Assembly (NCBI RefSeq): GCF_963921235.1
Contig: NC_086097.1
Location: 161,016,001 to 161,080,000 of the forward strand
DNA length: 64,000 nucleotides
Reading direction: 5' to 3'
From: Mobula hypostoma
Lineage: Eukaryota
In this document: piece after piece, positions 1 through 64,000 of the stretch
Layout of the letters: the number at the start of each line of letters is the position of its first letter
Numbering within the stretch: position 1 is the first letter of the stretch
Notes under the pieces: model-generated
Databases searched by the model: none
Seen by the model: the letters and a program-made list of their open reading frames with translations, nothing else
Told to the model about the DNA's origin: nothing
Program-made: the position numbers and the translations under genes

Positions 1-360
1 CATATCATGCTGTGATGCCACTATAGTGAGGATACTCTCCACTGTGCATCTATAGAAGTTTGTCAACGTTTTAGATAACATGTTGATTCTACAGTATGCA
101 AACCTTTTAAGAAAGTAGAGACAATGTCATGCCTTCTTGGTGATGTCAATTACGTGTTGGTCCCAGGACAGAAACTTTCAACTGAACCTCTCAATCTCTG
201 CTCCCATAATAAGGACTGGCTCATAGACCTCTAGATTTTCCCTCCTGTAGCCAATAATCAGCGGGCATTGAGTGAGAGGTTGTTGCTGTGCCCCATTCAA
301 TAAGACTTTCAGTCTCCTTCCTTCATGTCAGTTTGTCACCACTCTTGATTTGGCCAACAA
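1..360 (-). mobile_element. Degenerate Rex1/Babar-type LINE RT fragment
   Basis: Reverse complement resembles the LYFLR..L..F / NFYRCTVES region of the Rex copy at 2806; boundaries approximate. Confidence 0.6.
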
Positions 361-379
361 CAACAACATTTATGGAACA

Positions 380-1160
380 AGCTGCCAGAGGAAATGGTAC
401 AGATTACAATCGCTTGCAATATTTAAAATACACTTGGACAGGTTTTACATGGGTAGAAAGGTTTTAGAGGAAATGGGCTAAATACAGGCAAGTGGGAGTA
501 GCTCATTTAGGCAACTGGGTTGGCATAGATGCGTTGAGCTGAAGGGCCTGTTTCTATGCCGTAAGCGCTATGAATCTATTACTCATAGATTTGATTAGAA
601 TTCTAGAGAAGACGTTGTCCAATTAGGTATGGCCCTGTTGAAACAGTGTTTAGTGTAACATATACAGGTGTGCTCTACCTACTTAAGGACAGATATGCTA
701 ATGATAAAGACAGTACAGCAATAGTTCTGTGATGGTTGATTTGTGATATGAAGAAAGTGAACTTGGTGGGGTCTATACTCTCCGAAGTTTAGAAAAATAG
801 GACTTTATCTCATTGAAATGTATAAAATTCTAATGAGGCTTGACAGAATAGATGTGACAATGATGTTTTCTCTGTATTGTCAAGAACCACAGGTCAAAGT
901 CTCAGAATAAAGTTCTGGCCATTCAGGAGAGAGTTGAAATCTAATTCTGCACCCAGTTCATAGTGAATCTCTGGAATTCTCTGCCCAAGAGGGCAATGGA
1001 GGGTCAATACTTCAATACATTCAAGGAATAGATTTCAGATATAAAGGAAATCACGAGGTTAGGATTTGATCAGGAGATTAGTGAGAGGTAAAAATAAATA
1101 GCCATAATGAAATGGTGAAGCAGGCATGAAGGACTGATTGACCTACCCGTGTTTCTTAAA
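380..1160 (+). mobile_element. Two decayed CR1 3' fragments
   Basis: Similarity to the C-terminal RT region and 3' UTR of intact CR1 copies in the window (gaagggcctgtttct; gtgaatctctggaattctctgccc). Confidence 0.65.
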
Positions 1161-2439
1161 TGGGAGGTAAGCTGAGAGGAAGATGCAGGCAGGTGGTATT
1201 AGTTAGATTGGAATCATGGTGTGTACCAATGTGATGGGCCAAGAGCCTGTCGCATACTGCTCTGGTGGGATGAAATGTATTGTGGCTACCTTTTACTCAT
1301 TTATGTACACCCTTCTCTCATCTGTATTGCCATGTGTTTACATTGTCCCAGTGAGTGTGCTAAATGAAAGGATCTAAGTAGAATCAAACTCGTTTCAAGT
1401 CTCGGGCACATGAATGCCATAAGGGCAATATTTCTGTTTTCAGTTTTATTAGTTAAATCAAAACTACTGAAAATTTAACTCCAGTACTGAAATTCAAGGG
1501 AACAAAGATGCCTTATGGCTTGAACTGGATTTATTCAGTAGCTTCACGAGTCAAGTATTGGGGAGGGGAAGAGGTACATATTAGTAGAGAGTGCATAACT
1601 ATAATGACTTCAGAGGCATCTATATACATGTAAAGTTAGAAACACATATTCTCACTCTCACATTCAGCAAGTTTTAATTATCTTGTTTCAGCACATTCTT
1701 TGCAGTTAGTAATATTCTGACTGAACTCGCCATCACAATTTTTTTTCTCAATTTTAATAGTGTTACAGCTTGTATTTTCTCTGCAATCTTTTTTTATGTT
1801 AACAATCTTCACAACGCTGTACCAACAACAATACAAGAGCACCAAGCCAAGTCATGAACATTTTATATATGTAAAACATTTTACTAATCATTTAAGCTGC
1901 ATCTTCAAGGGCAAATCATATTCAGGGAGAAATAGTAAAGAAAAAGAAGAATAGAGATAAATTGTAGCTAAGGGTAAAAAAAAGGTAATTTCTTTCTATG
2001 ATCTACCAAAAGGATATTAAAGAACATAATGGATAGTTATAGTAACACGAGCAAGATCTTTTCTTTCATCTATGCTATGAATTAGAGAGCAATTAATGAT
2101 TAGCGATAAACCTTTGAATAATTCTTAAGGTGAAGTGAATATGACAGGGTTTAAGATGGTTACCTTGCATTAGTTCATAAAAGGGAGAATCAATAAGTTG
2201 ATGCTGCAAATGAAAGTATCAAAGTGGATGTAGGTCAATAAGAAATTAAGCAGCTTCAGGCTTTGATGTAATGGCAGCTATTAATCATAATGAACAATTC
2301 ATTGGGCTCTGGATTTGTTAGTATGGATTGGGATAGTTGGTAGAGCACTAGTATTTAAAAGAGTCAATGGTTCTCAAATAAGAACCTATATTAGTTTGAT
2401 TTAGACTTATAGGAAGTATTTAATAGAATAATTGAAATA

Positions 2440-3755
2440 TGAGGAGTGATTGATAAGTTCGTGGCCTAAGGTAGAAGGAGTCAATTTTAGAAAACCTAGC
2501 ACATTTATTTTTCAACGTAGTCCCTTCCTACATGTACACACTTAGTCCAGCGGTCGTGGAGCATCCGGATCCTGGACCTCCAGAAAGTGTCCACAGCAGG
2601 GGTGATTGATAAGTTCACGGCCTAAGGTAGAAGGAGATGAGTTATATGGCTCTCATTACATGCACATACAGTTCAACTCTGAGTGATTATGCAGAAAGTT
2701 TGAAGTTAATAACTCATCAGTTAATAACTCATCAGGGGTAATTGATAAGTTCATGGCCTAAGGTAGAAGGAGATGAGTTATTAACTTCAAACTTTCTGCA
2801 TAATCCTCAGGGTCAATGTCACAAATGACCTGACTTGGTCCAACCAAGCAGAGTTCACTGCCAAGAAGGCCCACCAGCACCTTTACTTCCTGAGAAAACT
2901 AAAGAAATTTGGCCTGTCCCCTAAAACCCTCACTAATTTTTATAGATGCACCGTAGAAAGCATTTTTCTAGGGTGCATCACAACCTGGCATGGAAGTTGT
3001 CCTGTCCAAGACCGAAAGAAGCTGCAGAAGATCGTGAACACGGCGCAGCACATCACACAAACCAATCTTCCGTCCGTGGACTCACTTTACACCGCACGCT
3101 GTCGGAGCAGTGCTGCCAGGATAATCAAGGACGCGACCCACCCAGCCAACAGACTTTTTGTCCCTCTTCCCTCCGGGAGAAGGTTCATGAGCTTGAAAAC
3201 TCGTACAGCCAGATTTGGGAACAGCTTCTTTCCAACTGTGATAAGACTGTTGAAGGGATCCTGACCCGGATCTGGGCCGTACCCTCCAAATATCCGGACC
3301 TGCCTCTCGGTTTTTTTGCACGAGCTTACTTCCCATTTTTCTATGTTCTATTTATGATGTATAATTTAAATTTTTAATATTTACTAATTTTAACTATTTT
3401 AAATATTTATAATATTTAATATTTATAATCCAGGGAGTATGAAGCGCAGAATCAAATATCGCTGTGATGATTGTACGTTCTAGTACCAATTGTTTGGTGA
3501 CAATAAAGTATAATGTATAAAGTATAATCACTCAAAGAGTTGAACTGCATGTGCTTGTAACGAGAGCTGTATAACTCATCTCCTTCTACCTTAGGCCACG
3601 AACTTATCAATTACTCCGATGAGTTATTAACTGATGAGTTATTAACTTCAAACTTTCTGCATAATCACTCAGAGTTGAACTGCATGTGCATGTAACAAGA
3701 ACCGTATAACTCATTTCCTTCTACCTTAGGTCACAAACTTATCAATCACTCCTTG
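2440..3755. mobile_element. Mariner-derived non-autonomous element with multiple internal TIR copies, interrupted by a Rex LINE
   Basis: TA at 2438-2439 and 3756-3757; TIR gaggagtgattgataagttcgtggcctaaggtagaagga present 3 times forward and 2 times reverse; same family as 51798-52552. Confidence 0.85.
2806..3523 (+). mobile_element. 5'-truncated Rex1/Babar LINE
   Basis: Frame KKAHQHLYFLRKLKKFGLSPKTLTNFYRCTVES...HPANRLFVPLPSGRRF...NSFFPTVIRLL; (taaagta)n tail; TSD ataatc at 2800-2805 and 3524-3529. Confidence 0.88.
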
Positions 3756-4156
3756 TATTTCAATTATTGGATACATCAGATCAAAATGTGATGAAGGATA
3801 GCGTTAGTATCTGGCAGATGTCATTAAATAAATTGGAAGTTATTATGCACCTGGAAAAGGTCAATGGCCAAGCAGTAGTATATTGGACAACATGTTGAAA
3901 GAGAAAGACCTAGGCGCTGTGGCAAATGAATCACACAGATACTGTAAGGATAGACCAGCTCCTAAAGTTGCATCATTGTTCCGAACTCAACAGTTTGTTC
4001 TATTGTTCCACATCTGGCCTTAATATTCCTCTTAAGCAGAATGTATAATTTTTATTGACCAAGAATTTACAGGCTGTTAAGCAAGAGAATTCCAGATTTC
4101 TATGTTTTAAACAGATTGGTAGACATTTAATATTGTGAACTCTTCTATGGGAAAGG

Positions 4157-4368
4157 AGAAGAAGAAGAACGCCCTTAACTCCAGTGGAGTCATCGGGACG
4201 CCGTCATGACGGCGTTTTTTTAGCAGGCTTTCTTATTTTTACAAGGCTGAGTTGCTAGCTCGACGCTCAACCCAGCACAGATGGAAAGCATGCAAGGGAA
4301 CCAGCTGGATTTGAACTCGGGAACCTTCGCTCCGAAGTCCAATGCTGATGTCACTACACCACCAGCGT
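4157..4368 (-). mobile_element. tRNA-derived SINE
   Basis: Minus strand A-box tggtgtagtg and B-box gagttcaaatc, (ttc)n tail; paralog at about 53309-53490 on +. Confidence 0.75.
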
Positions 4369-5547
4369 AGGAAACAACACTTTCAAATGGGAGAAAGGGG
4401 GAAAAACACCTTCTATCATTATAAAGACTGGATTTGATCAGTTTGAAAACTTGTCTGTAGCAGTTACTTGAAGATAAACAAAACTGCCCAGAGATTAAGT
4501 GGGTGGGTTGACACTGTATGAACACTTCAAAATGATGAAGTACCAAAGTCAAAGGAAGTACGTTCAAACTTATATTAAGAAGCCAGCAGAGACAAACAAT
4601 CGTGTAGAGATTTTAAAAAAACTAACAGAACTAAAACCAGTGATATAACAAAATAAGCAGTCTAATAATTATATAATGGTCTAAGCCACAAAACAGATCA
4701 CCCACCCTCTGCCCGATCCCTGGCTCTAACCAGACTAAACTGAATTTAGACAAAGCGTGAATATGTAACTCTATTGCTTCTACTACGCCTCAACCCACAT
4801 GACAGATTACCCATAATAAACACACAACACAAAATAAAAAACAGACAGAAAATAGATACATAGCTGCTATATCATCAATGGCAGTAAAGGAAAAGTGCAA
4901 AAGCTTGTAACTTGAAACAACATATAGACTTACAAACTCTTGGAGATGGTCAACTTTTTTCATAATTTAGCCTTCAAAATTCCAGTATCATTTGTGGAAC
5001 TCTTCTAAAACTAACGCACCATTCTGCAGATGAATTACCTAAAAGTTAATAAAGTCACCAATGCTACTTTTTCACTGGAAATAGAGGACAACATCCCACA
5101 AGAAATAAAGGTTTTTGTCACTTTTGTTGTTCACTTAATTAAAATTTCTAATACAGCAACAGGTCAGTTGGTGCATGCCATTGTTTATATTCTGCATAAC
5201 CTACATCCCTGTAACTCCGCTTACAAATTATTTCAGAATGTTCTTCTACTTCCAAAGTTTTGTGTGCTAATCTAGCTTCCTTGTCAGTGCAGCTTTGTTA
5301 TCAGCCCCAGCTACTCTTTTTGATGATAAATTATGCACTCTAATCATTCTCTGTGTAAAACCCTGTGTGATTTTTTTTATATTTCTCCTAGCAATCCTAT
5401 GGCTGTCAGGAAAGTGATTTCTAATTTATTGCCAATTAATGCCAAAATGACAGCCAGCTCTTATTTTTGTCAAGAGACTCTTCTAGCCTGCTAATCACAT
5501 GCCCACTTCCGCTGTTCTCTGATTATCCTTCTGTGCTGTTTCTTCAG

Positions 5548-5754
5548 CATGGACAAACACCTCTCCACCTGGCTGCAGAGAATAATCACTCTGAGGTTGT
5601 GAAACTCTTCCTCAAACAGAAGCCTGAACTGGTGATGTCTGCAAACATGGAGGGGTCCACTTGTGCACACATCGCTGCATCCAAGGGAAGTGTTGCTGTG
5701 ATCAAGGGGCTGCTGAAGTTCAACAAAGCTGGAGTTACCATGGCTCGGAATAAG
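5548..5754 (+). CDS. trpn1: TRPN1/nompC exon (2 ankyrin repeats; first exon seen in window, upstream exons lie outside)
   Basis: Acceptor tttcttcag and donor gtgaca; 207 nt, phase 0-0; HGQTPLHLAAENNHSEVVKLFL...GSTCAHIAASKGSVAVI...ARNK matches ankyrin consensus and NompC-type repeats. Confidence 0.93.
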
Positions 5755-8087
5755 GTGACAACTATAGGCTTCATACTGAGGGAAGAATAAATATAAACTA
5801 TTGATTATATGAAATAATAATATCATTTTAATACTTAAAAATAATATAATTTTAATACATTTTGAATAAACATTGGAGCTTAATACTTCTAGAAACAAAA
5901 TAGCATAATTCATCAAAAATAAACAAAAGACCGCAAATGTTGAAAATTTGAGATAAACACCAATTATGTTGGGAATTCCAGCAGATCAGGCTGCATCCAA
6001 AGAGAGTTCAAATTTCAGGTCAAAGACCCTTTACCCAACAATTCCATTCATTGTATGGTCTTTACTGCATTAAGTAGGCCAAATGCAGAGGAATATTAGA
6101 TCCTAGCAGAGCTCGTCATTCACACCACAAATATGACATCAAACTTTTAGGCTTTAATTCTCCATCACATTCTTACTCTGTCATCTATCTAATAAACTGT
6201 TCCAATAAATTTCAATATAATTTAAGAAATAGTACCTCAGCTTTCAAAATTACATGTCACTGGTTTCTTGACTCTACAATGTATTCAATAATTTCAGATG
6301 CAACTCTGGTATTCCCAATTACATCTCATCCTGACCAATTATTTTTCTTTGCTTGACCTGGTACCACCCATACTGGCTTTACACCATTACCCCCCAATTA
6401 ATCTTTTCCACACTCCTACCTAACACAGGATCTCCATTTTGTCCTCTCTTACCACCAAGTCCTGTAGCAATGGGTGAATGATGAAGCAGCAAGTGAGGGT
6501 ACATTGGAAACTGTAGCCGTGGACCTGCACATAGGTGGCTCAGGCCAATGAGTCATTTTTTTATTGACTGAAGTCGCAGAAGAACTCGGCAGTCACCTGA
6601 GTGACTGAGCAGCCCATTTAAGACCACACTGCTCACTTCCGTAGTACAAGGAAGGGGCTAGAAAAGGTTCCCTAAACATTGTCAACTTCACTCAACCTTG
6701 GTGAGAAAACCATGGCTGGTGAAGATCCCACTTCAGCAGTTAAAATCAAGGAAATCGAACAAATGTGACATCACTCAGAATTGACAAATGGAATGTGTGA
6801 ATCTTAATGGATATCGCCAAGTCTCACAGATCAGAGAGAAGAACTGTTTTGGTGGCAATGGAATTTGAGAGGTTCAAGATTGACATCACAGTTCTCTCCA
6901 AGACTTGCCTGGCTGATGAAGGCCAACTGACAGAAGAAGGTGGTGACTACATATTCTTCTGAAGTGGGTGCAGCAGGACAGAACGGTGCATGGCAGGAGT
7001 CAGATTTGCTATCGTGAACCACTTTGTCCAAAAGTTTACCAGTCTACCAAGAGGATTCAATGAACATCTAATAACCATGCAACTACCCCTGAGAAACAAA
7101 TGTAACATCACGCTGATCACGCCTGCGTCTCAATGCTGACCAACCCAGAAGAAGCCAAAGACAAGTTTTGTGAGAGCTTGATCCCCTGATTGCAGATGCA
7201 CCAAGATCAGACAAGCTCCTTGTCCTTGGAGGTTTCAACATTTAAGTGGGAAGAGACCACAATATCTGGGATGGAGTCCTATGGCACAATGGGGTAGGCA
7301 AATGCAACAGCAATGACTTGCTTCTTCTGCAAACCTGTGTCATGCATGACCTGATCATCAACGTAAGAAGCTGTCTTGGATGCATCCTCGCTCTAAGCAC
7401 TGGCATCTTATTGACTACATCATCACCAGAAGATGTGACAGATGCGATGTCAGAGTGACCAAAGCTATGTGTGATGCACACTGCTGGACAGACCACTCTC
7501 TGATCACTTCCAAACTTAATGTCCACATCCAACTCAAACAATATCCACAGGCAAGGAAGTTTGCCAAGAAGCTCAATATCAGCAAGCTGAAATTGGGTAC
7601 TACTGCAGACCACTTGGTTAAAAGCCTCCAGTCACAGCGTGCCGATATTCGTCTTGGAGGGGATGTGGAAGAAGACTGGCTGCTTTCAGGGATCGCGTTT
7701 ACTCTGTCTCCTTTGAGGTCTTCAGAACCAAGACTGGTTTGATGAGAATGATAAGGAGTTAAAAGCTCTCCTATAGGAAAAGCACAGGCTACACAGAGCC
7801 TCTCAGAATGATCCTTCCTGCATCTCCAGCAAGACAGCATTTGCCAATATATGCAGAACAGTTCAAGCCAAACTCACAAAGATGCATTACTCTTGGCTCT
7901 GCAAAACAGCTGACGAGATTCAGGGCTACACCGATGAACATGACTCAAAGAGATTCTTTGCTAAGAAACACTCTACAGCCCTTGAACTTCTGGGATCTCA
8001 CCCCCTCCTAAGTGCAGATGGCACCTCACTCATCACTGAGAAAGCCAAGATTCTGGACAGATGGGCAGAGCATTTTGAATCTGTGCT

Positions 8088-9222
8088 TATCATCATAGCT
8101 TGTCACACCGGACAGCCAGCCACTCTAGTTTTGTTTGGTTGATGTTGAGCAGGTCAGTGTCAGCAAAATCAGGTGAGAGTGGGCAGTTGCGCAGAACGTG
8201 TTCAATGTTCTACACCATTTTCACCACACTCACAGGATTCGCTGGTCTTTAAACCACACTTCACCATATTGTCTCTCGTCCTACAAACTCCCGCTCTCAC
8301 TCTGTTGAAAGTGCACCACTTCCGTCTGTCAAGCAGTGCCCTGTCTGGTAACATTTCTGTGGGGTCTTGCACTGTATTGCTTGGTGGGGTTCTGGCTTCT
8401 GTTTGTTGCCAGCGGTCAATCCTGTATGTTTGGGGGATGTTCCATGCAGTAGTTCCTCCACTGTAGCAAAGCTTTTCCTTGGTTTTAGGCGGTTGGAAAC
8501 TGGCACATGATGATGTAGTGGGTGCCGTGGATCCGAGTTCAGTTTACCTTTTTCAATTTTTGTTGTAATGTGTCTTCGGATCTCTAGGGGAGCAATGCCT
8601 GCAAGTCTGTAAATAATGTTAGTGGGTGTGGGGTGCAGTGTGCCCGTGATTATTCAGCAGGCTTCGTTAAGCAACGGGTCTATTTTCTTCGCATGGGCTG
8701 ATCTGCCCCACACAGGTGCACAGTATTCTGCAGGTGCATAGCAGCGTGCTAGGGCAGTTGATCTAAGTGTGTGAGCATTAGCTCTCCATTTCGTGCCTGC
8801 TAATTTTTTCAAGAGAGAATTGTGAGAGTCAACTTTCCTTCAGAGTTTTTGGATGTGGGTGACAAATGAGAGCGTCCTCTCCAGTGTCATGCCCAGGTAA
8901 ATTGGAGTCAGATGGTGTTCGAGCTCCTTCCCACACCAGAAGATCTTGAGTTTCCGAGCTGCTTCTCGATTCCTCAGGTGGAATGCACACACTTGAGTTT
9001 TTGATGGATTTGGGTTCAGAGACCATTTTTCCTAATACTGCTTCATTGCTTCAAGGACTGCTGTAAGTCGTACTTCACCTTCTTGGAAGGAGTTAGCTTG
9101 TGCATAGGTCGTCTGCATAGATAAACCTGCGCGTGTTAGGGTAGGAAAGGTTGGTTGGTCATTTGTGTAGGCATTAAATAGTAGAGGTGCCAGGACTGAT
9201 CCCTGTAGTAGTCCATTCTTGC
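8088..9222 (-). mobile_element. 5'-truncated RTE-X-like LINE nested in the RTE
   Basis: KNGLLQGSVLAPLLFNAYTNDQP RT motif on minus strand; (atg)n tail; 12-bp TSD tgaatctgtgct at 8076-8087 and 9223-9234. Confidence 0.8.
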
Positions 9223-9264
9223 TGAATCTGTGCTGAACTATCATAAATGAGGAAGCAATTAATC

Positions 9265-10025
9265 CTCAAGACTAAGGAGCTGGTGGTGGACCTGAGGAGG
9301 GCTAAGGCACCGGTGACCCCTGTTTCCATCCAGGGGGGTCAGTGTGGACATGGTGGAGGATTACAAACACCTGGGGATACAGATTGACAATAAACTAGAC
9401 TGGTCAAAGAACACTGAGGCTGTCTACAAGAAGGGTCAGAGCCGTCTCTATTTCCTGAGGAGACTGAGGTCCTTTAACATCCTTTGGACGATGCTGAGGA
9501 TCTTCTACGAGTCTGTGGTGGCCAGTGCTATCATGTTTGCTGTTGTGTGCTGGGGCAAAATGCTGAGGGTAGCAGACACCAACAGAATCAACAAACTCAT
9601 TCGTAAGGCCAGAGATGTTGTGGGGATGGAACTGGACTCTCTGACGGTGGTGTCTGAAAATAGGATGCTGTCCAAGTTGTATGCCATCTTGGACAATGTC
9701 TCCCATCCATTACATAATGTACTGGTTGGGCACAGGAGTACATTCAGCTAGAGACTCATTCCACCAAGATGCAACACTGAGCGTCATAGCAAGTCATTCC
9801 TGTCTGTGGCCATCAAACTTTACAACTCCTCCCTTGGAGGGTCAGACACTCTGAGCCAATAGGCTGGTCCTGGACTTATTTCCATCTGGCATAATTTACA
9901 TATTATTTAATTATTTATGGTTTTATATTGCTATATTTATACTCTATTCTTGGTTGGTGCAACTGTAACGAAACCCAATTTCCCTCGGGATCAATAAAGT
10001 ATGTCTATCTATCTACCTATCTATC
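9265..10025 (+). mobile_element. 5'-truncated Rex1/Babar LINE nested in the RTE
   Basis: YKHLGIQIDNKLDW...KKGQSRLYFLRRLRSF; aataaa plus (tatc)n tail; TSD taatc at 9260-9264 and 10026-10030. Confidence 0.87.
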
Positions 10026-12251
10026 TAATCATCTTAATCATGTAGACATCAACCATAAGATGGACTCTTTTCCCCAAGAAGAGGTAGTCAAGAAAGCCAT
10101 AGGCCAGCTGTCAAGTGACAAGGCTGCTGGAGCAGATGCTATACCAGTAGGGGTCTACAAAACAGGTAGTTCACTCATCACCAGCAAACTGACAGAGGTC
10201 TTCCAGTCCTTCTGGGAGAAGGGTCAGATTCTGAAAGAAATGAAAGGTGCATCCATTGTACACCTGTACAAGCAGAAGGGAAACTGCCAAGCATGCAACA
10301 ACCACAAAGGTATCTCTTTGCTCTCTAATGCTGGGAAAATCTTAGCCAGCATCCTGCCAGACAGACTAAATGCTCATCTGGAACAAGGTCATCTCCCAGA
10401 AAGTCAGTGCGGCTTCTAGAAATGAAGAGGAACTAACAACATGATCTTTGCTGCAAGACAACTTTAGGAAAAATGCCAGGAGCAGAACAGATAGATCTAC
10501 ACCACATTTGTTGATCTTACCAAGGCTTCCAACACCATGAGGTGAGGTGAGAGGGATTATGGAAAACCATGGTGAAGTTTGGTGCCCTGGCAGATTCATG
10601 ACCATGGTCAAGCAGATTCACGATGGGATGTCTGTGTTCGATGATGGTGACTGTTCTGTTGCTTTCTCAGTCACAAGTGGGGTTAAGCAGGGATGTGTGC
10701 TGGTGCCCACCCTCTTCAGCATGATGTTCAGTGTGATGTCAACTGATGGATTCTGGGACAGCGATCCTGGAATCCATATCAAATAGAGGATGGATGGCAA
10801 GCTGTTCAGCCTGTGCAGGTTACAAGCCGTTAATAAGGTCAAAGAGACAGTGCCAAGAGACTTCCTATTCACTGACAACTGTGCTCTCAACATAAGCTAA
10901 GTCAGATGTCAGGACATCATCGACAAATTTTCCACTACATGTGAGAGCTTCGGTCTCTCCATCAGCACCAAGAAGACGGAAGTCATACACCAAGCAGCCC
11001 CAGATCAACCCTGTGTGGAGCCGTCCATCTCGGTGAACATCCAGCAGCTCCAGGCAGTTAACAAGTTCACGTATCTTGGCAGCACGCTCTCAAGAGTTCA
11101 CATTGACAGGGTCCACTGCAGGATCACCAAGGCTAGTGCCAATTTTGGGAGACTATGTGACACTGTCTGGGGCAAAGCGAAATACTCTGAAGACTAAGTT
11201 GGAAGTTTACCGTGCTGCCATCCTACCCACCCTCCTCTACGTCTGTGAAACATGGAATGTGTACATGAGACATGCATGTAGACTGAACCACTCCCACTTG
11301 TCACACCTAAAGCAGATTATGAAAATTAATTGGCAAGACAGAATTCCTGACATGGAGATGCTGTCTGCAGCAGACATGCCCACCATCCACACACTGTTGA
11401 CAAAACATCAAGTCAAATGGGCAGGCCATGTCACCAGGATGTCAGACGATTGCATCCCCAAACAGTTGTTCTTCAAGGAACTGTCCACAGGGAAGCGCTC
11501 TCGTGCTGGTCAGTAAAAACGATTCAAGGACATGCTCAAGACTTTGCTCAAGGCCCTTAAGATCAACTACATTTCTTGGGGACATGCAACCCTGAATCTT
11601 TCATCATAGTGCAGCCTTCTCAATAAAGGTGCCACTGAAGCTGAAAAGGATCACAACACTGAAGCAAAAAGGAAACAGTGGAGAGAACGAGCAGCAGACC
11701 TCTCAGCTACGGAACCTTCACACACTTGCTCATGTGTGGGAGGTACTTCCCTAGCCCAGATTGGACTCACCAGTCGCCACTGGACACACAAATAACAAAC
11801 AAAGGATGTCAATGATCCTCATCACTTGTGATGGACACACACACACACGCCACCCCCACTCGCTCAACCTCCCCCAAAACTGTGTACACCTGTATACACC
11901 TTCAATCCATAACTTACATAACTGGGATACTTTTGTTTAACTCCATCCATACTGAGAGCAACAGGGTTCAATTTATGACAATTGGTAGAACTGGATGGGC
12001 CAAGAAGAACAAGTGATAAATCCCCTGAAAGAGCACAAGTTCCCCATTAAAACAGACATCAGGCCCTAATAACACGTATTGTACACCTTAACTGCTTTTG
12101 ATAACTTTTGATTAGTCTTCTTGAGGATCTTTAATTTGAAATTTTAAACTTAAATTGTTGATGTGCTTTATTTGCAGCAGGGTTTCCCCTAACAACATAA
12201 ATTTCAATCCTGACATTTGATTTTCTTCAGAGGCTAAAAACTAATTTAGAT

Positions 12252-12777
12252 CATCATCATCATTAGGTGCCGTGCCCAGTTTGAGCTTTGACTGCCATGG
12301 CCCACACACTCCTGTTTCGGGTCAAGTAGATCAATTCATTGGTGTTCATTTCCAGTTCTCTGGCTGCTGTCTCCATCATCTTTGTCTTCCTCTTTCTTTC
12401 TTCCCTTCAATATTTCCCATAATTACCATACATTCTAACTCCTCTTTTTTTAATCACATGTCCAATGAAGTTACGTTGTCTTTTCATGATCTCGTACATT
12501 ATTTCTCTTTTTGTGTTTGCTCCGTTCATGACATCCTCATTAGATATTCATTTCATCCATTATATTCTTTGCATTCTCCTCAAAAACCACATCTCTGCTG
12601 CTTCAATTCGTTCCTTCATGTTACTAGATATTGTACAACATTCTGAGCCATATAACATAACTGGATAAACGTAACATTTCAGTACTCTGAGGCGGGTTGT
12701 CATGCCTAGTTTAGTATTGGTCAGTATACTCCTCATTCTCGTAAAGGTGCCTTTTGCCATCCCTATTCTTCTTTTCG
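12252..12777 (-). mobile_element. 5'-truncated RTE-type LINE 3' fragment
   Basis: RLRVLKCYVYPVMLYGSECCTI...EAAEMWFLRRMQRI; (atg)n tail; TSD atttagat at 12244-12251 and 12778-12785. Confidence 0.8.
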
Positions 12778-12936
12778 ATTTAGATTTAGATAATGGTTTA
12801 AAAAAACAAAGCTTTCTAATTTCACAAACATAGTAGAGAAATGATGATTATAAAAAGAACATGGGAAAGAAGACCCACAAACGTATTGATGTACAAGTTT
12901 TCCCTGTTTTCATAATCATGATTTGGTATTTTTCAG

Positions 12937-13038
12937 AATAAAGACTCCAGTCCTCTCCACCTAGCTGCCGCTGGAGGTCATGCTGAGGTTGTTAAGGTGT
13001 TGCTGGAGGCCGGTGCATCTGCCACTGATGAGAACGCT
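12937..13038 (+). CDS. trpn1: TRPN1 exon (1 ankyrin repeat), not in ORF track
   Basis: tttttcag acceptor, gtgagt donor; 102 nt, phase 0-0; NKDSSPLHLAAAGGHAEVVKVLLEAGASATDENA. Confidence 0.93.
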
Positions 13039-13070
13039 GTGAGTTTTGGTCTAATAGACTCCCTAAAGAT

Positions 13071-16000
13071 ATAGAAACATAGAAACATAGAAAATAGGTG
13101 CAGGAGTAGGCCATTCGGCCCTTCGATCCTGCACCGCCATTTATTATGATCATGGCTGATCATCCAACTCAGAACCCCGCCCCAGCCTTCCCTCCATACC
13201 CCCTGACCCCCGTAGCCACAAGGGCCATAATCTAACTCCCTCTTAAACATAGCCAATGAACTGGCCTCAACAGTTTCCTGTGGCAGAGAATTCCACAGAT
13301 TCACCACTCTCTGTGTGAAGAAGTTTTTCCTAATCTCGGTCCTAAAAGGCTTCCCCTCTATCCTCAAACTGTGACCCCTCGTTCTGGACTTCCCCAACAT
13401 CGGGAACAATCTTCCTGCATCCAGCCTGTCCAATCCCTTTAGGATCTTATACGTTTCAATCAGATCCCCCCTCAATCTTCTAAATTCCAACGAGTACAAG
13501 CCCAGTTCATCCAGTCTTTCTTCATATGAAAGTCCTGCCATCCCAGGAATCAATCTGGTGAACCTTCTTTGTACTCCCTCTATGGCAAAGATGTCTTTCC
13601 TCAGATTAGGGGACCAAAACTGCACACAATACTCCAGGTGTGGTCTCACCAAGGCCTTGTACAACTGCAGTAGTACCTCCCTGCTCCTGTACTCGAATCC
13701 TCTCGCTATAAATGCCAGCATACCATTTGCATTTTTTACCGCCTGCTGTACCTGCATGCCCACTTTCAATGACTGGTGTATAATGACACCCAGGTCTCGT
13801 TGCACCTCCCCTTTTCCTAATCGGCCACCATTCAGATAATAATCTGTTTTCCTATTTTTGCCACCAAAGTGGATAACTTCACATTTATCCACATTAAATT
13901 GCATCTGCCATGAGTTTGCCCACTCACCCAACCTATCCAAGTCACCCTGCATCCTCTTAGCATCCTCCTCACTGCTAACACTGCCACCCAGCTTCGTGTC
14001 ATCCGCAAACTTGGAGATGCTGCATTTAATTCCCTCATCCAAGTCATTAATATATATTGTAAACAACTGGGGTCCCAGCACTGAGCCTTGCGGTACCCCA
14101 CGAGTCACCGCCTGCCATTCTGAAAAGGTCCCGTTTATTCCCACTCTTTGCTTCCTGTCTGCTAACCAATTCTCCACCCACACCAATACCTTACCCCCAA
14201 TACCGTGTGCTTTAAGTTTGCACACTAATCTCCTGTGTGGGACCTTGTCAAAAGCCTTTTGAAAATCCAAATATACCACATCCACTGGTTCTCCCCTATC
14301 CACTCTACTAGTTACATCCTCAAAAAATTCTATGAGATTCGTCAGACATGATTTTCCTTTCACAAATCCATGCTGACTTTGTCCGATCATTTCACCGCTT
14401 TCCAAATGTGCTGTTATCACATCCTTGATAACTGACTCCAGCAGTTTCCCCACCACCGACGTTAGGCTAACCGGTCTATAATTCCCCGGTTTCTCTCTCC
14501 CTCCTTTTTTAAAAAGTGGGGTTACATTAGCCACCCTCCAATCCTCAGGAACTAGTCCAGAATCTAACGAGTTTTGAAAAATTATCACTAATGCATCCAC
14601 TATTTCTTGGGCTACTTCCTTAAGCACTCTAGGATGCAGACCATCTGGTCCTGGGGATTTATCTGCCTTCAATCCCTTCAATTTACCTAACACCACTTCC
14701 CTACTAACATGTATTTCACTCAGTTCCTCCATCTCACTGGACCCTCTGTCCCTTACTATTTCTGGAAGATTATTTATGTCCTCCTTAGTGAAGACAGAAC
14801 CAAAGTAATTATTCAATTGGTCTGCCATGTCCTTGCTCCCCATAATCAATTCACCTGTTTCTGTCTGCAGGGGACCTACATTTGTCTTTACCAGTCTTTT
14901 CCTTTTTACATATCTATAAAAGCTTTTACAGTCCATTTTTATGTTCCCCGCCAGTTTTCTCTCATAATCTTTTTTTCCCCTTCCTAATTAAGCCCTTTGT
15001 CCTCCTCTGCTGAACTCTGAATTTCTCCCAGTCCTCAGGTGAGCCACTTTCTCTGGCTAATTTGTATGCTACTTCTTTGGAATTGATACTATCCCTAATT
15101 TCTCTTGTCAGCCACGGGTGCACTACCTTCCTTGATTTATTCTTTTGCCAAACTGGGATGAACAATTGTTGTAGTTCATCCATGCAACCTTTAAATGCTT
15201 GCCATTGCATATCCACCGTCAATCCTTTAAGTGTCATTTGCCAGTCTATCTTAGCTAATTCACGTCTCATACCTTCAAAGTTACCCCTCTTTAAGTTCAG
15301 AACCTTTGTTTCTGAATTAACTATCTCACTCTCCATCTTAATGAAGAATTCCACCATATTATGGTCACTCTTACCCAAGGGGCCTCTCACGACAAGATCG
15401 CTAATTAACCCTTCCTCATTTCTCAAAACCCAGTCCAGAATAGCCTGCTCTCTAGTTGGTTCCTCGACATGTTGGTTCAAAAACCCATCCCGCATACATT
15501 CCAAGAAATCCTCTTCCTCAGCACCTTTACCAATTTGGTTCACCCAGTCTACATGTAGATTGAAGTCACCCATTATAACTGCTGTTCCTTTATTGCACAC
15601 ATTTCTAATTTCCTGTTTAATACCATCTCCGACCTCACTACTACTGTTAGGTGGCCTGTACACAACTCCCACCAGCGTCTTCTGCCCCTTAGTGTTACGC
15701 AGCTCTACCCATATCGATTCCACATCTTCCCGGCTTATGTCCTTCCTTTCTATTGCATTAATCTCTTCTTTAACCAGCAACGCCACTCCACCTCCCCTTC
15801 CTTCATGTCTATCCCTCCTGAATATTGAATATCCCTGAACGTTGAGCTCCCATCCCTGGTCACCCTGGAGCCATGTCTCTGTGATCCCAACTATATCATA
15901 ATCATTAATAACAATCTGCACTTTCAATTCATCCACCTTATTACGAATGCTCCTTGCATTGACACATAAAGCCTTCAGGTGCTCTTTTACAACTCTCTTA

Positions 16001-16207
16001 GCCCTTATACAATTATGTTGAAAAGTGGCCCTTTTTAATGCTTGTCCTGGATTTGTCGGCCTGCCACTTTTACTTTTCTCCTTTGTACTTTTTGCTTCTA
16101 CGCTCACTTTACACCCCTCTGTCTCTCTGCACTGGTTCCCATCCCTCTGTTGTGAACTAACCTCCTCACGCCTAGCCTCTCTAATTTGATTCCCACCCCC
16201 CAACCAT
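13071..16207 (-). mobile_element. Young CR1 LINE with essentially complete ORF2 (APE endonuclease + RT) and two 1-bp frameshifts
   Basis: NARSIRNK, GITETWL, GDFN, SDH (APE); DFQKAFDKV, GVPQGSVLGP, FADD (RT); (atagaaac)n tail at 13071; frameshifts at T-run 14970-14976 and near 13229. Confidence 0.95.
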
Positions 16208-17809
16208 GAAGGAGGAGGATAGGGTAGAGGTGAGGAGATTTGGTCATTAATGCAATATAGTCACAATAATCTAAAAACAATCTTTCAAACATTCTGGATA
16301 AGACTCTGGAATGTGCTGCCACATTCCAATAGCTGAGGCAAATATTGCAGACGGATACATTTTAGAAGAAGTTAATTAAGAAAAGGATGAGGAAAAGAAT
16401 TGACAGATATCCTGTTAGATTCAATGTAGTAGAGTGGAACAAAGTTTATGTGGAGTATATATGCTGGCTGGCATTGTACATGCTATTTCTATGCAATAAT
16501 TTGAATTAATTAACCTACTGAATAATTCTTAGAGGTTTCCATTGCTTTCATAATACTTTTTTCTTTCTCCACGTGAATTCTATAACTTTCCCCTTTCCAC
16601 CCCAATTCATATAATGCCTATTCATGCCACTTAAAAGCACAAATCAAGAAAGTATGTTCACTTTTTTTCCTGCATCAATAGCTGTGTTCTTAACGATGTG
16701 TGTGTGCACACCGTGATTCTGATCATTCACATTAGTGAATCATTTTGTCCAGTGTCAGAATGCTGCCAACTTAATTTATATTAATGCAACACAAAATACT
16801 GCAGATTCTGGAAATCTGGATTAAAACTTGATTCCTCAAATATTCTGCAGGCTGAGTAAATTTTCAGAAAGCGGAATACTTAATGTTAAGGGGTACATCA
16901 AATTAAGCAATTTCAGAATACCAGCCATTCCAGTTTATATCAAAATTGGCCTGTCCTGGTGAAAGTTCATCAATCAGAAACATTAACTCTGTGTTATCTA
17001 CTGGCTGAATGGCTGAGCATTTCCAGTACTTCCTGTTTTTATTTCTAGCATCTGTAGTGTTATTTTACCTCACAAGTCCAACATTTTTTTCCTCAATTTT
17101 GTTCTTTTTATCTCTCTCCTCTCCTCTGTTTTTTTTTCAGCTTCTTTGTTTATGGCTCATCCAGAGACATCATTTACAATTAATATGCCTTCACCATATT
17201 CTCCCTTCCAGTATCACCATTTCTGTGCTATTTGGTTTCTCTTGTTCTCTTTGTTCTCTCCACCCTCCCCCTTGTCTGTAATGTGAAATAAATTTAACTC
17301 TATTTCTTCTGAATGCTGACGAAGGCCATCAGGTGAAGTGTTAATCCTGTTCCACTGATAGTATCTGATCTGCTGAGTGCTTCTATGATCCCATGTGTTG
17401 GTATTGGAGTAGAAGGGTCTTGGTTTGAAATGTGAACTGTTTATTCATTTTCATAGATGCTGCCTGACCTGCTAAGTTCCTCCCACATTTTGTGTGTGTT
17501 GCTCTAGAGTGCCTCTGCACAGTTATGCTTGGAAATGAAACGAAGGAACATGCCCAGGTTGACGTCCCACTAGTAATGACAAATGCCACTACGTTGTCAC
17601 TTATCTTTCCCTATGCAAATCTAAAAGTATCAAAGAAGGTATCAGTCTGTGAAACTTGCCTGCAAACCAGTCCCGGTTCTTGACAGGCTGGAAAGAGAAG
17701 TCTTAATTGGTAGTAGTTTGAGTACCCTGGAAGAAGTTCAAATTGTCTTTTGAGATTTGGTGACCAATGCCTTTATTCTCATTTGTTTGCTATGTGCCAA
17801 GTTTGTTCT

Positions 17810-18105
17810 TGACAAATTTTTCTACAGAAGTGGTTTGACATTTCCACCTTCTAGGCAGCATCTTTACAAGACGGGTAACCCCAGTCATTATCAACACTCT
17901 TCAGAGGTTGCCTGCCTGGCATTAGTGGTCGCAAAACCAGGACTTGTGATATGCACCAGCTGCTCATATGACCATCCACCACCTGCTCCCATGGCTTTAC
18001 GTGATCCCGATTGAGGGGCTAAGCAGATACTAGACCTTGCCCAAGGGTGATCTGCAGGGGGAAGGAGTACCTACCTCCTCCTTTGGTAGAGATGTATCTC
18101 CACCC
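17810..18105. mobile_element. Short interspersed repeat (second copy at about 25970-26230)
   Basis: Shared sequence tttttctacag.agtggtt...gggtaaccccag.cattatcaa.actctt...gcaccagctgctcata; family not identified. Confidence 0.65.
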
Positions 18106-19561
18106 TGCTGTTATCCTAGTTCCCTGAAATTACTAGTGCATATGATAGTTCCCACCCCAAACTGCTGCACGACTAGAAACACTCAGGAGATCAGGCAACA
18201 CAACATCATTCATAGATCATGGTTGAGCTATCTATATCCATATATCTAGCTGGAAAGATGTCACCAAAGGACTCTCACTAGTCTCAGAACTTGACTTGTG
18301 CCTTTTGTTGTACATGTTCATGTGAAACTAATTTGGGAGCATGATAAAGTTTACAGAAGATACAAAACTGACTTTCCAGGAGGAGGAAAACTTGTGACTT
18401 CAGCAGGGTGAATATAGATATTGCAATGAGTCGAACATTTAAAGTAGAAAATTCAACCTCTGATGTCTGTGGTAATGGATTTGGAGAGATACAACAATGC
18501 AGGGCAATATTCAATAAACTGGGGAACATTGTGAAATGTGGACAAAGCGACAGACTAAAGCACCTCAGCACCATCCATGATAAAGTAACCTATTTGACTG
18601 CTCAAGGCCAATATATCCTCCCCTTGCTGCCCTGTCTGGGCTGATCACAATATGTAAGATAAGAACTAAGCCCAGGTCTATAAACCTGCACCATAACTTT
18701 GATTCTTTGCTACTTTATGTGATGAAGGCTAACATTCCATTATCCTTTCAGATATTTAAAAAATTCTAATTGAATGGTAGCTTTAATCATTTAAAGTTTG
18801 GGATATAGTGAACTTAAGTTGATAAAATTTGTAAATTGGTTTATTATTGTCATATGTACCAAAGAATTAGTATCAGATTTATTAGCAGTGACATATGACA
18901 TGAAATTTGTTTTGTGGCATATATCACATTATATGTCGGTGACTACACAGTATAATGAATATAGTGGAGTATAAGTCAGTTTCAGTGAGATACTTTGTAT
19001 TGCATGTCATTCATACAGATTATTTCACCACATCAGTATGTCGAGGTAATATAAGGGAAAATAATAACAGAGTGCAGAAAGAAATGTTACATTTATGGAG
19101 AAAGTCCATGCTGGCTGGCAATACGGCACAAGGCTATGACAATGTAGATTATGAGGTTAAGAGTCCATTTTATCATATATGAGGTATGTTTGATAGTCTT
19201 ATAACAGTAGAATAGAAGCTCTCCTTGAGCTATCTGGTGTGTGCTTTCAGACTTTTGTCTCTTCTGCCAGATGAGACTATTTATTACATTTCAATGTGAA
19301 AGGTTTTGGTACAAAGGACATTCCAATGGCTCCCAGGCCCTGTTGATAATGGCTGGAAGCCACCATGCTTGTTTAAAACTTAACCCCTGATGTTAATTGT
19401 TCCCCTGAGGAAAGGCATGGATCTAGTGAGCTGAATAGGGCCATAAATTCATCCTGCACAGAAAAAGGTTCTTCAGCCCTCTGAAGCTGCAGAAAGCATC
19501 AAGCACTCTCCTGAACTAATCCCACTTTATTTCCACATTCCTATTGATTCCCCCCGCCCCC

Positions 19562-19564
<3 letters not shown>

Positions 19565-19601
<37 letters not shown>
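19565..19601. repeat. (CA)n microsatellite
   Basis: Direct observation. Confidence 0.95.
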
Positions 19602-19605
<4 letters not shown>

Positions 19606-19619
19606 GACTCTACCATTCA

Positions 19620-19830
19620 TCTGCACACTAGAGGCAATTTATAGTGGCCAGTTGAGCTCCAAGCCTGCATGTCTTTTGGACGTGGGAGGAAACTAGAGCT
19701 CCTGGAGGAAACCAGTGCAGTCACAATGAGAATGTGCATATTCCACACAGACAGCAACGGAGCTCAGGACTGTCCCTGGCACACTGGAGCTATGAGAGCT
19801 ACTATACCAGTTATGCTACTGTGCCAAACC
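19620..19830 (-). mobile_element. Decayed V-SINE (HE1-like)
   Basis: gtgggaggaaactagagctcctggaggaaacc is the reverse complement of the V-domain seen at 56470-56510; similar copies at about 36400-36560 and 45180-45380. Confidence 0.65.
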
Positions 19831-20803
19831 AACTAGTATTCTTTGGTGCCATAAAGAATTAAACCCTTGTGGGGTATGGAAGCGCACATGACCTACTTCA
19901 ATGGAACATCACAGATAGCAAAAGGCCTTCACTTGAGATAAGTGAGGGCCTCATTGAGATTCAAAGTTGATAGTCTGAAAATACCAATCAGATTTTATTT
20001 GCCAATGGCAGGATTGGCACCAAGTGCACTCATGCTGAGAACTGATATTATAGAAAAGGCTACAAAAGCTAAGATTATTTTTGGTGTCCTCAGAAAATTT
20101 CAAAGATTATTGGAACTAGGCAGAAGATTAAGTGGCATGGACAAAATAGGCTGAAGGGTTTGTTTCTGTGCTGTAGTACTCTATGTCTCTATGATTCCTT
20201 GGAGCTGATCAACCCTGATTACGTCATATGGCCACCATCCTGGCATTGGCAGGACCCCAAACTCCAGCCATCATTGCTCATTCCTAATGCCAGATGATCC
20301 CAGGCAGCATTCAGGCCCTAGGTGACATGAAGGCCACCTGTTGCATGGCTAACCAAACTACTGTATGATGGCCTTTATACTCACCTCACCAAACACATAT
20401 TGCTGCCTATCACACTAGGCATCATCTATTCAGAGCAAAAACTAGTTAAGATCAATAACCTTCATCAGAATTTTATCCAACACTCACTTGCACCTAGAAG
20501 ATGTCTTTGTCACTAATTTCTTATACATTTCCTTCCACAACTGTGTTTTGATGATTTTCTCATTCTGTCCAATGTTGAGCTTCTCTCAATTCTATTGTTG
20601 ACCCGTGTTTAAGGAGTTTCTTTCATGACTTGGACTATTGAGAATGTAGCACTGTAGTACAATTTACTATCAATAACCTGTGCAAGATAATAAACAGGGT
20701 TAGATTATATTTTGATTATAATCATTCTGCTTACTCACTATAATTAATGCTTCCGATTCCTCTAGTATATAATCATTTTTGTTGATTTCGTTTCACTTTC
20801 CAG

Positions 20804-20902
20804 GAGGGAATGAACACAATTCATTTGGCTGCTAAAAATGGACACATTAATGTCCTTGAAGCTCTCAAAGGCACTCTGTCCTTTAAAATAACCAGCACAA
20901 AG
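20804..20902 (+). CDS. trpn1: TRPN1 exon (1 ankyrin repeat), not in ORF track
   Basis: cactttccag acceptor, gttagt donor; 99 nt, phase 0-0; EGMNTIHLAAKNGHINVLEALKGTLSFKITSTK. Confidence 0.92.
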
Positions 20903-22089
20903 GTTAGTCACTAAATGAGTATTCATTCCACAATCTCATCATTTAAATTTACAAGATCCTTGCTAATAATTTTGTTACAATTTTAAGAAAAAATCAACTT
21001 CCGTATCTTCTGCAACTAGTTTCAGTTATTACTGTGCAATTGTATACTTACAGTTTTATTTTCTGATAATTGACTGCTAACTCATACTAAACAGTTTCTA
21101 TCATTACACTTGGTAATCTGCCACCCAGTTATCTTGTAAAGCAGACTTACCCAGTGTAAAAATTAAATGATTCCTGTTGCATTTCTGTGATAAGTCTCTA
21201 GAGATTCATACTTACTAATGAACTAAACCAGGATCATGTTTCAGAGAACTATTGCAACAGATCTTCACTCCCTTGGAAAGATCTGGGCATATGGAGCAAT
21301 ACCGAGTTCATTTACACAACACAGTGATGAACAGGAAAAGAGTGGGCCAATACGTGGACTCACTGAAATTTGAGAATGTCCTAGTACATGGATCATAATG
21401 ATTGAATATGTACTAGAAAGGAAGAAATTGTATCCAGACTAACCATTTCTTCTGTGTCTTCCTCCTCCTCAGAGCTGTAGATATAATGCCATTGGGGAAT
21501 CTGTGTCTAGAATATAGACACAGATTTGAACAGAGCTGAGTAAAAATAATCCAGATTCAGTTAGCAATGCTAAAATGATTATTATTGTGAAGTAATGGTC
21601 ATTTCAATTGCAGAGCACAAAACCATTTTCATAAATTGGTACGTTATTCAAGAATATATTGTGATAAGATCTTTGACCTCTCTAATAGTGTTTTCAATGA
21701 AGTAGGATTAATTTGTCTGAAAATACAGGTGAAATGAATGCAGAGAAAGACATGCCCTGATTGTCTTTATTGTATATATTATAGATAAAGTATACTTTTG
21801 AGAAAAAAGATAAACAAAAGGGTCCCACCATCACTAGTTACTGAATGTCTGAGCCTGATGTAACAGCCTCTCAACTGATTCACATATGCAATGTTTAGAG
21901 ATGAAACATTAGTAACATTGACATGTTGTCAGGCAATGTATTGAAATATGTAAAGATAATGGCAGTAGTGCTTGCTGTACACAATGAAGAGGAAGGAAGT
22001 GAAAGAATGGGAACACTGAGCAGGAATTATCTGTCCAGTTCTTCAAGCTATCCCACCTTGTCTGTTCCCATGTTCTTGGACTTTTGACA

Positions 22090-24115
22090 TCTCTTTCAGG
22101 GTAGAGATAACCAGTACAAGAGGGATGGGTTGCACTTGAACTGAAGAGAGACCTTGCAAGGAAATGTTCTAGTGCTACATTGAAGTTTTTGAACTACACT
22201 GTCAGGGTGTGGGAATCTCTGGGAGCAAGTCCTATGATAAAGTAGTGGCCAACAATAGTAAGTTTAGTAACCAGGATAGCCATGATCACTGTAAAGGGAT
22301 AGAAAAGAAAACTCAGTTAAACTGCATTTATTTCAATGTGTGAGTTTAACAGGTGAGGTGGGCAAACTCAGTACGAAGATTTGCTCTGAGAACTGGGATG
22401 AACAGAAAGATGGCAGAGAAAGGCAGAATGGGCAGCTCAGTATTCCAGGATACAGATGCTTTAGGCATGACAGAGGTACAGGTAATCTGGAGGGCTGGGT
22501 GGAGGTAGCATTTAGATAAGTGAGGACATAACATAACAGCAGTGCTTTCAGATGACGGTCCTGAAGTATCATCCAGTGAGGCCATATGAGCAGAACTTAG
22601 AAACAAATGGAGAGGAGTCACTCTATAACCATATAACCATATAACAATTACAGCATGGAAACAGGCCATCTCGGCCCTTCTAGTCCGTGCCGAACTTTTA
22701 CCCTATCCTATTCCCACCGACCTGCACTCAGCCCATAACCCTCCATTCCTTTCCTGTCCATATATCGATCCAACTTAACTTTAAACAACAACATAGAACC
22801 TGCCTCAACCACTTCTGCTGGAAGCTCGTTCCACACAGCTACCACTCTCTGAGTAAAGAAGTTCCCCCTTATGTTACCCCTAAACTTTTGTCCTCTAATT
22901 CTCAACCCATGTCCTCTTGTTTGAATCTTCCCCACTCTCAATGGAAAAACTCTAACCACGTCGACCCTATCAATCCCCCTCATAATTTTAAACACCTCTA
23001 TCAAGTCCCCCCTCAACCTTCTACGCTCCGAAGAATAAAGACCTAACTTGTTCAACCTGTCTCTGTAACTTAGGAGATGAAACCCAGGCAACATTTTAAT
23101 AAACCTCCTCTGTACACTCTCAATTTTATTGACATCTTTCCTATAATTCGGTGACCAGAACCGTACACAATACTCCAGATTTGGCCTTACCAATGCCTTA
23201 TACAAATTCAACATTACATCCCAACTCCTATACTCAATGCTCTGATTAATAAAGGCCAGCAAACCAAAAGCTTTCTTCACCACCCTATTCACATAAGATT
23301 CCATCTTCAGGGAACTATGCATCATTATTCCTAGATCCCTCTGTTCTAGAGCATTCTTTAACGCCCTACCATTTACCGTGTAGTGTCCTATTTTGATTAG
23401 CTCTACCAAAATGTAGCACCTCACATTTTTCAGCATTAAACTCCATCTGCCATCTTTCAGCCCTCTCGTGAGCCTGCATTATAGATCCCCCAATAGTCAG
23501 CAGTAACTTGAGGAGCAGGTATGCAGAAACATTGCTCATAGCTGTAAGAACAATAAGGTGGTATTAGTGGAAGGTTTCAGTTTCTCCTGTATTGACTGGG
23601 CCAACCAGAGTGCTAAGGCCCCAGACAGGGTGTAATTTGTAAACTCTGTCCAGGAAACCTTCCTGAGTCTGTATATGGAGGACCCTTTATGGGAGGGAGC
23701 AATAGTTGGCTCCTTTTAGGGAATAAGGCAGGGCAAATAACTGAAGCTGCTCTAGTGACCTTAATTCTGTTGGTTTTAAGAATGCAATAAGGTTCCTAAA
23801 ATAGTGAAAGGCTAATTTTCGGGTAATTAGGTTAAATTTGGGAGCCTGTTTGAAGGGAAACGACAAAGGCTTAAATGAGAAAGCATGCACTTAAAAGAGA
23901 ACTGAGGGCAATTTTTTCATGCAGAGGGCAGTGAATATAAAGAATGAACTGCCAGACAAGATGGTCACAGCAGGTATCATTTATAAGAAACAATTGGAGA
24001 GGCACTGCTTAAAGATATAAAAATCAATTGCACCAGCTTGGTTGTCACCATGGTCAGTATGGTCTAATTGGGCCAAAGGGCCTGTATCTATACTGTATTA
24101 CTCTGTAACTCTATG
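22090..24115 (+). mobile_element. Old, internally deleted CR1, interrupted by a younger CR1
   Basis: gggatgggttgcacttgaac (ORF1 DGLHLN), APE remnants, 3' UTR and tail at about 24060-24115. Confidence 0.7.
22625..23462 (-). mobile_element. Young 5'-truncated CR1 nested in older CR1
   Basis: Open RT C-terminus LYKALVRPNLEYCVRFWSP...NFFTQRVVAVWNELP; (ataaccat)n tail; short duplication ctct at 22621-22624 and 23463-23466. Confidence 0.9.
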
Positions 24116-24731
24116 TAACGTGATCTCCTCACAGGCTATTAGTGGATTTAGCATTTTATTATGCAAATATAGGGATAGAATCTGGCAACTTTGTGGCAGT
24201 AGCCTTTAAAAACAACTTTGACTTGCTCACCTGCTCTGAAGTAGATGGAAAGGGTAACCCATTTAAGATGGAGATGAGAAAGGACTTCTTCATTCAAAAG
24301 TTGTAAGTCTTGGAACCTTCTCTCTCAGAGGACTGTGAAGGCTGATTTATCGAGGTCAAGATCAGATCAGTCATGATGTTATTGATTGCAACAGGCTTAA
24401 GGTGCCATTTCCTACTCCTATTTCTTATGTTTTGCAGCTCAGATAGAAATATGTATATTAAACCTCAGAAGGCAAAACATAAGAGAATCAATGCACTACA
24501 CCCCTTGTCCCCACCTTGCGGCCTGCTTTGAACATAAATATCCATAACTGATCCAAAAGCAAAAGCAAATCTTGGTGCAATGCTCACAAGCCTTAAAATA
24601 TTAAGACAAATTAGCTATGATTTCATCATGTGATTCTAGGTTGTTTTTTCAAGCATGCACACTAGTGAGCCCAAGCTCCATAAAACTAAAATACAATTAA
24701 TCTAGCCAAACTTTCCTCTCTTTCCCTGAAG

Positions 24732-24878
24732 ACTGGATTCACAGCCCTTCATGTGGCTGCACACTTTGGCCAGATGGACTTTGTGAGGGAGATTCTCACC
24801 AAGATGCCGGCAACCATATGCAGTGAGACCCCAAAGATCACCAGTGAGGGACAACTAGCAAAAAAGCAACCAAGTGAG
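24732..24878 (+). CDS. trpn1: TRPN1 exon (1 ankyrin repeat plus linker loop)
   Basis: Pyrimidine tract plus gaag acceptor, gtaata donor; 147 nt, phase 0-0; TGFTALHVAAHFGQMDFVREILTKMPATICSETPK...QPSE. Confidence 0.92.
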
Positions 24879-26439
24879 GTAATAAGAGTTACTATCCTTC
24901 TTCCACTTGCTATGAACAACAAACTGGGACACTATGATCGGGTGTATTGATTTGAAGCAATTTTATTAGACCTCCACTTACTTCTGTATTTTAAGTTAAA
25001 CATACTTCCAAACAAGGATTTCAGTACTTTTGCAAATGGTGCTGAATAAAGTAAATAAAATACTTGCCTTCAGATCAGGGTATGGTGGTTGTCCATCATG
25101 TCCAACAGATTTGTGCAGGAGAGTTTTTAAAGTGGAAAACGCATTGCACTGGGGCAGTTCAACTCTCTTGACCACAGAAGTCCAGGTCCAGTGGTACAAA
25201 CAAGTGTCACAAACTGGGGTCTTCCTTGGTTGCCGTGGATGACCATGACATCTTCTGTGCCTTGTCATGCCCTTCACTCTCCACAGAGCGATGCAGAACC
25301 GCCTTCTTGGCCATTGGATCTCACTGTAGATCTCATCTGCCCAGTCCGCCAGTGCAGATTTAGGATGAGCATGTCCCTATGGATATGAGGCTCACCAGCT
25401 ACTCTCACCTTGTTTGGCCCAACTTTTGAAGAGGTATACTGGGGTGTGGCCACTGTCACACGCAGACAGCTACTTGGAGCAAGGTGTGAGCTGAGCTTCC
25501 AGTGGAGACCAAAGGTGAGGAAGCTGACCCAGAATGGACACAACAAGCCCTTTCACCAGAGGTGCTACCCTCCCTGGACACCCCATATATCCCATATATC
25601 AGGTTATAAAAAGCACTTAAAGGAATATGCTTGTGTTGTCCAGAACAAAGAAAGACAATAGGTGTTACGTTTTATCAAAAGGTAATGTCATTAGCTCTTA
25701 TCATTATTTTAAATTCAAGACCAAGATATTTTTTTCTCAGCAGAAGTATCAAAATATGGCCAAGAACAACAAATGGCAGGAAAGACTCAAGTGGTTGAAT
25801 GCTCTGAAAAGAGTGTCAGTTCAAAGTTCATATTACATTTCTGTACGTTCCTCAAAAATAAATTTTTAAAGCCTAAGGACTTAGTCTTAATTTCATCAAA
25901 CTCAGAGGACACCCAAGTCAATGTCAGGGAGATGTTAAGAAACAATACACCTTTGGTGCAGTACATCCCTGTTGCTGCTGATAATCACCATTATGTGCCA
26001 TGTCATATTACATGGGTGATCATGGTCGCTCTTGGCAGATTTTTCTACAGGAGTGGTTTATCATTGCCTTCTTTTGGGCATTAGCTTTATAAGATGGGTA
26101 ACCCCAGCCATTATCAATACTCTTAAGAGATTGTCTGCCTGGTGTCAATGGTCACATAACCAGGATATATGAGAAGCACCAGCTGCTCATACAAACATGT
26201 ACCACCTGCTCCCTCTCATGTGACCTAACTCAACATTCAGTAACAGCTTCTTTCCCTCCACCTTCAGACTTCTGAATGGTCCCTAAACCCATGAACACTA
26301 CCTTGTTATTTCTTTTATTATTGCACTAATTCAGTTTTGTAATTTATAATAATTTCATATCTTTACACTCTACTACTGCCACAGAACAGATTTCATTAAC
26401 ATGTAAGTCAGTGAAAATAAATCTTTTCTGATCCTGATG

Positions 26440-26803
26440 ATATATTGTTACGGCTGCATCACTGTCTGGTGTGGGGGGGTCTACTGCACAAGATTGAAAT
26501 AAGTTGCAGAAATTTGTAAAATTAGTCACCTCTATCATGGCTACCAGCCTCCACAGTATCCAAGACATCTTCAAGAAGCAGCTCCTTAGGAAGATCCTCA
26601 CCACCCAGAACATGCTCATTTCACACTGTTACTGTCGGGAAGGAAGTATAGAGGCCTGAAAGCACACACTCAGTGACTCAGGAACGGCATCTTCCCCTCT
26701 GCCATCAGATTTCTAAATGGGCCTTGGATCATGAACACTCCCTCACTACTTTGGTACTTCTGTCACTTTGTACCACTTATTTTAGCTTAACTATTTAATA
26801 GAC
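26440..26803 (+). mobile_element. Decayed Rex1/Babar 3' fragment (another at about 26235-26425)
   Basis: LLLSGRKYRGLKAHT.. RNGIFPSAIRFLN-like coding remnant. Confidence 0.7.
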
Positions 26804-26825
26804 GTGTGTGTGTGTGTGTGTGTGT

Positions 26826-27684
26826 TGTTACGAGAATACACATAAAATTAAGATGTTTGCTGGCCTGGGCTAGCATCAGTGGCATCAGCAGTTGGTCTGC
26901 CACCTGCCCTCAGGGGAAGGAGAGATAAGGAACAATGGAGCAGCGTCTGGAGATGTGTAATGAAGGGATGTGGGAGAGAGAGCTGTCTGGAGCGGCTCCC
27001 CCCTTTGAACCCTGAACTGTTTGAAGTGATGGACAGGCGATACCCCAGCAGGGGGATAAAAAGGGACAGGTTCGCTAAGACAGACACACACGCCACCCGA
27101 GGTAACGAGACCCTGGAAGCGGTGCGCCTCTCACGAGTGGTGAGAAGTACCGGACAACGCACAGGGTGGAAAGGTACGATCAGCGGGAACCCGGTGTGTG
27201 TCCGCCCTTGCCTGGGTGCCGGGTTCACTGCAGAGGATCGACCGCATCTGGAGGAGGGGTCACAGTCGGTGACCTCAGGTGACATCACCAAGGACCCGCC
27301 CAAATGCTGTTTGTGAGCCATACCGCTGGTCTGTGAGTGAAGCAGTGTTCTGAATGATCAGTTGTTCCTATTCTGTCTCTCTTCCCCCACCTTGTCCATC
27401 GCCATGGCAACGATTACTGCGAACTGAACTACAAACTGGACTGAACTTTGAGTCATTTTGAATTTGGTCATTTAACCCCTAGACAACGATAGAGCTTGAT
27501 TGATGCTGTTATCTTAATGCTGTGCACATGTGTGTTTATCATCACTGAACTGTTGCATTTATTACCCTTTCGATTACTGTGTTGCTTGTTTCTTTAATAA
27601 AACTTTCTTAGTTCTAGTACTCCAGACTCCAACTGAGTGATCCATTTCTGCTGGTTTGGCAACCCAGTTACGGGGTACGTAACA
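26826..27684 (+). mobile_element. Solo LTR (859 bp) inserted in a (GT)n microsatellite
   Basis: TG...CA termini with inverted repeat tgttacg/cgtaaca; flanking gtgt duplication; TATA-like gataaaaag at 27055 and aataaa at 27596; CpG-richer than surroundings. Confidence 0.88.
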
Positions 27685-29269
27685 GTGTGTATACATATAT
27701 ATATACACACACACATACATTTAATGAATTTGCCTATAAGTTCATTGGAGCCAGCAAATGATAAAAAATGTAGCAAGACCACTGTTAACGTTTTCTTGAT
27801 CAATGAGAAATAAATAGGAGATCCACAAATGAAGATGCTTTGAAGTGAGTGAATTTGCTGTCAAGTCAGGTCTGAAGAAATAAAGGAAGGAAAGAAAAAT
27901 CCATTTAAGAGTAAGACTTACTAAGAAATGTATCCCTTTTCAGAAGTAGTAAGCCAATTATGTATTATAACCAGCGATTTGTAATTCGCTTCAAAATTCA
28001 GAACCACAGTATAGACCAATGGAACTTCCAAATCACTATTTAGCTTTCAACAGGGGACAAATTTTAGATTATACAATGAAGAAGAGAGCAAAGGAAAAAA
28101 AAGAGTAAAATTAGAAGTGCTCCACATGTAAGTATCATAAAATAACATAATATGTTTACATATTAATTGTTATTTAGCTTGTGGGTAAGAGAAAATGATT
28201 CACAATCATTAACCTACTGGAGTGTGCTTGCACGATTAATTATTAGAGTTGACTCTCTATATCAGCTCTAATGGCCTATTAATGTGCAAAAACAGCTACT
28301 GCATGAAAATCAAGGGGAAACTACAGTCAAGGAGATACCAGCAAACCATTCACAAGTCTGTGATTTCTCAATCTCAGTGAAGTACTTAAAAACTGGTTCA
28401 TTGATATTAATTTGTGTCATTCATTGCTATACTTCTACCCATTATCTTCAGCCATGGTTATTTCATAGCTTCAGTGAAATTTAACCGTAAGCACATCAGA
28501 AATGGTATTTAACTCTAATGGTTATTTTGCTTGTTGTAATTGTTGTTATAAGGTTTTGTTTTAAATTGAGCTTCTCTAACTTAGCACTTGAGGGTTAATA
28601 TACTTGCTGTGAAGCAAAGTTGTAAAGGGGGCAGGAGAGAAGAGAAAGTAATGACAGTAAGATGATGGCAAGTTTGGGATTTTGAAAGGATCTGATTTCA
28701 AAGAGATCAATCTCTCTATTTTTGTTTTAAATATTGGATGATTTGTTACTTAATTGGGCCTGATTGTTTAATTAAAAACAAATCTATTATATACTGCAGA
28801 AAATGGAAGTCTGAGATTTAAAAAAATAGAAAATGTTGGCAATACTCAGCAGGTCTGGCGGCATCTGTGGAGAGAGAAGCAGAGTCAGATGTTCTCTTGG
28901 CTTCTGTTTCTGTAGTGGAGCAACAGTAATAATTTGCTTGAAGCATAGGGGATATAAGCATAAGAAGGGAGTTAGGCTTTTAACTCATTGGTACATGTTG
29001 AAGTCCTCCTGCTCCTTGACACATGAATTTCATCAAATTCTCTACACAAAGTCAGGGGTTTATCTCATTTTGAACAAACTAGGTAGAAGGTGACAATGGG
29101 AATCAAAGCGATAGTTCAATTACTCAAGAAAAACATGAAAAATAAAATGGCTGCCCCTTTCTTATGAGTGCCATATACTCCATACCAAATTAGTTTAAAC
29201 CTTCCTCAACAGCTCTAGCAAACCTACCCACAAGGATATTGGCCCCACTTGGGTTCAGGTGAAAGAGGT

Positions 29270-30765
29270 AGCTGAAGAGACGGTGTAGGCAGTAGTAATG
29301 ATCTTTCAAAAACCACTACAGTCTGGTATTGTTCCAGAGCAGTAGAAAATGACAAATATCACACCATTCTTCAAGAAGGGAAGGAGGCAGAAGAAAGGAA
29401 ATTATAGGCCAGTTAGCCTGACCGCAATAGTTGTGAAGATGTTGGAGTTGATTGTTAACTATAAGGTCTCAGCATACTTGGAGGCACATGATAAAATAGG
29501 CCAAAGTCAGCAAGAGTTTCCTTAAGGGAAAATCTTGCCTGACAAATCTGTTAGAATTCTTTAAAAAAATACCAAGAAGGACAGACAAAGGAGAATTGAT
29601 GGATGTTGTATGATTTTCAAAAAGCCTTTGACAATGTGCCACACATGAGGCTGCTTAACAAGATAAGAGCCCATGGTGTTACAAGAAAGATGCTAGCACG
29701 GATATGGATAGAGGATTGGCTGATTGACAGAAAACAAAGAGTGGGCATAAAGGGAGCCTTTTTGGTTGGCTGCCAGTGACTAGTGGTGTTTCACAGTGGT
29801 TAGTGTTGGGACCATTTTTTATGTTATATGTCAATGACAGAATTGATAATCTTGTGCCAAGTTTGCTGATGATAAGAAGAAGGATGGAGAGGCAGGTAGT
29901 GTTGAGGAAGCAGGGAGGCTGCAGACGGACTTAGACAGAATAGGAGAATGGGAAAAGAAGTGGGAGATGGAATACAGTTTTGGGAAATGTATGATCATGC
30001 ACTTTGGTAGAAGGAACAAAAGTGTAGACTATTTTCTAAATGGGCAGAAAATTAAATCTGGGCTGCAAAGGGACTTGGGAGTCAATGTGCAGGATTCCCT
30101 AAAGGTTAATTTTCAGATTAAGTCAGCGGTGACGAAGTCTAATGCAATGGTAGCATTCATTTCGAGAGGACTAGCATATAAAAGCAAGGATGCAATGCTG
30201 AGCCTTCATAAGGCATTGATAAGGCCTCACTTGAAGTACTGTGAGCAGTTTTGGGCCCCTTATCTAAGAACGGATGTGCTGTCATTGGAGAAGGCTCAGA
30301 GGAAGTTTCTGAGAATGAAAGAGTTCTCATATGAGGGGTATTTGATGGGTCTAGGTTTGTACTCACTGGAATTTAGAAGAATGGAGGGGGATCTCATTGA
30401 AGCCCATCAAATGTTGAAAGGCCAAGAAGGAGTGAATGTGGAGAGGATGCTTCCTATGGTGGAAGAGCCTAGGACCTGGTGGCACAGCCTCAAAATAGAG
30501 GGACATTCATTTAGAATGGAAATGAGAAGAAATTTCTTTAGCCAGAGGGTGGTGAATCTGTGGAATTTGTTGCCACAGTGGGCTGTGGAGGCCAGATCAT
30601 TGGATGTACTTAAGGTGAAGGATGATGGGTTCTTAATTTGTCAGGCCGGGAAGACAGGAGAGAATGGTGTTGCAAGGGAAAATGGATCAGCCATGATGAA
30701 ATATCAGAGCAGACTCGATGGGCAAGTGGCTCAATTTTGCTCCTGTGTATGGTTTTATGGTCTTA
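29270..30765 (+). mobile_element. Decayed 5'-truncated CR1 (RT region)
   Basis: GNYRPVSLT, KFADD, RPHLKYCEQFWAP, NFFSQRVVNLWN; tatggt-type tail ending about 60 bp before the exon at 30827. Confidence 0.88.
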
Positions 30766-30826
30766 TTACTGTGAATAGTGAATCCAGGTGAATCGAGATT
30801 TAATGCTATTAATACTTTAATTTCAG

Positions 30827-30934
30827 TCAGGATACACACCTTTACACTTGGCAGCACAGTCTGGGCATGAGAACTTGGTCCGTCTTCTACTTAATTACCC
30901 AGGGGTCCAGGTGGATACTCAAACCAGCTTGCAG
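30827..30934 (+). CDS. trpn1: TRPN1 exon (1 ankyrin repeat), not in ORF track
   Basis: tttcag acceptor, gtgagt donor; 108 nt, phase 0-0; SGYTPLHLAAQSGHENLVRLLLNYPGVQVDTQTSLQ. Confidence 0.93.
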
Positions 30935-33292
30935 GTGAGTAGTCACTTTCAGTAAATGAATATATTTGGGTTTGTTACTGTACGGGGCTTATCACTTTTG
31001 TCACGTTACTGAATATGAGGTTTTTAAGCTCATGGAGATGGTATAAGGTGTATATTAATGTGCAGACAGACTGTGGCTCTAAAGGGAAGGTATATTAAGT
31101 GCTATCAGTTGCTCACATCAAAGGAAATCCCAGACTTCCATCTGGATGCTGCCAAACGCAGAAGTTTGACACATGGTGAAGATCAGATAGTGGCACATCT
31201 ACCATTCACTGATCATCTGGCTCATCGCTGGCCCTCTTAAGAAAGGTCCACTCAAACATCTCTAGCTCTTAGCATTATAATGGTGAAGACACTATAGGAA
31301 AAACAATCCCAGTCATTACTTCAAGCATTGAGGTGATTGCTGCTGGGAGTTTGATGTTTCAACAAATGGTAGTCTCTGGCTTGATATATTTCTTCCAATA
31401 TTCGCTTAGATGCCTTTGATAGAAGCAAACGTGCTGAGTTTAAAGGATTACTGAGACAGCATCTCTAATTTTTCACTATTGTCTGGAGCCAAAATTATGT
31501 GCAGTGAAAGTCTCGTTTGCACCTAGTTCAGCAGAGAAAGTCAAGTTATTAAACCCAAGGGTGCCCTGATCTGTCATAACATTGGATTTCCCTTGATGGC
31601 CATCATAGGGAGCTCTAACACTGCAGTCTACAGTCCCTGTTATTGCAATGTTTCTGCTCTTGTTTATTAATTAGGGCATCTTCCCCCGTGTTCTTCTAGA
31701 TTGCTTTCCTTTCATCTCCTGCTCTCAATTGAAGTCTGTAGCCCTTATTTTAATACCCTTTGGCTGGAATAATGGAGTGTGTCTGAACACCTTGGATGAG
31801 TTGGTGGACCAAAGCAGGATGATGGGCTAGGTAAGACAATGGAACTTAGTGCTTAATTTAGGGCACAGTTGTGCAATGGAAATGATGAGTTGCCACCTGC
31901 CAACTGACATACCTAGAGCCTCACAACCCTTTGAACCACTCCATCAACGGTAACAGAATTCCACTTGGCCAGAATGACCTGCTAGCCGTGTTCCTTCTGG
32001 GTCAAGCTCCAAAGGCAACTGTGAGTACTCAGAGTACACAGAGTGAAGGGCAAGCTTGAGTATAAAATCTAACTTTCAGTAAGTCTGGAATACTTGTTTT
32101 CCACGAACTGTTGGAGAGATCAGTCATCTTTGAAACTACACCTACTGATTTATTGCTTTTGACTCAGCAATTGTCATTAAGGACATCTGCCTGAAAGCTT
32201 ATGATTTGATTGGTCAAAGTAGATAAAGACTCCAGTAACTGAGAGTGCTTCTTCCACTCCTCAGGATTCCTGAGGATTAGTGCAGTACAGGACGTGACAG
32301 CCATTGAACAAATGAACATAACAAATGACGTCAGGCAATGGTTGGTGGGAACATAGCAGAAAACCAGCCACTTTATTCTATGACTCATTCGGGAAGTAGT
32401 AATTAAAACAACTCTTCATATGCATTTAGGTTCTTTAGTTATTTTGCAAGAGTTTTGATACTTCTCCATATTTGATAAATCTATGGGAACCAGCCAGTTG
32501 AATTTTCTCCTTAAGAACAATCATCCTTGGCCATTAACAAAAATGAAAGTTTCAAAAGACATTCAATACTTAAAAGCATTAATATGTGTCATATTGTTTT
32601 AGGGATGTGTACTGGATGTACAAAATTGGTATTAAAGAATACAGTACTGTACAGGTGCCTAAGACATTGCACAGTACTGTAATTATATATATATAGCATT
32701 GTATATTGTTTCATGATCAGGTTTGGAGAGTTATTTTCAGGTAGCTCCTAATCCTGCAGCAGAAACATATCAAGTCTCCATTTCAAACTTACCCAAAATA
32801 ATACTGAACATTAAATAGGTAATAATGAAAGGTATTAGGATATTCCAATATTATTTTATACAGACAAATAATACACCTGAACAAGTATTATATTTTTCTT
32901 AGACTTTTGCACAGTACTGTAGTAACTTTATGTATTGTACTGTACTGCTGTTGCAAAAAAAATCATGACATAGGTGAGTGATGATAAACCTGATTCTGAT
33001 GTATGTCTCTTTTGTGGACTGAGAGGGGAAGGGGAAAAGGAGAAGAGAATCATGGATGGGAAAAAGGAAAGGGAGAAGGAAGGGAGCCGGGATCAACAGA
33101 GAGACATTCTGTAATGATCAATAAAGCAGTTGTTTAGAAACAAATGTAATTGCCAGGTATCTCAGGGCTGGGTGTCTCTGCACCTGCACAACACCCTCCA
33201 CTCTGGCACTCCTTCACGGCCACCTGTCCCTCAGCATTCTGAACACCCTTTGCTCCGGCCAGATTTACAAACTCACTTTTCAGTGACAAATA

Positions 33293-33361
33293 CAGTACTG
33301 TGCAAAAGTCTAAAGCACCCTAGCAATTTATAAATGTGCCTAAAACCTTTGCACAGTACTG
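33293..33361. mobile_element. 69-bp Tc1/mariner-like mini-MITE
   Basis: TA-flanked; TIRs cagtactgtgcaaaagtctaaagcac / gtgcctaaaacctttgcacagtactg; partial copies at 32640-32681 and 32899-32921. Confidence 0.75.
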
Positions 33362-35576
33362 TAATCAACACTCTGTGCTAAGTCTAAGGTACAATTAGTG
33401 AAAATAAAAAACTGGAATTTACATCAAATTTTGCAGCAAAGAAACAGATTATTTACCCAAAGATTTATACCTCATGTGAACCCCCTCCTAGCTTATTTCA
33501 ACATCTCAAAAGTGGGATGCTGCATATGCAAAAAGTCTGAAATGAAATATGCTGGGAAAGCTAAATAGTTTAGTTGGCAGTGTGAAAAGAGAAATAATGG
33601 TTAATATTTGGGATCACTGGCATTTCATCAGTGTCCGTTGAAGAGTCATTGATCAGAAATGGTAAGCCTGTATACCTCTCTGCTGACTTCCAGCATACCC
33701 AGAATTTTTTTTTTTTATTTCTTCCCAAATATTTAACATATCCATCCAGCTTTCCTGTTTTCACAGAATATCGACCTGTACCCAAGGAGCGGCATTCTTT
33801 AATAGACAGCTTCAATAAAGTGCATTATTTACCTAAAAGCAACACCTTCCAGTGAAATTCCTGACAAAGGGAATGTTACACAACATTACTTAATTGGAAT
33901 ATGACAATTGAAAATATGAATTTTGAGTCCCCAGAGCCAACCTTTTCCAAAGGAATTCATAATGGCACAGAAATAAACTATTTTCTTACTATAGTAAAAC
34001 TTTTCCATCAGTGAGAATCTTTTACCGCCTTTCTGTAGTTTTTACTGTCCTTTATCTCATAATATAAATCCAGTCATGATTATGCACTCTTTCAGATGTA
34101 CTTGTTCATACACACACATAATTGATGTCCATAATTGCACATGCATACGTGTAAACTGTTCTCATGTACCAAATAAGAAAACATGCCTCTTACTTATTAA
34201 TTATATTCACTCATACTTATTTATGAGCGATGTTGAATGTGCTCCAAGTATTTTAGTCTACAATCTCTCAGAGAATACATTACACCCCTAAAACAAAACA
34301 TGCCTTTCACTTCCATTGCATAAGTGAGCTTTCCAAGAAAACACAACCTGGAATTGCATATATAATTCTTTGTGGCTGATTTTACAATGCATCAATGGTA
34401 TAGAGTTGCTGATGTGCTGGTATTCCTGATATGTGTTTCTGTCAGATGAAGTTCCATTCCTGCATGGTTGAACAGTCACATTTATTTTGAGCATGACAGT
34501 TACAGTATATTTGTTTCTAACAGGCCTATCTAGTTGAGTTCTCTTTATGGCATTCTTCAGCAACATTTCAAAGTTTGGTTCAAGTTCTCTTTCACATGTC
34601 CCACCAAAAGACTGACAGAGCTTGGGCCCATCTGATTGCCTGAAGCTACACTTTTTTAAATTAATTTTTAAAATTAATTTTTTAATGCACTTCTACAAGA
34701 AACTACAGAGAGAGAACCCAACAACAAAATGGAGATTTATACAGTGCAAAACAAACAAATCCAATATGTAATTCATAACAATAAGAAAAAAAGCACCCAA
34801 AAGGCAACTATGTAAGATTAGTATCCACCCCAACCTCCCACTAAAAAAAGAAAAAAACCCAGGCCAACCATTTTGCATATAAAAGAAAAAAAATCAATCG
34901 GAGCATTCAACCCCAGAGAACTGTAAATATATATGGGAAAAAAGAAAGTAGAAGCTACACTTATGATCTGGAGTGGGACTTGAATTCACTGCCTTTGAAC
35001 CCGATGCTACCTATTGACCCATGTCTATATCAGTATGATATCTAGTGCGTCTATGAGTGGGCAGTCATCACTGTTTGTTCATGTGTATTAGGTCAAATGG
35101 GCAATGACTTCATTTAAGAAGGTTTGGCAGATAATAGCACATTTAAGCTAGGAGAATAGCCAAAAGAACCGAATGTTCTTTTGTTCACAGTCTAAGTGGT
35201 TTAACACATTGCATGTGTCTTCAGGAACAGGAGGATACTAAACAAACGTAATTTATCTGATTCACAGACGCAAGAGATTCTGCATTTGCTAGAAATCCAG
35301 AGAAACACATACAAGATGCTGGAGGAACTCAGCAGCTCAAGCAGCATCTCTGGAATAAAGTTGACATTTCAAGCCAAGACCAACTGTTTACTCCTCTCTC
35401 CACAGAGGCTGTCTGCCCTGTTGAGTTCCTCCAGCATCTTGTATTTGCTATTCCCTATTTTATCAGATTATTTTGCCACGATCATTTTTTATTGTAAATT
35501 GATTTTCATATGCAGACACATTGATGAAATGGTCTCTATGTCGATTTAAGAGGGTGGTTGGTTGACTTTTTTCCAG

Positions 35577-35774
35577 AGGGCCACCCCACTCCACCTCGCA
35601 GCACAGAATGGTCACACTGCAGTAGTCGGACTCCTCCTGAGTAAATCCACCTCTCAGCTGCATCTGAAGGACAACCGGGGACGCACCTGCCTTCACCTGG
35701 CAGCTGCCAATGGACACATTGAGATGGCCCGAGCTCTCCTTGGCCAAGGAGCTGAGATCAATGTCATCGACAAG
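35577..35774 (+). CDS. trpn1: TRPN1 exon (2 ankyrin repeats)
   Basis: ttttttccag acceptor, gtgcgt donor; 198 nt, phase 0-0; RATPLHLAAQNGHTAVVGLLLSKS...GRTCLHLAAANGHIEMARALLGQGAEINVIDK. Confidence 0.93.
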
Positions 35775-37622
35775 GTGCGTGGGAAGGAGCAAAATACACT
35801 GCCCCTGTCTACAGTTTCCTTTCATGCTTTTTTGTGTCATGATTGGATTAGATGCTGTATATAAAACATTGCAATCCAAACCACAATACAAGACCCTTGC
35901 ATCAAGCCAGTCCTATTCCTTTTCAAGGGGGCTACTTCTAAATTTAAGATTGGAGTGCATAGAAGAACTTAGCTGCGGATTCCTCACCTCAAATAACTTC
36001 AGGTGTTCATCTGTAGTCCAAAGCACAAAGCAAAGCTTTAGCTGGTGATTAGCATAGACATATCTTTCTAGATCACCCGGTTAGCATCAAGGAAAATTGC
36101 AAGTATACCTTTACATGACAAATGAGGGCAAAGGCTTCATGTCAATCTCAAGCATCTGCAAGGGTTGGGGTAGGGACAGTAGATAGGAGGCAGAAGACAT
36201 GAGTTGGGCTGAAGTTCACAGGGCAAAGAGGGTTAAATCAAAGAGCATAGTATTATAAAGATAAAAGATTAGCTTTATTTGTCACATGTACATCCAAACA
36301 TACAGTGAAATGAGTCATTTTGCATCAAGTCACATTAACAAATAGTGGACTGGGCAGCCCACAAGTATCAATACGTTTCCGATGCCAACATAGCATGCCC
36401 ACAACTCACTAACCCTCACCATACATCTTGGAATGTGAAAGGAAACCGGAGCACCCTGAAAAGATTCACACAGTCACGGGGAGAATGTACAAACTCCTTA
36501 AAGAAAGAGGTGGAAATCAAAACCTGATATTACAGCTGGCCATCGTAAAACTTTGCACTAGCCAACATTATTCTTCAGATTGGTCACTGGTGACAGACTA
36601 CAGGAAGAGTAAACTAGTTTACTTTATCAGAACGTCCAAGAGTATTTTTAATTTTAATTATCAGATTATAAATAATAATTTTTTTTCAACTTCTTGACTT
36701 TTCCATTAACACCAAGATCAGTTAGGATATAAAATGATTAAGTTTTCACTTTAGTTTCAGATTCAGATTTAATTATCACAAGTATATTGAAACAAACAGT
36801 GAAATGTGCCATTTGCATTCACCACCAATACATCTAAGGATGTGCTGGGGACTTGCAATAAAAGTCCAAATTCCCCCTACACCTCCACCCCATACTGTCA
36901 CTCCATTCCCCAACCGGATACCAGAATCAGGTTTACTATAAACACAAGAAAATCTGCAGATGCTGGAAATCCAAAGCAACACAGGACCAGTAAGCCCTGG
37001 CCTGCTGAGTTCCTCCAGCATTACCTCAGGTTTGTTATTACTCACATAAATTGTAAAATATATTGTTTTGTGACTGTAGTGGAAGACATAAAAAATTAAT
37101 ATAAGTTACAATAAAGGTAAATAAATAAGCAGTTGTATAAAATAAAGAGGAATAGCAAGATAATGTTTATCGGTTTGTGGACAGTTTAGATTTGATGTCT
37201 GGGAATCAGACGTTCTCCTTCTGATTTCTTCTATTATTCGAGCTTACTCCCACATCCCAAAAGACATTAATAACTGGCTACTATAATTGACCCCTTGGTG
37301 TGGGCAAATAGTAAATGAATCATAGAGCATTGAACATTACTGCACAGTACAGGCTTTTCAGCCCATGATGTTGTGATGACCCTTGGCCCTAGTCCAAGAA
37401 CAATCTAACCCTTCTCTCCCGCGTAGCCCTTCATTTTTCTTTCATCCATGTGCTTACCTACGAGACTCTTAGATGTCCCTAATGTACCTGCCTCAGTTAA
37501 ATTTCTCCAGTTATGAGTATGGGCTCAATTTTTCTAACGGTTAGGGAATGAGTGAAGTGTGAGAGGACAGTGGTTGCAGAGAACTGGATTAAGCAGGCTT
37601 TTTACTTGCTCTTTTTTTCCAG

Positions 37623-37829
37623 AATAGTTGGACTCCATTGCATTTTGCAGCAAAGTCTGGTTCCCTGGATACAGTACAGTTCCTGGTGGAAAATGGAGCT
37701 TCTCCCAAGTTGGAATGTAAGGAAGGAAAGACACCCATTCAGTATGCAGCAGCTGACCGCCACCAGGAGGTGGTGAGTTTTTTAATCCAAAAGAATAACA
37801 TAACCTTGAAACTGACAGAGGACCGCAAG
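37623..37829 (+). CDS. trpn1: TRPN1 exon (last 2 ankyrin repeats)
   Basis: ctttttttccag acceptor, gtaggt donor; 207 nt, phase 0-0; NSWTPLHFAAKSGSLDTVQFLVENGA...GKTPIQYAAADRHQEVVSFLI...EDRK. Confidence 0.93.
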
Positions 37830-39008
37830 GTAGGTGATGGAGGTTCAAAACTCTAAACAGTGCAGACTAGAACCAACTGCACTGGATCCAACATTTTATA
37901 GCACACCTCGGAAATATATTTTTCATAGAACCATGGCACAATGTTACTCAGAAGCCTTGAAATGAAAACTCAGTTATGCTTACTGTCTCTGCACTTTCCC
38001 CATAGCTCTTTGAAAATTTATCCAGTTCACTTTGAGTCACACTGTTAAACATGCTTTTACTGTTCTTTCATTCCAGATGAAAGCAAAACACTTCATATTT
38101 ATTCCTTCATGTTGCCTTCAAGTCATTTTCTAAATATTTTTGCTTTCATAAGTATACATTTTTGCAAAGTGTGTTTTTTGAACAAAGCAGGACACTGCAA
38201 TGGGTTATGGACAGGTTGAATGAGTGGGCAAAGGTTTAATTAGGCAAGTGTGAGGTCATGCACTTTGTCTAAAAAAATCAAAGAAAGTAGATTATTACCT
38301 AAATGAAGAAAGACTGCTAGTGAGTAAAGTACAGAGAGATCTAGGTGTTCTGATGCATGAATCACAAAGTGCTAGAAGGCAAGTTCAACACATAATTGCA
38401 ATTGTACAGAGTATTCATCTTGATTATTACCTATATTTTTGGTCTTCTTACTTAAAAAATATAGTAACATTGCAGCCAGTATTAAGTGGGTGACCTCATA
38501 TTTTTAAATACTGACACCTAGTCCTAGATATTTCCACAAGAAGAAACATCCTCACCACATCTACCACATTAAGACCTCAGCAGATCTTATAGAAGTAACT
38601 CTCACTTTGTTAATCTCCAATAGACACAAGTCTTACATCTCCAACCTTCCTTCTTAAGACAATTTCCCCATTCCTGGTATTAATCTTGAAAACCTTAGGG
38701 AAACCAAGCAAGCTGAAGCGGGTAAAAAGAATAAAATAATATATCGGCTAGATTATGTGAAGGATATGAGGAAGCTTTTGTTGAGAACTGGCCAGTTGTT
38801 GTATTTCTCTGTTTAAACTACATAAGTCTGCAAGAGATGGGCTGGCAATCATTTCACACCAACACTCTGTGCTTTAATTGTGTGAAAGGTTTTGAGAGAT
38901 TTCAATGGATAAGATTCACTGTAAATATAATTACAATTGCTGAATTGTTCTGATTTTGTCAGTGCATTAATGAAGAACTAACATAGTTCCTTATGGATTT
39001 TATTGCAG

Positions 39009-40377
39009 TTCCTCTTTGATCTTATGGTCTGTGGAAAACTGAATGGGAACAAGGTCATTGAAGAGTTTGTTCTGCACTCAGCTGCCCCCATGGACACGGC
39101 CATCAAACTCTCCCATGCTTTTGGCATCACGGCTCTGAAAGAAAAGGAGAGATACAGGGAGTGGCTGGAAGCTGCCAAGTACTGTGAGAACATGGCCAGT
39201 GAGCTGCTTACAGTGGCGTCTGGTTGCAAGAGTGCTGGCTATTTGCTTCGTGCTGTGGATCAGCGAGGCACCAGCATGCTGGACTCCTTAATAGAGTGCG
39301 AACAGAAGGAAGTGGTAGCTCACCCAGCGGTGCAGAAATACCTAACTGACGTCTGGTATGGCAACTTGAAGTGGGCCCACTGGAAAATAGTCCTTTTGTT
39401 TTTTATCTTCCTCATCTGTCCTCCTATTTGGCTGCTCTTCTCCCTCCCAATTCACCAGTTCAATAGGATTCCAATTATGAAATTCATGAGTCATTTGGTT
39501 TCTCATATCTTCCTCCTGGTGCTGTTTATACTAACAATAGTCTATCCCCCACTTAGCCCAATATATGAAGGTCGGATGCTTCCCTGTTGGAATGAATGGC
39601 TCCTGCTGGCTTGGCTTTCAGGAATGCTGGCCTCTGAACTGACCCACCCAGGCGAGAGAGTCGGATTGGCATGGATTCGGATATTTCTCTTGGGATTTTC
39701 AGCCGTCGCTGTCTTCTGTCACCTGCTTGCTTTTGCCTTCCAGGACAATGAGCGGCTGCACTGTTTTTTTGCACGAAATATTTTCCTCGCAGTAGCCATG
39801 ACCCTCTGCTTTGTGCAGTTTCTGGAGTTTCTCACCTTCCACCACCTCTTCGGCCCCTGGGCTATCATCATCCGAGACCTGATGAAGGACCTGGCCAGGT
39901 TTGCAATCATCCTTGCGCTGTTTCATGCAGCTTTCACCATGCAGCTCGTAGCAGTTTACCAACCTGTATACCCTGCACCACCAGTCAAACCATCTGCTGG
40001 AAATAGATCAGGTTCTGAAGAGGCACATTATGACATTCAAGACCCATTGGATATTACTGTCTTACTTTTCTTTGCTCTGTTTGGTATGATGGATCCAGAC
40101 TCCTTACCCAAATTGTATCGGACGCCCATTTTTACCCAGTTCATTGTCAAGTTTGTTTTTGGAATGTACCTTGTCATGACTCTAATTGTCCTGATCAACT
40201 TGCTGATTGCTATGATGAGCGACACATACCAGCGAATCCAGGCACAGTCAGACACTGAGTGGAAGTTTGGGAGGGCCATGTTAATCCGTGACATGATCAG
40301 GAAATCAGGGACCCCTTCTCCATTTAATCTATGCACCAATCTTTTCTACTACATCAAAATGCTGTGCAAACGTAGGG
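39009..40377 (+). CDS. trpn1: TRPN1 exon encoding linker, S1-S6 transmembrane domain, pore and TRP box
   Basis: ttgcag acceptor, g|gtaagt donor (phase 0-1); six hydrophobic segments, FHHLFGPWAIII S4-S5 linker, LFFALFG pore helix, LINLLIAMMSDTYQRI S6, EWKFGR TRP box, all typical of TRPN. Confidence 0.96.
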
Positions 40378-42917
40378 GTAAGTCAATGATTTACATTCAT
40401 TTGAAAGGGTGGACCAAATTTTTTATGAGTACTTCATGAGTGAAGTTAAATTTGGAATAGGAATTGATTTACTAGTGTCACATTATATGTAGGGAGATAT
40501 AGTGAAAAGCATTTCTTGCGTACTGTTCATACAGATCAAATCATTACACAGTGTTTTGAGGTAGAACAAGGTAAAACAGTAACAATGCAGAATTTACTGT
40601 AACTAGTAGCTGACTGTCACAATGTAACAGAAAAACTGTAGGTAAACAATAAGGAGGAAGATCACAAGGCAGACTAGGAGGTTAAGAGTCAAACTTATTG
40701 GAGTGGAGGACAGGAGATGACTCGAAGGAGGCACAGAAGATGATAGGAGGCATAGGTTGAGTGGATTGCTCGGCTTAAATGGTTAATACAAGTGGGCATA
40801 ATTTTAAGGTGATCGGAAGAGAGTATGAGGGGATAACAAAGTCAAGTTCCTTATACAGAGAGTTGTGAGTGCATGGAATGCCCTGCCAGGGGTGGGGTTG
40901 AGGCAGATACATTACGGGAATTTAAGAACCTCTTGGGCACATGGATGATAGAAAAATGGAGAGCAATTTAGGAGGGTAAGGTTAGATTGATCTTAGAGTA
41001 GGTTAACAAAGGATGGCACCTGTAAACCAAAGGGTCTGTACTGTGAAATGTTCTATGTTCTTAGCTTTCTAGGGAACTATAGCAACAGGGAAGAAACTGT
41101 TCTGGATGATGGTGGTATGTGTTTTCAGGTTTTTGTATCTTCTGACCAATGGAAGAGGAGAGAAGAGAGAATGAACAGAGTGGGTGGGATCTTTGATTAT
41201 GTTAGCTGCTTTACTGAGATAATGAGAAGTGTAGACAGAGTCCAGGGAGGGGAACTGGTTTCAACGATGTGTTGAGCTGTGTTCACAAATCTCTGCAGTT
41301 TCTTGCAGTCACCTGCAAAGCAGTTGCCATCTCAAGCCATTATTCATGCATTGTAGCCCTTATTTTCCTAGCATGTGTATCTATGGAAACTGACAAAAGT
41401 AAACCAAAAGGCACAGGAAAGCCAGGGATTTGTGCGAAAGAGCAGAGTCTGGTTTACGCCTTTAATAGGCACAGACACAATGGAGTCATGCAAAATTGGC
41501 ATTGGTTATTATTTTCACAAGTACCAAAATACAGTGAAAAGCTTTTGTTTGCATGCCATCCAGACAAATCATGCCATGCCTAAGTACATTCAGGTAGTAA
41601 AAGAATAATTTCTGATGCTGGATTCTGACCCAATATGTCAATAATTCCTTTCCTCCCACAGATGGTGTACAGCCTGCTGAATTCCTCCTGCAGATTGTTG
41701 CTGCAGAATGCTGTGTTACAGTGACAAAGAAAGTGCAGTTCAGTAAGACAAATAAAGTCCAGGGGCCACGGCCAGGTCAATTTGAAGTCCAAGATCTCAC
41801 CTTCAGGCATATGAGAGGTCCATTCAAGAGTCTGATACCAGCAGGATAGAAGTTATCCCCACCACTGTTTTCATCCAATGTGTTTATATGCTCTCAAAAG
41901 ACAGGATGACTAAAATAACCTGATCACTTGCCCCATGCACCATCAAGTCCTGAAGGTGCCAGGTAATCAGAGTTCTATTCTAATCCAATTTGAATGACTC
42001 CCACAGATTGTATGCATTCTTGCCTCGAGGTATCTATTCCGTCTGCATATGCAAATCAGCCTTCGCCTAATCTTGGATCCTTATTTCTGGTCTTTGAGCT
42101 TTTACAATAACAACTTTAAAACATAGAGAATTGTCGTCAGTAATTCAGAAATGAATGCCCATTGATACTCCCTGCATTGACTGGCTACAGTCCCAAAAGT
42201 GAGGTCTGGGTAAACCTTCTCTGACTACCTTAAAAAGCTCTCCAGGATGCACTTTAAAAATCCCTTCTCCTGTAAGCCTTTCACACTGAGGTGAAAGCAT
42301 TGAATATTGGGGAAGTTGGAACTATCTGTTTCGAGATGTACTCTAGCTATTGTTCCATTACAGTATCTGAGTTGGTGGCAGGGTTTAGGCAGATGTCTAT
42401 TCTTCTGTCTCTGAGTTGATGTAGTCAGCCAATGGCGTGAAAATCTCTCTTCTACCTTTTCTCTTTAATCTTCAATTGACTCCACTGGAACACTTTGGTT
42501 CCAGTGATCATAACACCATTAGTTTCAACTTGATCATGGATAAAGATAGTTTTGGTCCTAGGGTAGAAGTTCTAAACTGGAAGAAGGCCAAATTTGAAGA
42601 AATGAGAAAGGATTTAAAAAGCGTGGATTGGTACAGGTTGTTCTCTGGCAAGGATGTGATCTGTAAGTGGGAAGCCTTCAAAGGAGCAATTTTGAGAGTG
42701 CAGAGCTTGTATGTTCCTGTCAGGATCAAAGGCAAAGTGAATAGGAATAAGGAACCTTGGTTCTCAAGGGATATTGCAACTCTAATAAAGAAAAAGAGAG
42801 AGTTGTATGACATGTATAGGAAACAGGGAGTAAATAAGGTGCTTGAGGTGTTTTTTAAAATTGCAAGAAAATACTTAAGAAGGAAATCAGGAGGGCTAAA
42901 AGAAGACATGAGGTTGC

Positions 42918-43074
42918 TCTTACTAACTCTTCCTTCAGTTAGTCCTGACGAAGGGTCTCGGCCTGAAGCGTCGACTGTACCTCTTCCTAGAGATGCTGCC
43001 TGGCCTGCTGCGTTCACCAGCAACTTTGATGTGTGTTGCTTGAATTTCCAGCATCTGCAGAATTCCTGTTGTTT
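42918..43074 (+). mobile_element. 157-bp 3'-terminal fragment of Penelope-like element containing a hammerhead motif
   Basis: Near-identical to 61511-61620 and to the reverse complement of 59123-59277; 10-bp TSD atgaggttgc at 42908-42917 and 43075-43084. Confidence 0.9.
42941..42976 (+). ncRNA. Minimal type I hammerhead ribozyme motif, core variant GAAG
   Basis: agtc-CTGACGA-agggtctcggcct-GAAG-cg-TC-gact; stem I agtc/gact. Confidence 0.65.
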
Positions 43075-46000
43075 ATGAGGTTGCCTTAGCAGTCAAAGTG
43101 AAGGATAATGCAAACAGCTTTTACAGGTATATAAAGAGTAAAAAGATTGTAAGGGATAAAATTGGTCCTCTTGAAGATCAGAATGGTTGGCTATGTGCAG
43201 AATCAAAAGAAATGGGGGAGATCTTAAATGGGTTTTTTGTGGCTGTATTTACTAAGGAAACTGGCATGAAGTTTATGGAATTAAGGGAAACAAATAGTGA
43301 GATCATGGAAACTGTACAGATTGAAAAGGAGGAGGTGCTTACTATCTTGAGGCAAATTAAAGCGGATAAATCCCCAGGACCTGACAGGGTATTCTCTCAG
43401 ACCTTGAAGGAGACTAGTGTTGCGATGGCAGGGCCCCTGGCAGATATATTTAAAATGTCGGTGTCTACAGGTGAGGTGCCGGAGGATTGGAGAATGGCTC
43501 ATATTGTTCCGTTGTTTAAAAAAGGATCGAAAAGTAATCGAGGAAATTATAGGCCGATAAGTTTGACGTTGGTAGTGGGTAAGTTATTGGAGGGAGTACT
43601 AAGAGACAGAATCTACAAGCATTTGGATAGACAGGGACCTTATTAGGGAGAGTCAACATGGCTTTGTGCATGGTAGGTCATGTTTGGCCAATCCATTGAA
43701 GTTTTTCGACGAGTTTACCAGGAAATTGGATGAAGGGAGGGCAGTGGATGTTGTCTACATGGATTTCAGTAAGTCCTTTGACAAGGTCCCGCATGAGAGG
43801 TTAGTTAGCAAAATTCATTCGCTAGGTATACATGGAGAGGTAGTAAATTGGATTAGACATTGGCTCAATGGAAGAAGCCAAAGAGTGGTAGTAGAGGATT
43901 GCATCTCAGAGTGGAGGCCTGTGACTAGTGGTGTGCCACAGGGATCAGTGCTGGGTCCATTGTTATTTGTCATCTATATCAATGATCTGGATGATAATGT
44001 GCTAAATTGGATCAGCAAATTTGCTGATGATACAAAGACTGGAGGTGTAGTGAACAGTGAGGAAGGTTTTCAAAGCATGCAGAGGGATTTGGACCAGCTG
44101 GAAAAATGGGCTGAAAAATGGCAGATGGAGTATAATACAGACAAGTGTGAGGTATCGCACTTTGGAAGGACAAACCAAGGTAGAACATACAGGGTAAGTG
44201 GTAAGGCACTGAAGAGTGCAGTAGAACAGAGGGATCTGGGACAGATACAAAATTCCCTAAAAATGGCATCACAGGTCGATAGGGTCGTAAAGAGAGCTTT
44301 TGGTACATTGGCCTTTATTAATCAAAGTATTGCGTATAAGAGCTGGAATGTTATGATGAGGTTGTATAAGGCATCGGTGAGGCCGAATCTGGAGTATTGT
44401 GTTCAGTTTTGGTCACCAAATTACAGGAAGGATATTAATAAGGTTGAAAGAGTGCAGAAAAGGTTTACAAGGATGTTGCCCGGACTTAAGAAACTCAGTT
44501 ACAGAGAAAGGTTGAATAGGCTAGGACTTTATTCCCTGGAGCGTAGAAGAATGAGGGGAGATTTGATAAGAGGTATATAAAATTATGATGGGTATAGATA
44601 GAGTGAATACAAGCAAGCTTTTTCCACTGAGGCAAGGGGAGAAAAAACCAGAGGACATGGGTTAAGGGTGAAGAGGGAAAAGTTTAAAGGGAACATTAGG
44701 GGGAGCTTCTTCACACAGAGAGTGGTGGGAGTGTGGAATAAGCTGCCAGATGAGGTGGTAAATGCAGGTTCTTTTTTAACATTTAAGAATAAATTGGACA
44801 GATACATGGATGGGAGTTGTATGGAGGGATATGGTCTGTGTGCAGGTCAGAGGGACGAGGCAGAAAATGGTTCGGCACAGCCAAGAAGGGCCAAAAGGCC
44901 TAAAGGCCTGTTTCTGTGCTGTAGTTTTTCTATGGTTTCTATGGTTTTCTATGGATTCATCAGATTCCATTCTATTTATCCAACTGGTGAAAATATTCCT
45001 TTAACATTTTACAAGGGTAAAATCCTGTGTTTTTTCGTATGCCCTGTGATTACTCCTTTTACCACTTTAAATTTTGGGTGGGGGTGGGGTTGGGGTCTGG
45101 ATGTCAATAGTAAGGCTAGGATGTATTAGCCCCTATTTTTTCTTGTATTCCCAATGATTTCCCTCAGATTCTATCACTGATCTACACAAGGCAATTTACT
45201 GTGGCAAATTTGTTTACCAGGTTAATTTGGCAGACGGGAGGAAAACATCTAGGGTAAACTTCATAGCAACAGGGAGAATTTACAAACTGCACACAGATAG
45301 TCCTGAAGGTTTGAATTTAACCCAGGTTACTAGGAGCTATGATGCAGCTTCTCTACAAGCTGAGTCTTTCTGCTTCACCAATCCTATCTTCTTATTGTTC
45401 ACTTTTTCCTTCTTATAGTCCTCATTTCAATCCCTATGCCTCTAGAAATTCATCTGAATAACACTTTTATTAAGCACATATGCAACTGAAAATGTATTTG
45501 ATTTCCTGTTGAAACTTGATAATGGCTACTTCTGGGGCATTTCACACCATTCTATACTTTTGACTTGGTATTTTGCCACTCTTATATCCCTGACCTCATT
45601 TCCTTATTATCCATGAACAGAATTATATAGTTCCCTCATCCAACATTTGTTGTCAAGCATTGGGGGTAAGTATTTTGTTCCAGAACTTGGTCTTCACACT
45701 GAACATGAATTAGAGTCCCTTTCTGATAAGTTCCTTACCTCCATCCTTCTTCCCTTTGTTTCACATTCTCCCCCCACTTCTCAGTCAACCCCTCCACTAC
45801 AATTCTAATTAGAACCTCCAGATTGTCACAGACCCAGTCCAGTTGAAGGATCTTGATCTGAAAAATAGACTTTCTATTCCCTAGTTTGCAGTAGCTCTGC
45901 TGTCTCTGCCACTTGACTCATCACTGTCCTAATCCTCAGCCACAATTACAGGCCCGTCTTCCCATTTCTTGATCTTGATTCTCACTTCCCCTTATGCCCC

Positions 46001-47079
46001 AAGATACAGACCATACCATCCGCACAACCACGATTATATCACTGTTATAATACTTAACACAACTGACAACCCTTCCCAAACTCCAACAATTCTTTAAGGT
46101 CATCCAAATGGTTTTGAACCTCCAGCCACACAGCCCTAAAGCTTGGACTCAATTCCTCGACAACTTGTTTTCATTCACAAAAAAACATTTCTGACTATTT
46201 ACAAAAACTAACCATAGCATGTGAAAGTTTTGGTCACATTTGGTCTTGTTGTTAAGTAGATTGATAGATTAGGTTAAATGTTACAAGAATTATGATGCCA
46301 GAAACAAACTTAATCTGTAGAGATTCCACTCAGCAGCTTGAAAATGATTGAATGACATTATTCTACAATCACTTGACATATTTGTATCTCTGTGATGTTA
46401 AAGAAGTCAATGCATACTTGTATGATAACATGATGAATCATAATTGCAATAGTGTAAAGGGGAGAGAAGTCCCGTGGGAAATAGGGCTGTTGAAATGTTG
46501 GAGCAGGGTGAGGTCAACAAACTCACTCGACCTTTCCGGGCAACAGCTCCAGATAATAGCCATCCATTCCAAATCACCAGACTCATACAGTATATAATGC
46601 TTGATGTCCAAATATAAAGAATGCAGCACCCTCTTTGTTGCCACCTTCGAAAAAGTAGATCACACATCACAGTGCATCTAAGGCTTATTATGGGCATTTA
46701 AACCATTATTCCAATACCACAATAGTTAATACCTTTTTCGCAATGTTTCGCCACAATCCCACATATAAATAGAACATTAATCATTTAGCTCTGGAACAGA
46801 GTCTATGCTGGTCATGATGCCAATCTAATCTCATCTGTCAGTACACAGTCATATTTCCTATATCCTGCGAACCTCACGAAAGGTCTCAACCCAAAACGCA
46901 ACTGCCTGTTTCTCTCCATTGATGCTGCCTGACCTGCTGAGTTCATGCAGCTTTTTGTTTTGTACCACTTCAGATTTCCACCATCTGTAGTCTCTATGTC
47001 TCCCTCCATAACCTACCTGTTAATTTATCTGTCTGAACATATCTTTAAACATTGCCATCTTATAAAGTCTTCTTGGGCT

Positions 47080-47750
47080 TCCAGCTGGGTACAGGTATCA
47101 ATTTTAATGGATGATTTGATGACAAACTGCCATCTTCATCAGGGATGATGCCTGAGAATGACTAATCCAATGGTATTTATCTAGTCTGATAGTATATATA
47201 CCCCCAACATCTGTCTCTCCTGCTTGGTTAGTCCTCATCCAATCAGGTTTTCTCTGTCCCACCTTGTTTTCAATTGACTTCCAGTTCTTACTTAGAGCAA
47301 GACCTTTATCTTTGTTAATGGTTTCTTTCACTAGGCAGTCCCAGAAATCATTAGCATGGTACAGTAGCTTTGTGCATTCAAAGTCAATCCTATGGCCATT
47401 GCAAATGCAATGTTCTACTATAGCCAATTTCTCCAGGTGACCCAAATGGATAGACCTCCTGTGCTCCTTGATGCAGGTTTCCACTGTGCGACCTGTACGG
47501 CTGTATATACGCTGCTCTGCATACACAAGGAATCCTGTAAATACCAGCCATCCTGAGTCCTAGGTCACCTTTGACCTGCAGAAGCTGTGACTTGAGCCTG
47601 TGGATGGTATTAATCCTAACAATGCGGAGGAACCCATCACTACCGCCTGTCTTCCCTGTATTTCCCCAGTTTCCTAGAAGGACCGCCAGGATCCTGAAGA
47701 AATACCAGATTAATACCATCCGCAAACCCATAAGGAAGCTCAAGTCACAG
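47080..47750 (-). mobile_element. Second Penelope-like family, decayed 3' part (GIY-YIG)
   Basis: AGIYRIPCVCRAAYI..TGRTVETCIKEHRRSI...AIVEHC..NGHRIDF; degenerate hammerhead CTGATGA at 47142-47136. Confidence 0.8.
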
Positions 47751-47875
47751 GTACACTGGGAAAGCACGAGATCCTTTTTCAGTTCCATCTTACTTGCTTC
47801 TACCAATTTCTACTGCCCCCACTTCAGCTTTGAGCTCACTATACTGTAAGTTCTCCACCTTGGCCAAACCCATCT

Positions 47876-48830
47876 CATAAGACCATAAGATACTGGGGCA
47901 AAATTAGGCCATTTGGCCCATTGAGTCTGCTCCACCATTCTTCCTCTCAGCCCCAGTCTCCTGCCTTCTCCACGGATCCCTTCATGTCCTGACCAGTCAA
48001 GAATCTATCAATCTCTGCCTTAAATATACATTAAAACTTGGCCTCCATAGCTGCTTGTGGCAACAAATTCACCAGGTTCACCACTCTCAGATGAAAGAAA
48101 TTCCTCCTAATTTCCATTCTAAAAGGACATCCCTCTACTCCGAGGCTGTCTCTTCTGGTCCTAGACTTTCCCACCATGGGAAACATTTTCTCTACCTCCA
48201 CTCTATCAAGGATTTCAACATTCAATAGGTTTAAATTAGGTCACCCCTTATTCTTCTGAATTCTGGTGAATATTGGCCCAGATGCTCTTCATATGGCAAG
48301 CCATTCAATCCTGGAATCATTCTCATGCGCCTCCTTTGAATCCTGTCCAGCTTCAGCCATCCTTTCTAAGATATGGGGCCAAAACTGCTCACAATATTCC
48401 AAGTGAGGCCTCACTAGTGCTTTATAAAGCCTCACCATTATATCCTTTCTTTTATATTCTAGTCTTCTTGAAATGAATGCTAACATAATATTTGCCTTCC
48501 TCACCACAGACTCAACCTGCAAGTTAACCTTTAGGAAAATCCTGCACAAGGACTCCCATGTCCCTTTGTGCCTCTGATTTTCAAATTTTCTCTCCATTTA
48601 GAAAATAGTGCAGCTGGGTGAACAGAGAATTGTGCCTGTTGTTTCCAGCAGGACGGAACAGCCACAGGCGTACTCTGCACTGGCTGTGCAGTTCCACTCC
48701 TACCCCTGACAGTCATGTAGTTACCTGTCGTCTGCAATCTAGGGGTGACTACCTCCCTGTAGCTCCTATCTATCATGTCCTTATTCTCTCGTACTACTCG
48801 AAGGTCATAAAGCTGCAGATCCGGTTGCTA
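47876..48830 (-). mobile_element. Decayed CR1 (3' RT part fused to an ORF1 fragment)
   Basis: LYKALVRPHLEYCEQFWP, NFFHLRVVNL; (cataagac)n tail at 47876; VTVRGR..QPVQSTPVAVP ORF1-like remnant at 48650-48830. Confidence 0.8.
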
Positions 48831-48962
48831 CAATCAGCTTCTACCATTGGGAAGAAAATACATTCCACTTTGCGCTCTCCAGTATTCACTCCATTGTCTA
48901 TAGTTTATAGAGCATAGAATATAGGAAGTTCAAATTTCAAAGAAAGTTTATTATCAAAGTAC

Positions 48963-49265
48963 GGTGCGTGGCCAAGTGGTTAAGGCATCGGCCTAGTGAT
49001 CTGAAGGTCGCTAGTTCGAGCCTCAGCTGAGGCAGCGTGTTGTGTTCTTGAGCAAGGCACTTAACCACACATTGCTCTGCGACAACACCGGTGCCAAGCT
49101 GTATGGACCCTTGTGCCCTTCCCTTGGGCAACATCGGTGGCGTGGAGAGGAGAGACTTGCAGCATGGGCAACTGCTGGTCTTCCATACAACCTTGCCCAG
49201 GCCTGCACCCTGGAAACCTTCCAAGGTGCAAATCTATGGTCTCATGAGACTAACGGATGCCTATA
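48963..49265 (+). mobile_element. tRNA-derived SINE inserted in a Rex-type tail
   Basis: A-box tggccaagtgg, B-box agttcgagcc, core ttgagcaaggcacttaacc, (ta)n tail. Confidence 0.82.
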
Positions 49266-50435
49266 TATATATATATGTCAACATAAACAACCCTGAGATT
49301 AATTTTCTTGCGGGCATACTCAATAAATCCAATGATCATAACAGAATCAATAAAAGACCATGCCAGCAGAGTGGACAATGAGTGTTAGCACAAACCCAAT
49401 GCCATATTTAACTTTGCTTGACATAGCCCTCTGCAAGTCATACCTGGTTTTCTGGTACAGACCTGGGTCACCAGACTTGAATGCCACAGATCTATGGCAT
49501 TGGATCTGTGCTTAGCCACACAGTCATAAGTGTAAAGGTGTAATGTGAGTAGAGCAGGGGGCTTAGTACATAGCCTTGTGGTGCACCTATGCTGATCGAA
49601 CATAGCACAAGAGCAGGCTCTGGCCCATCGTGACTGCAACAAACATGTTGCCATTCGTACTAATGCCATCTGCCTGCATTTAGTCAGTCTAATATTTTTC
49701 ATGTTCTGTCCAGTCCAATAATAATGTTTGCCTTCACTCAAAAATCATTCCATCCTCTGACGTAATTTCTGCATAAATAAATGGGCATTAACACTGTTCA
49801 GTAGAGTTACATGGCACAGAAACAGACCTGCTACTCCTGTTATGAAGTACCAATCTATACTTTATCAGCTCTTGGTCCATAATCTTCTATGCCATAGTGA
49901 TTCAAGTGTTCATCCAAGTACTTTTAAAATGGTGTGACAGTACCGGCCCCGATTAACTTGTCAAGCAGTGCATTTCAGGTTGCCACCATTCTCCAAATGA
50001 AAAAGTTCCATAGATTACCTCAAACACTTTTATTCCTTGACTTAAAATTACACCCTCAGATTTTAGAAACCTGTTATGGGGGAAAGAACTCTCACTTACT
50101 GAGAAATTTTTCCCCTTAACAGATTGTCTAAAGTTTCTCTAAAGTTACCCCACCCCTCTAAACTGAAATACACACAATGATCCAATCAGCATCAAAAGAA
50201 CTCTACACATGTCAAGTAAGCTGCCTGTCAGAATTGGCCTCTACATTAATCCATCTTTTCTCTTTTGAAGTGATTTATATTTCATTTTTTGTTACGTTTT
50301 CTCCTTTTAGGAAAAGGTGAAAGTTTCAATTCCCATTTGCATTCCTCAGTTGACATGCCTTCTCAAATGGATGCGTAGCAGTCATGTTTTCAAGACTGGG
50401 CAATTTTGATTGGTGTCTGTATTCCAAACCCATAG

Positions 50436-50588
50436 GTAAACTCTGCTCTACGGAAGGCCGGGAATTGATGAATGAAGGAGATAACCTCGACACCATATCG
50501 GATACACGCTCCATTGACATGTTGCCGCATGCATCTGTCGGATGGATACAAAGCACCTCTAAAAGAGCAACACAAGTCTCTCCCGAAG
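50436..50588 (+). CDS. trpn1: TRPN1 cytoplasmic C-terminal exon
   Basis: catag acceptor, g|gtacaa donor; 153 nt, phase 1-1, keeps frame from previous exon; (G)KLCSTEGRELMNEGDNLDTISDTRSIDML...QVSPE(G). Confidence 0.8.
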
Positions 50589-51797
50589 GTACAATATTGG
50601 CTCCTTTTTGTACTGAAGTATTAACAAAGTTCACAATGTATAAATAACTTTTGGATTCTGAACTCATTAAAACACTACTGTTTTGAGGCAGCAGCCCCGG
50701 GCAAAGATATAAACTGACTATAAATTGCAAAAATGAATAGATAATGCAGCAAAAGTTGTTGGAAGACAGCACAGATTTCTTTTTGCCTGTATGTGAAGAA
50801 TAATTAGCAGCTGAAACACCTCTTTTTAAGCTGTGAGTTATTAACATAACTTTGGAGCAAGCACGTGCCATTGACACTCTGCATAGGTGTTGGTACAGGA
50901 GGCAACCGCAGATCAATGAAGAGTTTCGCTCTACATTTGGATGCCAATGATTCTCTTTCTACTTCCCCTGACAACAGAATCTGAGCCTCTGTTTCAATAT
51001 GTGAACATTAAAGATAAGGAGGCCTGGAAAAATGTCTTGTACTCTTTGAAGTTTAATAGCATCTATTTCATTACTGAGCTTTAAAAAGCCTATTTGATAA
51101 GTATTTTGTCATTCGTGAAATTGCCGATCAACATGGATAAATAAAAAGCACCATGTTTGATGTTGACTGTTATCTTTGAACATCCACTTCCCCTCAAATC
51201 CACTCCCTCTAAGATGAATTTCTGCCCCATTGTACACCTCTTTCTCACTGGTAATACAGCATTGTTGCTTCATTCAACTGTTTCATCAACAGACTAATGT
51301 CTAAAGAATCACCACCTTCACAAAGGCAATTGTTCCGGCCTTACCAATGATGCCCACATTTTTTAAAATGTTAGAGTAAAATAGATATGATTTCATATTT
51401 TTTGTTCCTGAAATTTTCATAGGAAAAATTAATCACATTTGAGCTTATCACTTAGATGAGGCGAAGTCTACAGAGAAGATGTTTGCTGATTCTAGAGTGA
51501 AATCTGTCTGACAACAATTTCTGGGGATTATGGATAAAATACAATGTACACACTTGTCAGTGAATATAAAATTCATAAATACAGAAGTTGCCCAGGAAAG
51601 AGAATGGAAAAATGAAAGAAAATTAATTAAAAGGACATTTTAATGGCTTGATTTACTGTCTCATTTAAAATTTTTTGGATTTATGAGGATTGAGATTAAC
51701 AGTCAAGAAAAAATACACAATAGCTTAATCTAAACCATTTGCAAAAATATGAATTGAAGACTGTGAAACAATAGAAAAATAGTTCTTACTTTAGATA

Positions 51798-52552
51798 CGA
51801 GGGGTGATTGATAAGTTTGTGGCCTAAGGTAGGAGTCAATTTTAGAAAACCTAGCACATTTATTTTTCCTACATTTACACACTTAGTCCAGCGGTCATGG
51901 AGCATACGGATCCCTTCTTTGTAGAAGTCGGCGTCTTGGACCTCCAGAAGTGGTTCACAGCAGGAGTGATTGATAAGTTTGTGGCCTAAGGTAGAAGTAG
52001 ATGAGTAATTAACTTCAAACTTTCTGCATAATCACTCAAAGAGTTGAACTGCACGTGCATGTAATGACAGCGTCTTGGACCTCCATGTAGTCCACAGCAG
52101 GGGTGTTTGATAAGTTTGTGGCCTAAGGTAGAAGGAGATGAGGAAAAACTTCAAACTTTCTGCATTTTCACTCAGAGAGTTGAACTGCATGTGCATGTAA
52201 CCAGAGTTGTATAACTCATCTCCTTCTGCCTTAGGCCATGAACTTATCAATCACCTCTGCTGTGGACCACCTGGAGGTCCAAGACGTTCTCGTTACATGC
52301 ACGTGCAGTTCAACTTTTTGAGTGATAATGCAGAAAGTTTGAAGTTAATTACTCATCTCCTTCGACCTTAGGCCAGGAACTTATCAATCACCTCTGCTGT
52401 GGACCACTTCTACAAAGAAAGGATCCGTATGCTCCACGACCACTGGACTAAGTGTGTACATGTAGGAGGGGACTATGTTGAAAAATAAATGTGCTAGGTT
52501 TTCTAAATTGACTCCTTCTACCCTAGGCCACGAACTTACCAATCACCCCTCA
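51798..52552. mobile_element. Mariner-derived fold-back MITE (about 755 bp, six TIR copies)
   Basis: TA at 51796-51797 and 52553-52554; 3 forward and 3 reverse TIRs; 52408-52488 encodes FYKERIRMLHDHWTKCVHVGGDYVEK*, a mariner transposase C-terminus, mirrored with a small deletion in the left arm. Confidence 0.9.
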
Positions 52553-52600
52553 TATGTGTGAATATGATAAAACTGACCTCTAACATTTCCTTCTCCACAG

Positions 52601-52758
52601 CTGGATTCTTGCGAGGCATAAGGCAAAATGGTCCAATGCAAATTGAAGATATTATTGACTGGCACAATGTAGCTTTTCGCTATTTAACAATGAAAGGCCA
52701 GACTGATGGTATGTTTGTAAAGGATTCTTCTCAATTAGAGGGTTGGTTTCATTTCTAG
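52601..52758 (+). CDS. trpn1: TRPN1 C-terminal exon (ends at TAG 52756-52758, or earlier at a phase-1 donor after 52708 or 52741)
   Basis: ttccttctccacag acceptor preceded by ctgac/ctaac branch-like motifs; phase 1; GFLRGIRQNGPMQIEDIIDWHNVAFRYLTMKGQ resembles the NompC-family C-terminal I-E-x-V/I-I-D-W motif. Confidence 0.78.
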
Positions 52759-53308
52759 TAGGTGCTAGGATCTAATTGGTTTATTAGACTGAGATATAGT
52801 GATAAAGTTTGTTTTGCATGTCACCCACCACATCAGTACATCAAGTTAGTATAAGGGAAAAGTTGAAACGTGATATAGTGTCACAATTACAGAGAAGGTG
52901 GTAAGCCATTACATGGTAGATTATGAGATCAGGAGTTCATTTTTATTGTATGAGATCCACTCAACAGACTTCATACATTGAGATCGAGATTGAGCCTGGT
53001 GGAACATACATCCAAGCTATTAAATTTCTACCCAATGAGACAGGGGAGAAGACAAAATATGCAGAATGGGAGGGGTCTTTAATCATGTTGGCTGCTCTTC
53101 CAAGGTAGCAAGAAGTGTAGTCGGAGAGAAGGCTGGTTTTTGGGATTTCTTGAGCTCTGACCACAACTCTCTACAGTTTCTTGAAGTTTTAAGAAAGGTA
53201 TCCTGATGCAAGTAATCTAGAAACTAAACCATAATAGGCACTCATTTTCAGTGAGAGTTTTCTATAAGCATGCTTACAAAGAATATATGCAACTGTATTT
53301 ATGGTTCA

Positions 53309-53490
53309 GCCGTCCGGTGATGTAATGGTGTAATGGCGTCCGCACTGGACTTTGAGGCAAGCGGTCCCAGGTTCAAATCTGGCTGGCTCCTTTCACACTT
53401 TCCATCCTTGCTGGGTTGAGCATTGAGCTAACATCTTGGCCTTGTAAAAGACAGACAAATGCTAAAGAAATGGCAAGATTGCTGCTCAGT
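53309..53490 (+). mobile_element. tRNA-derived SINE, same family as 4157-4368
   Basis: tggtgtaatgg A-box, ggttcaaatc B-box, shared body ctttccatcc.tgctgggttgagc. Confidence 0.75.
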
Positions 53491-56365
53491 GCAGAGTGGA
53501 ACAAAAAGTACTTATGGTTGTTACGTGTAAATGGAATGGAAATTGTAAAAGGCATAGCCCTTGAAATAGCACAATGTCACATTGAAGATGAATAGTTTAA
53601 ACTTAAGTATTTCTCAGCATCCTGAAAATTGCCTTCCATGACCAGCCAGAGGCAGATTATACCAAGTAACATTCACTGCCATTCACAATTTATGGATTAC
53701 AGCATAGACCACAAATTATCAGATTGTGTCTCCTGAAGAAAGAGGAAGTGAAGTATATTGATCATTCTAACCCAAGACTAATTTGTTCTTCTGTTCCTTT
53801 ATTCAATTTTAGATCTATAAATTCTCAATTACTATAAAGGGGGAAAATAAGATCTTCTGTGACAGATTAATTAAAGGTTGCTTCAGCTATAATATTACAA
53901 AATAGATTTCTGTTTTGACCTTTTATATTTTTAGGCCTGGTGTTGATACAGCTCCAGCATGATGAAAGACCAAAGGTCTGTAAGTGTGATTTTGGCACCA
54001 ACTATCAAACTTGACTTGCCAAATCCCGATAACCTCAAAATCATGAGGATTGTAACATTGTTCAGCTATGTGTCTGCGTAACCAGTTAGTGGTTTCTGCA
54101 CCTTTCAAGGTCATCAACCATATATCAAGCAGCTATTCATCGAGTAACGTTAATCAGAGGAGAAGGATCATCATAACCATTGATGTGTAATAAAGTGTGG
54201 TTTTTATTCATTAAGTGATTATTATTTTATTTAAAGGATTTTACATAGCAGTACAATTGCTTAGCAGATCTGTTTTTACTTGGTAAGACAAATGGCAGCA
54301 TGTAATTCTCCCCATTTGGCACCATGTTGCAATGTAACGTGAGACAAATTGAGTCCATCGTGTAGTTATGACAGGCATCTCACTGATTTTAAAGTTCAAA
54401 GTAAACTTACTATCAAAGTATATTTATGTCACCATATACCACCTTGAGATTCATTTGCAAGCCACTGAAATAATGTCCATATTTTCTGTAAGCTGGGAAG
54501 ACAAACCTTCCTCTGAGAAAAATGAAGAAGGAAAATGATGGATTGCAGGGAGGTATGAATGGCTGATATTGAAATATTAGCCATAAAATCAATTTACTCC
54601 CATCATGAAGCAAAAACAGAAAATGCTGGATAAACTCAGCAAATTGGCAGCATCAATGGGGAGAGAAATAGTTATTCTTTTAGATCTGAGGCCCTTTATC
54701 AGAAATGAAAACAGAGAAACAAATTAGTCCAGGCGGCAGAGAAGTTAGTGAATCCGAATGGCCATAATTTATTTTTAATTTTTATTTATTCCCACATCCA
54801 GTCGTCCATATTTCCTTGTTCATTCTATCTTGCTTCATATTTTGCTAGAATTTTATTTCCATTTCTAGGGCACTGAAAAAATGTGTATTTCTAATGCCTC
54901 TTTGATCTGGCCAGAAATGCCATTCTGGACATAACATTTAGTTATCTCCAAATGTAGAAAGCTTTCTGGCAACTGCTGCAAGGTTCCAGCGGGGTAGGTT
55001 AAAATTAAGGTGCATATTGCAACATTTGATTTTTGGGTTAATTTTCTCTTTCCATTTTTTAACCACACTTATTCTGATTGAAGTACCTTCTTCTTTCATA
55101 AAACATGCTTGTTATAAGGCATTTTCCATAAATGCAGGGTGCAGAGAGACCTCACTAATCTCACTGTGCTCCACTTGGTTCTTCACCCTCCCCTCCCCTC
55201 CCATTTCAACAAGTTCACTCACAGAGCTCATCTCCTTCTGATCTTTCTGTAGTCTGCTCAGACTGTTGACCTGTTGTGTCAAAACATGGGTTAGGAGATG
55301 TTCCATCACAGACGTGGTGTAAGTAGACATATTGTGGTTAGTATCAGGGATTGGTGTTGGGAGGGGGGTGGTTAGTAACAAGATTGCTAGAATCATTCCT
55401 CTCCCTGCCTGGTTATTTGGTGCATTCCTCTCCGTAACCACTTAGTTCATCATTTCCCTGGTGCGCTCAAAAACCAGACTAACCCCATGTTCAATGAATT
55501 CTGACTTTCATTAAGGCCAAATGAAATGTTAATTTATAAATAAATAAACAATTTCTTTCTGCAATTTCAACGGTGACTGTCGCTTAGATAAAGCATCGCA
55601 CATTTTGTATGGAGCCTAGATATAGTAGATAGGAAGTATCTATTTCCCTTGCAGAAAATCAATAACACGTGGACTTATACTTAGAATATGAAAAATGAAT
55701 AGGATATTTTCCTCCCAGTAAACTGGGAAGGCACAGACCTCAGAGCCCAAATGGATAGCCAAAGCAAGAACCACCATCACATTTATGCAGCATTCAAATG
55801 CGCCTATGAACTGTCATACAGACCAAAAGCTAGCAAATGGAATGACTGAATGCATCACATGATCATTTAAAGAAACAGGCCAGCATTTTTGTCAAGAGCC
55901 TGCCTGAATTTAAAACTATTTTAATCTGTTTGTTCTACTTTTGTTACTGATATGATTAGTGTGCTTTGTACAAAGATTTTCAATGTTTTTGATAATTTAT
56001 ACAATTGGAGGAATATTTTTGAATTATTTATAGTATCTTCTTATCTAAGATCCTTGTCTACTTTGGAGAAGGAAAATAATTAAAAGCTTAATCTGTACTA
56101 TTATAGAGTAAACTTGCTGCAGTATAAGAAAATGTTTTGTTTAAAGTATGCTGCCATGAATTTGTTAGTAATATCATTAGTGTTTGGTAATTAGTAATAG
56201 GACTAACAAACAACAAGATATTATCGTACTATGGAGATTTTCTCTTGGATTACACTTGTGAACTAATTACCTATGATAAAGTCTTCTTGAAAAAGCGTTC
56301 AAAATTATTTTTTTGTGAAGAATTTGAAAAAGCCTGAATAATGATGAGCTGTGCACATTCTACAT

Positions 56366-56669
56366 GGTAGCTCATAGCGTAGTGGTTAGCATAATGGTTT
56401 ACCATACCTGTGAACAAGGTTAATTCCCCACCACTGTCTGTAAGGAGTTTGTACGTACTCCCCATGACCACATGGGTTTCCTCCAGGTGCTCCAGTTTTC
56501 TCCCACAGTCCGATGACATACAGTCCATGTAAATTGTCCCGTGATTAGACTAAGTCGGAGTAGATCGGAGTAATCAGAGTAAGTCGGATTAGAGTAAATC
56601 AGAGTTCGCTGGGTGGCATGGCTGAAAGAGCCTATTCTGTTCTGTATCTCAATAAATAAATAAAATAAA
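56366..56669 (+). mobile_element. V-SINE (HE1-like) with CR1-derived tail
   Basis: tagcgtagtggttagc A-box, V-domain gggtttcctccaggtgctccagttttctcccacagtcc, tail ggctgaaagagcctattctgttctgta plus (aaat)n. Confidence 0.8.
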
Positions 56670-57974
56670 CTACCTACCCTACCCTTCTTAAGGCAGTGAT
56701 TTGAATTGAAAGTTGAATTGAATGTATTGAATAATACTGGGGTGAAATTGGGTCAGAGCAGTATACAGAATGGCCAAACCAATTTTGTCACATATTAAAG
56801 AACAGCACAATAATTATCTCCATTGAAATCATTAGACATGAATATAGACTGGAGTGACTGTTTTAAAGGTGCAGCCACTGCCAATTTAACCTCAGTCGAA
56901 TTTTACAGTAGTATCTGTTCCTTGCTTGTATCTTCCTCACTCTCTGGTGCTTCCATCTTTAGATCCCTGTGGAGAATGTCAAGGGTCTAAGGGTCTAAGC
57001 ATGCTGAAAAGATCCCTCATTCACTTTCCAAAGTTGTCATGGAGCTCTGGCTGATTGATGACTCTACCTGGCATATTCCTGACCAGCAGAGCTCATTGGA
57101 AGATCTTCCTCTTGCAGAATGCACTTAGTTTTCAATACCTGGATCCAGCAAGGGTTATTTTTTGTGACCCAATCTTAGAGTGTATGGAACGAAGCTGAAG
57201 GTGGGTTTACGCACACAGCAGGTGGAGTCATGGCCGCTCTATTGAAGTAATAACAATACAGGAAGAAGCCAATTCTCCCAAATGAGTGAATGCAGGCTTA
57301 ACAGAGAATGAAATGTTTAATAAATGCAATAAATTTAAGTAAAAAGGAAACCTTGTAATCAAGAAGAATGTAATATAACACAGAAGCAACAGTTGAAGGT
57401 AGAAACATAAACAGGAATGAAAGAGCAGAACAGGGACACACTATAAATAAAGTTGGAAAAAACAAGATGACAGTGAAATGAAACAAAAGACTAAAATTAA
57501 TTACTAGGGAGATACTGGCCAGGTGGATGAAGACAGTTAGAATGAAGTAGGAAACTTGGAGGCAACTGAAATCAGCAGAAGATCTAGTCCACTCTTTCCT
57601 TACCCTGAAGTGAAAAGTTACAATTTTAACTGAAATGGCAGCTGAATTTAACTGAGTTAAGGTCTGTGCAGCTAGTGCTGGGAACAGCTCAGACAGTTTG
57701 GACTAAGTCAGGATGAAAAGCCCAGCTTGAAATTTGACTTCTGGTGCATACAATAAACAAGTTTTATGGTGTATCTTTAATGTACCCTGGCAGTAGTATT
57801 CAGTTCACTGACTTCAAAGAACTGATGACTACAAATTAGAACCATTTAGTGCCTAAATGACATATTAAGATAGTTTTGTGCGTATTTTGATCATGACTAA
57901 TTATGAAGTGAATTTTCTAGGCTTCAATCCTGGGCCCAACATATTGATACAATTACAAAAGAAGCACAACAGTG

Positions 57975-58535
57975 GCTATATTTCATTAGAGGTTTGAGGA
58001 GAATTGATATGTCAGCAAAGACATTCACAAATTTCTACTGAAGTACAGTGGTGAGCATTCTAACTGGTTGCATGACTGTGAGGTATGGAGGGGCCACTGC
58101 TCAGGATCAGAAAAAGCTGCAGGAACTTGTAAACTCACCCACAGCTCCGTCATAGGCACCAACCTCCTCAGCATTCTCGACACCTTTAAAAGGCAATACC
58201 TCAAAAAGGCGGCATCCATCATTAATGACCCCCCTCACACAGGACATGCTTCTCATTGCTGCCATCAGGGAGGAGGTACAGGAGCCTGAAGACACATCGT
58301 CAATATTTCAGGAACAGCTACTTCCCCTCTGCCATCAGATTCCTGAATAGACAATTAACTCATGAACACAACCTCAGCATTTTTTCTCTCTTCTCGCACT
58401 ACTTATTGAATTTATTTTTCATATATACTTTTCATTGTAATTTATAGTTTTTATTGTATAGCAATGTACTGCTGCCATAAAACAACAAATTTCACAACAT
58501 GTGCCAGTGATATTGAATCAGATACTGATTCTGAA
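57975..58535 (+). mobile_element. Decayed Rex1/Babar 3' fragment
   Basis: LPSGRRYRSLKTH...RNSYFPSAIRFLN; typical 3' UTR and ctgattctga tail. Confidence 0.8.
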
Positions 58536-59125
58536 TTTTAGATGGGCAATGAAACACTAAGGGTCTAAGCATGGTAAATATGGTGCAGCTCTTGTAGGCT
58601 GGGAGCAATGGATGTTCTCTTTCCAAGCTGCAAGATAAACCTCGGTGAAGGTAGGATTCCCTTCAGTGAAAGTTCAAGGGAAAGGCCTGTAGAAGTGTTG
58701 AAATTTTAGGAAAAATTGTCACTCACAGTCAGTTTTCTGAATAGTTGGCCACCAATCATATAAGAAGCAGAATGGCCAGAAGTCGTAGTACGTATTGGTG
58801 TCAGTGACAAGGAGGAGGTCCTGAATACAGAATACAGGGAGTTAGGAAGAAAGCTGAGAAGCAGGATCTCAAGGGTAGTTATCTCAAGATTGCTGCCCGT
58901 GCCACGTGACTGTGAGGATAACAATAGAATGAGGTGGTACGGCTGAAGAATTGGAGCAGGGGGCAGGAATTCAGATTTCTGCATAATTGGGACCTCTTCT
59001 GGGGCAGGTCTAGCCTGTACAAATGGTATGGGTTGTACTTGAATCTGAGGGGGACCAATATTCTTGTGGACAGGTTTACCAGAGCTGCTGGGAGTGGTTT
59101 AAACTAATATGATGGGGATGGGAAC

Positions 59126-60397
59126 AACAGGAATTCTGCAGATGCTGGAAATTCAAGCAACATACATCAAAGTTGCTGGTGAACGCAGCAGGCCAAGCAG
59201 CATCTATAGGAAGAGGCGCAGTCGACGTTTCAGTCCGAGACCCTTCGTCAGGACTAACTGAAGGAAGAGTGAGTAAGGGATTTGAAAGCTGGAGGGGGAG
59301 GGGGAGATGCAAAATGATAGGAGAAGACAGGAGGGGGAGGGATAGAGCCGAGAGCTGGACAGGTGATAGGCAAAAGGGGATACGAGAGGATCATGGGACA
59401 GGAGGTCCGGGAAGAAAGACAAGGGGGGGGGGTGACCCAGAGGATGGGCAAGAGGTATATTCAGAGGGACAGAGGGAGAAAAAGGAGAGTGAGAGAAAGA
59501 ATGTGTGTATAAAAATGAGTAACAGATGGGGTACGAGGGGGAGGTGGGGCCTTAGCAGAAGTTAGAGAAGTCAATGTTCATGCCATCAGGTTGGAGGCTA
59601 CCCAGACGGAATATAAGGTGTTGTTCCTCCAACCTGAGTGTGGCTTCATCTTTACAGTAGAGGAGGCCGTGGATAGACATGTCAGAATGGGAATGGGATG
59701 TGGAATTAAAATGTGTGGCCACTGGGAGATCCTGCTTTCTCTGGCGGACAGAGCGTAGATGTTCAGCAAAGCGGTCTCCCAGTCTGCGTCGGGTCTCACC
59801 AATATATAAAAGGCCACATCGGGAGCACCGGACGCAGTATATCACCCCAGTCAACTCACAGGTGAAGTGATGCCTCACCTGGAAGGACTGTTTGGGGCCC
59901 TGAATGGTGGTAAGGGAGGAAGTGTAAGGGCATATGTAGCACTTGTTCCGCTTACACGGATAAGTGCCAGGAGGGAGATCAGTGGGGAGGGATGGGGGGG
60001 ACGAATGGACAAGGGAGTTGTGTAGGGAGCGATCCCTGCGGAATGCAGAGAGAGGTGGGGAGGGAAAGATGTGCTTAGTGGTGGGATCCCGTTGGAGGTG
60101 GCGGAAGTTACGGAGAATAATATGTTGGACCCGGAGGCTGGTGGGGTGGTAGGTGAGGACCAGGGGAACCCTATTCCTAGTGGGGTGGTGGGAGGATGGA
60201 GTGAGAGCAGATGTACGTGAAATGGGGGAGATGCGTTTAAGAGCAGAGTTGATAGTGGAGGAAGGGAAGCCCCTTTCTTTAAAAAATGAAGACATCTCCC
60301 TCGTCCTAGAATGAAAAGCTTCATCCTGAGAGCAGATGCGGCGGAGACGGAGGAATTGCGAGAAGGGGATGGCGTTTTTGCAAGAGACAGGGTGAGA
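59126..60397 (-). mobile_element. Penelope-like element, left arm (RT C-terminus, GIY-YIG endonuclease, complete 3' end)
   Basis: ORF 59552-60406: IPFSQFLRLRRICS...VIYCVRCSRCGLLYIGETRRRLGDRFAEH...LQPDGMN. Confidence 0.95.
59220..59255 (-). ncRNA. Minimal hammerhead ribozyme motif (left arm; one substitution in stem II)
   Basis: Minus strand agtc-CTGACGA-agggtctcggact-GAAA-cg-TC-gact. Confidence 0.7.
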
Positions 60398-60407
60398 CGC
60401 CATCATA

Positions 60408-61620
60408 CAAAAACGCCATCCCCTTCTCGCAATTCCTCCGTCTCCGCCGCATCTGCTCTCAGGATGAGGCTTTTCATTCTAGGACGAGGGAGATGTCTTC
60501 ATTTTTTAAAGAAAGGGGCTTCCCTTCCTCCACTATCAACTCTGCTCTTAAACGCATCTCCCCCATTTCACGTACATCTGCTCTCACTCCATCCTCCCAC
60601 CACCCCACTAGGAATAGGGTTCCCCTGGTCCTCACCTACCACCCCACCAGCCTCCGGGTCCAACATATTATTCTCCGTAACTTCCGCCACCTCCAACGGG
60701 ATCCCACCACTAAGCACATCTTTCCCTCCCCACCTCTCTCTGCATTCCGCAGGGATCGCTCCCTACACAACTCCCTTGTCCATTCGTCCCCCCCATCCCT
60801 CCCCACTGATCTCCCTCCTGGCACTTATCCGTGTAAGCGGAACAAGTGCTACATATGCCCTTACACTTCCTCCCTTACCACCATTCAGGGCCCCAGACAG
60901 TCCTTCCAGGTGAGGCATCACTTCACCTGTGAGTCGACTGGGGTGATATACTGCGTCCGGTGCTCCCGATGTGGCCTTTTATATATTGGTGAGACCCGAC
61001 GCAGACTGGGAGACCGCTTTGCTGAACATCTACGCTCTGTCCGCCAGAGAAAGCAGGATCTCCCAGTGGCCACACATTTTAATTCCACATCCCATTCCCA
61101 TTCTGACATGTCTATCCACGGCCTCCTCTACTGTAAAGATGAAGCCACACTCAGGTTGGAGGAACAACACCTTATATTCCGTCTGGGTAGCCTCCAACCT
61201 GATGGCATGAACATTGACTTCTCTAACTTCCGCTAAGGACCCACCTCCCCCTCGTACCCCATCTGTTACTCATTTTTATGCACACATTCTTTCTCTCACT
61301 CTCCTTTTTCTCCCTCTGTCCCTCTGAATATACCTCTTGCCCATCCTCTGGGTCACCCCCCCCCCTTGTCTTTCTTCCCGGACCTCCTGTCCCATGATCC
61401 TCTCGTATCCCCTTTTGCCTATCACCTGTCCAGCTCTCGGCTCTATCCCTCCCCCTCCTGTCTTCTCCTATCATTTTGCATCTCCCCCTCCCCCTCCAGC
61501 TTTCAAATCCCTTACTCACTCTTCCTTCAGTTAGTCCTGACGAAGGGTCTCGGCCTGAAACGTCGACTGTGCCTCTTCCTATAGATGCTGCGTGGCCTGC
61601 TGCGTTCACCAGCAACTTTG
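60408..61620 (+). mobile_element. Penelope-like element, right arm (inverted copy, lacks last ~40 nt)
   Basis: ORF 60493-61236 differs from the left arm at 3 residues (K/R, L/S, C/R); whole unit flanked by 17-bp TSD atgatggggatgggaac at 59109-59125 and 61621-61637. Confidence 0.95.
61533..61568 (+). ncRNA. Minimal type I hammerhead ribozyme motif with intact core
   Basis: agtc-CTGACGA-agggtctcggcct-GAAA-cg-TC-gact; stem I agtc/gact, 3-4 bp stem II, palindromic ACGT stem III, GUC cleavage triplet ending at 61564. Confidence 0.8.
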
Positions 61621-64000
61621 ATGATGGGGATGGGAACCAGTATGATAGAGCTGAGGATGAGCCAGCAGGTTTGCAAGTAGATGATGGATGTAACATGAAT
61701 TTAAGGAAGGACAGGCCAGTGACTGGATACAAATGCAGACAGAGCAGAGATATATTGTACCACAGAGGCAGAATTCAAAAGGGCAAAGAATGTAGGATTG
61801 AAGGTGCTCTATTTAAATGCACATGTCATTCAGAATGAGGTGGATGAACTTGTGGTGCAATTAGAGATTGGTCAGTGTGATATTGTGGGCATCACTGAGT
61901 CGTGGTTGAAAGAAGGCCATAGTTGGGAGCTTAACATCAAAGGATAAACTTTGTATCGAAAGGATAGGCAGGAAGATACAGGCGGTGGTGTGTCTCTGTT
62001 GGTAAGAGATGGAATTACATCTTTGGAAAGAGGTGACATAGGGTCAGAGGATGTTGAATCTTTGTGGGAGGAGTTAAGAAATTGCAAGGGTACAAAAAAC
62101 ATTATGGGAATCATATATAGGCCTCCAATTCGTAGCCAAGGTGTGGGGTTGAAATTGCAAAGGGAACTGGAAAAGGCATGTAATAAGGGTATTGTCACAA
62201 TTGTATTGAGGGACTTCAATATGCAAGAGGATTAGGAAAATCAGGTTGGTGTCGGATCGCAAGAGACGGAATTTGTTGAATGCCTATGAGAATTTTAGAG
62301 CAGCCCGCTTGAGCCTACTCGGGGAAAGGCTATTTTAGACTAACTTGTGTAATAACCTAGATCTTATTATGGAGCTTAATGTAAAGGAACCCTTAGGAGG
62401 CAGTGATCATGATATGAACTAAATTTATGCAGCAATTTGAGAAGGAGAAGCATAAGACGTATGTATCAGTATCACAATGGTATAAAGGGAAATACAAAGG
62501 CATGAGAGAGGAGCTTGCCCAGGTGGATTGGAAGAGGATATTGGAGGGGAACATGGCAGAGCAGAGATGGCTGAAGTTTCTGGAAATAGTTCACAAGTGC
62601 AAGATAGGTAAGTCCCACAGAAGTAGTTCTCAAATGGCAGAGCTAGGCAACCGTGGCTGACAAGAGAAGTTAAGGACTGCATAAAAGCCACAGAAAAGGG
62701 TATATAAGGTAACAAAAGTGAGTGGGAAGTTGTCACAATTTGGAATGTCTTAAATTCCAACAGAAGGCAACTAAAACAGCTATAAGAGGGAAAAGATGAA
62801 ATATGAGGGCAAACTAGCCAATAATATAAAGCAAGAGATTATAAGATTTTTCAGTTAAATAAAGAGTAAAAGGCAGGTGAGAGTTGATATTGGACCACCG
62901 GAAAAGGATGCTGGTGAGATAGTAATGGGGGACAAAGAAATGACGGATGAATTTAACTGAGTACTTTGCATCAGACTTCACTGTGGAAGACACTAGCAGT
63001 GTGCTAAAGGTCCATGAGTGTCTGGGAGCAGAAGTGAGTGCCATTGCTATTGCAAAGGAAAAAATGCAAGGCAAACTCAAAGCTCACCTGGACCAGATGA
63101 ACTACTTCTCCAAGTCCTGAGAAAGGTTTCTGAGGAGATAACAGATGCATTGGGCATGATCTTTCAAGAATCACTTGATTCTGACATGGTCCCAGAGGAC
63201 TGGAAGATTGCAAATGTCATTCCACACTTTAAGAAGGGAGGAAGGCAAAAGGACGGAAATTATAGGCCAGTTAGCTTCACCTCAGTGGTTGTGAAAGTGT
63301 TGGAGTGTATTATTAAAGGTACTTGGAGACTTATGATAAAACAAATCAAAGTCAGCATGGTTTCTGTAAAGGAAAATCTTGCCTGATGAATCTGGTAGAG
63401 TTCTTCGAGGAATTAACAAGCATGGTGGACAAAGGGGAGGCAGTGGATGTCATTTACTTGGATTTTCAGAAGGTATTTGATAAAGTGCCACACGTAAGGC
63501 TGCTTAACAAGATAAAATCCTATGGCATTACAGGAAAGATACTGGCATGGATAACAGGATGGCTGACAGGCAGGAGGCAGTGAGTGGGAATAAAAGGGAC
63601 CTTTTCTGGTTGGCTGCTGGTGACTTGTGGTGTTTCTCAGGGATCAGTGTTGGCACCACTACTTTTCACATTGATTGTCAGTGATTTGGACAATGGAATT
63701 GATGGCTTTGTGGCAAAGTTTGCAGATGATACGAAGATAGGTGGAGGAGTAGGTAGTGCTGAGGAAGCAAAGCGATTGCGGCAGGACTTAGACAAATTGG
63801 AAGAATGGGCAAAAAATTGGCAGATGGAATACAGAGTTGGGAAATGTATGACAATGCATTTTGGTAAAAGTAACAATAGTGCAGATTTCTCTAAATGGGG
63901 AGAAGGTTCAAACATCAGAGGTGCAGAGGGATTTAGGAATCCTCGTGTAAAACTCCCAGAAGGTTAATTTACAGGTTGAGTCTGTGATAAAGAAAGCAAG

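Follow-up and report, generated by a model that had tools for sequence, protein, structure and literature searches.

A minimal type I hammerhead motif lies within the window analysed here (the whole 64,000-nucleotide stretch of ray DNA), and we conclude from sequence comparison and predicted folding, with a probability of roughly 0.87, that it is the hammerhead of the 3′ end repeat of a Penelope-like element (PLE), and that it is a passenger, probably without activity here, of a young insertion made up of two truncated copies in inverted orientation. The motif class is already known, and the locus, one of very many copies, matters little alone; its small value lies in the clean anatomy of the insertion and in the U11.1 variant of the motif. 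The features of the locus are listed in Table 1.

The conserved core nucleotides C3-U4-G5-A6-N7-G8-A9, G12-A13-A14-A15.1 and U16.1-H17 are all found in type I order by direct reading of 61533-61568, as the original prediction had it. Helix I (4-5 bp, a fifth pair being possible as the wobble U61532.G61569) and helix II, which close the core, are both present. Helix III is absent; positions 15.2-16.2 are CG, which is palindromic, and the reduction of this stem to the palindrome ACGT that had been described is borne out by ACGU at 15.1-16.1. C17 is at 61564, in agreement with the cut that had been predicted after C61564. The motif had also been called intact, which is true of core and stems but not of the G10.1-C11.1 pair typical of minimal hammerheads (min-HHRs), in place of which the window copy has G.U. 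A G-C pair at 10.1-11.1 favours activity, and we found no measured effect of G10.1.U11.1 on cleavage rate in the literature searched. Besides U11.1, the inverted duplication and the distance from TRPN1 with its intervening AATAAA signals are new with respect to the original prediction.

Table 1. Features of the hammerhead locus and its surroundings in the window.
Feature	Position	Strand	Basis
TRPN1 coding exons (residues 718-1640 of closest homologue), stop 54012-54014	5551-54014	+	homology
Solo 157-bp PLE end in TRPN1 intron, with tail and 10-bp target duplication	42918-43074	+	alignment; model match
First AATAAA past TRPN1 stop, followed by GU/U-rich stretch	54189-54194	+	motif only
Left target-site duplication	59109-59125	+	alignment
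Left arm, inverted copy of the same PLE end, with tail	59126-60397	-	alignment
39-nt tail, left arm only	59126-59164	-	alignment
Twin hammerhead motif, U11.1 and C-to-A change in stem II at 59234	59220-59255	-	sequence; model match
10-nt filler between 5′ truncation points, partly repeating sequence just downstream	60398-60407		alignment
Right arm, 5′-truncated PLE, ending without tail	60408-61623	+	alignment; contig loose ends at 60408 and 61623
Open C-terminal 273 codons of PLE ORF, GIY-YIG endonuclease, no RT	60415-61236	+	Pfam, homologues
CX4CxxC linker upstream of endonuclease	60832-60858	+	motif reading
3′ non-coding end (pseudo-LTR, pLTR) with hammerhead	61237-61623	+	sequence; same place in homologues
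Upstream strand predicted to pair with core 61537-61548 (hairpin, -10.5 kcal/mol)	61518-61530	+	folding
Minimal type I hammerhead motif	61533-61568	+	direct sequence reading; top match of homologue covariance model
Stem I, 5′ strand and 3′ strand	61533-61536, 61565-61568	+	4 Watson-Crick pairs
CUGACGA core	61537-61543	+	sequence
Extra A between 9 and 10.1	61544	+	sequence
Stem II, 4 pairs, two G.U including G10.1.U11.1	61545-61556	+	sequence
GAAA	61557-61560	+	sequence
ACGU palindrome (15.1-16.1), to which helix III is reduced	61560-61563	+	sequence
C15.2-G16.2-U16.1-C17	61561-61564	+	C17 = 61564
Right target-site duplication	61621-61637	+	alignment
Decayed host LINE, ORF2 remnant, many stops and frameshifts	61638-64000	+	RVT_1, 5e-11

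A loose core pattern has five matches in the window against 1.09 expected, and none of 100 shuffled sequences reaches five. In a covariance model built from 34 homologues with the window excluded, 61533-61568 ranks first of 19 matches (27.8 bits, E = 7.8e-5), with E-values that are rough, as a site devoid of stem II (12204-12238, minus strand) came second, ahead of the twin and the intronic copy in third and fourth place; lacking stem II, this site was taken as a chance match. An Rfam scan of 55000-64000 with E up to 10 returned no hammerhead family among its 18 matches, as is expected for so small a motif. Rfam microRNA matches at 60311-60477 reflect merely the centre of the inverted repeat and are all below gathering scores. 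The isolated 36-mer is no more stable than its own shuffles (z = -0.37). With neither unusual stability nor an Rfam match, the case for the motif rests on its homologues.

Among 80 homologous PLE loci from metagenomes, 52 were usable, covering the end of the endonuclease and no fewer than 130 nt beyond it, and 28 were dropped for missing either that end or downstream DNA. The core occurs in sense in 37 of the 52 usable loci and in antisense in one, no pairing being required; a stricter descriptor finds it in sense in 20 of 45 loci, and neither in antisense nor in shuffles. In the homologues it lies at the same sense position, 88-319 nt past the endonuclease match. Over 34 distinct motifs, and in permutation tests that are inflated by the relatedness of the homologues, stem I pairs in 111 of 136 cells (mean 64.6 and maximum 84 in 5000 permutations), the covariation score is 0.636 versus 0.199 (reached by 0 of 500 shuffles; slid controls 0.05-0.10), and the number of pairs changed on both sides is reached by 14 of 500 shuffles. 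The stems thus covary among the 34 homologue motifs. Positions 15.2-16.2 are CG in 31 homologues, UA in two and UG in one, under a pattern that limited 15.2 to C or U; the extra nucleotide between 9 and 10.1 is A in 34 of 34, helix II has 4-5 bp, and position 11.1, a U in the window motif, is C in 34 of 34. We conclude from these sequences that the motif is under selection within the retroelement family and not for TRPN1.

Two of the homologous loci (L037 and L048), apparently complete PLEs, carry the hammerhead in sense twice, about 3 kb (3.1 kb) apart around the ORF, and would be better material for dimer assays than the window copy. Another homologue (L008:1076-1119) shows in its core the U3-A8 covariation known from the PLE hammerheads of Schistosoma. 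The exact pattern of the ray motif was found in none of the metagenome contigs and in none of the viral contigs. It has a single match in a bacterial genome, which we attribute to chance, as it is without CUGANGA.

The identity of the host element is given by the reading frame preceding the motif, whose stop codon lies 300 nt upstream of the hammerhead on the same strand. The GIY-YIG match of this frame (Pfam PF01541) scores 22.7 bits at a cut-off of 22.6, and the endonuclease has the Cys/His arrangement CCHH, one Cys lying between VIY and YIG and two His following further on. The protein has 62% identity with one from a shark and 46% with a 904-aa protein bearing an RT. It matches the C-terminal third of RT-bearing proteins, and one homologue carries both RVT_1 and GIY-YIG; the RT of the window copy has been lost by truncation. 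By the linker and endonuclease definitions in the accessible part of PMC8557442, the sequence is probably that of a Neptune/Nematis-type EN+ PLE, the CX2-5CxxC linker being absent, according to the same part, from Penelope/Poseidon PLEs. The claim of a minimal, dimer-type hammerhead of a PLE is therefore supported by the homologues, the covariance model, the endonuclease ORF and the available portion of PMC4209133. Both arms of the insertion keep the endonuclease frame free of stops (59558-60397 on the minus strand and 60415-61236 on the plus strand), in line with a recent insertion.

The insertion is a tail-out inverted duplication in which 59165-60385 and 60403-61623 differ at 11 of 1221 aligned bases (99% identity), or at 9 of 1216 outside the centre. 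The tail confined to the left arm recurs in the solo copy at 42918-43074 and in contig loose ends at 61623, and loose ends before 60408 show the natural upstream sequence of the element. The target-site duplication is 14-17 bp long, and on the right side its first 3 bases also belong to the end of the element. Both arms, being truncated, stop short of the RT, and there is neither a full-length partner nor an upstream pLTR. The arms are rich in CpG (39 CpG, 52 GpC) and sit inside a decayed LINE with 20 CpG against 100 GpC, 44-66% identity to a ray LINE protein and 1-8 stops per aligned piece, the 5′ part of which lies at about 58700-59125 on the other side of the insertion. The near-identity of the arms and their CpG content within this decayed surrounding point to a young insertion. 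From its motifs we take the host LINE to be CR1-like; just upstream of it, about 58000-58500 is presumably the remnant 3′ end of another non-LTR retroelement.

That the motif is a chance match, as the silence of Rfam and a monomer fold not above shuffles might suggest, or that the inverted duplication is an assembly artefact, its central junction being absent from the 15 of 1314 contig joints listed, is hardly credible: 37 of 52 homologues carry the motif in sense at the same place, with compensatory changes, and a fold-back artefact would not yield 11 differences between arms, a target duplication and a one-sided tail. Contigs bridging the centre or the right junction were not seen among the 8 pieces listed per run, which is uninformative either way. 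At one metagenome locus (L074), a like inverted pair has a 16-bp duplication, and one of its ends is extended by about 50 nt. A second locus (L045) has a similar but less clear layout, and its 13-bp target duplication lies in simple sequence; target duplications were looked for at L010 and L072 and not found.

In PMC11167929, nicking and extension by the PLE protein affect both DNA strands, and reverse transcription begins at two sites, one on either side of the tail. At the present locus, both ends of a staggered cut may have primed cDNA, one from the tail-inclusive and the other from the tail-less start, and the joining of the two truncated cDNAs in the middle would give the inverted pair. 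The clean anatomy, with one arm tailed, the other not, and a target duplication, fits such two-ended priming at the two starts seen in vitro. If 59126-61623 were transcribed through, from either strand, the product would be a near-perfect 1.2-kb dsRNA, which might give rise to small RNAs or undergo editing.

When an active element is transcribed in tandem, its two sense copies would swap strands, such that the ACGU of one copy pairs with the ACGU of the other to form helix III and the cut falls after C17, probably aided by the element's own protein. The window offers no good partner of this kind. The twin at 59220-59255 is antisense to the motif and thus cannot serve, and a search of 57000-64000 for a direct repeat of the motif found only the inverted pair. 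The solo intronic copy, sense to TRPN1 and 18.6 kb upstream, is the only other near-intact sense copy in the window, but its hammerhead has A15.1G besides U11.1, which makes it a poor partner in cis; it starts not at the cut site but 23 nt ahead of stem I. U11.1 is common to all three near-intact copies in the window. It may be a subfamily trait or the outcome of repeated CpG decay; an active subfamily may carry it, and it is not necessarily a sign of decay. Three older, decayed and related PLE ends are found in TRPN1 introns (17412-17479 and 46872-46945, plus strand; 35313-35381, minus strand), at 73-75% identity and all with broken cores. In the copy at 46872, C11.1 is retained and the G after it is gone, as CpG decay of an ancestral C11.1-G12 would predict.

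The family is abundant in four sequencing runs, with 305,555, 264,624, 17,608 and 10,578 contigs on the element; these contigs tell neither strand nor RNA ends. Depth peaks on the hammerhead bin in three of the four runs, and two of the runs (X1 and X5) show clusters of loose ends at 61533 and 61570, which indicates that diverged subfamilies share just this block and differ in their flanks. No variant row falls inside 61533-61568 among the 40 of 148 rows listed, and the nine lowest-looking listed rows each reach 0.55 or more in some run; a guessed ranking of these rows hints that C at 61556 is not a clear majority in the family. The run with 17,608 contigs (X9), which we guess to be RNA, shows the family and not this locus.

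Predicted folding bears directly on the competence of this copy. Stem II forms with probability 0.86-0.96 in the isolated 36-mer, whereas stems I and II are both below 0.01 in local context. The upstream strand at 61518-61530 is complementary to the core in all three near-intact window copies and is not general in distant homologues, where stem II has a median probability of 0.89 (0.13 or less in 6 of 32), so that conservation of an anti-core hairpin upstream is not supported. At equilibrium, stem I is mostly unformed in the homologues as well (median probability 0.01, n = 32); local misfolding is thus not peculiar to this copy. More particular to the locus is the inverted twin. Folding of 59100-61660 is predicted to pair 35 of the 36 bases of the motif with 59220-59255, and the arm duplex is put at -69.1 kcal/mol, compared with -6.0 for stems I and II and -9.5 for the dimer model.

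It is unlikely that the copy is competent in RNAs that start, from a cryptic or end-repeat promoter, in the right arm or just upstream of the motif and is cut there with PLE protein supplied from elsewhere, leaving TRPN1 unaffected. Both stems do reach a predicted probability of about 0.8 when the RNA starts at 61529-61531, and the Anolis hammerhead was cut only with the protein, a pLTR promoter having been proposed (PMC11167929). With at least 15 upstream bases, however, the competing hairpin dominates and the stems fall to 0.01-0.06, and an RNA starting inside the right arm would be expected to prefer the local hairpin to the core. Such RNAs would also find no sense partner in cis and would carry U11.1 where 34 of 34 homologues have C. 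RNA-seq reads that stop at the cut site were not found even for the active Anolis family (PMC11167929).

The motif is indeed sense to and downstream of TRPN1, as had been stated, since the gene is on the plus strand and ends upstream. One of its exons (39018-39191) has 95% identity to stingray TRPN1. A single very large exon of 459 codons (39006-40382) holds the whole channel domain. C17 lies 7,550 nt beyond the TRPN1 stop. The first AATAAA, 175 nt past the stop, is likely the polyadenylation signal of the gene, judging by its sequence and position, and seven more AATAAA, eight in total, precede the insertion.

This arrangement speaks against the proposal that the copy, with another copy as its pairing partner in cis or trans, cuts read-through RNA from TRPN1 or the host LINE after C61564 as a back-up terminator, which we regard as very improbable. 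A complete core in sense to TRPN1 would permit it, and the abundance of the family, also in the run guessed to be RNA, means that partners in trans may exist. The motif, however, stands far past the stop and behind all eight AATAAA; plus-strand read-through RNA from either source copies the antisense arm before the motif and would be predicted to fold into a 1.2-kb duplex that buries it; the twin is on the wrong strand and the intronic sense copy has A15.1G; and a trans dimer would hold by three helices of about 4 bp at -9.5 kcal/mol. The insertion is moreover young and the host LINE decayed. As one arm of an inverted duplication far past TRPN1, the copy is likely paired and silent in read-through RNA. 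A motif that did end TRPN1 read-through would present the rare situation of a vertebrate sensory channel gene acted on by a retroelement ribozyme; the evidence is against this.

A further idea, which we consider quite improbable, is that the hammerhead of the ray subfamily is switchable, the weak stem II with G10.1.U11.1 and the upstream strand that locks the core making sense copies protein-gated cutters of read-through RNA. Release would then come only from the element's protein or in RNAs starting just before stem I, and sense copies past genes such as TRPN1 could cut read-through RNA, with trans partners plentiful.

Our preferred reading, a passenger hammerhead that is likely inactive here, can be set beside several known systems. 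In the literature searched, we found no paper naming this ray PLE family and no case of host-gene read-through cutting or exaptation for such hammerheads. Host-domesticated hammerheads are known from mRNA 3′ UTRs and introns, with mammalian CLEC2 and amniote HH9 among them, and are old, conserved at one locus and folded as monomers. The window motif resembles them in being sense to a host gene, but it is a young repeat copy without helix III, about 7.4 kb past the likely poly(A) signal. Non-LTR retrozymes, as far as the accessible texts of bioRxiv 10.64898/2026.07.22.740005 and PMC7761336 go, likewise have a type I hammerhead of PLE origin, and one chondrichthyan case is reported. They are head-to-tail tandems with at least two sense hammerheads, whereas the window holds a tail-out inverted pair with ORF remnants, and we reject identity with them since 57000-64000 contains no direct motif repeat.

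Lunse et al. 2017 is reportedly to be named alongside the min-HHRs of metazoan PLEs. Such min-HHRs lie in pseudo-LTRs, and they have been reported from Neptune, Poseidon and Xena PLEs of fishes, according to the portion of Cervera and De la Pena 2014 (PMC4209133) available. In the same portion, the G10.1-C11.1 pair is highly conserved, an emergent feature outside the descriptor and so not defining, and in assays monomers were inactive and dimers weak. The window copy is like the min-HHRs described there in its type I core, the absence of helix III beyond a palindromic 15.2-16.2, the extra base between 9 and 10.1, a helix I of 4-5 bp, its place in an end repeat and the closeness of opposite-strand copies. 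It differs in G10.1.U11.1 and in the lack of a second sense copy, and its helix II has 4 bp with two G.U, compared with the 7-8 bp given there for Schistosoma min-HHRs. The part of PMC7761336 consulted leaves open what PLE minimal hammerheads do in vivo. The abundant ray family is good material for this question, and the window copy is a poor test case, as its inverted twin is predicted to bury the motif.

The insertion finally resembles those of canonical EN+ PLEs, for which the accessible portions of PMC8557442 and PMC3846280 describe an inverted, 5′-truncated partner and a one-sided tail of 30-40 bp. The shared features are a C-terminal GIY-YIG with the Cys/His motif, 5′ truncation, a head-to-head inverted copy, a tail on one end and a target-site duplication, whereas the truncation of both arms before the RT, with no full-length partner and no upstream pLTR, sets the window insertion apart from the form described there. 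Its linker Zn-finger would place the element with Neptune/Nematis, while the Anolis element tested in vitro belongs to Penelope/Poseidon.
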